Assembly (NCBI RefSeq): GCF_016432865.1
Contig: NC_067400.1
Coordinates: forward strand, 522,536,001 to 522,600,000
Source: Antechinus flavipes
Taxonomy: Eukaryota
Direction of reading: 5' to 3'
DNA length: 64,000 nt
The position numbers were made by a program, and so were the translations under genes. Numbering within the stretch: position 1 is the stretch's first letter; the number at the start of each line of letters is the position of its first letter. The notes beneath the pieces were generated by a model. The model worked only from the letters and a program-made list of their open reading frames with translations. It had not been told where the DNA came from and did no database searches. This document shows, piece after piece, positions 1 through 64,000 of this stretch.

Positions 1-1111
1 TAGTTTTGCTTGTACAAAGGCTTTTAAATTTGATATAACCAAAATTTTCTATTTTGTGATCAGTAATGGTCTTTAATTCATCTTTGGTCACAAATTTCTT
101 TCTCCTCCACAAGTCTGAGAGATAAACTATCCTATGTTCCTCTAATTTATTTATAATCTCGTTCTTTATGCCTAAATCATGGATCCATTTTGATCTTATC
201 TTGGTATACAATGTTAAGTGTGGGTCCATGCCTAATTTCTGCCATACTAATTTCCAGTTATCCCAGCAGTTTTTTATCAAATAATGAATTCCCAAAAGTT
301 AGGATCTTGGAGTTTGTCAAACACTAGATTGCTATAGTTGACTATTTTGTCTTGTGAACCTAACCTATTCCACTGATCAACTAATCTATTTCTTAGCCAA
401 TACCAAATGGTTTTGGTGACTGCTGCTTTATAATATAGTTTGAGATCAGATACTGCTAGGCCACATTCATTTGATTTTTTTTTTCATTAATTCCATTGAG
501 ATTCTCGACCTTTTATTTTTCCATAAGAATTTTGTTGTTATTTTTTCTAGATCATTAAAATATTTTCTTGGAAGTCTGATTGGTATAGCGCTAAATAAAT
601 AGATTCGTTTAGGGAGTATTGTCATCTTTATTATATTCGCTTGGCCTATCCAAGAGCACTTAGTATTTTTTCAATTATTTAAGTCTGACTTTATTTATGT
701 GGAAAGTTTTTTGTAATTTTGCTCATATAATTCCTGACTTTCCTTTGGTAGTTAGATTCCCAAATATTTTATGCTGTCGACAGTTATTTTGAATGGAATT
801 TCTCTTTGTATCTCTTGCTGTTGGATTTTGTTGGTGATGTATAAAAATGCTGAGGATTTATGGGGACTTATTTTGTAACCTGCTACTTTGCTAAAGTTAT
901 GAATTATTTCTAATAGCTTTTTAGTAGAATCTCTGGGGTTCTCTAGGTATACCATCATATCATCTGCAAAGAGTGATAGTTTGGTTTCCTCATTGCCTAC
1001 TCTAATTCCTTTAATCTCTTTCTTGACTCTTATTGCAGAGGCTAGTGTTTCTAATACAATATTGAATAATAATGGTGATAGTGGGCAACCTTGCTTCACT
1101 TCAGATCTTAC
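1..1111 (-). mobile_element. LINE-1 ORF2 (reverse transcriptase region), 5'-truncated near 1111 and continuing off the left edge
   Basis: Minus-strand ORF 752-1099 reads [16 protein letters not shown]...[15 protein letters not shown], the L1 RT motifs. L1-like sequence stops abruptly after gatctta at about 1110. Confidence 0.95.
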
Positions 1112-1394
1112 TCAACCAGAAGTTATGAAGAAGGTATTCAGAAAGTAAAGTCAGCATATCAGGCCAAATGTAGTACTCTGAGCAACTCAACTAAGAACAG
1201 GTTCCAGTCCATTTATTAAGTGGTATATCTGACAAGCCAAAGGGAAAGGAGGTATGTGTTTGTGTGTGTGTGTATACCTATTATATATGCTTACATGTAT
1301 ATTTTATACACATATATAAGATGCATTTATTTTCTGTATATCTATATCTAATCGTAGGTAGGTAAGTAGGTAGGTAGGTAGATCAATCGATCCA

Positions 1395-1520
1395 TTGATA
1401 GAGTACTACTCAGTCAGGAAGACCTCAATTCAACTCTGACTTTAGATATTTATTAGCTACATGACCTTAGACAAGTCATTTCACCTGTTTCCCTCAGTTT
1501 CCTCATTTGTAAAATTTAGC
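1395..1520 (+). mobile_element. Core-SINE (MIR/Mar-type) fragment
   Basis: Core motif tgaccttagacaagtcatttcacc...cctcagtttcctcatttgtaaaat. Confidence 0.7.
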
Positions 1521-2174
1521 TGTGATAAATACAATGATCATAATGAGAGACACTCATTAGAAGGAACTAGTGAATTATTTAGGCCTAGAAAACGTAAATG
1601 TTCTTATAATGGAACTTGAATGAGTTAGAAAGGAAGGCTATGTTAGAACTAAAAAACACTTGATCAAGAAATTATTTACATACCCTATGTATTTGAAGAT
1701 AGATTCAAGTATCCAAATTCTTTGGCTCTCAACAAACTCCTAGATCTCCCTAATTTTATGTCCTACTTTTCAGTAGCCTTTGCTTACAAGAAAAACTAGT
1801 ACCTTCTTAGGAGTTTGGGCAGTGCTGCCTTTCCCTTTCCAATTTAGCTGCCCTGCTTCCCCAATTGCCAAATCAAGAACTGAAGATTGATTATTGTTAT
1901 TAACTTTGTTGTTTATAAACAGCTTTTTAGGGAAAATGATATATAATATAATCTGAAGGAATAATAATGTAGTTCTGCTGTGCTTTTTCTGTATGTTCTG
2001 TTGTTTTTTTTTTTTTTAATTGTGCCTTTATTTTAAGAGGGAAATGGTGATATGAATTCACTTGATAGTCTGTCTTACCCTTCCTTCCTTCCTGAATGTC
2101 CTTGGCTCATGTTCTTACTGCTGATTTAGATACTGCTGAGCACAGCAGCCACTTCTGCTGGTATTGACTTCAGA

Positions 2175-2207
2175 GTGTGTGTGTGTGTGTGTGCGTGTGT
2201 GTGTGTG
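2175..2207. repeat. (TG)n microsatellite
   Basis: Direct reading of the GT dinucleotide run, with one interruption. Confidence 0.95.
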
Positions 2208-2754
2208 TTTGCTTAAAATAAGAACAGTCTAATCCCCACTTTCAAAAACATTATTCAGCAGGTTTTTTATTTTGAAAATCTGAATATCTAAGACAAGTAC
2301 AATGTGGTTGGTAAACCAAATACAATATGGACTGTCAGCTATTTATCAAATGTCCCAAATTGTCCACTAGTATTCTGTATAAAGACAATGAAATGAGAGC
2401 ATTCATTTAGGAAATCTCTCTTAGGAAATATTTTACCTTCTCAAAACTAAGGAGGAACATGCTGAGAAAACAGATTTCAAATTCTCTCAGAGTCATCATC
2501 CAGAAAATTACCCTCACAATATGGAACTATGGTGCTGTGTCCACCTTCACTGACCCCACCCCTAGAAGCTAGCTTTAACAGTATCACCAGTATGTATTTT
2601 ACTCCTTTTAGGGCAATCTGCATTGTTTGTGTCACATATGGCTTATTTATGCCTTTCTGCTATTGTTCTTCTTGCCTGAAATGCCCTCTGCCATCTAAAT
2701 ATCTGTCTCTGGTAAACCCATAATATTTCCAGAGCAAAATAAATATCTATTCAG

Positions 2755-3240
2755 GTTTTTGGGAAAGGGCAGTCATCAGTGCAATCCAAACTAGTTATAT
2801 TCCTTAAATCCAAATCACTCTGGCTCTCATTGATTGGCCAGCAATAGATCTTAGGCCTAGTCAGTCCCAATTGCATTTCTGTTTTGTCCACAAATTCTAA
2901 TGATCTTCCTTTCCCAGATTGACCTCCCCTCCCCACAAAAAAAAAAAAAAGAGGCCAATCTCTGCCTCATTTCTTAACTAACCCTAATCATTTATTGGAT
3001 ACTCTTTCAGTCTAAGGGAGACCTTTTGAAGATCTTAGCTTAAAGAGGCCAAGGTCTCCCACTGCATACAGGGCCATCTCTTGTCTACCTGTTCTATATC
3101 CAGATGGCTCTGGAGGGGAAAGTGAGGCTGGTTGACTCTGCACAGCACTCCTTCACTTAAATCTACTTCACTTGCATGACATGGCATCACTAGTTCACTT
3201 GCATGTCACGGTCCTTTTTGAGAATGAAAGACAAGCAACA
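2755..3240 (-). mobile_element. Marsupial WallSI-type (RTE-associated) SINE, antisense
   Basis: Its reverse complement at 3040-3240 (gttg..tgtctttcattctcaaaaaggacc...aagtgaa...ccatctgg...gagatggccc) aligns by eye with the + strand copy at 16681-16893. The family name is from memory and the left boundary is approximate. Confidence 0.6.
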
Positions 3241-5074
3241 ATCTCTTCTTTAAGGACACTTGAAATTCTGCCTTTTTCACAGAAACTTTGCCTCTGTCTC
3301 TATTCAGGATTCATTTCTTTCCTTTCTTACTAATTGAATCACATATTTTCTGATTCATATGGTACACAACTTTACTACATTTAACTTTCTATTAGATAAA
3401 TACTCTTTTGCCTAGTTTTCTAATTATTGATGGGGACTTTGTGTTTGAATATTGTCTCCTCACAAAATTATAAATTCTTTTAAGGCATAGGCTCTGTCTT
3501 CTAACAGTTAGAATATTAGAGCTGGAAGCAGCCTATCCTTCAGCATTGCAGATTCGAAAACTGAGGCTCAGAGAAATGACATGGCTTGCCCTAGCTAGTA
3601 GAACAGTAGAGCTCCCACAAAGGAGATGTTTGATTCCAAGTTGATGCCGAAAAATTGATAAAGTATTTCTTATGTTATAGGAGAGATGATAATGGGAGTA
3701 GCATCTTAGATTTCAGGTCCTGTCTCTGCCACTTACTTACTTAGCTCTGTGACCCTAAGTGATCTGTCCCCTTCTTTGACAGGTTTTTCACATTTAGCTA
3801 AAGGGTATTGTGTCTAGGGAGCTGGCACTCCCAGACCCTGGTTCAGTTCTTCATTATACCAGATTTGCAGGTCTATACTACTATGGCAAAGGGTCTGTGG
3901 CATAGTTAATGCTATATAATTACAAATCATAAGGTATGCTAATCTTTTAAGATCCAAAGTTGTGGAGGTAGGGGGTTAGGGATCAAAAGCATAAGAAGGC
4001 TGCAGCACGTTGTAAATGGATGGCTCGTATGTGAGAAGTCTTATGAAATACAGTTATGGCTGAAAAAGAAGGATGAAAGGTCAGAAAGGACCTAGATAGA
4101 AAGGCAAGAATGAAGAATAATCAGATGGATTGCACATTAATATGCTGCACTTCTGCCCCTGAAGTAACAGTACAACAAGAAGACTTTCATTAAGGAGTAA
4201 ATCCTTTACATAGGATGTATGAAAAACCATGGACAAGAAGAGAGAATATACTCTGTCCTGAGTGCTCCCACCATTGATTTCATAGGTGGGTCAGGATAGA
4301 AGTATAAAGTTCTAGAAACTGAGAATTTGTCTTGACTAATTGACAAAAGTCATGTGACTTAGAGGTTAGAAATTGGAAAGCATATTTCCTTCAAGTTTTC
4401 TTGTGAAAGATAAATTGGTTGTACCAGATATTGGAATTGAGGTGGAGTGGGGTGGGGTGGGATATGGAGAGACCTTTTAAGAGCAAAATTGCAAAAGCTG
4501 ATTCAAAGCAAATTTGTGGAAACCTGATCTGAAACGTACATTTGCTGCTTGCACTTTGAGAGGACAGAAAAACTTTGTCATGCAGTCCCTCATGTATTCA
4601 CCTCATGAATTATTTCTTAGAACCCCTGCCTCTGTAGGTTTACTCGCTGCCATCTCCTTCCTCTGCTGCTGCCCCAGCATCTTCTTAGCTCTTGGATCCT
4701 CTGACTAACCTGTAGTTCTTAATCCAAGTCTCATCATAGCTCAACATAATGAATTGTTGTACTAGGGGTTAGGACATTTGGATTCAAATCTTAGCTCAGT
4801 CATTCGGTAGTTGTGTGAACCTGTCGAGTGTGGTGGAAAGAACACTGAATTTGGTGTCTCAACATTAGGATTTGAATCTTGAATTTGCTCCTTATTGATT
4901 ATATTGATTGTGTAATCTTGAATCACCTTTACTTAGCTCCTGTAGATCTCATTTATAAATGGAATTTTGTTCTAGATACTAAGTTCTAACACCTTTGCAT
5001 TATCATTTTACCTCTAAGATGCTTGGATTCTCATCTATAGAATGGGGATAATAATATTTGTATTAACCTTTTGC

Positions 5075-5610
5075 CAAATTGATATTGCTAACACACAAAC
5101 CTACCACATCACCCTCCTATTCAAAAATCTTCAATACTTTCTGCTAAGTTATAGGATTAAAATAAAAACACCTCAATCTAGTATATTTATTTGGACCTCT
5201 TCATATTCCTGGTTTCAATTTACCTTTCCTGGTAGCTTTTTTTGAGAAGCACTTTGTGTTCCAGTTAGGTTTTCTCTTTGCCCTATACACAGTATTCCTT
5301 GTCCTATCATCAGCCTTTATATCATGGCTTTATGCACCTTAAATATCTTTCATTTCTTTCATCTTCTAGAATCGCTGACTTTCTTTAAAGCATGGCTCAA
5401 GAGACTCCTAGAAGAAGCCTTCCTGATTCTCCCAGTTACCAGCACTATCTCCCTTGTGAAGTTACTTTGTATAATTAATGTAACATTCTTCTATATTTCT
5501 CCTATACCCTGTTCCTCTTCATATACAACTTAAAGGAAAGTTGGATATGAGACTTGCTTTCTTTTTATCTTTGTGTCCCCATTGCCTTGCACATAAAATG
5601 CTTGTTAAAT
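5075..5610 (+). mobile_element. L2 3' region
   Basis: L2-typical motifs (catcaccctcctattcaaaaatcttcaat, gaagccttcctgattctccc) and the terminal ttgcacataaaatgcttgttaaat. Confidence 0.7.
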
Positions 5611-5908
5611 TAGGCAAACAAGACTTTTGATGAATATGGCTCTCACTACTATTTCTATTCCAGCCACATTGTGTACCTGAAATCTACTATAGTTTTTTTT
5701 TCAAATTGCTTAAGTAAAAGTCTATAAATTACCAAAATTACAAATAAATATAAAACACAAATAGACATTTATTTAAGATTTAATACCACAGAACACTATA
5801 ATAGTGCTTGAAGAGGCAAAATTTAAATAAGATACAAACCACTAATATTTAAATAGTACTTAACTATGTTCTAGGCACTATACTAAGTATTCTACAGATA
5901 AGTATCTC

Positions 5909-6090
5909 ATTGTTACTCAGTCATTTCAATTGTGTTTGACTCTTTGGGACTCCATTTGGGGCTTCCTTGGCAGAGAAAGTGGAGTGGTCTGTCATTTATT
6001 TCTCCAGCCCATTTTATAGATAAGGAAATTGAGGCAAAAAAGGTGAAGTGACTTGCCCAGGATCACACAGCTAATAAGTTTCTGAGGCCT
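5909..6090 (-). mobile_element. Mar1 core-SINE
   Basis: BovB-like tail (cagtcatttcaattgtgtttgactctttgggactccatttgggg) joined to the core (gaggaaattgaggc...gtgacttgcccaggatcacacagcta). Confidence 0.8.
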
Positions 6091-6688
6091 TATCCTTCAG
6101 ATACTCAGAGCAACCTTGGGAGATAGGTGTTATTATCCCCATTTTGCAAATGAGGAAATAGAGATATGCCAAAGATCACACTGTGAGTAAATGAGGCCTG
6201 TTTTGAAGACAGAAAGGTCTTCCTGACTACAGGCCCAGCATTCTAACCATTCTAACTGTGATGACTAGCTGCCTGATAGTACATTTTCTTATTCATAACA
6301 GTATGTTCAGAAAGATTTCATTTTCTTTTATGTTGAAGGCTTTCCTTCATTTCTTTTCCATAAAGAACGGATAAGGTGAGGTACCCTTAGTTCCAATTTT
6401 AGCAGTGCCTCCACCCATGTAAGGAAGTTCCTAATTGTCAACACAAACCATATTGTTACCCAAATATAATAGAAACTTTCAGATTCATAATGCTAAAAAA
6501 ATTTCCAGTATTTAAATACTTTGTTGGAGGAAAGTTCACAAACAGTTTGCACAATAGGTCATATTTAAATGGCTTAGAAGACAAATGCTGGGGGAATTAT
6601 TAATCTTAACTGAGGCTCTCATCATTGTTCTCAATTTTGGAGCACCCTCTCCGTGGAAATGGTAATAGAGGAGGCCTGATTCAGTCTT

Positions 6689-7735
6689 TTTTTTTCTTTT
6701 GTTTTTTTTTTTTTAATTAAAGGTTTTTATTTTTCAAAACATATACATGGACAATCCTTTAACATTAGCTTTTACAAAATCTTGTGTTCCCATTTTCCTT
6801 CATTTCCCCCTGCCCTTCTCTAGATGGCAAGTAGTCCAATATATGTTAAACATGGTAGAAATATATGTTAAATCCAATATGTGCATACATATTTATATTA
6901 TTTTTGCGCTACACAAGAAAAATCAGATCAAACCAGTAAAAAAAAAAAAACAGAATAAAATGCAAGCAAGCAACAACAAAAAAAGTGAAAATTGTATGTT
7001 GTGAACCATATTCAGTTCCCACAGTCCTCTCTCTGGGTATAGATGGCTCTCTTCATCACTGAACAATTAGAACTGGTTTGAATCATCTCATTGTTGAAAA
7101 GAGCCACGTCCATCATAATTGAGCATCATATAATTTTGTTATTGCCTTGTATAGTGATCTCCTGATTCTGCTCATTTCACTTAGCATCAGTTCATGCAAG
7201 TCTCTCCAGGCCTCTCTGAAATCATCCTGCTGATTATTTCTTACAGAAAAATAATATACCATAACATTCATGTACCATAATTTTATTCAGCCATTCTCCA
7301 ACTGATGGGCATTCATTCAGTTTCCAATTTCTTGCCACTACAAAAAGGACTGCCACAAACATTTTTGCACATGTGGGTCCCTTTCCCTCTTTTAAGATCT
7401 CTTTGGAATATACTCCCAGCAGAAACACTGCTAGGTCAAAGGGTATGCACACTTTGATAACTTTTTGAGCATAGTTCCAAATTGCTCTCCAGAATGTTTG
7501 GATCCGTTCGCAATTCCACCAACAATGTATCAGTGTTCCAGTTTTCCCACATCCCCTCCATCATTCATCATTATCTTTTCCTGTCATTTTAGCCAATCTG
7601 ACAGGTGTGTAGTGATATCTCAGAGCTGTCTTAATTTGCATTTTTCTGATCAGTAGTGATTAGGAGCACCTTTTCATATAACTAGAAATAGTTTCAATTT
7701 TTCATCTGAAAATTGTTCATATTCTTTGACCATTT
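6689..7735 (-). mobile_element. 5'-truncated L1 (ORF2 C-terminus, 3'UTR, polyA) with 13-bp TSD
   Basis: Poly-T at the left end. ORF 7234-7452 is the L1 ORF2 C-terminus (MCIPFDLAVFLLGVYSKE...WKLNECPSVGEW). TSD CTGATTCAGTCTT at 6676-6688 and 7736-7748. Confidence 0.95.
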
Positions 7736-7974
7736 CTGATTCAGTCTTGACAGAACCAAGGACACATGGCTTTTCCCTCACTTGGGAACTTTGAAGTTGG
7801 CAATTCTGGAGTCTTAAATATTAGCTGAAGCTGCTGCCATTCCAGGACAGTAATCTACCACAAGCGGATAATTCCTTTCTGCCTTCTTCCAACTAGATTC
7901 CTTGCTTCTATTGGTTAGTGAGGAGATATACAAAAAGATGCTGCTATTTGAAAGCTGTCTTGTTCTGCTTGACC

Positions 7975-8065
7975 CTGAAAATGAAGACTAGGATCAATAG
8001 GAGTAAATTACAGGGAGGGAGATTTTAGCCTAATATAAAAATATACTTCCTAACAATTTGTATTA
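7975..8065 (+). mobile_element. L3/CR1 3' fragment
   Basis: gactaggatcaataggagtaaattacagggagggagattttagcctaatataaaaat..ttcctaacaatt matches the recalled L3 3' consensus. Confidence 0.55.
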
Positions 8066-8589
8066 TTAAGCAGGATCTGGTGGCCACTTGTTAGATCCAT
8101 GATTTGGAAATGAATTGGACTACTTAACCTCTCCCAGGCCCAAGAACCCTTTCAACTCTGCATTTTAGGTCATTGTTCAAGTCTGTTTTGGTAGAAATAG
8201 AAACATAACTGTCAGGTTTTTTGGACAGGATCCTCACCCTGCCAGATAATGTGATAATTACCTTGAGCCTTACCCTGACATAAGAACCAGAAACCACATA
8301 CCTTTAACTATTCCTCTATTTTCAAGATATATTTGCAAAACTCCAAATGCATCCATGCATAAGACTAGCTTGACAGAGAGGCAAATGGGTAGTAGGTCCC
8401 CTTAGCTCATATTTATTGATCACACACTAGATGAGTTAGAAATGAAGGTTAAATACACAAGCACACTGACAGATAAAGTCTAAATTTAGGAACATTGGAA
8501 CAAGTTATAGGGGAACAATGTGGCTACTTATACTGAAACTTTTTCTTAGAACAAGAGCTGTACAAAAGAACAAGCTGCTTTGGAAGCTA

Positions 8590-9060
8590 ATGAGTTCAAT
8601 CTCACCTAGCATTCATTAAAGTTTTAGTATGTGCCAGGCATTATACTAAGTTCTAAGTATACAAAGAAGGGCAGAAATGTCCTTGATCTCAGGGTGCCTA
8701 CATTGTAATGGGAGAACCAGGAAAGGTTTTCTGGCCTTGGAGTTGAATAAGCCCAGCAAAAGTAGGAATTAGCAGCAAGGGATACAGCTCCTGCAACTAC
8801 CATTTATATAACACTTACCACTTGCCAGGCACTATGTAAAGCACTTCAGAGTTATTCTCATTCTCACCAAAATGAGAGTCAGAAGATAAAGGTAGGGCAA
8901 TATAGGTGGGAGGGAGGAGAAGGAAGGAAATGGGAAGAGAAGGGAGTAAAGTAAAACAAGGCTAGTTAGGTAGGAAAAGGAAAGGTTATAAAGGCCTTTC
9001 AGTGCCAGACTGAGAATATTAGGGGACAAAATGTCAGGACTATGGTAAAAAAGATGTTTG
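8590..9060 (-). mobile_element. L2 fragments
   Basis: L2 3'-end motif cattcattaaagttttagtatgtgccaggcattatactaag, followed by purine-rich antisense L2. Confidence 0.55.
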
Positions 9061-10754
9061 CTTGGGATGTAAATGGTGAACCGTTTGGACCAGAAAATCC
9101 TTGGATTCTTTCCAGGTCTAAAAATAAAATTCTAAAGCCAAAGATCTCATTCCTTTCTTGAACAAGAATAAAATTCATGCACAAATTCTTGACTGTGATG
9201 GACAGGCGAGAAAGTGCTGATATGTTGAATGAGAACAGAAATTCACTGTTATCAGAATACAGTAAAAAGTCATATATTTCATGATCACCGAAGTAGAAAA
9301 TGCTTCAAAGAAGTTTACCTAATAAAACATTTTCTATTAAATCTGTTGTATTAGGAGAACTCTTATGTTCCTTGGAATTTGTAATAATGAGGAAAATTTT
9401 AATATATCAAGAATTGGAAAAAATAAAATTATCTATTGTCACTTTACTTTTGTTATAATTTCACAGATGATTCTGAAAAACAGCCTAGGTAGACAGTAGC
9501 TGCCTTGTTCCTTTCCAGGAAGGATATGGATTTTGTGGTTATGCAGTTTGGCTGATGTCTCTCAAGTTTCCTTAATGTACATTGAAAAGTAATTGTCTTC
9601 TTTTTGAAGAATGAGCAACTTTATCTATGTAACATTATCCTTAAAACTCCAAATTAGATTGTACTAAGATAAACCAAAATTGTTAAGATGAAGCTGATGC
9701 TGAATGCAAAATTTTGCAAAACTAAATCTTGAAATAGATTAGAATCTCTTTGCAAAGATTGGTATTGAACATCAGGACTACTATCTTAGATTTGTGTGTG
9801 TACTTGTTTCGGGGAATAGAACTTTACCTGTAGAATATACAAATCCATGTATTATAAGATAAATTTGAATGAGATTTTTACTCTTTTCTCTATGGATATG
9901 GGGGGAAAGAATAGGATTATTTAAAAAAAAAAAAACATGATACAGTGAAAGGAAGGTGAGTTAGAAGGCCCTGCATTCTGGTCTTAGCTTTGCCACAACT
10001 TATTTTGTGATCTTGGGCAAGTAGTTCAGCTATTTGACTTAGTTTGTCTATATGTAAAAATAAGCAAATTAAACTAGATGTAGATAGCTTCTAAGTTCAA
10101 AGCAATAAGCATTAATCCTACTATAAAGTCTTGTTCTTAGGCTTCATCATAAAAAGGAAGAGATACTGTGTTCTCAGAGGCTTTGGCAATAGAATATAAA
10201 CTTTAGAGTTTTCTACCTTGCTGGAAAAACCTGTAGTTACAGTCTTGGGGAATAAGATATATCTGCTTTCTGATGGCCAGCTAAGCACTGAAAGAATATT
10301 TTAACAGTAGACTAATAATAATTTAACTCTGTCCATATAACAGAAATTCAGAATGACCCTTCTTAGCACCAAAAATAACACACTCTAGATCATTGTCCAA
10401 TGACTAAGTAGACATACTACTAAAGGAACTTATATTGACATAATTGCCAGAAATGAAACCAAGAGACAGATGAAAGTTTTAAATAAATAGGAGGATAATT
10501 CACAGATTCTTCTTAGAGAAACAAAGAAGTTAGAATTGGGCTTTTTATAAAACAAGCAAGCAAAAAACACGTCATTTCAAAAGATTCTGGGTCACATGAT
10601 AAATAGGAGGAGGAAGCAGCATATAACCCATGAAGAATTGATATCATCAAGGTGATGTCAGTGTGTGACCAGAGAGAGTGGATTGGTCACAGAGTGAGAA
10701 TACCAATGGCCAGCCCATATTTTTCATTGGCATCTCTAAAATGTTAAGTGCTGT

Positions 10755-10905
10755 CTCTAGAGTTAGGGATGGAGACTAGATGTGTGATGTCATTAATATA
10801 GGGAACTCCAAGATGAGGTAGTACCCTCTGCCAGTGGAGGGTAGCACCTCTGCCTCGAGCACTGAGAGGCCACAACCATAGAGTTGCCCAGCTTAGCCAG
10901 CCAGT
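10755..10905 (+). mobile_element. Marsupial MIR3-derived core-SINE
   Basis: gtgtgatgtcattaatatagggaactccaagatgagg...gagcactgagagg; a related antisense copy lies near 34060-34140. Confidence 0.45.
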
Positions 10906-11514
10906 AGTGCTGAGCCCCCGAAGGACATGCAGAGACGCAGCAGAGATGTGTGAGGTTCCTGAAGAGTAAACATCTGTTGGCTGATCTGGAGTGCCCAGCT
11001 GCTGATAATAAGAACTATATACACCAACTGGAAATTCCTTGATATCAAATGGGAAATTCTGTGTTTCAGCTTTGACTTGTAATGACTAAAATGTGTCTAA
11101 TAGACTTGAAATTTAAACACAAAGTGAAATTTGTCTCTTCTACAGTTATTTAGTGAGTTAGAGACAATACAGCAAGTAAAAGCAAAGCCTCAGCTCTTAT
11201 TGGAATTCTTGCAAGAAAGGGCTTAAGAGACAATGCAGCTTTTGGATTGGGATCTTTCATTTGAAATCAGTTAAAAATTGGAAACCTTCCTTTGGAATGC
11301 TATTATAGTGAATCTCATTGTTTCAGAGCTGGGAGGTCTTTTGAAGACAAACACAAATACAAAACAAAACCAGGAAGCTTCTGTCTGTGAATCACAAAAT
11401 CAGGAAAAAATACAACTTGTCAGTAAACTCTTTGGTCTCAGATTGCACACAGGGCCTGCCCTCTCAAGCAGGATCTCTTAACACAGTTGTTGGTGTATGT
11501 GTGATTCACCTCAG

Positions 11515-11870
11515 TTCATTTCAATTCACCAGTATCTATTAAGATCAGAAATATAGTGGGCATAGTGCTAGGTGTAGGGTGTATAAAGACCAGATTGAGT
11601 CTCTTATTCTGGAAAAAATATCAATGTATATATAGAAATGAAATGCAAAATATATTCAAAGTATTTTCTTTAGAGAGGGCAAAGATCCACTATGAAGGTA
11701 GTTTAACAATAGAACTGGTATTCAAGAGAGCTCAGTGGGAGACCAAATTAAATAGACAGGATGCTGGAGGGATGGGTCTGACAAGGACAGATAAGGAAGG
11801 GAGCAGGAGAGAAAGCCATAAGGCAGTGGATTGTTGTATCTTTTGTGGTAGCAAGAACAGATTGATGTGA
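11515..11870 (-). mobile_element. L2 3' fragment
   Basis: tcatttcaattcaccagtatctattaag...gggcatagtgctaggt is the antisense L2 terminus. Confidence 0.55.
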
Positions 11871-13279
11871 TTTTCAATCCCTGGACAGGAGTTTGAAGCC
11901 AAGGGAGGACATACTTTGGCAGGACAGAGTTTGAGTCCCCAATCAAGGACTAGGGTCGGTGGAGTCCTGGAGCCTAGCTAGTTTAGAGGGATAAGGCATA
12001 GTTGAGGGGCTCCCTCTTCAATCCCCAGATAGATCATCTCTATCCCAGAAGTCCAGTGTCAAATAGTTGTTGCAGTTGACAAAGCAGGACTGGGCAACAG
12101 TTCCTAGACTAGGACTTAGCCTCTCCTATGCAGTGGGAAAAAAGTCACCCACATTGCCCAGGTCTGACCAACACAGTGGCATTCAACAGACCTTTACTTT
12201 AGTCACTTTGCCTCCACAGATCTTGGACTTTATTTTACTCTTAAGCACAGATGTTACTTCTGATACAAATTGGGATGTAGTATATGGTATTATTTTAAGG
12301 GATCTTCAGACAAGGAACTCCTGGCAAAGCACTTTCAAGGAACAACAACCAAAACAACTGACATTTATATAAAATAGTGGGTAGATAAGCATATTAGAAA
12401 CCCACCTTTGATGCATTATACAATATGGCACTTCATCTCACAGCAAGGCAACTGTAAGTAGTTGAGAAGATGCCAAGTGACATTGGCAGGGATGTTGAAT
12501 CTATAACTTTATGTGCTCTATAGAATATCTAAAAGTCTGTAAAAACAAAGATATGTGACTACCTACCAAGAATATCTGCATAAAACCTGCGCCTTGCCCA
12601 GGTAAGTTACGTGTATTCTTACTGGCAAGATCATGTACTTCACATAAAGAATATATCCAAAGGCAAAGCCTTTTATCTAAACACGACATCAGCAGTTTAC
12701 TATGGAAATATTATGTAACTGGATAAAATTCATATTTAATAATAAATTATGATTTTAGGGCTCTATTGTGCCATCTCATGGCACAGAAGAGCTTAACTTT
12801 TTTTTTTGCTTCAATTATTTAAAGATGGAACTTATGGAATTAAAATGTTGAATCTGGAGGGAACCATAGAGATTATCTGGTATGATTTTTTACTCTCATT
12901 TTAATAAGGAAGAAATTTAGGCTTAGAGGAGAATTGCTATAGGGAAAGATGGAAGACTGACCCCAAACTGATCTCCTGGTTATCAGATGTATGATTCAGG
13001 GCAAGTCTCTTCATTTTTAAAGTAGGGATGTTTAAAAATTAGCTTCCATATTTATAAGCTACAGATAGAGTGATTTTATAAAAGCGCTACATAAATGTCA
13101 GCTGTTATTATGTTATTATCATCAGTGACTTATTCAGAGTCACATGGTATGATGCAGTGGTGGGCCTCCAACTTCCTGGTCTCCTGGACCAAAGTTGCCT
13201 GATTCTTCATGGTAATACTGAAAGATTTCAAAGTTTTGTTGCAATCTCTTAGCTTTTGTTTTTCTTCTTCCTCATATAG

Positions 13280-13402
13280 GCCCTTGACGGGAATGTATAT
13301 GATCATCTGAAGGATTATTTAATAGCATTCAGCAGGACTGAGCTAGAGACATGCCAAGCTATACAGAATACATTCCAGTTTTTATTGGAAACCTCAAGCA
13401 GG
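13280..13402 (+). CDS. FCHSD2: FCHSD2 coding exon (probably exon 9), 123 nt, phase 0-0
   Basis: Pyrimidine tract and AG (tttcttcttcctcatatag), donor gtaagt. Translates ALDGNVYDHLKDYLIAFSRTELETCQAIQNTFQFLLETSSR, matching the recalled FCHSD2 F-BAR region. Confidence 0.95.
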
Positions 13403-13564
13403 GTAAGTGTGAACCCAGTTATCTAATACAATAGCCCTTAAGCAGGTAGAATGTTATAGCCTTACTTATTCTAAAATGAAATAAACCAACTAGAGCAAAG
13501 TGCCTTCTCTAAAACAAGTCTGGGAGCACTGGCTTTTCGATGAGTTCTGTCTTCTCTATGCTAT

Positions 13565-13915
13565 CAGATAAGAAGGAATTATAGAAGCATTGGCCTGGAA
13601 AAGATCTAAGAAACTATCTGGGCCAATGTGTATCTGAATAGCAACCTCCTCTATAACGATCCTGAGAAGTCTCAGCCAGCTTCTACTAAAGAGCAGAAAC
13701 TCTTCCTGGGAGCCCCAACCCTCTTAGGCAACCCATTTGAGCTTGTCAGGCTCTGATCATTACAAAGATTTTCCTTACATGGCTTCTAAATTTCCCTCTC
13801 TGCAGCTTCTATCAGATGCTTGTAGTTTTCACATTTATGTTCAGGCAAAACAGCTCTAATCCCTATAGATTCATATCCTTGAAAACAATGATCACATCTC
13901 ATCTAAGTCTTCTAC
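13565..13915 (-). mobile_element. L3/CR1 3' fragment
   Basis: Antisense L3 motifs (aggcaacccattt, ttttccttacat...tctaaatttccctctctgcagcttc, ctctaatccct). Confidence 0.6.
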
Positions 13916-14985
13916 CACTGGTTAACGGAACTCTTTCAACATTAAGCTGAAGATTCCAGCCAAGCTGAGACCAGAATGCACATTTCCAGGATTGGCATAG
14001 CTTGGGCCCCTGGAAGGTGGTGAAGCTTTCCTCCAGCAGTTGTCAAGTGTACTCTCTACATCACTGGTGCTGGGGACAATACCAGAGAAAAAGGGTTAGT
14101 GGTGGCTTTTGAGAGAGCAGGAGGGACTCCCCAAGTATGCAGGGAGACAGTCTACTTCCTTGAATACATCCCTGTACCTTTTATGTTATTTTTGCCCAGG
14201 ATAACAAAGTTTGACTTGATTTTTGGAATGCATCCTCATAGTAAAGTAAGTCTTTATGTGTCAGCTTACTTCACTCTTCTTCAGAATGTCATAGTGAAAA
14301 GTCTTTTAGAAACTTGGCTGTTGTGAAAAATCTTCTTTTCTCTACAGTAAATTTCTTGTCTTTGAGAGATGTGAATATTCAACTGCTCCTTGCCGAAGGC
14401 AGGTGAAAGATCCTAACAATATTTTTCTTTTTGCTCCTTGTCCTACTAATATTCTAATACTAATACTCTAGTATTATCACATTAGTAATATCACTGTTAT
14501 TTCGATGATCTCTAGTTTCATCACTGGATATTCCCTTTACCAATGGAAATTGAAACTTTCCCATTGCTCATAGATAGTTTTATGATTTTCTGTGGCAAAA
14601 ACAAAAAAGGCCATTTTATAAACAACCTTCAAAGGACAGTTATTCCACCTTTTGTGAAGGTGATTCTCTAGGCCATTGTTTTATTCCCAAGGGATGTATG
14701 ATCATTGAGTAGGAGAGTTGGGAAAAATATATTACATCCCATCCTCTTTCCCCAAAACCTGTATATAGGCTTATCTCCAAAATAATATGAAATCTCTTTA
14801 ACCATTCAACCACTCTGCTCCTTCTCAGTACTAGCTTTTTTTGATTACAGATAGTGTGAACCTCTGAGGTCTGTTTTGTGCCCCAGATACCAGTATCTAT
14901 AGTAGGCAGAATTCCCATATCCTTCCCTGACACCTCATGGATATAGTAGGCACTTCTTATCCAGTGAGCTCTGTACTCCCAAGTA

Positions 14986-15796
14986 TAGGCATACCTTGAA
15001 GATATTGCGGGTGCTATTCCAGGCTACCCACAGTAAAGCAAATATCACAATTAAGTGAGTCACATGAATTTTTTGGCTTCTCAGTGCATATAAAAGTTAC
15101 TTTTTTAAGTGTGCAATGGTATTATATTTAAGAAAATAACCTTCATAACCTTAATTTTAAAAATACTTTATTACCAAAAAACTAACCAACTTCTCAACCT
15201 TCAGCAAGTGACAGTCTTTTTCTTGATAGACAGTCTTGCCTCAAAGTTTTTGGCTGCTGATTGAACAGGATAATGGTTGCTGAAGGTTAGGGGGGCTGTG
15301 GCAATTTCTTAAAATAAGACAACAGCAAAGTTTGCCTCTTCAATTGATTCTTCCTTTCACTTGAACACTTAAAGGCCGTTGTAAGGTTATTAATTAGCCT
15401 GGTTTGATATTGTTTTTTCTTAGGAAATAGGGAGGCCTGACGACAGGGAGAGAGATGAGGGGAAATACTGGTCAGTGGAGCAGTCAGAACATACACAACA
15501 TTTAACAATTAAGTTCACCATTTTATATGGGTGCAGTTTATGGGTTGAAACAATTACAATAGTAACTTTAAAGATTACTGATCACAGAGTACTATAAGAA
15601 ATAAAATAATTATGAAAAAGATTGAAGTATTTCAATAATTACCAAATGTGACACAGAGACACAATGTAAATATGTACTTTTGGGAAAATGGTTCCAATAA
15701 ACTTGTTCAATATAGGGTTGTCACATACCTTCGCGTTGAAAAAAAAAAAGTGATACTATAAAGTATAATAAAGTAAAGCACAATAAAACGTGCCTC
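14986..15796 (-). mobile_element. Internally deleted (non-autonomous) Tigger1 DNA transposon, TcMar-Tigger
   Basis: The left end (t)aggcataccttgaagatattgcggg and right end gcacaataaaacg-tgcctc match recalled Tigger1 termini. TA dinucleotides flank it (14984-85, 15797-98). Minus-strand translation KCSSERK...RQTLLLSYFKKLPQPP joins the Tigger1 transposase N- and C-terminal peptides. Confidence 0.9.
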
Positions 15797-16680
15797 TAGT
15801 GGCCCATGAATAAGGTACTGCCTCTCCTTGACCCTCTTCCACTCATTATTTTCTAGTAGAAAACAAGAACACTGGGTACATAATGTCTTTCTAACAATTA
15901 TTAGCTGTCAATCAGAGAGAAAAGAAGAAGAACAAGTAAGAGATATGGATGTATAACAGACCCTCAACTTTTTTTTTCCTTGGTGTATATTAAAGGTCAT
16001 GCTCTGCATCCAAAGTTTTATTCTATATCACTAATTCATAAGATTTTCTGAATCATAGTATCTAAGACCAACTTTCTACTTTCTCCAAAAAAATTACTTT
16101 CCCTATAAAGTGAAGTAGTTTTAAACCTGTATTTTGTATACAAAGTTATCTTCCCAGTACAAAAGTCCTGTCCAAAGTGCCTTCATTTCTTTCAATTCCA
16201 TTCTGAAAAAGCCTGTTCCTCAATGTAATCTTGACCAGGCATCTACTAATTTGCTAACTGTTCCTAATAGCTATCCAACATTAAAATTACAAAAACAAGT
16301 CCTATATTTGACTTGCAGCCAGACACATTCTGAGATTGGAAGATGACTAATCTTTAACCTCTCCAGGCCTTTGTTCATTGAGGCTCTGTTTCAGAACACC
16401 TATAATTAAGCCATTGGACCCAATTTCTCAGTGCTCCAGCTATATATAGGCTCTCATTTTCAGGGGCATCTAGCATTTTCCAAAGAAGAATCACAAATGA
16501 TGCCTGTGATGGTGAAAATCATTAATTGATTTAAGCCTCATTGTCAATAAGACAAAGAGATGTAGCTGACAGGCCTTATTAAGTGGGAAATTACACAAAC
16601 TCCTAATAGTAGATATAACCTATTTGTACTACATTTCATCTACATCCTCATGTTAGTCTGAGAGATACTTCAGTGGGTGC

Positions 16681-16893
16681 TGTTGGTTTTTTGTCCTTCA
16701 TTCTCGAAGAGGACCATGACATCAGGAGGTGATGTCATGACATGTAAGTGAATTGGAATTAAGTGAGACAGGACTGTGCAAGGTCAGAAACCTCACTTTT
16801 TCCTCCAGTGCCATCTGGGTCCAGTGGTAAAATATAGGTGAAGATAACTGGAGATGGCCCTGAATGCAGTGAGAAGCTTTGACCTTTTACTAA
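16681..16893 (+). mobile_element. Marsupial WallSI-type SINE, 5' part
   Basis: tgtccttcattctcgaagaggaccatgacatcagg...gagatggccctgaatgcagtg; inverted homologue of 3040-3240. Confidence 0.65.
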
Positions 16894-18184
16894 AATGAAA
16901 TGAAAGAAAAATAGCTTTTATTCGATTAAGAAAGGTAGTTAAATAACCATGGGAACTGTAGCTGATATGAAAGTATGAATTGCGCATCTCTAAAATATTA
17001 ATGACTAACAGTTTGCCCTGGGTGCAAGATGACATTGCATTGACATTTACTTTTTTCCCCTTTTCCCTTTGAAGCAGTTCTAGACTGCTTATCTTATTTG
17101 ACATTTTAGACTACAGGTTCCTAACATAGGAATCCTAGGCTTCTGACCTAGAAGCCTTGAGTAATCAGCCCTACTCTTATAGGTAATGGTCTGTCTCCTG
17201 TCATTCAAGGCCTGTGATGTCCATCCTTCTCAGCTCCACTTTTTAACTCCCTCACTTGGTACTGCACAATTCCACATCCCATGAAAGACACCAAAAATCA
17301 TCATTGGCTCCTTGTCCTATACTATAGTTATCTGTTTGTGTTGAAGCAAAGAAATGTTAAATTCCAGGTACATGTGCTCTTATTTTGATTTACAAAGATG
17401 ATGCATTGTAACAATAGACTTTTGTGTATAACTATGTTATAGCCATGACTTTCTATCCATTCGGAGTTCCTAGCAAATATAGAATGTTCAGCACAGTGCC
17501 ACCAAATCTAGATGTTTGCTGTCTCTGATCCCACCTCTACTCTCTGAATGGATAGTAAATCTTCCCTTTATTAGAGTTTGTAGAGATAACTGTGTAGAAA
17601 GAGCTTATCCAACTTCTAGCCACACCCATGGGATCCTAATGCTTCTTGAGAATAGTAGTGGATTACACTTTTTCCCTCACTCTTCAGAAATGGTACCAAT
17701 TAATGTGTACAATAATGTTTACTACTATCTGAATTTGCCTAACATAAGCCAACAAATGAAATATCCCATTTCAAACATAATATGACCAGAATATACTCTA
17801 ATAACATTAAAGCTGAATCATATTCCATAGTTGCTGTACCATGCTGGTGTGTTCAACCTGACTGACATCTTGGTATGCTTCTAAGAATACAACTGGCAAT
17901 CCTGGGGCTCACTGATTTACCTGTGAATCACCAATTCTGTGTAAGATTTTAAAATGTGAGCTCAAACAGGATTAAAGAACTCTCATTCTATTTGATGGGC
18001 TAATAAGGTAGAGAAATGAACCTTCACAAAATAGTTACCATACTGAAGTCGGACTTTCATGATTATTTTCTTCATGATTATTGCTGCCATTTTTTGCCTG
18101 AGTTCTACTTCAACACTCTTTACCAATGCAAAAGTTTCTCACAGGTGCCTCATAGCCGAAAGCATCTTTAAGAAACTAAAACAG

Positions 18185-19644
18185 GGCTCAGTAACTGAGC
18201 TCCAGATAAGGTGGCATGGAATCACAGTGCAGCAGTAGCATCTTCCAAATCCCTTACTTTCTGTGACCCCCCAGAGCACCCTCACCTCCTGCTATCTTGT
18301 CATTCTTCAAAATCTACAACATGCTAAAGTCCTGCTATCACCCCCTGAAGAGGAATATCCTGATCTTTCTTTCCTTGCATGACAACCACATGGCTAAGGT
18401 ATTGATCCAGCAGCTTCACCCTGGATAATGTTATCCAGACCAGTGTGTACAGCCAAGGGCTCCCATTCTTCATGACTGTAGGTTGCGTGGCTAAAGATGA
18501 AGAGAGCTATGATGTATTCAAGGAGTTGTTTGAGCCTATCATTGAGGACCAACATGGAAGCTATATGCCTTCAGACAACCATAAGATCAATCTTAATCCT
18601 GATAATCTTTAAGGTGATGATGACCTGAATCTTAACTGTGTGCTGAGTTCTTGTATTTAAACTGGCTGTAGCATCTGAGGATTCTGTCTGTCCCAGATTG
18701 TAGTTGGGGTAAACACCATATCATAGAATAGCTCTCTGTGGAAGCTCTGCGCAGTGTGGAAGGTGACCTGAATGGGAAGTATTATGATTTGAAGAATATG
18801 ACAAGCTGGAACAGCAGGAGCTGATGGAAAACCATTTATTTCTTCTTTGATAAGCCTATCTGACCACTTCTCTTCACAGCTGGCATGGCCTAAGATTAGC
18901 CCAATGGCATAGGCACTTAGCACAATGACAAGACTTTTCTTGGATGGTTTAATGAGGAAGATCACCTGAGGATTGTCCATGCATAAGGGAGGTAGCATGA
19001 AAGAAGTGTTCACACATTTCTGCATGGGACTCACCCAGATTGAATCTGTTTTTAAGACCAAGAACTACAAGTTCATTTGGTACTTCTGCTCAGGTGACAT
19101 CCTGATATGCACCTTCAATCTAGGCCCAGGCCTCCATGCAAGTGTTTACATCAGACTTCCGCAACTGGACAAACATAAGAAATTTGATGAAGTGCTAAAG
19201 AAGCTGAGGTTGCAGAAAAAAGAGACAGGAAAATATACTTACCAGCTATGGGTGGTGACTTTGACATCTCCAGTGCTGACCAACTGGACTTCTCAGAAGC
19301 AGAACTGGTGCAGATGGTGGTGCTTGATGTGAAGTTGCTCTTTGAAATGGAGAAGCATTTGGAGCAGGGCCAGCACATTGATGACTTAATGTCAGCTCAG
19401 AAATAAGCAATTGGTCTCCTGAATTCTGAACTTTCTAGTTTATTGGATGAATGAATAATCACCATTCTTTCCCCCTGTGGTACTCCAGAGGGCTCCAGAT
19501 GTAGCCCACTCAATCATGCTATAGAGAAGTCCTCCTTCTATTCTTTGGTATTAGAGTTTTATTTCTGTTGGCTGAAATGTTGCTGAATGCTGAAATAATA
19601 AATTCTTGCTTTGGCCTGATCCAGGTCTCCAGGCAAAAAAAGAA
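18185..19644 (+). pseudogene. CKB: Processed pseudogene of brain-type creatine kinase (5'UTR, CDS remnant 18297-19406, 3'UTR, polyA)
   Basis: Intronless match to creatine kinase ([53 protein letters not shown]) ending DDLMSAQK*, a CKB-type C-terminus. It has in-frame stops (18610, 18658, 18676) and frameshifts. AATAAA at 19597-19602, A-tail at 19635-19644, perfect TSD AAGAAACTAAAACAG at 18170-18184 and 19645-19659. Confidence 0.95.
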
Positions 19645-19749
19645 AAGAAACTAAAACAGAAGTTTACCATACATATTTCAACATATAAAGAGAAAATATC
19701 TCTTTGCATGTTACACCCCTTCCTTGAGGTCTGCCCCTTTTGTCTTTTG

Positions 19750-21400
19750 TTTCTGTATTTTCAGTATGGATTTGCCTTTGCCTCCAGAAGAGCCTGACAT
19801 CTTACTACTTTTGTCTTGAATTCCTTGCCCCTTACCGTACTGTCTTTCAGATCCTTCCAATCTTTCAGGATATCCCTACCATATGTCTTCTCCATTTATT
19901 CTCCATTATTACTAAAGACATTAATCCTAGTACACAACAAATTAATGTCTCTGGACAAGAATCATTTTTTTCTTCTCAGATCAACTCTATCATGCTCCCC
20001 ATACTGATTATTCCAAACTATCTTTTCTCACCTTAAGCCCCAAATCATTTTCATCCCTCTTTATTCATTCATCTCTCAGCAGATTTATTGAGAAATCCTA
20101 TAGGCCATATGTCAGGAGATCCCTGTCTCCTCTATTCTACATAAAAGAAATACTCTATATAGTCTTTCAACTCCTTTGCTCTAATTTTTGTGAAAGAAGT
20201 GGCCCCTCTCTGCAAAGGTCAGTTTTTTTTTTTACTTATGTCTTGAACCAATTCATTAGTATTTTCTCTGGGAACTTGTCCAATTTATCTCTTCCCCTCT
20301 CTCTCTCCCTTTCCCTCTCCCTCTTCCTTTCTTTCTCCCTGTCTCTGTGTCTCACTCTTGCTCTCACTCCCCTTTCCTTCCTCCTTCTCTCTTCCCCTTC
20401 CTCTCTTCCCTCCCACCTTGCTCTTGCTCTCATCTCTCTCATGCGCATGCTCTCATTTTCAAATCCCTCCCTAATGTCTTATTCCCTGTTCCTACAAACA
20501 ATTCTCTGTCATCCTCTAAAAAGCCTTCACTTGGCCTTGCCTTCCTCCCTCAGCTATGGTTTTACATCTTTTCTTTCTTTTAGTCTTGAACTCTTACAAA
20601 GTTGTCTCAACTTGCTGCTTCCTTCCTCAATCTCTACTCTTTTTAATTCACTTGCAACTTACCTTTTGACTACAATTCCTTAATTTTATTTATCAAAGGT
20701 TGCCAGTGATCTTTTAATCACTAAATCTAATGATCTTTTCTCAATCCTTCTCTGTCTGGACCTTTCTAAAACTTTTGACATTGTTGACTACCCCTTTCTC
20801 CTGGATAGTTTCACTTCCCTTGGCTTCCATGACACTAATCACCTTCCTACCTATCTGACTTCAGTCTCTTATCCTGAATCATAGGATCACTGTCAACTTT
20901 CCACCCATTAATCATTAATCTACCCCCAATGGTTTATTTTAGATCTTCATCTGTGCTTTTTACATTCTCTTCTTTAAGGTCTCACTTTCATGAGTTTTGT
21001 TACCATCTCTAAACATCCACAAAACAGATGTTAAGACTTAATCTTTCTCCTAATCACAGTTCCCCCATGACCAATTGCTGCTATACATCTCCACTTAGAT
21101 ATTCCATAAATAATCTCCCAACATATTTAAACCTGCCTGTCTTCCCAATTTCTCAACTTCTGCTGAGAGCCTAAGCATCTTCTTCATTACCTAAGTTCAT
21201 AATCTTTTTGTCACTCTTGAATCTTTCTTCTTCACCTTTCATTTTGAATCAGTTGCCAAAGCTTATCTTTTCTTCTTTATAATATTTCTTGTGTCCATCC
21301 CCTCTCTCAGTTTATATATCTACCACCTTAACTTAGGTCCTCATCAATTCTCATCTAGATTATTAGTCTTCTTTTATGTTTTTTCCTCCAATTCATCCTA
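19750..21400 (+). mobile_element. L2 ORF2 fragment (RT region) with an internal CT-rich tract
   Basis: ctggacctttctaaaacttttgacattgttgactacccctttctcctggatagt...cccttggcttccatgac is a degraded L2 LDLS.AFDTVDH motif. Pyrimidine low-complexity tract at 20290-20460. Confidence 0.75.
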
Positions 21401-21419
21401 TCTGTGTAGAGATCAGAAA

Positions 21420-21605
21420 TTATCCATTTTTCATTTCATAATATTCTCTAATTCTTCTTTGGCCAAAATTTCTTTCTTCTCCACAGATCTGAGAAATAAA
21501 CTATTCCTGGTTCTCCTAATTTGCTTGTAGTATTACCCTTTATGTCTAAATCATTATCCCATTTCAACCTTATTTTGGTATAGGATATGAGATAATAGCT
21601 TAGGG
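21420..21605 (-). mobile_element. Short L1 ORF2 fragment
   Basis: Aligns by eye with window positions 50-215 (tttctttcttctccacagatctgaga..taaactatt..ctaatt...tttatgtctaaatcat). Confidence 0.75.
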
Positions 21606-23974
21606 TCTCTATTGGCTTTTAACAGGATAGTACCCTATAATTTCCTCCTTTAGGACATTGTTCTGGTTTCTCCTTTACCATTTAATTGAGTTTTAATTTT
21701 TTTTCTGTACTCTCTTAATCATTACTCATAAATACAAGAAATTTCACATCATGAATTACAAAGTTGATTTAGAGGGCATGTTTCATGCTACTTGTTCCCA
21801 GTGCCTAAAATTGCTAATATAGCTCTATTTTTGATGAATTTTCCTTCAGAAAGCTTTCATCTTTTTAGAAATGCCCTGGTTCCTTCTTTCACTGCTTATC
21901 TATATCATGTACATAAGTACATTCTGACTATCTTCTTTATTCAAACAACAAAGTAACATGTTTGGAAGAGCTGCTTACTCTAACAACAAAAGATGACACC
22001 TGATGCAAAGGAAGGAAATGGAAAAATCCTTCTAGCCATTGGCTATCAGTGAAGGATTCTATTTTGATTCTGTTTTGGAAAACAGGGGAGTGTGTAATAT
22101 ATTGTTGAAAAGTTTTTCTAGGTATTAGTTAAATTGAAATTTAGTTTTGGCCCTTAATAAGTTTCAGAAGAAATATGATGGAATAAATAGAAATTTTGCT
22201 CACTTTGTGAAAAGAGGAATTGTACTTAAGAGACATTGTTGCATAGTGGACTTGGAATCAAGAAGACCTTTGTTTGAAACCAGTCTTGTAGACTAACTTG
22301 AGATTGAGTAACTTGTTTCATGTTGTTCAAACTCAGTTTCCTCATCTGCAGATTTGGATCATAACACTTACTGCACAGGGTTGGTGTGAGGCTCAATGAA
22401 CAAATGAGTGAATAAAAGGTATTATTAAGTGCTTACTGTATGTAATGTATTTTGAAAACCTAAAGTACTCTATAAATGTTAGCTAAAATTTTATTATTAC
22501 ATCTCTGATGGTAGGCCTCATAGGAGTAGCCCTGGACTGGGAATTATCATTAATTTGAATTCTAGTTTCTATATCTTCTAGCTTTGGGACCATCAAAAAA
22601 TAACTTTTCAGACCTCAGTAACTTCCTCTATAAAATAGTGGTGATAATTCCTGCAGTGCCTATCTCATAGGACATGAAAAATGCAGTTTGTGAATTGTAA
22701 AGTATATAAATATCTAATCCAGTTCCATAAGTATATATTAAATGCCTACTGTATGTAAGATATTGGCTTAGTTTCCAGGAATACTGAAACAAAATGAAAA
22801 GCAGTCTCTATCCCAGAGGAGTTTACATTGTGCTGACATTGTCATCAGTAAATTGTTTACATATTTAGATAATGTCATCAAGAAAAATTCAGTACAGAAG
22901 CTTCCTAAGTAGATGAAGAATCCCTATTTCTTTTATCACAGGTACTAGAAAAGGTTGTTCTTCCATTTCCATGCTAATATTTCTTGTTTCTTCATACAAA
23001 GAGCTTGTTACCTAAAATTTTTGTTACCTAATTGAACCCTGCTAATTCCTTTCTTGGATGCCTCCTTGTGGAATTCTGATAACAAGGTTGTCCACCCATG
23101 GCACTTGTAGTGATTTCAGACTCTCTTAGGATAGGAAAAACTTCAAAAGCAGACCTGGCTGAGGCCCAGTCTATCAAAAATAGGCTTATAATCTATATAA
23201 TACAGAATGGACTCTTTTAGCCATAGCAGCTCATGAAACTGGTTAATGAGTTTAGCATGGTAGATATTAGTGAAGTTTGCATTCTTAATAAAGTTATCTG
23301 TGGAAATATGTTTAAAAGGATTGCACATGTTCAACCTATATTAAAGTGTTTATAATCTTGGGGAGGATGGAGATAATGGAGAACAATTTGCAACCCAAAG
23401 TCTTACAAAAATTAATGTGGAAAACTATGTTGAAAACTAAAATACTATTGAAAAACAAAACAAAAAAACAAGGATATCACATATCTTTTGAATTAAGGAA
23501 TAGTACCCAATTGAGTACAGGCCAGTAATCTATTTACAGAGTGATGAATTTGAAACTAAAACTTGACTTTTAGATCCTAAACAAGAAAATAAAATTCACT
23601 TATTCACAAATAATTTTTCAGCATCTATTATTTACAAAGCAGTGCTAGAAAAGAGGAAAGATATAAAGTTTAAATAAGAACTCACAGTCTTAGAAGGATA
23701 ATGAACAAACACAAATTAATTTAAAACATAATATTATGTGGCGAGTATATTAGAGATTAATAAAACAGATGGATGTTTGAGTCTAAGAGGACATGGAATT
23801 CAAAAGCTCAAGAGAAAAGATTATTCTGTTTCACTGGATAGTCGAATGCACTAATGGTATTATATGAAATAATACCACAAAGATAAGATGGCCCTAGCTT
23901 TTTCAAAGCCATGTTTGAACCTTGCCCAGTAGGCGATAAAGAGTTTTGAACAAAAGAACGATAGACAATATCTA

Positions 23975-24270
23975 TGTGTTGTGGTTGTTCAGTCATTTTC
24001 AGTTGTGTTTTACTCTTCTTGACCCCATTTGGGCTTAAGGATTTTTTTCTTAGTTGTTTTGTTTTGTTTTGTTTTATTTTGGATGAAATACTAGAATGGT
24101 TTGCCATTTCCTCCTCTAGCTCACTTTACAAATGAGGAAATTAAGAACCGGGATTAAAAGACCTTCCCAGAGTCACACAACTAGTAAGTGTCAGAGACCA
24201 CTTTTGAATTCAGGAAGATGATGTTTCCTGATTTTAAGTCTGGTACTTTACTATGCCACCTAGCTGTTTA
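23975..24270 (-). mobile_element. Mar1 core-SINE with (GTTTT)n expansion
   Basis: gttgttcagtcattttcag...gaccccatttggg...tactagaatggtttgccatttcc...gtcacacaactagtaagtgtc. Confidence 0.8.
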
Positions 24271-24707
24271 TAACTATACATAAAAGAATATCATGATGTC
24301 ATTATGAAGTATTGATTAAAGGGGAAAAAAGTAGAATTGGGAGGATCTTTTATCAGGATTTTGCAAAAATATAGATGGGGAAGTAAAATGGATAATTTAG
24401 ATAATTCTGATTATAGGAAATTAAAAAGATTTTGTACAAACAAAAGCAGTGCAGCCAAAATTAGAAACAAAGTAAGAAATAGAAGGGGAAGTTTTTTACA
24501 GCACATTTCTCCTTTAAGGGTCTCATTCCTCAAAAAAGAAGAAAAATGAGCCAGATTTATAAAAAATAAATGTCATTCCCCCATTGAGAGTCAAAGAATA
24601 TAAACAGGCAGTTTTCAGAAGAAGAAATCAAAACTATCAACTGTTATATTTATAAAATATTCTAAATCAGTATTGTTAAGAAAAATACAGATTAAAACAA
24701 CTTGGAG

Positions 24708-24952
24708 ATTTTTGTGAGTCTCCAGATATCCTGAACTTTCAGCAGCTCTTGCCATTGATGAGTTATATACTCCCTTCTCTTTGAGAAAATTTTTTTCTCC
24801 TCTGTCTTTAAAGATTCTATACTCTCCTGGATTTCCTTCCTTCTACTTCTGTAACCACTCCTGTATAACATGTTCCTAATGCTTTAAAGTAGAGAACAGC
24901 CAATGTCTATCTCCAGTCCTTCCCTTTTCTGTTTTTATACTGTTTCCCAGGC
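24708..24952. repeat. 245-bp inverted duplicate of 26106-26350
   Basis: Base-by-base reverse-complement comparison gives one mismatch (24870 vs 26188). Confidence 0.95.
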
Positions 24953-25096
24953 TGGCTAACATGACAGAAGAGGCAGAATTATAAATTACTCTAACCATTC
25001 TGGAAAAAAATTGGAACTATGCTCAAAGACTTAAAAAACTGCATACTCTTTCACCTAGCAAAACTGCTACCAACACTGTCTACTCAAAGCAAGCAA

Positions 25097-25149
<53 letters not shown>
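25097..25149. repeat. A-run followed by (AG)n microsatellite
   Basis: Direct reading. Confidence 0.95.
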
Positions 25150-25154
<5 letters not shown>

Positions 25155-25719
25155 CAAGGATATTTATGGTAGCTCTTTTTATAGTAGCAAAGAATTGGAA
25201 ACTGTGAAGGGATGCCTATCAAGTGAGAAATGGCTAGAAAGTTATGGCATATGATTGTGATAGAAAACAGTTGTGCTATAAGAAATGACAAGCACAATGA
25301 TTTTGTGGAAACTATGAAGACTTAGATAAACTGATGAAATGTGAAGTGGCTCAAATCAGAAGAACAATGTGCATAGTAATAGCAATATTGTAACAATGAT
25401 CAAGTGTGAAAGGCTTAATTATTCTAATCCATACAACAGTCTAAGACAATCCCAAAGGGCTCATAATGAAGAGTGCTATCCAGAGAGAAAGAAGTGATGA
25501 ACTCTGAGTGCAAATTTTTTTTTCACTTTCTGTGTTTTTCTTGCTTTTGAGGAGTGGGGATCTGTGTAGCTAACATGGAAATATGTTTTGCATGACTTTA
25601 TACTTATATTTGATATCATGTTTCTTGCCTTCTCTATGGGTGGGAAAGGGAATAGAGGGAGAGAAAGAATTTTGGATTCAAAATTTTTAAATGAATATTA
25701 AAGTATTGTTTTTCAAAAT

Positions 25720-26385
25720 TTAGATAGATTTTAACAAAGCCATTTGCTAAGGACTGGCAGTTGAGGGGAGAAAGTATTATATAAGATAAATGTTATGAAG
25801 AATAGATACACCTTGGAAACAGATTATTAAATAGGAGACATAAAGGAGACTGGAAAGTTAGGGGCAGGGTTATGAGTTGTGGGGTAATGCTACAAACAAG
25901 TCATGAAGTCAGAAAGGAAAAACAGGTTTGGAAGGAAGATGACAGGCTTTGTTATGTGTATAGAACTTCCATGTAAAGATCCTATACTGTAGGCATTTGG
26001 CAAAATGGATATGAAATACAAGAAGAGAAATCAAGATTGGAAGGGCATATTTGGGGAGCATTTATATAATAGGAGTAGCCACTAAAACTGAGAAAATGAA
26101 ATATTGCCTGGGAAACAGTATAAAAACAGAAAAGGGAAGGACTGGAGATAGACATTGGCTGTTCTCTACTTTAAAGCATTAGGAACACGTTATACAGGAG
26201 TGGTTACAGAAGTAGAAGGAAGGAAATCCAGGAGAGTATAGAATCTTTAAAGACAGAGGAGAAAAAAATTTTCTCAAAGAGAAGGGAGTATATAACTCAT
26301 CAATGGCAAGAGCTGCTGAAAGTTCAGGATATCTGGAGACTCACAAAAATAGATCATTAGATTTGGGTTAATATCACTTATCTTC
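25720..26385 (-). mobile_element. Degraded L2 fragment (source of the inverted duplicate)
   Basis: Purine-rich antisense L2 signature (gagctgctgaaagttcaggatatctggag..aaaatagatcattagatttgg). Confidence 0.6.
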
Positions 26386-27319
26386 TTTACAGGAATATTG
26401 TTTGGGTTAATTAACATGAGTTAGTTGATTATATAATCTTTTTGTAAACATATGGCAATTATCCCTAAAACCCAGCTTTAAAAAGAGGGGGAAAACCTAG
26501 CCCTTGGTGCCTTTTGTTAACTTGTAATGATTAACAAATTGGAGTTGCCTTTTTACCTTAATATTTTATGAAATGCTTTGTATTCTTAACAAAAGCAAAT
26601 ATTATTTTTGAACTTTTTTTCACTATAATCTTTTGCATTATCACCATGGCATAGGTGTTGGGTGTATAGAAGCTTTCCATAGGCATAAGGCCTCTCCTCT
26701 ACCTGGGATGTTGTGAGAAAAATGTGTGCTACAAAAGGTCAAATGCCCATGTATGGACAAAACTGCCTGTCCACATGAATTTTGAAAGACAAGGTAGGAG
26801 AGCAGCAGTTGGCAAGCTGCTTTCTGATTTTTCTTTTTGAGGAGATTTTTCATTTTATGAGTTTAGCTAATATTTGAAACAACACAATACTTACATTGTG
26901 TAGAAAATATAAATGTTCTACTTTCCCACAACTTTAGGGAGGGTGGGAATAAGCAATAATTAATTTTTTTTTCTGTTTAGACTTGATTTCTTCAAGTAAA
27001 CAATAAAAAGACTAAATAAACCCTAGGTCAGAGTTATGAATTATCTTGTGAAACTGGCAGGAATTATAACTTCTTGATATAGAAGATAAATTTTGTACAC
27101 TTGGTTCCAAGGCATAATGTTGAGGGGATTGTGATATTTAGATTAATCCAAATACCTCCCCTTCTGAATACTCTCTTTTCTTTAATTTGTTTTTTGGGAA
27201 AGAGGAAGGTATGTAGGTTTTTGTTTTTTGTTTTTGTTGGGGGTTTTCTGGTTTGTTTAGTTTTGTTTTAGATTCTCTCAGTTCTTCCTGCTGTCTTCTT
27301 AGTCTCTTTTGCTGATTCT

Positions 27320-27870
27320 TCATCCTTGTCATGTCCATTAAAATACAGGGGTATCTCATGATTCACTCACTTCTCTTTTCTGTCTATACTCTCTCGCTTG
27401 ATAATCTCATCAATGCCTATAGGTTCAGTTATCTATCATCTCTCTCTGCAGATTATTCCCAAATCTGTGTTTCCAGCTCTCCTGAACTTCCTCCTGAAAA
27501 TCCTTGAATGTTCTGTAGGTTTTTCAAACTTAACATGTCAATGCCAGAAGTCATATTTTTTTTCTGCAACACATAACTCTTCCAGACTTCCTGTTACTAT
27601 CCCAGGCAGGATTATCCTTCCAGTTATCCAGCTACACTTCCTTGGAATCATCTTTGACTTCTCATTTTTACCCCACAAACCTATTCAGTTGCCAAATCTT
27701 GTCATTTCTTTATCCCAACATTGTTCATATACATCCTTTTGTCTCCACTCACATAGCCCAACCTTAGTTGAAATTCTAATCATCTTTTACCTCAAACTAT
27801 TCAAATAACCTAGATGGTCTCCCTGCCTCCATTCTATCCTCTTCACAAATCACAAATGATTTTCTTAGAA
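27320..27870 (+). mobile_element. L2 ORF2 fragment
   Basis: tatcatctctctctgcagattattcccaaatctg is the degraded YADDSQIY RT motif, followed by ggaatcatctttgacttctc. Confidence 0.75.
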
Positions 27871-27989
27871 TAGATTTGGTTGACAGATGAGAAAACTGAA
27901 ATTTGGAGGAGAGAAGTGGTCAATACAACTAGAAAAAGTGGCAGCCAGCACTCCAATGAAATTAAATGAATATTTGTCTACTTTGTGGC

Positions 27990-28680
27990 ATAGTGATAAA
28001 CTCTGGAAATTCAAAATGAAAAATGAAATAGACCCTGTTCTCAAAATGTTTATATTCTTCTTAGGGTATGTACCATGTTTTCTTCCAACTCCTTGAAATT
28101 AGATATAGACAAATAAATTGAAAGTCATTTCAAGAAGGAGAGATTACTGGCCACAGAGGGGATCAGGAAAGGCTCCACATGGGGAAAGGCAAAGAAACTG
28201 AGTCTTCCATGAGGGGAAACTGAAGATTACAAGAGGTAGAGATGAATAGTGTATTCCAGGTAACAAAGTAAGACAGGGCATGTGACAAGGAGACTGGAGA
28301 TGGCATGTTGAATTTAAAGAAGAAGCTAGGAGCTCAGTTTGCCTGGAATGGAAATGCAAGAGAGTAGTAATATGAAAGAAGTATAGAAAGTTAGATGAGG
28401 ACATAGTGTGAAGAGCTAAAAAAAAAATTAAACTCACAAATTCATATTTTAACCCAAAAGCAATTGAAGATGTTTTTGGAGGAGAGTGACATGGTCATCA
28501 GATCTATATCTCAGAAACAATATAAAGGATAATTTTCAGTCTAACAAGCATATGTTACACACGGGGAATACAAAAACAAAAGCAAAACCTTCCTTAGCCT
28601 TAAAGATATTATATTCTAATGAGAGAGACAACATGTGTTATCTATCCATGCATAGATGCAATATACATGCAACACACATA
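27990..28680 (-). mobile_element. L2 fragments
   Basis: gggggatcaggaaaggctcc, gagagtgacatggtcatcagatct and similar antisense L2 motifs. Confidence 0.55.
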
Positions 28681-28952
28681 TGAGTTTACCTTGTGGGCAA
28701 GAGAAGCTTCTTCTACTTCTTTTTAGGAATTAATTTTGAAAAATAGTTCTAGGCATCTCTGCCATTTGGAAGAATATGAGTAATGTCAGTCCTGTAATGG
28801 ATGTTATCTTAAAATTTAAACTTTCATTTTTCACCTTTGTATTTTTCCTGGACAGTGCCTCAATGTTTAATAAATGTTATGAAATCAGATGTGATTTTTT
28901 TTAATCCAGCATAAATTAGTCCTCTTCCCTCACTTTGAATAAACATTATAAT

Positions 28953-29106
28953 GGAGCAGCTAGGTGGCACAGTGGATAGAGCACCAGCTCTGAAGTGAGA
29001 AGGAACTGAGCTCAAATCTGGTCTCAGACACTTAATGCTTCCTAGCTATGTGACCCTGGGCAAGTCACTTAACTCCAATTGCCTCAGCCAAAAAAAAAAT
29101 AATAAT
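28953..29106 (+). mobile_element. WSINE1 (tRNA-derived short core-SINE)
   Basis: ggagcagctaggtggcacagtggatagagcacc A-box/B-box head, ttgcctcagc plus A/AAT tail. Probable decayed TSD AATAAACATTATAAT (28938-52) / AATAAACACCACAAT (29107-21). Confidence 0.9.
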
Positions 29107-29882
29107 AATAAACACCACAATCATTGTGTTCAAAAGGCAGTGTTCTCTGTAGTGCCAAATCCTTTGTTTTTTCACTTTTTCAAATGGTATCTGGAAAAAA
29201 GTCATTCCCTTCTAGATTGTTTCTTTTTTATCATGAAAATTTCAGTTTCACAACACTTTGTTTTTAATCCTTGGTTTTTGTTTTTAATCTCTTGTTTTCT
29301 CACTAAAAACTCAATATGACCAATTTAGGAACTGCATTCATGCCTCCCATTCTTTACATTCATAGAGTTTCTGGACACAGGTAGTCCTTTGGTTTTTTGG
29401 TCTTAGTTGAGGGCCTTGATGGAAAATGTATCTGCTAAATAAAAAAGCATTTTGGTGTCATCTTTATTAGTACAAAAGCCAGTATTTTCAGCTATCTCCA
29501 TGGCATAACCACAGAACAAACTGTTAGAGTTACAAAGGAACTCAGGACAAAGAATGTTAGAGTCAGCAGGGATCTTAGAGAATATAATGTCAGATATATG
29601 AAAAATACTAGATATCCCAACTAAGCCTTCCATGTTACATTTAAGGAAATTTAGATTTAGAGAGAAATGATTTGCCCAGTGAATCAGTAAAGATTTTTAA
29701 TTCTTCCAAACCTGGCACTCTTAGCATTATACCATGTATCCTGCTAAAATATAACTTGATATTTTGTTTCTTTTCCTTTCTTCTATTATCTATCACTGAA
29801 AATCTTAATGATGAGCAAAATGATTATAGACAGGCATAATAAGAAAGAAATAATCCTGTAAAATTTGAAAATTAACTTCCTT

Positions 29883-30459
29883 AAATGAAAGGATGTCCAT
29901 CAATTGGAGAATGATTGAGTAAATTGTGGTATATGCATGTTATGGAATATTATTGTTCTGTAAGGAATGACCAGCAGGATGAATACAGAGAGGACTGGCG
30001 AGACTTACATGAACTGATGCTGAGTGAAATGAGCAGAACCAGGAGATCATTATATACCTCAACAATGATACTGTTTGAGGATGTATTCTGAGGGAAGTGG
30101 ATCTCTTCGATAAAGAGAGCCTTAATTGATCAAAGATGGACAGAAACAGCTACACCCAGAGAAAGAACACTGGGAAATGAATATAAACTGCTTGCATTTT
30201 TGTTTTTCTTCCCGGGTTTTTTATACCTTCTGAATTCAATTCTCCCTGTGCAACAAGAAAACTGTTGGGTTCTGCACACATATATTGTATCTAGGATATA
30301 CTGTAACCCATTCAACATGTAAAGGACTGCTTGCCATCTGGGGGAAGGGGTGGAGGGAGGGAGGGGAAAAATTGGAACAGAAGTGAATGCAAGGGATAAT
30401 GCTGTAAAAAATTACCCTGGCATGCGTTCTATCAATAAAAAGTTATTTAAAAAAAAAAA
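29883..30459 (+). mobile_element. 5'-truncated L1 3' end with 16-bp TSD
   Basis: Contains the ORF2 end (gaactgatgctgagtgaaatgagcagaacc), 3'UTR, G-rich tract, aataaa and polyA. TSD GAAAATTAA(C/A)TTCCTT at 29867-29882 and 30460-30475. Confidence 0.92.
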
Positions 30460-30510
30460 GAAAATTAAATTCCTTTCATTCCCTGCAAGTCTGACCATGT
30501 CACATTAAAA

Positions 30511-30530
30511 CTTTCTCTCTCTCTCTTTCT

Positions 30531-30594
<64 letters not shown>
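30511..30594. repeat. (CT)n microsatellite within an L2 3' fragment (about 30480-30970)
   Basis: Direct reading; the flanks carry L2 motifs ending tgcttagcacataaaacc..taataaatgcttattgattgagtga. Confidence 0.9.
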
Positions 30595-30599
<5 letters not shown>

Positions 30600-32493
30600 C
30601 AACTTTTAGAATCAAATACAAAATATTTTGTTAGGCATTCAAAACTCTTGATAACCTTCTTCCCTTCTTATATACTCCCCCATTCCACTTTCTCACATCT
30701 TGCTCCTGCCATGTGCTCTTCAGTCCAATGACATTGGCCTCCTGCTGTTCTTCAAACCATACACTTCATCTCTTTGTCCTTGAAATTTTCTCCTTCCTCA
30801 TCCCTGCCTGACTTCCTTGACTCCTATCAAGCTTCAACCTCTATATCCCAACCTCGGTCTCCCTCATTTGATTATAATCTCCTTGAGGGAAGGCACAGTC
30901 TATGACTTCTTTTGCATTCCTGATGCTTAGCACATAAAACCCACTTCTAATAAATGCTTATTGATTGAGTGACTCTTTCTCAAGGTGTATAATATGTAAT
31001 GAAGTTGTCCAAACACCTTAACTGTTGCTTCTTATTACACAATCTCAAAGTTGAGAGAGAAATGAAGGGTAATTCAGTCCAATCCCATGCCTAAGGGCCA
31101 GGTTGGAGCAGGGGAAGGCACCCAGTACAGGGCCATGGTTTGAAAGTCAGGGAAGGGAATGAGAGGGAATCAGCTTAGATCCTTAAACCAAACAGAAACT
31201 ATAGAAGGAATTCACTAATGGAAGAGGAAAGTGGGCCTTGCAGAGGAATATGCCAGGGTAAGCAGGCTGCAAGGGCAGCATTCTATTCTAGAGCAAGATG
31301 CTACTCTGAAGGAAAATCCAGGATAAGCTTTCTGTAGGAAAGGCACAGGTTTTGAAGTCCAGAAAGTCAGATGGGGATTGATTCAAGTTATAAGATCGAA
31401 TTTGTTTTGCTTGACTATGGATATTTATTACAAGGATTTCTGCATACAAACACCCTCTTCCAACCAATCCAGTGGATAGAGGAAAAAAAAGAAAGAGAAA
31501 ATAAATGCTTGTTAATTAAAAATAAAATAAAATTTATTAAAAACTACCAAAAAGTCAATTAAGTAGTAAGAATCAGAACTGGAATTTAAACCTAAATCAC
31601 CCAACTCCAGATCCAGCACTCTTTCCACTACACCTGACTGCCTTTCTACATATCTGATGATGAAAACTCAATTTCCCTGGAACACCTCATTTTTCTAAAT
31701 AATCAGGATGTTTCCTTAATAACAAACTGAACTATGCCTACTTACATTCTCCCCCAGCATTGTTCTTCAGCATACCTTTTGGGACAAAGCAGAGTAAGTA
31801 CAGGATACTTTTTAATGCATCCAATTAAATATATACAATATCCAAAAAAACCAACTAAATGGAAATACAATTTTATAAAAATAAGTTCATGGGCTTCAGT
31901 TAAGAGCCCTGCTCTAGAGGTTTCAATGTTAGGTTGGTGTCAATGAAGCCAAGACTCTTACCTACTAGTATCTTACCTTGTCCCACATGAGTGACTGGCT
32001 CACTTCCATTTCTAGTCATACATAATAATCTTTTAAGATATACATATCTAGTCATAGATAATATCTTTTAAGACATTGGTAATGCTAATAATAAGAACAA
32101 TCTCATACTTCTGAACAATATAGAATTTTGCTTTTTTGAAGAGATCTCAGAAACCATCCAACCCAAACCCCAAAATGAACCAACATTTTGTTAAATCAAG
32201 CTGGCAATCATGACTGATTTCCATTGAAAATATAGTAATTTGCAATCTCAGATCCTAAACTTTGGGATAAGCAATGGTTTGCACAATTTGGTTCTTAGAA
32301 AAACAGATAAATTCTTGATGAACTCTTGCATTTCTCTAAGGTGAAAAAGTTTGTAGCCTAGATCTTATGCATACATTTTTAGACAGCTCCTTCTTTGAAT
32401 CAGGAGCATGGCTAAACCATTGTTCATTGAGGCTCTTACCTGAATGTTCTGAGACTTGTGAAAAGTCTTACCAGCACTCTGTTCTCTCTGCAG

Positions 32494-32589
32494 GTGGTGC
32501 GGGATTACAATCTTCAGCTGTTTTTACAAGAGAATTCTGTGTTTCATAAACCGCCACCTTTCCAGTTCCATCCCAGTGACAGCGATACC
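32494..32589 (+). CDS. FCHSD2: FCHSD2 coding exon (probably exon 10), 96 nt, phase 0-0
   Basis: Acceptor ctgttctctctgcag, donor gtaagg. Translates VVRDYNLQLFLQENSVFHKPPPFQFHPSDSDT. Confidence 0.95.
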
Positions 32590-35141
32590 GTAAGGAAATT
32601 CTTCTGCCTTCTTGTCTTTGTTTTACCTTTTTTTTATTATATTCATAGCCTTCTCCAGGAAGCAGACAAAAGCCAGGCTGGCCTTACTAAATTTTCTACT
32701 TGCCCTCAACATCTGGCATTCCTGAATTAGATGGAAAGCCCTGACTAGTTCTCACCAGCTCTGTGGAGCCAATTTTATTACAAGCAACATGGAAGAGAAA
32801 GCCAAGCCATCCCCTGCAGAGAGACTGTAGCAATCTTAATTCTAGCAATGTGATAAAAATGCTCATCAGGTCCTGATACTATTATTCTGAACTAACAGCT
32901 CTTTACTAAGATGTGTGAAAATCCCAGAGAAGTTACTGAAATTCTGAAAATCTAAGTAGAAAAAGGAAAGAGCAAGGAAAACAATCCCAGAAAAATCATA
33001 GTTATTTTTGTTTAAGCAGATAGAAATAAAATACCCTGCATAATGTTGTCCCTTCCTAGGACTTGGTTTCTTCATTGATAAAATAAAAGAGGTTGGACTA
33101 GGTGACCTCTAACTTTGCAACTCTTGATCTTTGATCCTGTGTTTTAAACTAAATGCCACCAACATATCATGAAACCTTGCTGTAATGTGATAGCTTTAAT
33201 CCAATCATCTGAAACATAGATTGAATAGTCAACATGGGCTTGAGTCCAAGCAACCTTAGCTCCCCTAAGTGTCTATTTCGTTTCTCATTTATAACATTGT
33301 TTCTTTAAAAAAAAATTGCATGTAACCCATAATTTTCATTCTACTATATTCACATAATTAATTAACAATATTAGTCTTCACAGAAAATCACCAGTTTTTC
33401 TGCACATGACACTTTGTGTCTTAGGTCCTTCCCCAAAAATCCTTGGTTAAATATTAGTGGAGTAAATGATATAATACTGAGTGCCTTCATGAATTTTTAA
33501 CTTTGTATTCTGATTGTTCCTTTCTCTTCTTCAATCCAGTTAGAGTACCACAAATAACTCTTTATTTCTGTGGTGCTTTACATTCTATAAAACATTTTCT
33601 TTATAACTATAACTATGAGGTGAATAATGTAGATATTAATAAACATTTTACAGACGAAGACGAAGAACATTTTACAAACTCAAAAAATTTAAGCAAGTTA
33701 CTTTCCTAAGAGCTATACAGTTAGCAAAACTAAGATCCAGTCTGTGAACCCAGGTCTAAAGGGCGTTTTTCTTATTGTGTACTATACTACCTCTTTTGTA
33801 ATCTTAGCAGTGATTTTGAAAGAAAAGAATTACATTCAACCTTTCTATTCCTGGGTTCACTCTCTGAAACATGAGAATGAGAAAAACTTTTCTAAGAAAT
33901 AAGTCATGAATCAAGGCAGCTGGGGTATAGTACAGTAAGACTCACCTCAGAGTTAGGAAGCTCTGTGTTCAAGTCCCGTCTTTCATATATATTAGTTATA
34001 AATGAACCATTGGACAAATCACTCAACCTCTCAATGTCTTATTGAGACAATGAATTGTAGAGTATCTGTCAAGCTGCATCCATGAATGGAGTTTCCTCAC
34101 CAAGAGTTCCTTACACAGATGAAATTATAGATTCATTATTGGATGGTATAAGGAAAAGAATTAACATTAAGATTATAGCAGGCATTTTTATTGTGCTTTG
34201 CATTCAATAAATTGCTTTAAGACACATTACTTAAGTTATTGATTAATTCTGCACTGGTTTTACAATGTTAAACAAAAACAGTACTATAGGAATCAGTTAC
34301 GTAGAAACAGTGTTATAAAGAGAACAGCAGACCTATTGGCCTTGCAAGGAATCATTGACACTGGGGCTCCAATACTAGCTCATCCATTAAGTCATCCATC
34401 CAATTTGTGTCTCAGGTGATCAAGTAAATAGCATTTCTCAATGTTACAGGGGGTTTGGATATATTGCACAAATAATCTTCTTGTGACAACATTATGTGGC
34501 ATTTCCTTTGTTCCATCAGCTTTCACTGCAACAATATTAGGTAGATAGTCTGATATTATTATCCTTATTCTTAAAGGAGAGCAGTGAGGCTCATACAAGT
34601 TAGTAAATGTTGGGCCATAACTCAAACTCTGGAGTTTTCCTTCCATCTAGACCTCATTCCACCACATTAGCTACATCTTTTAAGGCAGGTTTAAAATATG
34701 TCACACATAGCCAGATATCCAGTAGTTGTTGTCAGATATAGTGGGATCTGATTGTAATTCTTCTCCACCAAATAGGTCTCAACTTGTTTGTTACTTTCTG
34801 CTGATGACCTGTAAATTAGCTTGGGATTGTCCCTATAGGGAATGGAGGTTTGGCTGTGAGTGCGAGAGGGGAAGACCAAGAAGAGTAGGGAAAAGGAGCT
34901 ATGGTATTTTTTGGTTAAAAAAAGTTAAGCCTTTAACTAAAATTATAATCAAAAGCAAATTATCCTGACTTTTATCATCAGAAAAAATAGGCCACTTTAG
35001 CCCTTTTCTAACTTTTCTTAAGCCTTCCTTTTCTCACCTACTTCCTGCTAAATGTTCTTAACTGCTCTCCTTGTGCCTTTGTGCGTTGCAGCTCTAACTC
35101 TATGCTCTGTTTCCTCTGTCTCTGGGCTTTCTCTTGGACAG

Positions 35142-35213
35142 AGTTTAAATGCAGTGCAGCTGGTGGATATTGAGCCCTCACCCGTCAGTGCTATGAGAAT
35201 GACCATAGCAGAG
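35142..35213 (+). CDS. FCHSD2: Candidate alternative (cassette) FCHSD2 exon, 72 nt, in frame
   Basis: Branch-like ctaac at 35094-98, pyrimidine tract and cag acceptor, stop-free SLNAVQLVDIEPSPVSAMRMTIAE, donor GAG|gtacat. Phase 0-0, like its neighbours. Confidence 0.7.
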
Positions 35214-35475
35214 GTACATGATCTGGGAGTATCTGTCAGGGTGGGGTTCCCCTGGGGAGCTGGGGGATGAACACACAGACACAGCAGTGAATCATGAAGA
35301 AAATCCATTCACTGACTGAATTGACAGTTAAATGTACCATGGTGTTAGTTCCCAATTCCTCCTGTTTTGTGATATGTGATCAGCTGTGGGATTTTACTTC
35401 TCATCATTTTCATGTAGAAATTCAGATTCTAATTTGACCAACTTTAATCTTGACTTGAGGAAGAGCTTTCAAATC

Positions 35476-35537
35476 TCATATATGTCATCATTAATATCTT
35501 AGGGAATCATATGTGTCATCATTAATATCTTAGGAAC
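35476..35537. repeat. Tandem duplication of a 31-bp unit
   Basis: tcatatatgtcatcattaatatcttagggaa followed by tcatatgtgtcatcattaatatcttaggaac. Confidence 0.9.
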
Positions 35538-37631
35538 TGGCATCTCTGCTTCTGGAAACATGCTTGGCATCCATTTGTTACTTTTTTCAATGTGTTGACC
35601 AGGTTTATATATTGAATTTATATATTTATGTATTGAATATTTTGGATTTATACTGAACTTTTGTAATTAGTGCTGCAATTAACTTATTATATTACATAGG
35701 GTAAATGGCATTTTTTTCTATTTCAAATAAAACCAACCACATATAGAATTGTGAAATATCCATTCTAAATAAAATTCTTTTGAGGTTAATGTCTATTTGT
35801 TAAAATTAGAGGTTTAGGCTAAGCCAGACTGTAGAATGCTTAGATTGCTCTTCTAATTCATGAATTCAGCAAATATTTATTAAGCAGCTCTCTATGCAGA
35901 ACATGAACAATACAGGGATAGATGTTTAAAAGTGTAGCTAAGACGTGATTCCTTCCTGCCTTGGGCAAATTCCCAGCTAAGTAGAGGAAGAAGATAAAAG
36001 CATAGAGAATTTTATTTAAGCCATGGTCCAAGACACCCCTCCAAAAAAAATTTATATCATGGGACCTGGACTTAGGACTTAGGTTAGTACTATATGTTTG
36101 AAATGTCTGACCATGTTATCTTTGGGTTCCATGTACTTGGTATGTAGTGCAAAGCCATAGATTTTCAGAGTTGGAATAGACCTTTGAGACCATCTGATCC
36201 ATCCCTCTCATTTTAGAGAGGAGAAAATTGAGTCCTAGAGAAATGACTTGCCCAAGACAACTCAGTTAATAGATATTTCTACTTTCTTTCTTTGAGCAAA
36301 GCCAAAAAAGCCATTTTGTGGGAGAATTTGCTTCACCTTGCCTTGCTTGGAGAGAAAGTTGCCTGAAAATAATTAGGAGAGTCATTGTAAGAAAGGGCAT
36401 GTCTCTCCCTCTACCTAGTCCCCTAAGCAAAAAAAAAGGAACATTCTGTGTGCTGAGTTGTCAGCTGTAAGAATAGATTGACAGGGTCAATTATCAGGAA
36501 CTCTATTTGGTGGACAAGGTTACCTTACTGTGAGTTGGGGAAAGAAAAGAAAAATAATGAAAATGCCCACATCCAACAAGCTGAGCTAAGCACAACTATA
36601 AAGGAAAAAGTGCTGAGGGGAAAGAGTTCTTTTAGCCAGCTTTTTAATGTTTCCTAATATATGGGGGAGGACACCCTTTCCTCTCCGCTTTCTTTCAGCT
36701 GCATAACAGATCACAGATTGTGGCAGAAAAAAGCTGACAAAGTTCTGGAAATCAGTCATTTTCCTGTTTTTAGCTCTGATGTATTTGTCTAATTAGAGCT
36801 GAGCTTTAAGGATCCTTGATTCATTCACTCAAACATTTATCAAGCAAATCTTCTACAGAAAGTACTATGGTTGACACTAAGAGAGATAGACTTTAGATTG
36901 TGAATAAATGCATGCATGCATGTATGAATGAAAAACACTGATTATGTGCAAAACTCTATGCCAACTGCTGAGAAGACAAACAGAAAAGTAGTCTCTGCTT
37001 TCAAGGAGCTCACATTCTAATAGGAGAAACAACACATATGGGAATTGTAGCTACAGTTATGACGAAAAGTCCCATAGGCCTTAGGATGCAGCAGCAGAGA
37101 TGATGGTGATGCCATTTCTTTCATGGCATCTTCATTCGACAATACCAAGAACTTAGCTAAGACCTGGTCCCTGCCTTCATGGAGTTTACTATCTAAGGTT
37201 GTTATTAAAGGAGGAAGGATTCCTCTTTTATTTTTATTTTTGTTTTCTTTCAATTCTAATTTTTTTCATTTAATTTTAAAATATTTACATTTAAAAAATA
37301 ATTGATATCTCTTACTATTACTTACCTCTTTATCTGTAAAAACAGTATCATAAACCTTAAAGAAGGTGGCATTTAGACTGAGCTGTCAAACATAGGTAGG
37401 AATTTAAAAGTAGAAGGGGAGACATTCCAGGCATAGGGAACATCATGACTAAGGACATGCAGAGGATCTAATGAAGAGAAAGAAAGTCATTCCAGTTTAC
37501 CTGGAGCATACTGTACATGGAGAAGAGTAATGAGATAACACTGGAAAGACAGAGTAACATCAGATTGTGAATTCAGCGAAAGTAGTAGAAGGTTAGGTCT
37601 TTATTCCAATGTGATTGAAAGATAGAGATGA

Positions 37632-37790
37632 GGACAGCTAGGTGGTGCAGTGTATAGAACACCAGCCCTGAAGTCAGGAGGACCTGAGTTCAAATTTGGT
37701 CTCAGAAACCTAATACTGCCTAGTCGTGTGACCCTGGCACGTCACTTAACCCCAATTGCCTCAGCAAAAAAAAAAAAAAAAAAAAAAAAA
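37632..37790 (+). mobile_element. WSINE1 with 25-nt polyA tail
   Basis: ggacagctaggtggtgcagtg..agaacaccagccctgaagtcaggaggacctgagttcaaat...ccccaattgcctcagc(A)n. Confidence 0.92.
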
Positions 37791-38888
37791 GATATAGCTA
37801 TCTTCAGGCTCTTGCCTATATCTCTCTGTATTCCAGACTATGCACGTAAGATTAAATGATCCTCTGAAATGAATATAAATTACTTATCAGCCTCTACCTG
37901 GCTGAGGGATGACTAACTCATTAGAATATATTCTTTGTAAGATACTTTCTCTAAGTAATTTCTTCACTGGACAAGAAAATTCAGTCCAATGCAACAAATA
38001 TCTTATATTAATACTGTGGTACTTATTATATCCAGTATATTGTACTTGGTTCTGAGATCACAAATAAAAGCCCTCCCCTTCATGGATATTACAGTCTTTT
38101 AGAGGAGGTGAGACTAGTCGGATACTTTAGTAGATGTGTGATTTTATCTGTTTGGTTTTCCCTCTGCTGGAGTGAACTCCTCTATGATGTCTCCACCTAC
38201 TACATTCTTATCCATGTCTGTCCATGAATTCTTCATAAAGATACACCAATTTTTTTTATGTTTCCTCAAATGCTTTTCCTCTTTTTTAAATAATATTTTT
38301 CTCAATTACATTTAAAAACAATTTTAACATTCATTTTTAAACATTTTGGGTTTCAAATTCTCTTAATCCCTTTCTCCCCATCTTTCTCTCTAAGACAGTA
38401 AACAATCTAGTAGAGGTTATATATATAAATATGAACTAACCTTGAAGCAAGGTAGCTTTCAGGCCATTTATAATGCTCTTCCTTAACTTTACTAGCCTTC
38501 TGACTTTTCTGCTCATATATGATCTCAGTAACTTCTTTTATGTCATTTCTCATATGTTAGTCATCACTAGTAATACACTTCATCTTGTTATATATACCAT
38601 GTGTTTTTACATTGCTATTTTTGGTTGTTTCTAAGTTTTGTTTTTCCAGGATTATGATACTCTATTATAAATATAGAGTATCTAAAAGAATACTGGTAAC
38701 TAAAGGAATGAGTTTCCGTAGCAGCAAGCAATCTGTGATCATTTCTAAGGTCCCTTCTAATGCTATGATTCTCTGTAGTTTCTTTATAACCCATTAAATT
38801 GACTTATAAGTGTGTTGGGAACAACATATATTATCTAAACTCTAAAACCCACATTTGCAATCATCTGCATTGTTTTGTTTAGTTTGGG

Positions 38889-38907
38889 GTGTGTGTGTGT
38901 GTGTGTG
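38889..38907. repeat. (GT)n microsatellite
   Basis: Direct reading. Confidence 0.85.
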
Positions 38908-39719
38908 TTTTACTTCATTTTGGTTTTGGTTAGCCAAAAAGAAGAATAAAAGAATTCTGAATATTATGAGCAAAATGAAAATAACGAGGCATAAAATGAA
39001 ATAGATTGGTTGTAGGATAAAACATTATTTATCTTTTTTTCTCTCCAGAACTAGAAGTTCCTTGGCCCTACAATATCTAAACTTGTTTTTATATTTACAT
39101 TCAAACCAAAAATCCCTCTATTTTCTTTTTCCCAGTATTTAAGTAAATAGTAGAGGGGAGAGGGAAAGCACGGAGATTGATATTTTTAAAAATAATAAAA
39201 AATAATAACAACTATCTCTTTAGCAATTCAAGACATGTAAAATACTTTCCTCACAATAATCTTATGAGGTATGGAGTAGAGGGACTGTTTTCCCCATCTT
39301 CCAGATGAAGAAGATAAATTATAAAAATCATTTGGCTTTTTATAATTTCACTTTATAATAAATTAAGAGATTATTTGACTATAAGGTATGGAGCTAGAAA
39401 AACCCTTAGAGATAATTTACTCCAGTCCACTCACTTGACAATTGAAATACCAAGAGAAAGGATTTAGCCAAAATAATCCTGATGGTGAGTGAGAGAAGAA
39501 GAATTAAAGCTCTACTCTCCTAATTTTAAATCTAGGACTTCTTGAAGGATGTTAAAAAAAAAAAAAAACATCCTTTTAAAGTGCAAAATACGAGAAACTG
39601 AAAGTAGATTTGGTCCTGCAGGCATGGTCTTAGAGGCTCTGCATTGGAAAGAACCTATATCTGAGTTAAAATTCACCCTACATCACACCTGGCCATAGGT
39701 ACCCAGAGAACATAGACTG

Positions 39720-42060
39720 AGTCTCCCAGAATATTTAGCCCACGGTTTCTATAAATCTCCTGTACATCTGGCAAGTGCTCCAACAGCCTTTTCTGGAAGA
39801 TCCACCATTTCAGGGAGAGCATACTACCTCCCCTTGTAACCCTGTCCCTCTGTGGCAGCTCTAATTTTTTTAAGTTTTTCTTCATATCAAGCCAAAAATT
39901 TGCCACTTCACACTTCTACCTGTTGTCCTTCATTCTGCCTTCTGGAGCCAACTAGAACGAATCTAATCTCTTTTCTACACAACTGTCCTTCAAACACTTT
40001 GAAGACAGTTATCATGTACCCATTAAGTCTTCTCTTTTCCAAACTAAAAATCCTCAGATCCTTCAGTTGATTCTCATTAGGCCTTGAGTCTAGGTCCTGT
40101 ACCATTCTACATATCTTCTGCACACTATCCAACAAACAATGCCCTTCCTAAAATTTGGTTCTCCAAACCAAACACACTAATTAGCAGCAAACTTAATAAG
40201 AGATAACCAGGACAAAATATAACAGAACTCTCACCTCTGTTGTACACTGTACTGCTCTTAGTATAGACCAAGATTTTGTTAATTTTCTTGCGTACTGCAT
40301 CATACTGATAACTCTAAATGAGTTTGCATTTCACTCAGATCTCTGGATCATTTTGAGATGAATTACTGACCAGCCATATCTTCCCAATCCTGTACTTGTG
40401 AAGTTTGATTTTTATTACAAATGTATCACATTTATAATCTTATTCAATTTGGCCCTGTATTCTAGCCTCTTGTTAAGGTATTCTTGGATCCTTATTTTTT
40501 ATCACTGGGGAGGAAGAAATGGCAATTCCTCTCATCTGCATGTCATCTACAAATATAATAATCATGCCATCTATCTTAATCCAAGTCATTAATAAAATGG
40601 CATAGATGCAGTCTTCTATTCCATGCATGGAGACCTTCAGAGTTGGCATAGAATGATCAGTGATCATTTTTTGTGTTTGGTCATTCAGCCCATTTCAAAA
40701 TCACATTATTTCATCATCTAGGTCACAATTCTTCATCTTTCCATAAGAGTAGCATTATAAATTTTGCCAAATATTTTGCTAAAATCTACATAAATTTTAT
40801 CTGTGGAGATCATTAGATCCAACTACATAATAACTCTGTCCAGAAAAAAGAAATGAAGTTAGTTTGGGATGATCATTGTAGTGATGCCATTTCAGACCTT
40901 TTTGATCAACACTTCCTTTTCTAGCACCTCTCTAATAAGACATTCTAGAATGTTACCAAGAATTGAAGTCAATATTTTTCTGGCCCATAGTTTAAAAACT
41001 CTGTTCTATTTTTGAGAATGTGACCATTTACCTTTCTCCAGCCTTTCAGTATCTTTTCCATCTTTCTTGATCTTTCAGAAGTCACTAACAGTATATTAGC
41101 AATCACATCTGCCAGTTCTTTTATTACCAGAATGTATAACTCATCAGAACTGAGTGACAAGTCTTCAAGGGCAAGTCCATGCCCTCAGACTATACCATTG
41201 GATATATTGACTATCTAAGAATTGTTTGTGGCCTCCCCAGTGCAAAAATCGTTCTTACTGGAACAAATTACAAAAGTGAAATAAGAGTTGAACTAACACT
41301 TTGTCTTTTCTCCATTATTTCATTGTTCTGTTCTCCCCTTGCAAAAGTCTTGTACCTTTTATGAGTCGCCTTGTTCCCTAGGGCATCTTTAAAAACACAA
41401 AAGCAACTTTCTTTTATTATCCTTAGTTTTCCTTGCCAGCCTTAGTGCATGTGCAGCTTTCACACTCCTGATACTATTTGAAGAGGACATGCCACATTGT
41501 ATTCATCCTTCATTCTCTTTTGTTGTCTCCATGTTCTTTACATGGCTTTTTAAAAAATCTAAGTTAGCTAGTTAGTTTCCTGTGTCCACATTGGTCTCTT
41601 TAAATAATTCCCCTTTTTATCTCTTCTTTGGAATTCTTTATATCTGTGCTTTTAAAACTTAATTGCTAAGGGCTCCTATGCTGATTTCGCATATAGAAGT
41701 TCAGTTAATAAAATCCTACTTTTCCTTTCTCTAAATCCTTTGAAATCTTTCTCCAAATGTAGGATGCACAGCAAATATACTTCAAGGACGAGAACTTAGG
41801 TTTTTGTTTCTTATGACTTTTACTTAATATGCTTACTCCCTCTGATTCCAAAATTTCCTCATATGAGTTTATTTTTCCCTATTGATGGGAAATATTCCCT
41901 ACATTTCCCTGTCTTATTTCTCTTGAGTAAAAGATATTCTTCCATAGTGTACCTCATCCCTCATTCCTCACCAGGCTAACTTTTTCTACAACGACCCAAA
42001 AGTCTCTCTATTATGAAACATCACTCCAAGTCTAGAAATTCACATTTGAGAAGTATTCTC
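39720..42060 (-). mobile_element. Long L3/CR1 ORF2 fragment (RT domain to 3' end)
   Basis: Minus-strand ORFs read CR1 motifs: LKDLRIFSLEKRRLNGYMITVFK (39908-40135), IIIFVDD (40473-40667, FADD box) and DELYILVIKELADVIAN (40969-41160). The right boundary is approximate. Confidence 0.85.
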
Positions 42061-43422
42061 CATCTCTGTGTCCTCTCCCTCTGATTGTATGTCTCATTCT
42101 AGAACTTCCAGGGCCCAGACCAGCACCATCACATTCCTCTTCAGGCTGAATTCCCGATTTTCTCTACTATGTCACCATGTCAAATACCATCATCTCTTCT
42201 TATACTCTTTCAAATCTGCACCCCCTCCCTTTTCAAAGCTTCATTTTTGTATTGTTTTCTCCCATTAATTGTGTCATGAGAGCAGAAACTCTCTTTCTTT
42301 TTCTTATTTGTATTTCCAGTGCTTAGCATAATACTTGACAGAGAGTAGAGGCATTTAATAACTATCGTACTATATCATGTCAGGAAGAGAAAAGTGTTCA
42401 ATAGTATTACGTGCTGCAGAAAAATCAAGAAGGATGAGGATTCAAAAGAGGTCAATGGGTTTAGCAAGTAAGAGATCATGAGGGCAGAAACCAAATTACA
42501 GAATATTTAGAAGAAAATAAAGGAACTGATATTGAGGGAAAGAGTCAGGTCATGATAATTCAGTGATTTAATGACAAAGTTAGAACACAAGTTTAGTTGC
42601 AGCACTTGTTTCAGAGCTCCTGGCCCCACACATTCTCCCTACTCCTCCTCCGTCTCACCTCACCCTCATCCCCCCAAAACCACAGTAAAACAAAAATGGT
42701 TCTGTTTTAGCTTGGGGTTTGATTCCACCTGAGCAGTATAAAATTGATCAGTATTGTGGGTAGTTGGATAATCTCATTAAATAGTGCTTTTTTTAATTCA
42801 TCAAATACTACAAATTCTTTTGAATTTTCAAGAGGCTATATCAGAATATGATAGCAATCATAAGCATGGGGTTAATAATGATGATCACTATCTCTACAAT
42901 TCTTAAAAGTTCTTTAAGTTTCCTCAAAATAAAGTGTCTCAAAGGAGGTAGTACCAATATTATCACCCCCATTTTGCATACAAGAAAAATGAGATTTTCA
43001 AGTCAAAATGGTTTGCCTTTAAACCATCCTATCGGTTGTGTCATCATCTTGAAACCAGGATTTGAATCTAGACCTGTTAATTCTAGTATACTTTTCTATA
43101 TCAAAGCCTTTCAGCTTTGAAAAACAATTTTTTCTTCACTGAATTTGTCTTGATTCATGCTCAAGACATAGAAGAAGTAACTTAAAATTAATAAATCAAG
43201 CTAGAATGTAAGCTTCCTATGCCTGAATGGCAAAGAGATATAATCACTGAAAGCCGTCGCCTGTTTTTTGCTGACTCATCCAGACTTTTTAGACTTGACT
43301 TTACTGTCAGAACTGACAGAGTGGAAACTATCTAGTTGGTCATTCTAAGCACCAGAATGATGACCTAATCTCCCCAAGTCATCATTATGTATTTTCTCCA
43401 TATTTTCTCTCTTATGTTTTAG

Positions 43423-43539
43423 AGCCGACAGTTGGAATCTGAAACGGGGACCACAGAGGAACACAGCTTAAACAAGGAGGCCCGGAAGTGGGCTACAAGA
43501 GTGGCTCGAGAGCACAAAAACATCGTCCACAACCAGAGG
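43423..43539 (+). CDS. FCHSD2: FCHSD2 coding exon (probably exon 11), 117 nt, phase 0-0
   Basis: Acceptor ttttctctcttatgttttag, donor gtatgt. Translates SRQLESETGTTEEHSLNKEARKWATRVAREHKNIVHNQR. Confidence 0.95.
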
Positions 43540-43848
43540 GTATGTTACAAGGTTCAGTGTATTCACTTTCCCCAAAAAAATTTGAATTTAGAGCCAGACA
43601 GATTTTGAAGTTTTCAAAGAAAGAAAAAACTGGAAGAAAGCAAGTGAGGCAACATAGAATGCTAAAATGGGAAGGGATCTAAACAGGCATTTGTTCCTGT
43701 GCCTTCATCTTACAAAGAAAGAAACTGAGTCCCAGAGAGGTGCTTCTCTGCCCATCCTTAATTCTTGGATTTTACATGGTGCTAACAGAAGTCCTTCTGC
43801 TCCCCAGTAGTTCTCAGAGTTGTTTTGTTTATTCATCAGTCATTTAGC

Positions 43849-43853
<5 letters not shown>

Positions 43854-43900
<47 letters not shown>
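43854..43900. repeat. (CA)n microsatellite
   Basis: Direct reading. Confidence 0.95.
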
Positions 43901-43906
<6 letters not shown>

Positions 43907-43914
43907 AAGAGAGA

Positions 43915-44145
43915 GAGTTTATTTATTTATGACCTTGTGGACCATAGTATGCCAGTACTACCCATGAAGTTCTCTCAGCAAAGTCCTGGATTTCCTTGAC
44001 ATTTTTCTTCTCTAGGGGATTAAGGCAAACAAGTTGAGTATATTGCTTAGGGTTACATGACTAGCAAATGCCTGAAATTGGATTTTAATTCAGTCCTTCC
44101 TGACTCCAGTCCCAATGTTCTATCCACTGAGTCACATAGCTGCCT
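43915..44145 (-). mobile_element. Mar1-type core-SINE
   Basis: ggattaaggcaaac...cttcctgactccagtcccaatgttctatccactgagtcacatagctgcc is the antisense SINE head. Confidence 0.7.
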
Positions 44146-44274
44146 GTTTTGCTTCTAGCCCATTATTATTCATTACTGTAAGGAATGGCAGAATACAGAT
44201 TATTTAGGAATTTTCATATGCATGTGGTAATTCAAAGACAGATGTAAGTTTCGAACAATTCTTGTCTCCATGGC

Positions 44275-44610
44275 ATCGTTTTGTTTTGTTTTGTTTTGTT
44301 AATTTTCAATAGTATTTTATTTTTCCAAATACTTTTAAAGAAAATTTTCAGCTTTCATTTCTGTAAGACTCTGTGTTCCAAATTTTTATCTCTTTATCTT
44401 GCCCCTTCCCAAGAGAGCAAGTAATCTGATATAGGTTGAATATGTGCAGTTCTTTTAAACATATTTCCATATTTGTCATGTTGTGCAAGAAAAATCAGAC
44501 CAAAAGGGGGGGGCGGGAAATTAGAAAGAAAAACAAACAAAGTGAAAATATTATGCTTTGATCCATATTCTGGCTCTATAGTTTTCTCTCTGGACATGGC
44601 ATACCCTTTA
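44275..44610 (-). mobile_element. L1 3'UTR terminal fragment
   Basis: (GTTTT)n tail, then sequence homologous to the L1 ends at 6700-7030 and 63600-64000. Confidence 0.8.
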
Positions 44611-46369
44611 AGAACCATTTCCCTCCTTATTGCATCCTTCCCTTCCTATCCATCCATTGTATCCATCTTGGAGCAATGAGCAGAATAACAAGCTCAACAG
44701 AGTGTATCTTATGGCAACTAAGAAGACCAAGAGGCAGTCATCCCTCACCCCTCAATTGAATCTCTGTTTGTTTTCAAGTACAGTGACAGGAGAAATCAAA
44801 CTGAAAGGCACAAGGATAATCACGTGTACTCATCATTCCAAGGAAGATTATGCCAGCTGTCCCTGTTCTGTGATAGAGTTTCTAAGCACTCTGAGAAACT
44901 ATTGTCTGGCATTAGTGTTTGGCCGTAAGTTAAAAGATTGTACTATACCACATTTAGCCAAAACTAAATGCTAAAGTCACTTTAGAAACCATCAGATCCA
45001 TGAATAGAGAGAATGCCCTACTAGTTTCTCTTGAACTATAATCCTTATCAGTTAGAAATGCACGCTTTTGGAGTTGTCTTATTTGTCCCAATAGCCATCT
45101 TCTTCTGGTTTTCAATTATCAGTGGAACATCGCTATTACTTCCAAGGACAAAAATAGGTTACAGTAGTAAGTTATCAGCTTTTCCCTTAGCCTGGCAACT
45201 TCTCAAATCCAGTAAAAAAAAGTAACACATCAATTCATCTTTCAGTTAAAGAACACCTTTAAAAGCCTGCTGATGGCTTAGTATTTTCCTTTGACCAATA
45301 AAATTGGTCTGAATCTATTGAAGAAAGGTTTGCCTTTTATGCCCAACTAAAATTGTGTCTTTAGAAACACAGCTTCTTGGATATTGTTTTAGTTCATGAA
45401 AAAATATGCTCTCAAGCTTGATCTCCAGACTTGATATTTTTTTCTCTACGCTTAGGTATTTTCCTCAGAAGTTATACCAGCTCCAAGTAAGAATCTGAAT
45501 TTTTACCAGGATGATGATGATAATGATAATTCTTACATCACACTTTACAAATTACTCTCACATGCATTCTTATTTGATTTTTTCCACTCTCTGTGAGATG
45601 CCTAGGCATTACTATCCCTGTTTTACAGATGAAGAAACTGAGGCCCAGAAAGGTTAAATAACTTGCCCAAGATTATACCGTAGGTAAGTAGAAGAGAAAA
45701 CTAGGACCCAGGTCTTCTAACTCCAAGCCCAGGGCTTTCTCTATTGCACCACGATGGAATATGTAGAAAAAGAATTCCCATGCAGCAGGCTTTGTCTGAC
45801 AAGCCTCTAGGTCCATATGCTGCTGTCCTTCTCACTTAGACCCTCACCAGAAAAGAAAATGAAGCTGCTCGTGCTACATACACCCTAAGGATTTCAGGGT
45901 TTGGGAAAATGAAGAAGAGTGTGTCATCACAAAAATTGCTAATATAGAATACAGAATGACTCTCTCCTTATGAACTCGTTGTCTTTCCATACATTTTCTT
46001 TTCTTTTTCTTTTTTTTTATTTTTTTACTAATAGTAGTTCTATCATAGTTCAGTTTTAAAATTTTGTCTCTCATAGCAACCTCATGGGATAAGCAACAAA
46101 ATTATTATCCCCATTTTCAGATATGGAAACTGATACTTTAGAGATTATACTGAGAAAATATCTGAGCCAAGATTGTTAGATCTTCTGACCCCCAAATCCA
46201 AAGCTCTTTCCATAATGTCCTATTTCCTTTCTAAATAAGAGAATTGAGAGGAGTTCAAAGAAAAAGATCACGGTGACTAAAAAGGCCTTCTTGGCATTTG
46301 GGTCAACCCCCTTACATAAGATAAGGAAATTGAAGGCCCAGTGATTCCCCCAAGAATTTCTACCAAGTA

Positions 46370-47110
46370 AATACCATCAGTTTTGAAATCTGAAGGAAAC
46401 CTGAATCACACACATTCATAGCTCTGTAGATTGGAGAAGACATCCAGTCTAACGCCTCTGCTATCATTCTAGGGATACTAGGAGTTCTGCAGCATCCCCA
46501 GCAGAGAGCCATCCATCCTCTGTTTGAAGGCTCTATGAAAAAAAGACACACACTCCTCTCAAAGCAGTCCATTCCAGGCTCGGGCAGCTCTTAAATATTA
46601 AGAAGTTTTTCATTATATCAAACTTATATCTGTTTGGGGGGCCAAATAGAAAAAGGTTAATGACAGGCTTTCTAAAAACTAACTCTTTAGAGACTTAAAA
46701 ATAGCCTCCATTTCTCTTCTCTCATTTATCAGACATCCCCATGTCTTTCTACCACTCATTCTGGCATGTTCTCTAAAATCTCACCAGGCCTTCCTCTGAA
46801 TGTGCTCCAGCTTGCCAGTGTTCTTCCTAAAATGTAGCACCTAGAGCTAAAAACATTGCCCATGGTGTTGTCTATCCAAGCAGATAAATAGTTGGTCTAT
46901 AACTTCTCTCACTCTGAACTCTAGATGCTCCCCGCCCCCCTTTTTTGGCTGCTGTGTCATATTTTAGACTTACATTGAATTTGTAGACTACCAAAGTCCT
47001 CAAATTACTTTCTCAGATCCTTCTTACACAAATCATCATCTCAGAGCCATGTGACTGAATTTTTTTTTTAACTCAAATGTAGGTTTTTACATTTCTCCCT
47101 ATTAATTTAA
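46370..47110 (-). mobile_element. L3/CR1 3' fragment
   Basis: ccatccatcctctgtttgaagg...ctcaaagcagtccattcc...aagaagtttttcattatatcaaa are antisense L3 motifs. Confidence 0.65.
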
Positions 47111-48003
47111 CTTCTTTAGATCTTCTATGATGTTAACTCTTCATAAAGTTCTGTCTTTGACACTAATTCACTATGTCAATTACTGACTCCACCTCTTAGT
47201 GACTCAGTTTCCTCATTTGAAAGATGGAGATAGCATTTGCATTATGTTCTTCACTGGGTTGTTGTGAGGAAAGCATATTGTAATTCTTAAAAGAACTATA
47301 AGAATATAAGTTATGAGAAAACTGAAGTGTCATATATCTCTGGGAAAGGGAATGACAAGACCATTATTAATTTACACTAAAATGTTGACAGTCATTACCT
47401 GAGATCAGATTTTGATTGAGGGGAAGAGGGGAAAATGGGAGAAAAAACTACAGCCAAAAGGATACAGAGTATACAACAAACTACATAGAGGGAGAAAGGG
47501 GCAATAAAGGCACCAAATATAAATTTCACATATACTATTAAATTTAACCTACCACTCTCAAATGAAGCAGCAGGTATTGCCTTCACCCACATCTTCAGTA
47601 AGTAGCCCTGATTTTGTGTTATCTGTACTGCAAAGATATATACCCTTAGCTCCAGAGTTATAGCTGTGGCATTCCAAGAAACAAGAAGACCCAATAGAAA
47701 AAAAATTTCTCTCCAGATTACTTAACTCCACATCTGTTTGCATGTGAGGTGATCAGATATTTCTGAAAGTATCTAATAGTTTGAGGTGCATTGTTTGAAA
47801 TATTCAAAAATCCTACCAGACTTTGACTTCTAGACAATAATGTGGAATTTGGCAGAATAAATATCTAATTATATTTGGGGGGGGGAGGATTTTGTTCAAC
47901 CTAAAACAGAGGCTAATTGTTAATTTAATGAGCTTTTTCTTTTATATGAATACCAAGTTTTTATATAACAAAATGTTTGTGCTTTTCCTATTTTATTTTA
48001 TAG

Positions 48004-48108
48004 GCCCTGGAAGAGTTAGAATGTCATGGTGTTGCTGTATCAGAGCAAAATCGAGCAGAACTGGAACAGAAGATAGATGAAGCTAGAGAAAGTATTCGTA
48101 AAGCAGAG
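48004..48108 (+). CDS. FCHSD2: FCHSD2 coding exon (probably exon 12), 105 nt, phase 0-0
   Basis: Acceptor ttttcctattttattttatag, donor gtgaga. Translates ALEELECHGVAVSEQNRAELEQKIDEARESIRKAE. Confidence 0.95.
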
Positions 48109-48499
48109 GTGAGACATCTCTCCTGACCCATTCCCTTGTGCACTACCCAGAGAAGCTGGCTACCAATTCTCATTGTTTATTTGGATGGCTCAAAACCCCC
48201 AGTTCATAATGTTTTTGGGAATTGAAAGATACCTATAAATACGTGTGTGTGTGTGTGTGTGTATGCATACAACATAGATACACACAGAGAGGAAGACAAG
48301 GAAAAGGAAAGGCTTCTGTTCTAAATCAGTGAATATTCAGTAGATATTCACTGAGCACAAACTTTGTACTGTCTGCATGGCAGAGAGGGAAGAAGGAAGA
48401 TAGGTGGGAGAGATGATTAAAGGAATAAAAACAAGCATTAAAAAATGTATATTCTTTATCTTATATAAAAGTCTAAGGCAAAGATGTGTGAAAGAATAG

Positions 48500-49480
48500 T
48501 CTCTAATATAAGTTCAATTGAAAATATTTCTAAGTGCCCTAAAAGACTGTGCTCTTGACATTGCTACAAATATAATGTATACAAATAGGAAACCCAGGAA
48601 AAGTGCTATCAAGAGAAAGAGGTTCCGCAAACATTAAATTCAACAAATATTTCTAAATCACTTTCATCTGCAGGAGAGGAGTTGGTTTTATGGAAGAGTG
48701 GCATCTGAGTTATATCTTAAAAGAAGAGTAGAAATATGCAACAGAAAAACTTTGAAGGGTAGTTTATTCTAGGTATGATGAACAGTATGATCATAATCTT
48801 GAAGAATATAAAGAAAGAGAAATGGAAAGTAATCTATTTTGATAGAAACCGAACATATGAAGGGGTTTGTAGAAGATAAAATCGGATAGATATATTGGAC
48901 AATTGTCAAGGGCCTTGAATGTAAGAATCAAGAGTTTAAATTTTCTTCAGAAAGCAGTAGAGAAACATAGGATTAATGTGGTGTGCTAGAAAGACTAGTT
49001 GGGTAAGAGTGTAGAGAATGGATTGGAGAAAGAATAAAATGGAAAGAGGAAAGCTAGTAAAAAGTTCCTATTACAGTAGTCCATTCAATAAAAAAAACCC
49101 TGAACTTGAACTAAGCAGATTGCAGCAATAATGAAGAAGAGTGGGTTCAGTGTGAGAGAGATTGCAAAATCAGAAATGGTAGGATTTGACAACTGTTTGG
49201 ATATAGCGAGTCAGAGATGGGAAAAAGCGAAAATTGGAAGAAAAGAATAAAAGATGACACCATTATTACTAGCCTCATTAAATGGAAAGTTGATGAGAAC
49301 ATCAAACAGAGAAGTCATTGGGTGAAAAAGGCAAGTTTAAAGGAAAAGGTGATAAGTTTGAGGACTTAAAAATAATTCTAACAAGCAATTGGAACTACTC
49401 TTTGGGACTACTACTCTGGAGAAAAATGGAGGAGAGGCAGAGATAAGAATTTGTCAATCATGTGCATTAAAGTGATAATT
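48500..49480 (-). mobile_element. L2 fragments
   Basis: Antisense L2 motifs (gtcaagggccttgaatgtaag, ggtaggatttgacaactg, aaagatgacacc). Confidence 0.55.
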
Positions 49481-49653
49481 GAAGAGTTGGATAAGATCAC
49501 CAGAAGAAAGTAGTAAAAGTAAAGAGAAGGGGCTTAATATAATCTTAATAAATACATTTAAGTAAGTCACACACTTAAGAGTGAGGAAAGGATGAAGGGG
49601 AAGAGCCAAAACAGGAGAAAGAATCAGTTTTATAGGGACAAACACAAATACAT

Positions 49654-49892
49654 TGTCGTTGTTCAGTTGTTTTATTTGTGTCTGACTCTTCATGACTCCA
49701 TTTGGAGTTTTTTTAAAATAAAGATGGTATAGTATTTTGCCATTTCCTTCTCCAGTTCATTTTGTAGATGAGGAAACTGAGGCAAAAAAGGATTAAATGA
49801 CTTGCTAATAAGTGATTGAAATCAGATTTGAACTTGGGAAGAGGAGTCTTCGGATTCATGGTAGTCTTATCTGCTATACCACCCAGCACCCT
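49654..49892 (-). mobile_element. Mar1 core-SINE
   Basis: gttgttcagttg...ctgactcttcatgactccatttgg...gatgaggaaactgaggcaaa. Confidence 0.8.
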
Positions 49893-49949
49893 CATAATAC
49901 ATTTATAATCCAGAAATGTAAATTGCAGTATTTGTTGTTATGTTAATAA

Positions 49950-52350
49950 ATAATACCAATCAGCAAGTCTTTGGTCAAGTATTTGGAGTAAGCACTGGGG
50001 ATACAAGGAAAACAATAGAAGTCTCTGTCTTCAAGAAGCTTATATTCTAATAGGAGAGATAATGTACATAAATAGGTACATAAAAGAAACATTCAGAATA
50101 GATAGAAAGTAATTTCAAAGGCAAAAACACTAAAACTGGAGAGATGGTAAAAAAAAAAAATAGATAAACTCCTACAGAAGTTGGGATTTGAACTAAGAGT
50201 CTTGAAAGAGCCAAGGACAGAATTACAGAAGTACATTTCAGGAATGGGAGGCATCTTATCTTTCTTATCAACTATTGTTGGCCCCAGGACTTTGTCCTGG
50301 GTGTCTTCCCTTTTCCATACAGAGGCATGGAATGCAAAGGCAGAGAGATGTGGGGTCATCTGTAAAAAGTAGCCAGCAGGTTAGTGTGGCTGAAGTGTAG
50401 ATAATAGAGCATAGGACTGGAAAGGTAGGAAAGGACTCAGTGTGAGGAGCTTCAAATGCCAAACAAAAGACTTTGTTTGATCCCAGAGGCAAGAGGGAGC
50501 CATTGGAATTACTGGGATGGTGGAGGAAGGTGACAGACTTCTATTTTGAAAAAATGTTTTAAGTGCTGTTTGGAGAGTGTATTGGAGTAATAAAAGACTT
50601 ATGGCTAGAAAATTAGCTAAAAGAATAGTGCGGTAATCCAGACAAGAGGAGACGAAGATCTGAACTATAGTGATGATCATGTGAGTGGAGGGAAGAGGAC
50701 ATACATGAGCATTGTTATAAATGATTAAGATCTGATTACTTGGTTCATTCAGCACAAAATGTCAAGAATAACACTGAGGTTGCAAACCTATGTTACTGGG
50801 ACTGTGCTAGTATCCTCATCACTAATAAGGAAGTTCAAAAAAGATGAAGGGAAATGAGTTTTATTTTGGACATGCTAAGTTTGAAATTCCTATGGGAAAT
50901 CTAGATCAAAATCTCCAATAAGCACTCCAATAAGCAATGAGACTAAGAGCTCATCAATGAGACTAGAGTTGAATGCAGAAATTATCTGCATAAGGATGAT
51001 AAATGAATCCATGAGAGCCAACAGACTTGCCAAGAGAGATGGTATATATAGAGCAGGCCTGCTACTTACAGGCCAAATGTGTATGTCAACCTATTTTTAT
51101 AGCTTCCATCTAAGAATGACTTTTTATGTTTTTTTAAAAATACAATAAAAATACATTTTAAAATGTAAAAATCATTCTTGACCTTCCAAAGCACATTAAA
51201 AACAAGCTATGGTCCAGATTTGGTCTATGCTGTGCTTTGCCCAATCCCTAGATAAGGAAAAGGGAAGACATCCCAGGATAAAGCCTCGGGGACCAACAAT
51301 AATTGATAAGAATGACTTGGACAAAGAACTAACAAAGTAGAGGGAGAAAAAAATAGCCCAAGAGGTAGGAGAACCAGGAGAGAGTAGTATCACAAAAACC
51401 CAGAAAGGAAAGTGTCCAGGAAGAAAATGTGATTAATAGTATTAAATGTTCAGAGAAGTCAAAAAGGATGATTATTTTTTTTTTTAGGATGATTATTTTT
51501 ACAAGGAGTAAGGCAGTGGTCCTCAAACTTTTGTTCTCAATATCTTTATCCTATTAAAAATGATTGAGGATCTGTCCAAAGAGTTTTTGTTTATGTGGGT
51601 TATAGTTATAGATATTGATCACATTAAAAATAAAAAACCAATTATGAATTTGTAGACTCTCTGAAAGGATTTCAGAGATTCCGAGAATGCTCTGGACCAG
51701 ACTTTGAGAACCACTGGGGTAAGGGATGGTTGATAACCTTGGGAAGAATGGCTTTGAGTGAATGACATACTTGAGTACCAGATTAGAGAAGACTTAAAAG
51801 AAAATCAAGGAAGGGAAGTGGTAGTACCAAGTTTAGATGGCCTTTTCAAAAAGTTTAGCTGAAAAGTGAAGGAGTGATATAGAATATAGCTTGTAGAGAA
51901 GATGGGATTTTTTTTTAAGATCATAAAAATGTGTGTATGTTTGTAAGCAATAGAGAAGATTAGAGAGAAAGTGAGGTCAATTTGTTACAGAAAATAGGAC
52001 TCACATAGGCATATACAGGGATTGACTTTGGGAAAGACTGAAATGATGGAAATAGTAGGACAATATTAGTGAACAATATAGTGGAAATAGTAGGATAATA
52101 GTAGTATTAGAGGAATGCAAGATGAAGAGAAATGGACTTTGGTGAATGACCTCAGCTTTTTCTGGTAACTATAAGGCAAAGTTCTGAACAGAGATGATTG
52201 TGAGGAGAGGTACCATGGGAGGCTGAAGGAAGAAAGAGAAGGTTGGAAATAGCCACTGTTTGGCCAATGTAATGAAGAAGTGATTAGGGAAAGGTAGAAA
52301 GGTTGCCATGCTATAGATAAAAGCTCAGTTCCAATCACAGTTTCTTCACA
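49950..52350 (-). mobile_element. Long L2 (3' end through ORF2)
   Basis: Starts with the L2 3' terminus. ORFs 50093-50492 and 51196-51526 give L2 ORF2-like text (LAFEAPH, SFLGFCDTTLSWFSYL). Confidence 0.75.
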
Positions 52351-52525
52351 TGTCTTCTTCCATTTCTATTCAGTAGCATATTAATAAGAATGAAGAGGAC
52401 AACAGTTACAAAATACTCCTTACACAAAAAAAAGATAGATCTAATGAATTAGATGACAGTTAGATCGTGCAATGCATAGAATGCCAGGCCTGGAATCAGG
52501 AAAGCTCATCTTCCTGAGTTCAAAT

Positions 52526-52682
52526 NNNNNNNNNNNNNNNNNNNNNNNNNNNNNNNNNNNNNNNNNNNNNNNNNNNNNNNNNNNNNNNNNNNNNNNNNNN
52601 NNNNNNNNNNNNNNNNNNNNNNNNNNNNNNNNNNNNNNNNNNNNNNNNNNNNNNNNNNNNNNNNNNNNNNNNNNNNNNNNNN
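52526..52682. other. Assembly gap (157 N) interrupting a SINE head that starts near 52465
   Basis: Run of n; the left flank ends in the B-box ttcctgagttcaaat. Confidence 0.99.
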
Positions 52683-53694
52683 TTTATTATATTTAAAGTA
52701 CTTTGCTGGCTTTAAAGTGCTAGACATATAGATATATAGATATGTGTATGTGTATATGAACACACATAAATATATGCTTACAAAAGAATGAAATTAAAAA
52801 GCATTGGATATGACCTCGGCTTGTCCAAGCACAAGAATGACATCATGATTAATTAAACCTTATGACTAGTTGCTTATGAACAGTTCAAATATTGGGTTCA
52901 GTCATTGTGCTATTTACAGTTATCACAAGAGTGTTTGCATTTGATAAGATGGGATTCAAGTACATTATGGCCCTGTTTGGATCACCTGATTAATTCAAGA
53001 ACTGAGCAGGATCTGCTATTGCTTAAAGTACCTTTTAGTTCTAAATCATACTTTCTCCTGATGTTTTTTCTTTTTTAATTACATTTCCCAGTCATACATA
53101 ATCTTTGTCCAAGAAGAGTGGTGTGGGAAGTTCCTGAATTTGATCACAGCATCCTGGATTCAGATCTTAGATCACATCTCTTAGAGCATCAGTCATATAA
53201 ACTTTGCCCTGCCTCCCACATCAGGTCGTTGTGAGGATCGAATAAGATAACATATGAAAAGTTTTAAATTGCAGTAGCTTAAAACCTTACTGTAACTTTT
53301 GGAATATCTTATCTAATATCGAGTACCTAATCCTTTAGCACTTTAGAAGCTGCACAGTCTTCTGACAATAACCCTGCTACAACCAAGGAGTGCAATTGTT
53401 CCTAAAATTCCATTTTGTAGACAAATTAAGGCTCAGGCTGTTAATTTGCCAGAGGACAGTGCCTCTGAGTGATGGCTTTACCAGTCAAAGTCAGGTCTTC
53501 TAATTTCCTTGTCTCTTTTTTTTTTTTTGGTACATACCAGAACACATACAGAAAGAAATGATGAATAGCAAGTGAGCAGCAATTAATATTTTCATTTTAA
53601 TTTATTCATTGTGTTTATATTTTGCTGTTCACTTAACTAACTACAAAAATCAGTCACAGGAGTATGAAGAATAACTACTGGCTACATTGCTATT

Positions 53695-53937
53695 GTGCAG
53701 CTAGTGCAGTGAATAGAGCACTGGGCCTGGAACCAGAAAAATCTGAATTCAAATCTGGTCATAGGCATTTCCTAGCTGTATGACCCTGGGCAAGTCACTT
53801 CACTCAGACTGCCTCCATTTCCTTGTCTGTAAAATGAGCTTGGATAATGAAATAAAATTTCCCCAGTATTTCTACCAAGAAAATGCCAACGAGGCTCATG
53901 ATGAGTCAGACTTGACTGAAAAACAACTCAACAACTT
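53695..53937 (+). mobile_element. Mar1 core-SINE
   Basis: gtgcagtgaatagagcactgggcctgg...gtaaaatgagc...tgagtcagacttgactgaaaaacaactcaacaac. Confidence 0.85.
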
Positions 53938-55314
53938 AGTGCTTCCAAATTTAGAAAATATATTATTCACAATAATTTTGTGAGTGATGGTACAAGAGTC
54001 ATCATTCCTATTTGTAATTAAGAAAAAGAAGGCTCTTAAAAGTAGAAAGAATTGTCCCCAATCCCAGAGACAAGTCAGAGAGGGGCTGAAGTCCCTACCT
54101 CCTGCCTTCAGGACCAGGCCGCTTTTTACTGCACTGTGCTGCCTCTACTCCGTGTCTCTTTGCTAGTTAGGCCTTGGGGACCTGAACCTTATAGATTCCT
54201 GTTCACATATTCAGATTGTCCACTCTTTTCTCTGCAACCTCTGATGCCCAGTAGTGTCTAGTTTTAACCATGTAAGACTAGGACTCCAAAAATTGTGCTT
54301 CTGAGATACACTCATTTATAAACTCATGTGGAATCAAATTGGAACCCAAATCATTTCATTTCTTCTGCGGTAGCCGTGTCACCCTGCAATAGTCTTAATA
54401 GCCTAGAAGACTCCCTTTCTGTAAATTGCTTTCTGAAATCCCAGACTCTTGGTTCTTCAATATATGATTTTGTCTTCATATGTTTTACCTTTCAGTTCCA
54501 AAAAGTTAAAAGATACCTAGGCACAAGACATTATGTTCCTTTGTCCTAAGACTTTCCATTTAAACTAATGAGATTAAACTGAGGCTATACCCTGTTAATT
54601 TTTAACCCTTGCTACTTATATCACATACTTTCCAAACAGTAACTTTCAATTATTAATTAAGTGCCTACTGTATGCAGCATATTGTGCCAAACATAAACTG
54701 ATGGTAAGCATATACTATATGCAAAGCACTGGGCTGAGACTAGAATATTATTAAGCAAGTACTTACTGTGTTCATAGTTAGGAACTAAGAGTAGATAATG
54801 TACTTTTTTTCTAGTTTTAAAGTAATAAGCTTAAACATATGGTACTTTATGATGACAGAGCATTTTTATGCATATTTCATTTGATTATCACAGCAGTCTT
54901 GTTTAATCCATCACCTTTAATTTGCAAATGAGGAAGCTGCCTGAAAGAGAGGAGAGAAAGCATGAGGCCGCACACAGACAGTAACTACACTGAGGCAGTA
55001 GCCCTTGAGCAGGGGGTTTTTGATTCCAAGTCTAGGACTCTTTCCATTCCACCATGCTGCCTCCAAAGACTCTGTCAGTCACTTTAAGAAGTATATTAGT
55101 CCTGGACCCTCAAACTGAAAGCCAGATGCTCCCCTGCTAAGACAATCCCAGATGCCTTACCTGTCCAGTGAGCCAAGAATCTTGACTGATTATCCAGACA
55201 AGATGATGAAGGGCTAGACTAAGGAAAGGGAAGATCCTTTTCTTTGCCTGTATACTGTTGGCCTATATATGACATCATGATGAATCGTCTCACCCTATTG
55301 CTTCAAGCAGTGGG

Positions 55315-55545
55315 GCAATTAGGAGGCACAGTGAATAAAACACTGGATCTGAAGTTCAGAACCCTCCTCTTCCCGAGTTCAAATCCAGACTCAAGATAGT
55401 TACTAGCTGTGTGACCCTGGGCAAAATACTTAATCCTATTTGCTTAAGTTTTCTTCACTGTAAAGTGAATTGGGGAAAGGAGAGGGCAAATCTTTGCCAA
55501 GAAAGTCTCATATGGGTTCATGAAAATTTAAACATGACCAAAGCC
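55315..55545 (+). mobile_element. Mar1 core-SINE
   Basis: aggaggcacagtgaataaaacactgg...tctttgccaagaaa...catgacc. Confidence 0.75.
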
Positions 55546-57279
55546 AAGTCCCATTGCATTGCATGACAATGAAAAGTAATGACTATGCATCACTGAATCA
55601 CAAAAAGAAATGGAGAAAATGTGAAAAATTAAATACCAATAGAGGCAACTTTTAAGTAGATAAAATAAAATAGATGATATGACTTTTTTCCCACTTCTGT
55701 ATCATTCTACAAGTTATAAAGCACTTCCCTCTAAATATCCCTATAAAGTAGTAAGGTATCTATCACCCTCATTTAACAGAAGCCAAAAGTAAGACTCAGA
55801 GAGAGCAATTACTTGCTTAGGGTCATGCCCTGAAGATGTCTTAGAATTCCAGATCCAGTGTTCTTTCCATTCCATAAAGATGTCCCCCTACAAACAACAC
55901 CTGGTAATAAAAGTAGCTAATTCACATTCTTATATTGCTTTAAAGTTTGCAAGCATTCTTATCACAACCTTGTGAGAACACAATAGCGTAAGGATAACTG
56001 TCACCATTTTTTACTTGAGGAAACCAAGAATCTGAGGGAGTAACATTTAGCCCTTGGTCATTCAATTGGTAAATTTCAGAGCTGTATAGTACCTGAATGC
56101 AGGGTTTCTGACTTTTAAGTCCAGAACTCCTTCGCCTATCTCACAATGCTACAGAATTTGATCATTAGATGTTTTTGAACAGTGAGTGTACAATGGCAGA
56201 TGCTGTCACCTGCCAGTGAATTGATGGAGAATGTTTCTGACTCTAACTCCCTGAAACACCTTCAGTGAGCCGTTCCCATTTTTAGAGACTCAGTTTCTCC
56301 CTTTGAAAAATTAAAAGTTTGAATTTACTTGATCATTCAGGTCCAAATATCCATTTTTCTTCGGATTAAATTGTTATGCATTTTAAATTGTATGCATTTT
56401 AAAAATGAGAGTTCTTAAAACAAGCCCATGCTGAAGCCTGTTGATCTTTAGGTGGGTTGTGGGTTCCATCTGACATAGAACTATTGGACTGACTTGACAC
56501 ATGCTAATCATTTGTTAACTCATATTTGTTTTATTTTCTTTTTAAAATTAATTTACTTAACCTTGCAATAGATAATGAAGGTTTGAATTGCCATCCATTT
56601 AACTAAGAGGTTAGCCAGGCTGATTTTCAAAATCACTGACACATCTTTAACACACATTTGGAAACACTAAAAGATTCTGTTTTTAACTACTTGATAAAAT
56701 GAAATACAAGCAGTTGGTACTTGAGAAGAAAAATAACCTTCTGGAATGCAATTTTTTCTTTAAAAATTATATTTATCAGTGACTTTACAACATTCTAAGA
56801 GAAAGAATTAATTAGTGTTATTAAATTAGTTGAACCAAAATAAAGGTAAAAATAATAAGTGGGCTTTCTGAGAAATTATCTCCCTAAAACTACTTTTTCT
56901 CATGTAAAATGGTAATTATCATACTTTTATTTCCTGTTTTATGTAGCTTAAGTGAGAATAATACTTTCTCAAGATTACAATGTTATTATTATTTCAAAGA
57001 TTTGCTATTTTATCTGTATTGAAATGACTTCCCCCATTGTATGTTGTTCCCAGGGAACAGCCTGCAAGTTATGTGGGATTTTCACCATTTTACATAAGAA
57101 AAAAACCAGCTCAGTGAGGTGACTTCCCAAAAAGCCTATTTGGATCTTGGTTTGTGTAAACCATGTGTGGCAATTGATAATGCTCACAAGAATAATGTTA
57201 GAGAAGTGAGATCAGCGTCCTGAACAAGAAACTATTTTGTGCAGTATTTTTCTCTGATTTAGAAAATTATTTCTTTATT

Positions 57280-57865
57280 TTCTGAGGCTAATATTCCAGT
57301 TCATCCTCCAAACTGCCACCAAAGTTATTTTTCTTAAAGGCAGTAAACTTCCAGTGGCTTTCTAATACCTCTAGAATTAAATATAAACTCTTTTGTTTAT
57401 TCTTTAAGCCTAACTTGATTCCAGCCTGTCTTTCTAAGCTCATTGGGCAATATACTCTCTTCCATACTCCTTGATCCAGCCAAGCTATCTTCCTCTCTCT
57501 CGTTCGTTACACACAATATTACAGTACCCGTCTCCATACCTTTCCAAAGGCTGTCCCGTGTGCTTTAAGTGCCTTCCCTATTTACCTATTCTCCAGAGAA
57601 TCTCACTCTTCCTTGGAGATTCTTTTCAAATGCCACCTTTTATATAAAGCTTTCCTTGATCCACTCAACTGCTAATTCCCTTTCTCTCAAAACAGTTAGA
57701 TTTAACCAATTTGTATTTATTTATAATTTTTACCTTTTATTTTCATCCTGCATAGACTTTGTATAGTCTTTACTTTCTTGTAAGTATTGTTTCATTTATA
57801 TCTCCACCACCTAGCACAGTAGCTGACACATAATAAGGACTTAATAAATGCTTTTTGATAATTGA
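57280..57865 (+). mobile_element. L2 3' fragment
   Basis: tcatcctccaaactgccaccaaagttatttttcttaaag...cctagcacagtagctgacacataataaggacttaataaatgctt. Confidence 0.8.
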
Positions 57866-57929
57866 TTTCCTCCTCTCTTGGCTCAGTTTTCCATATTTGT
57901 AAAATAAGAGGGCTGGCCTTGAAAAACTT

Positions 57930-58830
57930 TGTGATTATGCAAAAAAAGTCACTAAACTCTTCATACCCTTTGATCTAGTCATGGGAGTCACACTGTTTGG
58001 TATAAATCCCAAGAAGGTTAAAGAGAGAAACAAAACTTCCTTGTGTACCATCATATTCATAGTAAAAATCCTGGATACAAGTATGGTGCCTGATATTAGA
58101 AAAAGGCCAAGCAAATTGTAATGTGAATGTACTGTATTATTGTCATTGCATTTTAAGAAATTCTGTGAAGAATTCAGAAAAACAGTTAAGATTAATGTGA
58201 ACTCTTTAACTCCTTAATACTATAGACACTTATCTACAATTCCATATATGGGCTGATATTTACATTGGTGGATCACACATCATTTTGGTTTATGTTTAAA
58301 AGGTCATAAAACTACTTTTTAATTCTATTTTTATGGCATAATAAACATTAATTTATAGATCTTTGAATAAGATCCAAAAGGTCAATCTCCCTTCTGACAT
58401 CCTTGACAAGTGGCTATCTACTTTTATTTGATGACCTCCAATAATAAAGAGCTCATTATCTCCTGAGGCAGCCCATCCCATTGCTGAATAACTCAATAAA
58501 TGAATAAATTAGGAAGGTTTTTTTTCAATATTGAGGAGGAATCTGATTTTCTGCGGTAGTTCTCTATCGTTCCTTGTTCTTACCTCAAACAACGAATAAA
58601 AACATTGTCTTCATGACAGCTTCTGTCATGACTTGAAGAAAAAAAAAAGATTAATGTGAACTAATGTAGGGTGAAGTAAGCAGAAACAGTTTACATGGTA
58701 TATAAATAATAACATTAAGAGCAGTTGAACCCAGACTAAAATTATTTTAGTAAAAAAACAATAAAAACCAACTGAACTCATATTAATAGTATGAAATATG
58801 GAAAATGATGAAGAGATAGAAGCTGCCATA
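57930..58830 (+). mobile_element. Old L1 3' fragment split by a TSD-flanked insert
   Basis: cataccctttgatctag...ataaatcccaagaagg on the left. Removing 58204-58662 restores a continuous L1 reading (..aagattaatgtgaact|aatgtagggtgaagtaagcagaa). Confidence 0.7.
58204..58646 (+). other. 443-bp retro-inserted sequence (unique AT-rich DNA plus antisense L3 remnant) with A-tail and 16-bp TSD
   Basis: Perfect direct repeat AAGATTAATGTGAACT at 58188-58203 and 58647-58662, AATAAA at 58595-58600, A-run at 58639-58648, insertion site gtt|aaga. Confidence 0.8.
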
Positions 58831-60309
58831 CTGAATGTAGACTAAAGTCTACATGGCCTCAGTGCTGCCCCCACCACTGTCCAACCCAGAACTTTGATTT
58901 TCCAAAGGAGAAATTCCTATTGTCTGTGTTCATAGGAGAAAACATTACTGTATCTACCAGAATATACATCTCTAGCACTGACTTTTACTGCATCATCCTG
59001 CTCCAGAAATGTAGCAGTAAAAATGCTGATGTTGCCACCCAGAAAATTCCTAAGCTTTTCTTTTGCATTGAGAGCCTTTGCATTGAAAACTGGCTCAAAC
59101 TGGTTCAAGATTAAATCTCTCAGAAAATAATTGGTCTGAATCAAATGCAGTTTTGAAGAAAGTCTGTGGAAGATAAGTATGCTCACAAATCATCCCATCA
59201 GACAATGATCTTTGAACTATGTGTGGCTGTCCAGAGCCATAATCTAAGTAAAAGAGAGTTTATGAAAGTCACTGATGAAAGGGGAGAGAAATGGATAACA
59301 ACAGACCAAATCATCTGGAAGCTAGAAACATCAGCTAAAAAATTACTGTTCTCATCTTTTCATTGAGTGTAAGGGACCTTCATACATATCACACTGCAGC
59401 ACACAGGCCTGTCACCTTCTTGAAAGCACCTGTTTAGCACAATAAAACTTTTATTTTCTATGGGTGTTCATATGCTGCCTGGTTTTTCATAAGTGGATTT
59501 TATACATATGAATAGATATAAATGTGAAAGATGTAATTTGTGATATTGTTAGCCAGGGGCTTTTCACCTAAAATATGCTGAAGTCTTCGAGAAAATTATT
59601 CTGCAGAATCATTTCCTGCTCTTCTCCAGAAGCATTTCTTTAGAACACTATTTAAAGAAAATTCAGAATGGATTTTATGATATTCCACATGAGGTTATTG
59701 CAAAAGAATACATATCTAGCCTGAATGTGTATGGTTAGCTTTGGAAAATGACATTAAAACAATCTTATGGTAAGCGAAACAACAGTTGCTCAAACATGCT
59801 TTCTTTGGGGGGAAGAGGGAGGAGATTACTGGAATGGAATTTTATATATGCTATTCAACAGGGGCCTTTCAATGATCAGTTTTATTTATCTTCATTAGAA
59901 GAAAAAAATGGCTTATAGAGGACATAATGTTTAAAAAAAAAACCTGATGTTTAAAAAAAAAAAAGGAATCAATAAAACTAGTTAAATTAAATGAAAACAT
60001 TGAACTAGATGATTCCTTTCCATTCCAAATCCTGTGAACTGGAAGAATGTAGCTCTGTCCTCAGTTGCATGACAGCCTGATAGTCCAGATAATGCCATCC
60101 TTTTTTCATTGCATTCCTGTAGCACTTTCAAGGTTATGAGGCATTTTCCTTGCACCTGGAGAGGTAATTTATTATAGCAAAAGTTCCTGTCAGTTAGATT
60201 TAAGGGAAAACTTAATGATTCTGAGTTATAAACAAAATAGAATAGGTTCTCAAAGAATATTTTAAAATATTTATATCTTGGCAAAATAAAATGAACTTTT
60301 TCCGACAAT

Positions 60310-62200
60310 ATTTCAATCAGTCAACAAGATTTAAATGCCTACTATCAGGTACTGTTCTAGATACTGCAGATATAAATAGAGTAAATGACATAGTCACTAT
60401 TCAGAAGGAGATGATGGAGACAGTAAGAATGCAAATAAGCACATATAGAATGTCTATAAAAAGTTGAGATAGTTGAAGTCAGGAAAGGCTTCGCTCTAGC
60501 AGGGTCTTAAAAGAAGAGAGGATTTCTATTAGGTGCAGATTTGGAAGGGCAACAAGCACACAGGGGCAGAGGTGGGAGATGGTGAAATATTCTGGGTGGA
60601 GTACCTTGGTTGGATCATAGAGTTCTGAAAGAGGAGGGAGGCATAATTAATTATTCTGGAAAGAGAGATTAACCTAAGGTCATGAAGGGCTTTTTAAAAA
60701 GCCAGACAGAATAGTTCACATTTAATCAATCCTAGAGATAATAGAGAGCTACTGGAGCTTACTGAAGAGAGAAGCAATGTGGTCAGATTTGTTCTGTAGC
60801 AAGGTGTGGAGGGGTAGTATAGAGGGAAGAAGTAGACTAAAATGGAGCAAAACTTGAAACTAGGAAACCATATAGGAGGCCATTGCAGTAATCCAAGCCA
60901 GAGGTGAGAAGGGCCTACTTAAAGATGGTAATAATGTGAGTAATGAGAAAGGGTCTAATGAAAGATGTTTTAGAGGAAGAAACAAAAAGATGTGTCAACT
61001 GATTGCATATTGAGAATGAAGGAGAATGAGAAGCTGAGAATAACACTACAATTATGAACCTGAGCAACTAGAAGAATATCTTCAACAGAAATAGGGAATT
61101 TGGAAAAGCAGGGTTTTTTGAGGGGGAGGGTAGTAATAAGTTCTGGGTTAGATTGTTGAGTTTAATATGTTTTCAGGGCATCCAGTTTAAAAAACATGAT
61201 GGTTGAATGCAGAATTGAAGTTCAAAGGAAAAACTGAAGCTGAATATTTATAGAAAACTTGGATAGAATATGGAACCACCTCCCCAACTCCAGAAGTAGA
61301 ACATGGATGATAAGTCACTGAAGAAGATTGAATAGGATGTTAGATAATAGAGTAAAGAATCATGTCATAAAAACCCAAAGCAGAGTATGTATCCAGGAAG
61401 ATATGGTGGTTAAAAGGGTCAAATTCAGCAGATAAATTAAGATGGATGAGGGCTAAGAAAATTGGAATTTTAATAGATCATTGGCAACTTTGAAATAAAC
61501 ACTTTTTATTTGAATGAGGTCAGAATCCAGACTGTAAAGCTAAGTGAATGAGAAGGAAATTAAGACAAGGAGTCTGGATCGCTTTTTCTAGGAGTTTGGC
61601 TTGAGAAAGGAAGGAAAACTGTAGAATCATAGCTTAAGGGGATAATAAGATATAATGAAGACCTTTCTTGAAAGACAGGAAAGATTTGGTTGCTTTTGAA
61701 AATGATGAGGAATTAGAAACTGGAAATTAGGTAATGAGAAAGAGGCCTGAGGTTGTAGTCTTCTGAAAAGATAGAAAAGGATGGGAGGCACTTGAAGGTA
61801 GTTTGGCTTTAGCAAGGAGAAACACCACCTTATTGTTAGAGAATGAGATGGTACAAAGCGTTTTTAGGTCAAGAAAAGAGAAAAAGCAAGAACTCTCATC
61901 AAATGATCTCAATTTTTCAATTCGGAGGTAAGGTCCTTAGCTGAGAAAGCTGAGCTAAGAGGTGTAGAAGGCTTGGAAGAAAAGAAAGTTTAGAACAGCT
62001 TTTGTGGGGACTGAAACAGGAATCAATTTGGAAGGAATAAAAGGGCCCCATTGAAGTTGGATGATATAAATTTCTAATATATCCAACTAGCAAGCTTGTG
62101 AAACTTACTCTAGTTTTCTTCAGGACCTGAAGTCCTCTTCAAGAGTGAATGAGTTGGATGTTAGAAGTCATCCAGGACTAAGGTTTATCCAGGAATGAAA
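60310..62200 (-). mobile_element. Long L2 fragment
   Basis: Begins with the L2 terminus tcaatcagtcaacaagatttaaatgcctact, followed by continuous antisense L2 motifs. Confidence 0.7.
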
Positions 62201-62265
62201 GGTTAAAGGACTGGTAGGCAAGGGATTTGAGATACTCAGAGAGTCATCTTTCTGTAGATTCTTTT

Positions 62266-63132
62266 TTAAAATTATTTTTATTAAAGCTATTTTCAAAACA
62301 TATGCATTGATAATTTTTTGAAAATCTTGTGTTCCTATGGGAAATGAGATGGAACCACAACATAGCATTTCCACTCCTTCTATTTTTGTCCACTTGCATT
62401 TTTTATTTCCTTTTCAGGTTATTTTTACCTTATGTCTAAATCTGATTTTTCTTGTGCAGCAAAATAACTGTATGGATATGTATACATATATTGTATTTAA
62501 CATATACTTTAACATTTAATATGTATGGGTCTACCTGCCATTTAGAGGAAGGGGTGGGGGGAAGGAGGGAAAAAGTTGGAACAGGTTTTGCAAGAGTCAA
62601 TGCTGAAAAATTACCTATGCATATATCTTGTAAATAAAAAGCTATAATAATAAAAAAAAATCTTGTGTTCCAAATTCCCCTCTTTCTTCCCACCCTCTCC
62701 CTTAGATGGCAAATAATCTATATTAAACATATTAAAATATATGTTAAAACCAATATATGTATACATATTTATATAATTATCTTGTTGCATAAGAAAAATC
62801 AGATTAAAAGGGGAAAAATGAGAAAGAAAAAATACAAGCAAACAACAATATAAAGAGTGAAAATGCTATGTTGTGATCTACACTCAGTTCCCACAATTCT
62901 TTCTCTGGGCATAGATAGCTCTCTTTATCACAAGATCATTGGAACTGACCTGAATCATCTCATTGTTGAAAAGAGCCGCGTCCATCAGAATAGATCACTG
63001 TATAATCTTGTTGTTGCCATGTACAATGTTCTGGTCCTGCTCATTTCACTTATCATCAGTTCCTGTAAGTCTCTCCAGCTTCTCTGAAATCATCCTGCTA
63101 ATCATTTCTTATAGAACAATAATATTCCACAA
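62266..63132 (-). mobile_element. 5'-truncated L1 3' end (host of a nested L1) with 18-bp TSD
   Basis: Homologous to 6689-7260. TSD CTTTCT(G/A)TAGATTCTTTT at 62248-62265 and 63133-63150. Confidence 0.9.
62336..62656 (+). mobile_element. Nested L1 3'UTR insertion with 15-bp TSD
   Basis: Homologous to the 3'UTR at 30170-30459, with a polyA end. TSD AAAATCTTGTGTTCC at 62321-62335 and 62657-62671. Confidence 0.92.
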
Positions 63133-63589
63133 CTTTCTATAGATTCTTTTCAAGATGTCAGTGACTACTTGTAGCTTGACAGAGTGCTTTCTACAATGAC
63201 AATTTATACAATTTTTCTTTACAAAGTGATTTAGAATTTACACATGTTTTCCTCATAACTCTGCAAGATAGAGAATATCCATATTATAGTCTTTATTTTA
63301 CAAATAAGAAAACAAGATCAGATAAGCAACTTGCCTAAAATCTCTTTGCTCATAAGTGGCCAAAGCCAGAGTTCACACTCTAAGTTCTTCCCACCATATT
63401 ACTTTGTTTGCTTCTAGCACAAGATATTTTCCATATACAACATACATTGTAGCTTCTAGATCTCAATCTGTGGTCCTGTGCTTCTGCCTAAGGAAAGACC
63501 TGGGTTCAAGGGTCAGATATACCACTTACTCAAAAGTCATAGATTTTTGTTTTTATCAGAAGCCAGAATATAGAGAAATTAAGTGATAC

Positions 63590-64000
63590 TTTTCTTTTTT
63601 TATTCACTAGTATTTTATTTTTTAAATTACATGTAAAGATAGTTTTCAACATTCATTTTAATAGGATTTTGAATTCCAGATTTTTCTCTCCCTGATTTTA
63701 CCTCTCCCCCCTCCAAGACAGTAAGCAATCTGATATAGATTATATGTATACAGCCATTTTAAATATATTTTCATATTAATCATTTTATGAAAGAAAAATC
63801 AGAACAAAAGGAAAAACCATAATAAAAAATAGCAAACAAAAAGGAAAAAAAAGGTGAAAATACTATGCTTCAATCTACATCAGGTCTTCATAGTTCTCCC
63901 TCTGGATATAGATGGCATTTTCTGTCTCACATTTGTTGGATCACTGTTACTGCTGAGAAGAAGTAAGTATATCACAGTTAATGATCATATAATTAGTTGT
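63590..64000 (-). mobile_element. L1 3'UTR fragment running off the right edge
   Basis: T-rich tail, then the same 3'UTR family as 44275-44610. Confidence 0.8.

What the first reader, a model, noticed from the sequence alone, without database searches (positions are those of the whole stretch)
24708..26350. Near-perfect 245-bp inverted templated insertion: an old L2 segment copied into a neighbouring L1
Seen: 24708-24952 is the reverse complement of 26106-26350 with one mismatch, at a CpG (26188), and a 1153-bp spacer. The right copy sits inside a continuous degraded L2. The left copy interrupts an L1 between aaaacaacttggag and tggctaacatgacagaa, where about 20 nt of recalled L1 consensus is missing. 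There is no TSD or polyA, only short junction microhomology (att). Ancient repeats cannot be 99.6% identical by transposition. Inference: this is a recent local template switch (FoSTeS/MMBIR or polymerase-theta-type templated insertion). In FCHSD2 pre-mRNA it would fold into a 245-bp perfect duplex, a strong ADAR or dsRNA-sensor substrate that could affect splicing, in a genome without Alu pairs.
Basis: partly seen in the sequence, partly recalled or inferred. Interest (0 to 1): 0.7.

Follow-up and report, generated by a model that had tools for sequence, protein, structure and literature searches.

The report
Inverted local copy inside an L1
A 245-base stretch was copied backwards from 1.15 kb away into an old L1 relic inside an intron of the FCHSD2 gene of a small marsupial; it is a genuine repair or replication scar of a known kind, millions of years old and shared by related species, with no evidence yet that it does anything.

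Summary
24708-24952 is the reverse complement of 26106-26350 (245 nt). There is one mismatch, at a CpG (24870 A / 26188 C), and the spacer is 1153 nt.

The left arm is the insert. Its two flanks are adjacent parts of one L1, and 21-23 nt of L1 are missing between them. Its strand composition is opposite to that of its flanks. The right arm matches its own surroundings in composition.

It is not a misassembly and not a multi-copy repeat. Short-read contigs of four differently labelled organisms carry junction sequence. In the most distant one (about 1.6-2% divergent), contigs bridge both left junctions. Depth fits two copies.

It is therefore not a recent or private event. It predates the split of these taxa. 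In the distant taxon the arms already differ at 5 or more sites, as neutral decay predicts, so gene conversion is not needed to explain the data.

The mechanism is one templated inverted insertion with a small target deletion and 0-2 nt of microhomology. This is a known class: template switch, MMBIR-type or synthesis-dependent repair.

The pre-mRNA duplex is predicted but untested. L2 identity could not be tested.

The scan has flagged several similar local inverted insertions elsewhere in this genome.

The parts
24708..24952 (.). Left arm: the inserted, inverted copy (245 nt)
   Evidence: Reverse complement of 26106-26350 with 1 mismatch. It interrupts an L1. Its GC and AT skew is opposite to that of its L1 flanks.
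26106..26350 (.). Right arm: the donor segment, native to its context (an old purine-rich repeat, possibly L2)
   Evidence: Strand composition is continuous with both flanks at 25750-26500. No interrupted element was detected. L2 identity was not testable.
24953..26105 (.). Spacer (1153 nt): the rest of the L1 relic, including an A-run and a (GA)n tract at about 25090-25150, then unique or old-repeat DNA
24590..24707 (+). L1 relic, part left of the insertion (3' part of ORF2, sense on +)
   Evidence: Aligns to a second L1 copy at window 7715-7619 (minus strand), ending exactly at the junction.
24953..25400 (+). L1 relic, part right of the insertion. It resumes 21-23 nt further along L1.
   Evidence: TGGCTAA... 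matches copy 2 at window 7595. Further blocks are 24990-25060 and 25160-25392.
24870..24870 (.). The single arm-arm mismatch (A here, C of a CpG at 26188). In RNA it would be an A-C mismatch.
   Evidence: The run-X1 contig over the right arm reads T at 26188 and the run-X4 contig reads C.
35142..35213 (+). Context: a 72-nt FCHSD2 exon on the + strand, 8.8 kb downstream. It shows that both arms lie in the sense pre-mRNA.
Evidence: An ag acceptor and a gt donor flank it on the + strand.

Best explanation
This is a single mutational event in which about 21-23 nt of an old L1 relic were replaced by a reverse-complement copy of a 245-nt segment lying 1153 nt downstream on the same chromosome. The donor was left intact. 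In the four-point description, a growing DNA 3' end left its template at 24707. It was re-primed with little or no homology (0-2 nt) at the donor, copied 26350 down to 26106, and then rejoined the L1 21-23 nt further on. Two routes give this geometry. One is a replication or break-induced template switch onto the + strand of the donor. The other is a displaced nascent minus strand folding back on itself during synthesis-dependent break repair, with the last junction made by end joining. The event happened shortly before the common ancestor of the four organisms sampled. By the published timescale, and if the coded organisms are what I infer, that is several million years ago. The two arms have since decayed neutrally and independently. 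As a by-product, the sense FCHSD2 pre-mRNA is predicted to contain a 245-bp near-perfect hairpin with a 1.15-kb loop. This is inferred to be an ADAR substrate if the intron is transcribed, and no function is indicated. Shown: structure, direction of copying, target deletion, copy number and presence across taxa. Inferred: the enzymology, DNA versus RNA template, the date, and any RNA consequence.
For: The inverted repeat and its sharp borders are seen. L1 continuity across the insert, with 21-23 nt lost, is seen. The left arm has GC skew -0.30 and AT skew -0.22 between L1 flanks of +0.39 and +0.26. The right arm shares the positive skew of 25750-26500. In the reads, X7 contigs span 24611-24804 and 24907-25084, so they bridge both left junctions. 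X7 contigs spanning 25572-26151 and 26254-26750 bridge both donor borders. In X1, X3 and X4, contigs run from 24923 (30 nt inside the arm) into the L1 flank and from the unique flank to 26135. A k=31 graph gives exactly this for a two-copy repeat. The X3 arm is one 236-nt contig at depth 40.9 against about 19 for its flanks. Arm bins never approach the depths of 10^3-10^4 seen over the L1 parts. For dating, 1132 nt of unique flank give private changes of A 4, B 2, C 2 and D 14, plus 1 shared by B and C. Arm-arm differences are 1 in A (expected 1.7-3.9) and at least 5 in D (expected 3.9-6.1). The class is known from the four-point template switch (PMC5453318), MMBIR templated insertions in inverted orientation near their template (PMC8421209), and a human 'interspersed inverted duplication with deletion' (10.1101/200170).
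Against: Microhomology is minimal (AT at one junction, none at the other). It is judged against a 70%-identical L1 proxy, so the MMBIR or Pol-theta signature is not demonstrated. The insert is longer (245 nt) and its template farther away (1.15 kb) than in the published short-range template-switch and MMB-TI surveys, which search within about 100 bp. Under the tool's 31-letter rule, only organism D formally bridges the left junctions. In the window's own species the outer-left junction lies next to high-copy L1 words and no bridging contig was listed. No outgroup with the empty L1 site was seen. A 55-nt L1 deletion lies 19 nt right of the insert. It could belong to the same event, making it multi-step, or it could be unrelated.
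Confidence: 0.8

Rival explanations
1. RNA-templated repair. A double-strand break in the L1 was patched by reverse transcription of the nearby nascent FCHSD2 pre-mRNA, by L1 ORF2p acting without its endonuclease or by polymerase theta. The + strand 3' end at 24707 primed on the sense RNA at 26350.
For: The gene is on the + strand. Extending the + strand 3' end on sense RNA gives exactly the observed inverted orientation. Target deletion, no TSD and minimal priming homology (AT) fit endonuclease-independent retro-insertion. An earlier follow-up in this genome (s1-189021) also could not separate RNA from DNA templates.
Against: There is no poly(A), no L1 endonuclease-type TTTT/AA site at the junction and no splice junction in the copied piece. 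The single arm difference is a CpG transition, not an RNA-editing-type A-to-G change. The closeness of donor and target is explained equally well by DNA template switching.
Confidence: 0.1
2. The duplication is considerably older, and the arms are kept alike by gene conversion between the inverted arms (concerted evolution) or by selection for the hairpin.
For: In X3 the whole arm is one contig at twice the flank depth, carrying a 1+8-nt deletion relative to both arms of the window. In X7 the collapsed middle contig (depth 34 against about 20) carries 24817 C>G relative to both window arms. The window arms show 1 difference where up to 3.9 are expected.
Against: Logan contigs pop bubbles, so a change in only one arm would look the same. 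Expected depths for the 'one arm, bubble popped' case (about 35) fit as well as for 'both arms' (38-40). With the root placed near the A/B/C node, the expectation for A is 1.7 differences against 1 observed (P=0.48). D's arms differ at 5 or more sites, as neutral decay predicts.
Confidence: 0.08
3. Assembly artefact: a chimeric or fold-back read was built into the reference.
For: Fold-back chimeras occur in long-read libraries. No listed contig from the window's own species bridges the outer-left junction.
Against: The same structure is found in independent short-read data of four organism labels from two studies. In X7 both left junctions and both donor borders are bridged, and lineage-specific substitutions distinguish the two arms.
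Confidence: 0.02

Closest known systems
Template-switch mutations under the four-point model (Loytynoja and Goldman 2017, PMC5453318; great-ape survey PMC7954356)
   Same: The fragment between points 1 and 4 (21-23 nt of L1) is replaced by the reverse complement of a nearby 2-to-3 fragment in one event. This creates a perfect inverted repeat and a potential hairpin.
   Different: The published events are short-range and short, tens of bases within a local search region. This one copies 245 nt from 1153 nt away. The ancestral state is inferred here from a paralogous L1, not from an orthologous outgroup.
MMBIR/FoSTeS templated insertions (MMB-TI; PMC8421209)
   Same: The insertion lies near its template, in inverted orientation to it, and the donor is retained.
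   Different: MMB-TIs are defined with templates within 100 bp and with microhomology at both junctions. Here the template is 1.15 kb away and microhomology is 0-2 nt, which is not demonstrable.
Human complex structural variant class 'interspersed inverted duplication with deletion' (AD'CDE; bioRxiv 10.1101/200170)
   Same: The topology is identical: ABCDE becomes A D' C D E, with B (here 21-23 nt) deleted at the insertion site.
   Different: The human examples are polymorphic. This one is fixed and shared by several marsupial taxa.
Inverted SINE (Alu) pairs as intramolecular dsRNA and ADAR substrates
   Same: Two inverted arms of a few hundred nt lie in one intron and are predicted to pair (244 of 245 cognate pairs).
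   Different: The arms come from a local duplication, not from two transposon insertions. The duplex is near-perfect rather than about 85% paired. Editing was not tested here.

Membership tests
Four-point template-switch mutation / inverted templated insertion | The inserted segment is the reverse complement of a nearby sequence, which is itself retained | tested here: met
   244/245 identity to the reverse complement of 26106-26350, 1153 nt away
Four-point template-switch mutation / inverted templated insertion | The copy replaces the target fragment between the switch points, in one contiguous block with sharp borders | tested here: met
   L1 flanks abut the insert and 21-23 nt of L1 are missing compared with L1 copy 2
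Four-point template-switch mutation / inverted templated insertion | The ancestral (pre-event) state is seen in an orthologous outgroup sequence | not tested
   All four organisms laid carry the insert.
MMBIR templated insertion (MMB-TI, PMC8421209) | The template lies within about 100 bp of the insertion | tested here: not met
   The distance is 1153 nt
MMBIR templated insertion (MMB-TI, PMC8421209) | Microhomology at both junctions | tested here: inconclusive
   A possible AT at the outer junction and none at the inner one, judged against a paralogous L1 of about 70% identity
L1-mediated retroposition (target-primed reverse transcription) | Poly(A) tail, target-site duplication and a TTTT/AA-like nick site | tested here: not met
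   No poly(A), a deletion in place of a TSD, and junction sequence CTTGGAG|ATTTTTG with no T-rich primer end
L1 (identity of the interrupted element) | Both flanks are collinear with another L1 copy | tested here: met
   24590-24707, 24953-25060 and 25160-25392 align in order with window 7730-7129, minus strand. High-copy word depths of 10^3-10^4 lie over these parts.
L2 (identity of the donor context) | Similarity to the L2 consensus running across both arm borders | not testable with these tools
   No repeat library is on hand. nhmmer and blastn find no second copy in the window. The resemblance to L2 rests on recollection only.
Intramolecular dsRNA / ADAR substrate | Both arms in one transcript, and a long stable duplex | tested here: met
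   The gene is on the + strand (exon 35142-35213 with ag/gt). The MFE fold of 24708-26350 pairs 244/245 cognate positions at -698 kcal/mol. That the arms share one intron is inferred.
Intramolecular dsRNA / ADAR substrate | Clustered A-to-G RNA-DNA differences in the arms | not tested

The most novel reading that the evidence does not exclude
The 245-bp inverted repeat is not a passive scar. On this reading its arms co-evolve through arm-to-arm gene conversion or selection for pairing, as hinted by changes that may be shared by both arms in organisms B and D. The resulting near-perfect intronic hairpin would be a major ADAR or dsRNA-processing substrate that influences use of the neuron-enriched alternative FCHSD2 exon 8.8 kb downstream.
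Probability: 0.06. Interest if true: 0.55.

Novelty: new member of a known kind. Interest (0 to 1): 0.27.

Why it matters
This is a clean, datable example of a large, long-range (245 nt, 1.15 kb) inverted templated insertion in a mammalian germline. Donor, target, direction and target deletion can all be read from the sequence. It shows that one such event creates a near-perfect long hairpin in an intron, and that the hairpin stays near-perfect for millions of years by neutral decay alone. Its value is mainly as one data point. The scan's notes list several similar local inverted insertions in this genome, so a systematic count across dasyurids could show whether this lineage makes them unusually often. 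It could also give the size and distance spectrum beyond what the short-range human surveys can detect. On its own the event is ordinary.

Tried and rejected
1. Other copies of the arm or of its putative L2 context were sought in the window with blastn (word sizes 11 and 7) and nhmmer. None was found, so L2 identity and continuity could not be tested.

2. Exact-product look-ups of two spurious ORFs that span the outer-left junction and the donor's inner border were tried, to fetch contigs of other samples. Neither is on record.

3. The Rfam scan of 24000-27000 gave only sub-threshold chance hits.

4. I considered gene conversion between the arms. It is rejected as unnecessary. Bubble popping in the contigs hides single-arm changes, and the counts fit neutral decay.

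5. I asked whether the '24640 to 24953' joints show an empty allele. They do not. Their sides are only 21 nt and they break at 24640, where many L1 paralogues diverge, so they are other L1 copies.

6. TPRT is rejected: no poly(A), no TSD and no endonuclease-type site.

7. The large protein searches were not used, because no claim here rests on a protein.

The N run at 52526-52682 was left alone.

Full report
**The observation**

Positions 24708-24952 are the reverse complement of 26106-26350 (245 nt), separated by 1153 nt. A base-by-base comparison finds one mismatch: A at 24870 against C at 26188. That C belongs to the only CpG in the right arm. Similarity ends abruptly at all four arm ends. 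The window holds no third copy. This is also the only near-perfect inverted repeat in the 64 kb.

**Which arm is the copy**

- The two flanks of the left arm are neighbouring parts of one L1 relic. A second L1 copy in the window (7400-7760, minus strand) aligns to 24609-24707 and ends exactly at the junction. It then aligns again from TGGCTAA at 24953.
- In that copy, 23 nt (ATATCACTACACACCTGTCAGAT) lie between the two points. Its first two bases, AT, equal the first two bases of the insert. So 21-23 nt of L1 were lost, and microhomology at the outer junction is at most 2 nt.
- At the inner junction no microhomology is visible. The proxy L1 is only about 70% identical, so this is soft evidence.
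- Strand composition gives independent support. The left arm has GC skew -0.30 and AT skew -0.22, between L1 flanks with +0.39 and +0.26. The right arm shares the positive skews of everything from 25750 to 26500.
- The right arm is therefore native and the left arm is an inverted import.
- There is no poly(A), no target-site duplication and no T-rich nick site.

**Is it real, and how many copies exist**

One stretch of 2451 letters was laid on Logan contigs of four runs from four organism labels and two studies.

- **Run X7 (organism D).** A 194-nt contig covers 24611-24804, with 97 nt on each side of the outer-left junction. A second contig covers 24907-25084, bridging the inner-left junction. 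Others cover 25572-26151 and 26254-26750, bridging both donor borders.
- **Runs X1, X3 and X4.** Contigs start at 24923, or end at 26135, exactly 30 nt inside an arm. A k=31 graph produces this where a two-copy repeat collapses. By the tool's 31-letter rule these do not formally bridge, so I count them as supporting only.
- **Depth.** In X3 the whole arm is one 236-nt contig at depth 40.9, against about 19 for its unique flanks. Nowhere do the arms approach the 10^3-10^4 depths seen over the L1 parts.
- **Conclusion.** The structure is not a misassembly, and the unit exists in two copies at 92% identity or more.

**Age**

All four organisms carry the insertion, so it is neither private nor polymorphic-recent.

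- From 1132 nt of unique flank (25374-26105 and 26351-26750), one search gives these private changes: A (identical to the window here) 4, B 2, C 2 and D 14, with 1 shared by B and C. That makes A-B and A-C about 0.6%, and A-D about 1.6%. The shared-word fraction suggests about 2% for A-D.
- In D the arms differ from each other at 24731 and 24762 (left arm only) and at 26118, an inserted A behind 26121, and 26284 (right arm only). That is at least 5 differences.
- The contig ends at 24804, 24775/24936, 26151 and 26254 each sit 30 nt from one of these sites, which confirms the reading.
- Expected arm-arm differences since the A-D split are 1.7-3.9 in A (1 observed; P=0.48 to 0.10) and 3.9-6.1 in D (5 or more observed).
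- The data fit a single event shortly before the common ancestor of A-D, followed by independent neutral decay.
The run pattern resembles the species set of PMC9290055: two individuals of A, then B and D in one 2021 study, and C in a 2020 study. That paper puts the crown of four Antechinus species at about 6.8 Ma and Murexia at about 11 Ma.
- If that decoding is right, which I could not verify, the insertion is at least about 6-11 My old.

**Gene conversion**

Two observations first looked like concerted evolution.

- The X3 arm contig carries a 1+8-nt deletion relative to both window arms.
- The collapsed X7 middle contig (depth 34) carries 24817 C>G.

Logan contigs pop bubbles, so a change in one arm only would look the same. 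The depths cannot separate the two readings. I keep gene conversion as a low-probability rival.

X1 reads T at 26188 where the window has C. This is equally explained by bubble popping between the two arms.

**Mechanism**

The topology is ABCDE to A D' C D E, with B being 21-23 nt. It is the four-point template-switch pattern (PMC5453318). It is also the 'interspersed inverted duplication with deletion' class seen in human populations (10.1101/200170). MMBIR-type templated insertions are likewise inverted copies of a nearby template (PMC8421209). Those, however, are defined within 100 bp and with microhomology at both junctions, and neither condition is met or demonstrable here.

Geometrically, two routes are possible.

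- A + strand 3' end at 24707 copied the + strand of the donor from 26350 down to 26106.
- A displaced nascent minus strand, having already passed the donor and spacer, folded back on itself. It copied 245 nt and returned 21-23 nt further on.

With 0-2 nt of homology, the final junction may simply be end joining. An RNA template, the nascent sense pre-mRNA, would give the same orientation and cannot be excluded. There is no positive sign of one.

**RNA consequence**

The 72-nt FCHSD2 exon at 35142-35213 has its ag and gt on the + strand (gene identity from note s1-179140). Both arms would therefore be in the sense pre-mRNA, presumably in one intron, since the spacer is repeat DNA. The 1643-nt stretch folds with 244 of 245 cognate pairs, at -698 kcal/mol. 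The one mismatch would be A opposite C. No Rfam family matches.

**Verdict**

This is a genuine, well-resolved, old and fixed templated inverted insertion. It is a new example of a known class, larger and longer-range than those in the standard surveys, and nothing indicates a function. Similar local inverted insertions have been flagged by this scan on other pieces of this genome, so a census might be more interesting than this single case.

Noticed in passing
window 24972-24990 (compared with window 7575-7505, minus strand): About 19 nt to the right of the insert, this L1 relic lacks roughly 55 nt that the other L1 copy has (the CWRGCG...HCWW-coding part of ORF2). It may be an unrelated old deletion or a second step of the same complex event. 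It is already present in organism D (X7 contig 24907-25084).
   Followed up: partly
window 24877-24888 (and the mirror positions in 26170-26181): In run X3 (organism B) the collapsed arm contig lacks 1+8 nt relative to both arms of the window. Contigs cannot show whether one arm or both carry the deletion.
   Followed up: partly
window 25085-25160 and 30511-30595: An A-run plus a (GA)n microsatellite lies inside the L1 part of the spacer, and a complementary (TC)n tract lies 5.4 kb downstream. The reads tool skipped 25085-25161 as repeat.
   Followed up: no
window 62338-62893: Two nested, diverged inverted pairs (62439-62515 with 62729-62805 at 86%, and 62338-62409 with 62822-62893 at 78%) lie in L1-like sequence. 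They may be an L1 inversion (twin priming) or two inverted L1 fragments.
   Followed up: no
window 25673: All four runs, including the one otherwise identical to the window, read G where the window has T. The site lies in multi-copy L1 sequence, so this may be paralogue noise or a reference-specific base.
   Followed up: no
other pieces of this genome (scan notes s1-183204, s1-189045, s1-198807, s1-179135, s1-215361, s1-189950): The scan's notes list several further local inverted templated insertions in this genome. This suggests a class worth counting genome-wide.
   Followed up: no

Follow-up and report, generated by a model that had tools for sequence, protein, structure and literature searches.

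A 72-nt FCHSD2 cassette exon in Antechinus flavipes, probable ortholog of the neural-regulated mouse Fchsd2 exon 11

FCHSD2 exons in the window

We analyzed a 64,000-nt stretch of DNA from Antechinus flavipes (the window), which holds at least five exons of FCHSD2. Local tblastn searches with marsupial proteins placed five exons collinearly on the + strand, covering residues 236-407:

13280-13405, + strand: FCHSD2 coding exon, residues about 236-277 of the marsupial protein (tblastn)
32494-32589, + strand: upstream constitutive FCHSD2 coding exon, 96 nt, ending ...DSDT, equivalent to mouse exon 10 (tblastn, primer mapping)
35142-35213, + strand: 72-nt cassette exon, 24 codons, phase 0/0, equivalent to mouse Fchsd2 exon 11 (translation, mouse alignment, marsupial peptides)
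43423-43539, + strand: downstream constitutive FCHSD2 coding exon, 117 nt, starting SRQLE..., equivalent to mouse exon 12 (phmmer, primer mapping)
48004-48111, + strand: FCHSD2 coding exon, residues about 372-407 of the marsupial protein (tblastn)

The gene was identified from the two constitutive exons that flank the cassette. The upstream one (borders cag/GTG...ACC/gtaagg, with slashes at the exon-intron boundaries) closes on a whole codon and corresponds by tblastn to residues 277-308 of the marsupial FCHSD2 entries P0160 and P0161. The downstream one gave 44 matches in a phmmer search of a representative protein library, with best E values from 7e-16 to 1e-13; a word search sees only proteins of similar length, and a 740-aa protein is beyond its reach from this 39-aa exon. 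Some of the FCHSD2 matches have DSDT abutting SRQLE, and others (P0009, P0011, and P0025) carry between them a 24-aa insert like that of the window. The full-length proteins matched by two full-length database queries carry the Pfam families F-BAR (PF00611) and SH3, and their sources call them “F-BAR and double SH3 domains protein 2.” The flanking coding exons thus match FCHSD2 proteins with an F-BAR and two SH3 domains, which assigns them to this gene. A sequence search of a structure database with the flanking exons returned no useful match, probably because the FCHSD2 F-BAR domain is known solely as a 9.2 Å cryo-EM map. Elsewhere in the window, positions 52526-52682 are a run of 157 N, either an assembly gap or a masked stretch.

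Anatomy of the cassette exon

The splice signals that surround the 72-nt exon are as follows:

35094-35098, + strand: branch-point-like CTAAC, 45 nt 5' of the exon
35099-35141, + strand: polypyrimidine tract and AG acceptor (...ggacag/AGT, AG at 35140-35141)
35214-35219, + strand: weak GT donor gtacat (GAG/gtacat, GT at 35214-35215)

An earlier note on this DNA had described a CTAAC, a pyrimidine tract, a cag/AGT acceptor, 24 open codons, and a weak donor, and we found each of these at 35094-35219. Direct translation of 35142-35213 (+) is free of stops and returns the same 24 residues that the earlier note gave. In motif scans, the CTAAC was the sole YTNAY between -60 and -15 of the exon. The sole AG within the 120 nt 5' of the exon lies at 35090, ahead of the CTAAC, so the acceptor is the first AG past it and the tract between the two is AG-free. 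The donor is weak because its -3, +4, and +5 positions mismatch the consensus.

The introns on either side measure 2552 nt upstream and 8209 nt downstream. Because the upstream exon ends on a whole codon and the SRQLE exon is in phase, the reading frame stays intact with or without the 72 nt, as had been proposed; the flanking exon boundaries at 32589 and 43423 were likewise confirmed. The 472 nt around the cassette exon have no second copy within the 64,000-nt window, which is consistent with non-repeat DNA and agrees with the earlier placement of the exon outside repeats.

Isoforms on record

The identical 24 aa lie between DSDT and SRQLE in three marsupial FCHSD2 proteins from RefSeq, all of them computed gene models: P0160 from Antechinus flavipes (isoform X2), P0161 from Sminthopsis crassicaudata (isoform X2, 763 aa), and P0164 from Dromiciops gliroides (isoform X4). 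In each of them, both flanking exon peptides also equal the window translation. The cassette exon encodes residues 309-332 of the long isoform P0161.

A 764-aa isoform X1 is common among placental mammals, and platypus also has a 764-aa form. Both differ from the 740-aa form by a 24-aa insert at the same junction as in the window, which accounts for the difference in length; the two isoform lengths given in the earlier note were therefore correct. The usual placental insert, found in most of the placental rows inspected, is SLKAAQLVDIELSPVSALRMTIAE, and elephant and sheep are each one residue off. It differs from the window peptide by four changes (N3K, V5A, P12L, and M18L). In some species, such as Gouania (X3/X4) and Gasterosteus (X2/X3), the databases list both a protein with the insert and one that lacks it. 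At the level of the gene family, both forms of the protein therefore exist, and RT-PCR in mouse shows both bands. The exon had been called “hidden,” a description that does not hold, as it is already present in the RefSeq models of related marsupials and was a known mouse variant by 2011.

Orthology to mouse Fchsd2 exon 11

Fchsd2 is a validated neural splicing event of the type “exon skip,” for which RT-PCR in mouse yields a 235-nt and a 163-nt product, 72 nt apart (Suzuki et al. 2011, PMC3041816). As P19 cells differentiated into neurons, the longer product increased 19.5-fold between day 0 and day 7 (grade “++”), and the exon was validated by RT-PCR and sequencing; the event carries no mark as a novel variant (PMC3041816). 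The primer pair E10S/E12AS and the regulated probeset's sequence are given in Tables S1/S2 of the same study (PMC3041816), which permitted a direct comparison with the window.

An ungapped alignment of the window exon with the mouse exon-array probeset has 57 identities over 68 nt. Among the 22 codons compared, ten differ, six of them synonymously and four non-synonymously. The Fchsd2E10S primer maps to 32496-32518 with 4 mismatches and Fchsd2E12AS to 43472-43491 with 3 mismatches, and the products predicted from these placements are 163 nt (skipped) and 235 nt (included), exactly the published sizes. Position, length, phase, and similarity at both the nucleotide and protein levels thus make the window exon the ortholog of mouse exon 11. 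The mouse exon shares with it the length of 72 nt, the phase, and the flanking exons, whereas its peptide differs at 4 of 22 codons, including position 12 (Pro in the window, Leu in mouse), and its introns are 2085 and 4071 nt rather than 2552 and 8209 nt.

Other mouse studies describe the same event. A coding 72-nt Fchsd2 cassette at gene position 140527-140599 (id CA-207278-138442-140527-140599-144670) belongs to the developmental module M2+ (Weyn-Vanhentenryck et al. 2018, PMC5989265). The inclusion values given for it span 0.28-0.54 (PMC5989265), and a Bayesian network predicts it to be a direct target that is activated by Rbfox (+1) and repressed by Ptbp (-1) (PMC5989265). In 2025, splicing in FUS/hnRNP A2/B1 mouse models was read out with an “Fchsd2 (E10-E12)” assay, and the event was altered by hnRNP A2/B1 depletion, FUS depletion, and FUS knockout (PMC11954880). 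Hippocampus-specific Fchsd2 isoform usage has been reported in a mouse study, and the supplements of PMC4438066 make no mention of Fchsd2. Like Fchsd2, Clta and Snap91 (PMC3041816, Table 2) have short in-frame exons in endocytic machinery whose inclusion shifts with neuronal differentiation; the genes and peptides are unrelated, and the resemblance is in kind only.

These data bear out the proposal of an in-frame, regulated cassette that gives FCHSD2 24 more aa past the F-BAR core: the mouse ortholog is a neural-regulated 72-nt cassette, and proteins with and without the insert exist. Neural regulation has been demonstrated in mouse alone, whereas the window exon is known from its sequence.

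Conservation of the 24-aa insert

We located the DSDT/SRQLE junction in 213 FCHSD2 entries. The 24-aa insert is present in 194 of them and absent in 6, and the other 13 have a version of 19, 22, 25, or 27 aa. The junction pattern missed the platypus 764-aa isoform, even though this protein matches in full over the query region. Holders of the 24-aa insert include bichir, sturgeon, bowfin, teleosts, frogs, turtle, lizards, snakes, birds, marsupials, and placentals. The earlier note had named beforehand what would speak against its proposal, namely a lack of junction reads together with a peptide and splice sites unconserved in other mammals, and for the peptide the survey of the 213 entries, from fishes to placentals, found the reverse.

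Across the 194 sequences, positions 7, 15, and 16 of the insert are invariant and positions 8, 10, 11, 13, 19, 20, and 21 nearly so, which defines a core of Leu7, Val8, Ile10, Glu11, Ser13, Val15, Ser16, Arg19, Met20, and Thr21. The first five positions vary widely. In a 36-sequence alignment, mean column identity was 83% for the insert and 91% for its core; three of the four neighboring constitutive exons reached 73-81% and the downstream one 95%. The core is thus at least as conserved as three of the four adjacent constitutive exons. Any feature that ray-finned fishes share with tetrapods dates back more than 400 million years. Judged by these alignments, the insert core is nearly unchanged since before the split between ray-finned and lobe-finned fishes.

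Seven of the teleost entries (P0060, P0077, P0081, P0082, P0085, P0089, and P0109) have a 19-aa insert that begins at QLVDIEP and is without the first five variable residues. The 19-, 22-, 25-, and 27-aa versions could reflect either an alternative acceptor inside the exon or gene-model artefacts.

Intronic signals and candidate regulators

Two intronic features close to the exon may bear on its regulation:

34992-35093, + strand: CU-rich intronic stretch, candidate PTBP-binding region (pyrimidine content, mouse Ptbp prediction)
35225-35266, + strand: five G-runs (GGG, GGG, GGGG, GGGG, GGGGG) from +12 to +53 (motif scan)

Between 50 and 150 nt 5' of the exon, pyrimidines make up 70-73% of the sequence, versus 50% in the window as a whole, and the stretch contains several TCTT, TTCT, and CTCT motifs. 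It is a CU tract upstream of the exon, as expected of an exon controlled by PTBP. The G-run cluster downstream of the weak donor may be an hnRNP H/F-type intronic enhancer.

An RBFOX exon would be expected to have a (U)GCAUG no more than a few hundred nt 3' of it, and none was found: no GCATG occurs within 1.1 kb 3' of the exon, and the closest is at 36397 (+1184). The RBFOX arm of the mouse model therefore has no proximal motif here. If RBFOX acts on the window exon, it would do so from a distance, or it may not act at all. A (TGCA)n run at 36909-36922, 1.7 kb 3' of the cassette, contains three overlapping TGCATG of the RBFOX type.

The insert in the FCHSD2 protein

The F-BAR domain of FCHSD2 is large (467 aa), with an atypical extra C-terminal coiled coil, and has been resolved only to 9.2 Å (Almeida-Souza et al. 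2018, PMC6057269). The insert, at residues 309-332, falls inside this extended domain. We modeled the long marsupial isoform with AlphaFold2 from a 36-row alignment. In the model, a helix runs to residue 290, residues 291-321 are coil, residues 322-337 form a short helix, and the coiled-coil helices begin at 343. The model is poor (mean pLDDT 53.5, pTM 0.27, residues 289-344 below 50). It weakly suggests that the insert lies within, or borders on, the linker that joins the F-BAR core to the extra coiled coil.

Ser13 is found in 193 of 194 inserts and Pro14 in 167 of 194 (Thr or Ala in carps and catfishes), so a Ser-Pro phosphosite in the insert is possible. The “EPSP” motif is not conserved as a unit: Pro12 occurs in only 107 of 194 inserts and is replaced by Leu or Phe in placentals, while the Ser is near-invariant.

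Interpretation

We consider 35142-35213 to be the ortholog of the known FCHSD2 72-nt alternative cassette, mouse exon 11, with inclusion that is probably low in non-neural cells and higher in neurons, and based on the window exon together with the mouse data we put the probability of this reading at about 93%. The anatomy of the cassette, its orthology, its deep conservation, and the presence of both isoforms in databases are observations of the present analysis. The neural regulation and the predicted regulators are carried over from the mouse papers; regulation in this species and any effect on the protein we only infer.

A chance pseudo-exon, that is, an intronic open frame that is never spliced in, would be in keeping with the weak donor, and splice-like sites around a short open frame may indeed arise by chance. 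Deep conservation of the peptide could not, and we rejected this candidate since the insert is conserved throughout bony vertebrates. The presence of this very peptide at this very position in the annotated FCHSD2 proteins of three marsupials, the six synonymous changes among the ten codon differences from mouse, and the validation of the mouse ortholog by RT-PCR and sequencing also stand against it, leaving it a negligible probability. It is improbable, though less extremely so, that this is a real exon which the lineage uses constitutively, marsupials having no skipped isoform. All three marsupial entries do carry the insert; they were retrieved with insert-containing queries, which favor such matches. 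Against constitutive use, teleosts and placentals have both forms on record, the inclusion values given for mouse cortex are only 0.28-0.54 (PMC5989265), and a weak donor with a CU-rich tract upstream is typical of regulated exons. The numbering of the marsupial entries as X2, X2, and X4 also implies further isoforms.

Under the preferred reading of a regulated cassette, inclusion would bring in 24 residues after the final long helix of the F-BAR core and ahead of the extra C-terminal coiled coil, and skipping would fuse DSDT to SRQLE with the frame intact. Going by mouse, non-neural cells probably include the exon at a low level and neurons at a higher one. The cassette would be repressed by PTBP proteins acting through the long CU-rich tract upstream, as we infer for this genome, and use of the weak donor would be promoted by RBFOX and possibly by factors that bind the G-runs.

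For the protein, our tentative proposal, to which we give somewhat less than even odds, is that the insert forms a neuron-enriched switch in the hinge that joins the F-BAR core to the extra coiled coil. Such a switch may alter autoinhibition, oligomerisation, or binding to flat membranes, perhaps by way of phosphorylation at the near-invariant Ser. We regard it as rather unlikely that the exon is alternative but its insert only a spacer that a flexible linker tolerates, bringing neither isoform-specific function nor phospho-regulation. A spacer of this kind would suit the modeled coil at residues 291-321, with its low confidence, and the wide variation of the first five residues, and the literature searched contained neither a functional study of the insert nor named long and short FCHSD2 isoforms. 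The ten core positions that are invariant or nearly so in 194 sequences, from ray-finned fishes to mammals, are hard to reconcile with a neutral spacer.

The cassette is genuine but already known, being annotated in marsupials and described in mouse. As a discovery it carries no weight, since it is annotated in relatives and has been a splicing read-out in mouse for more than a decade. What a 24-aa insert that is strongly conserved and regulated in neurons does for an endocytic actin regulator is an ordinary, tractable question of cell biology.
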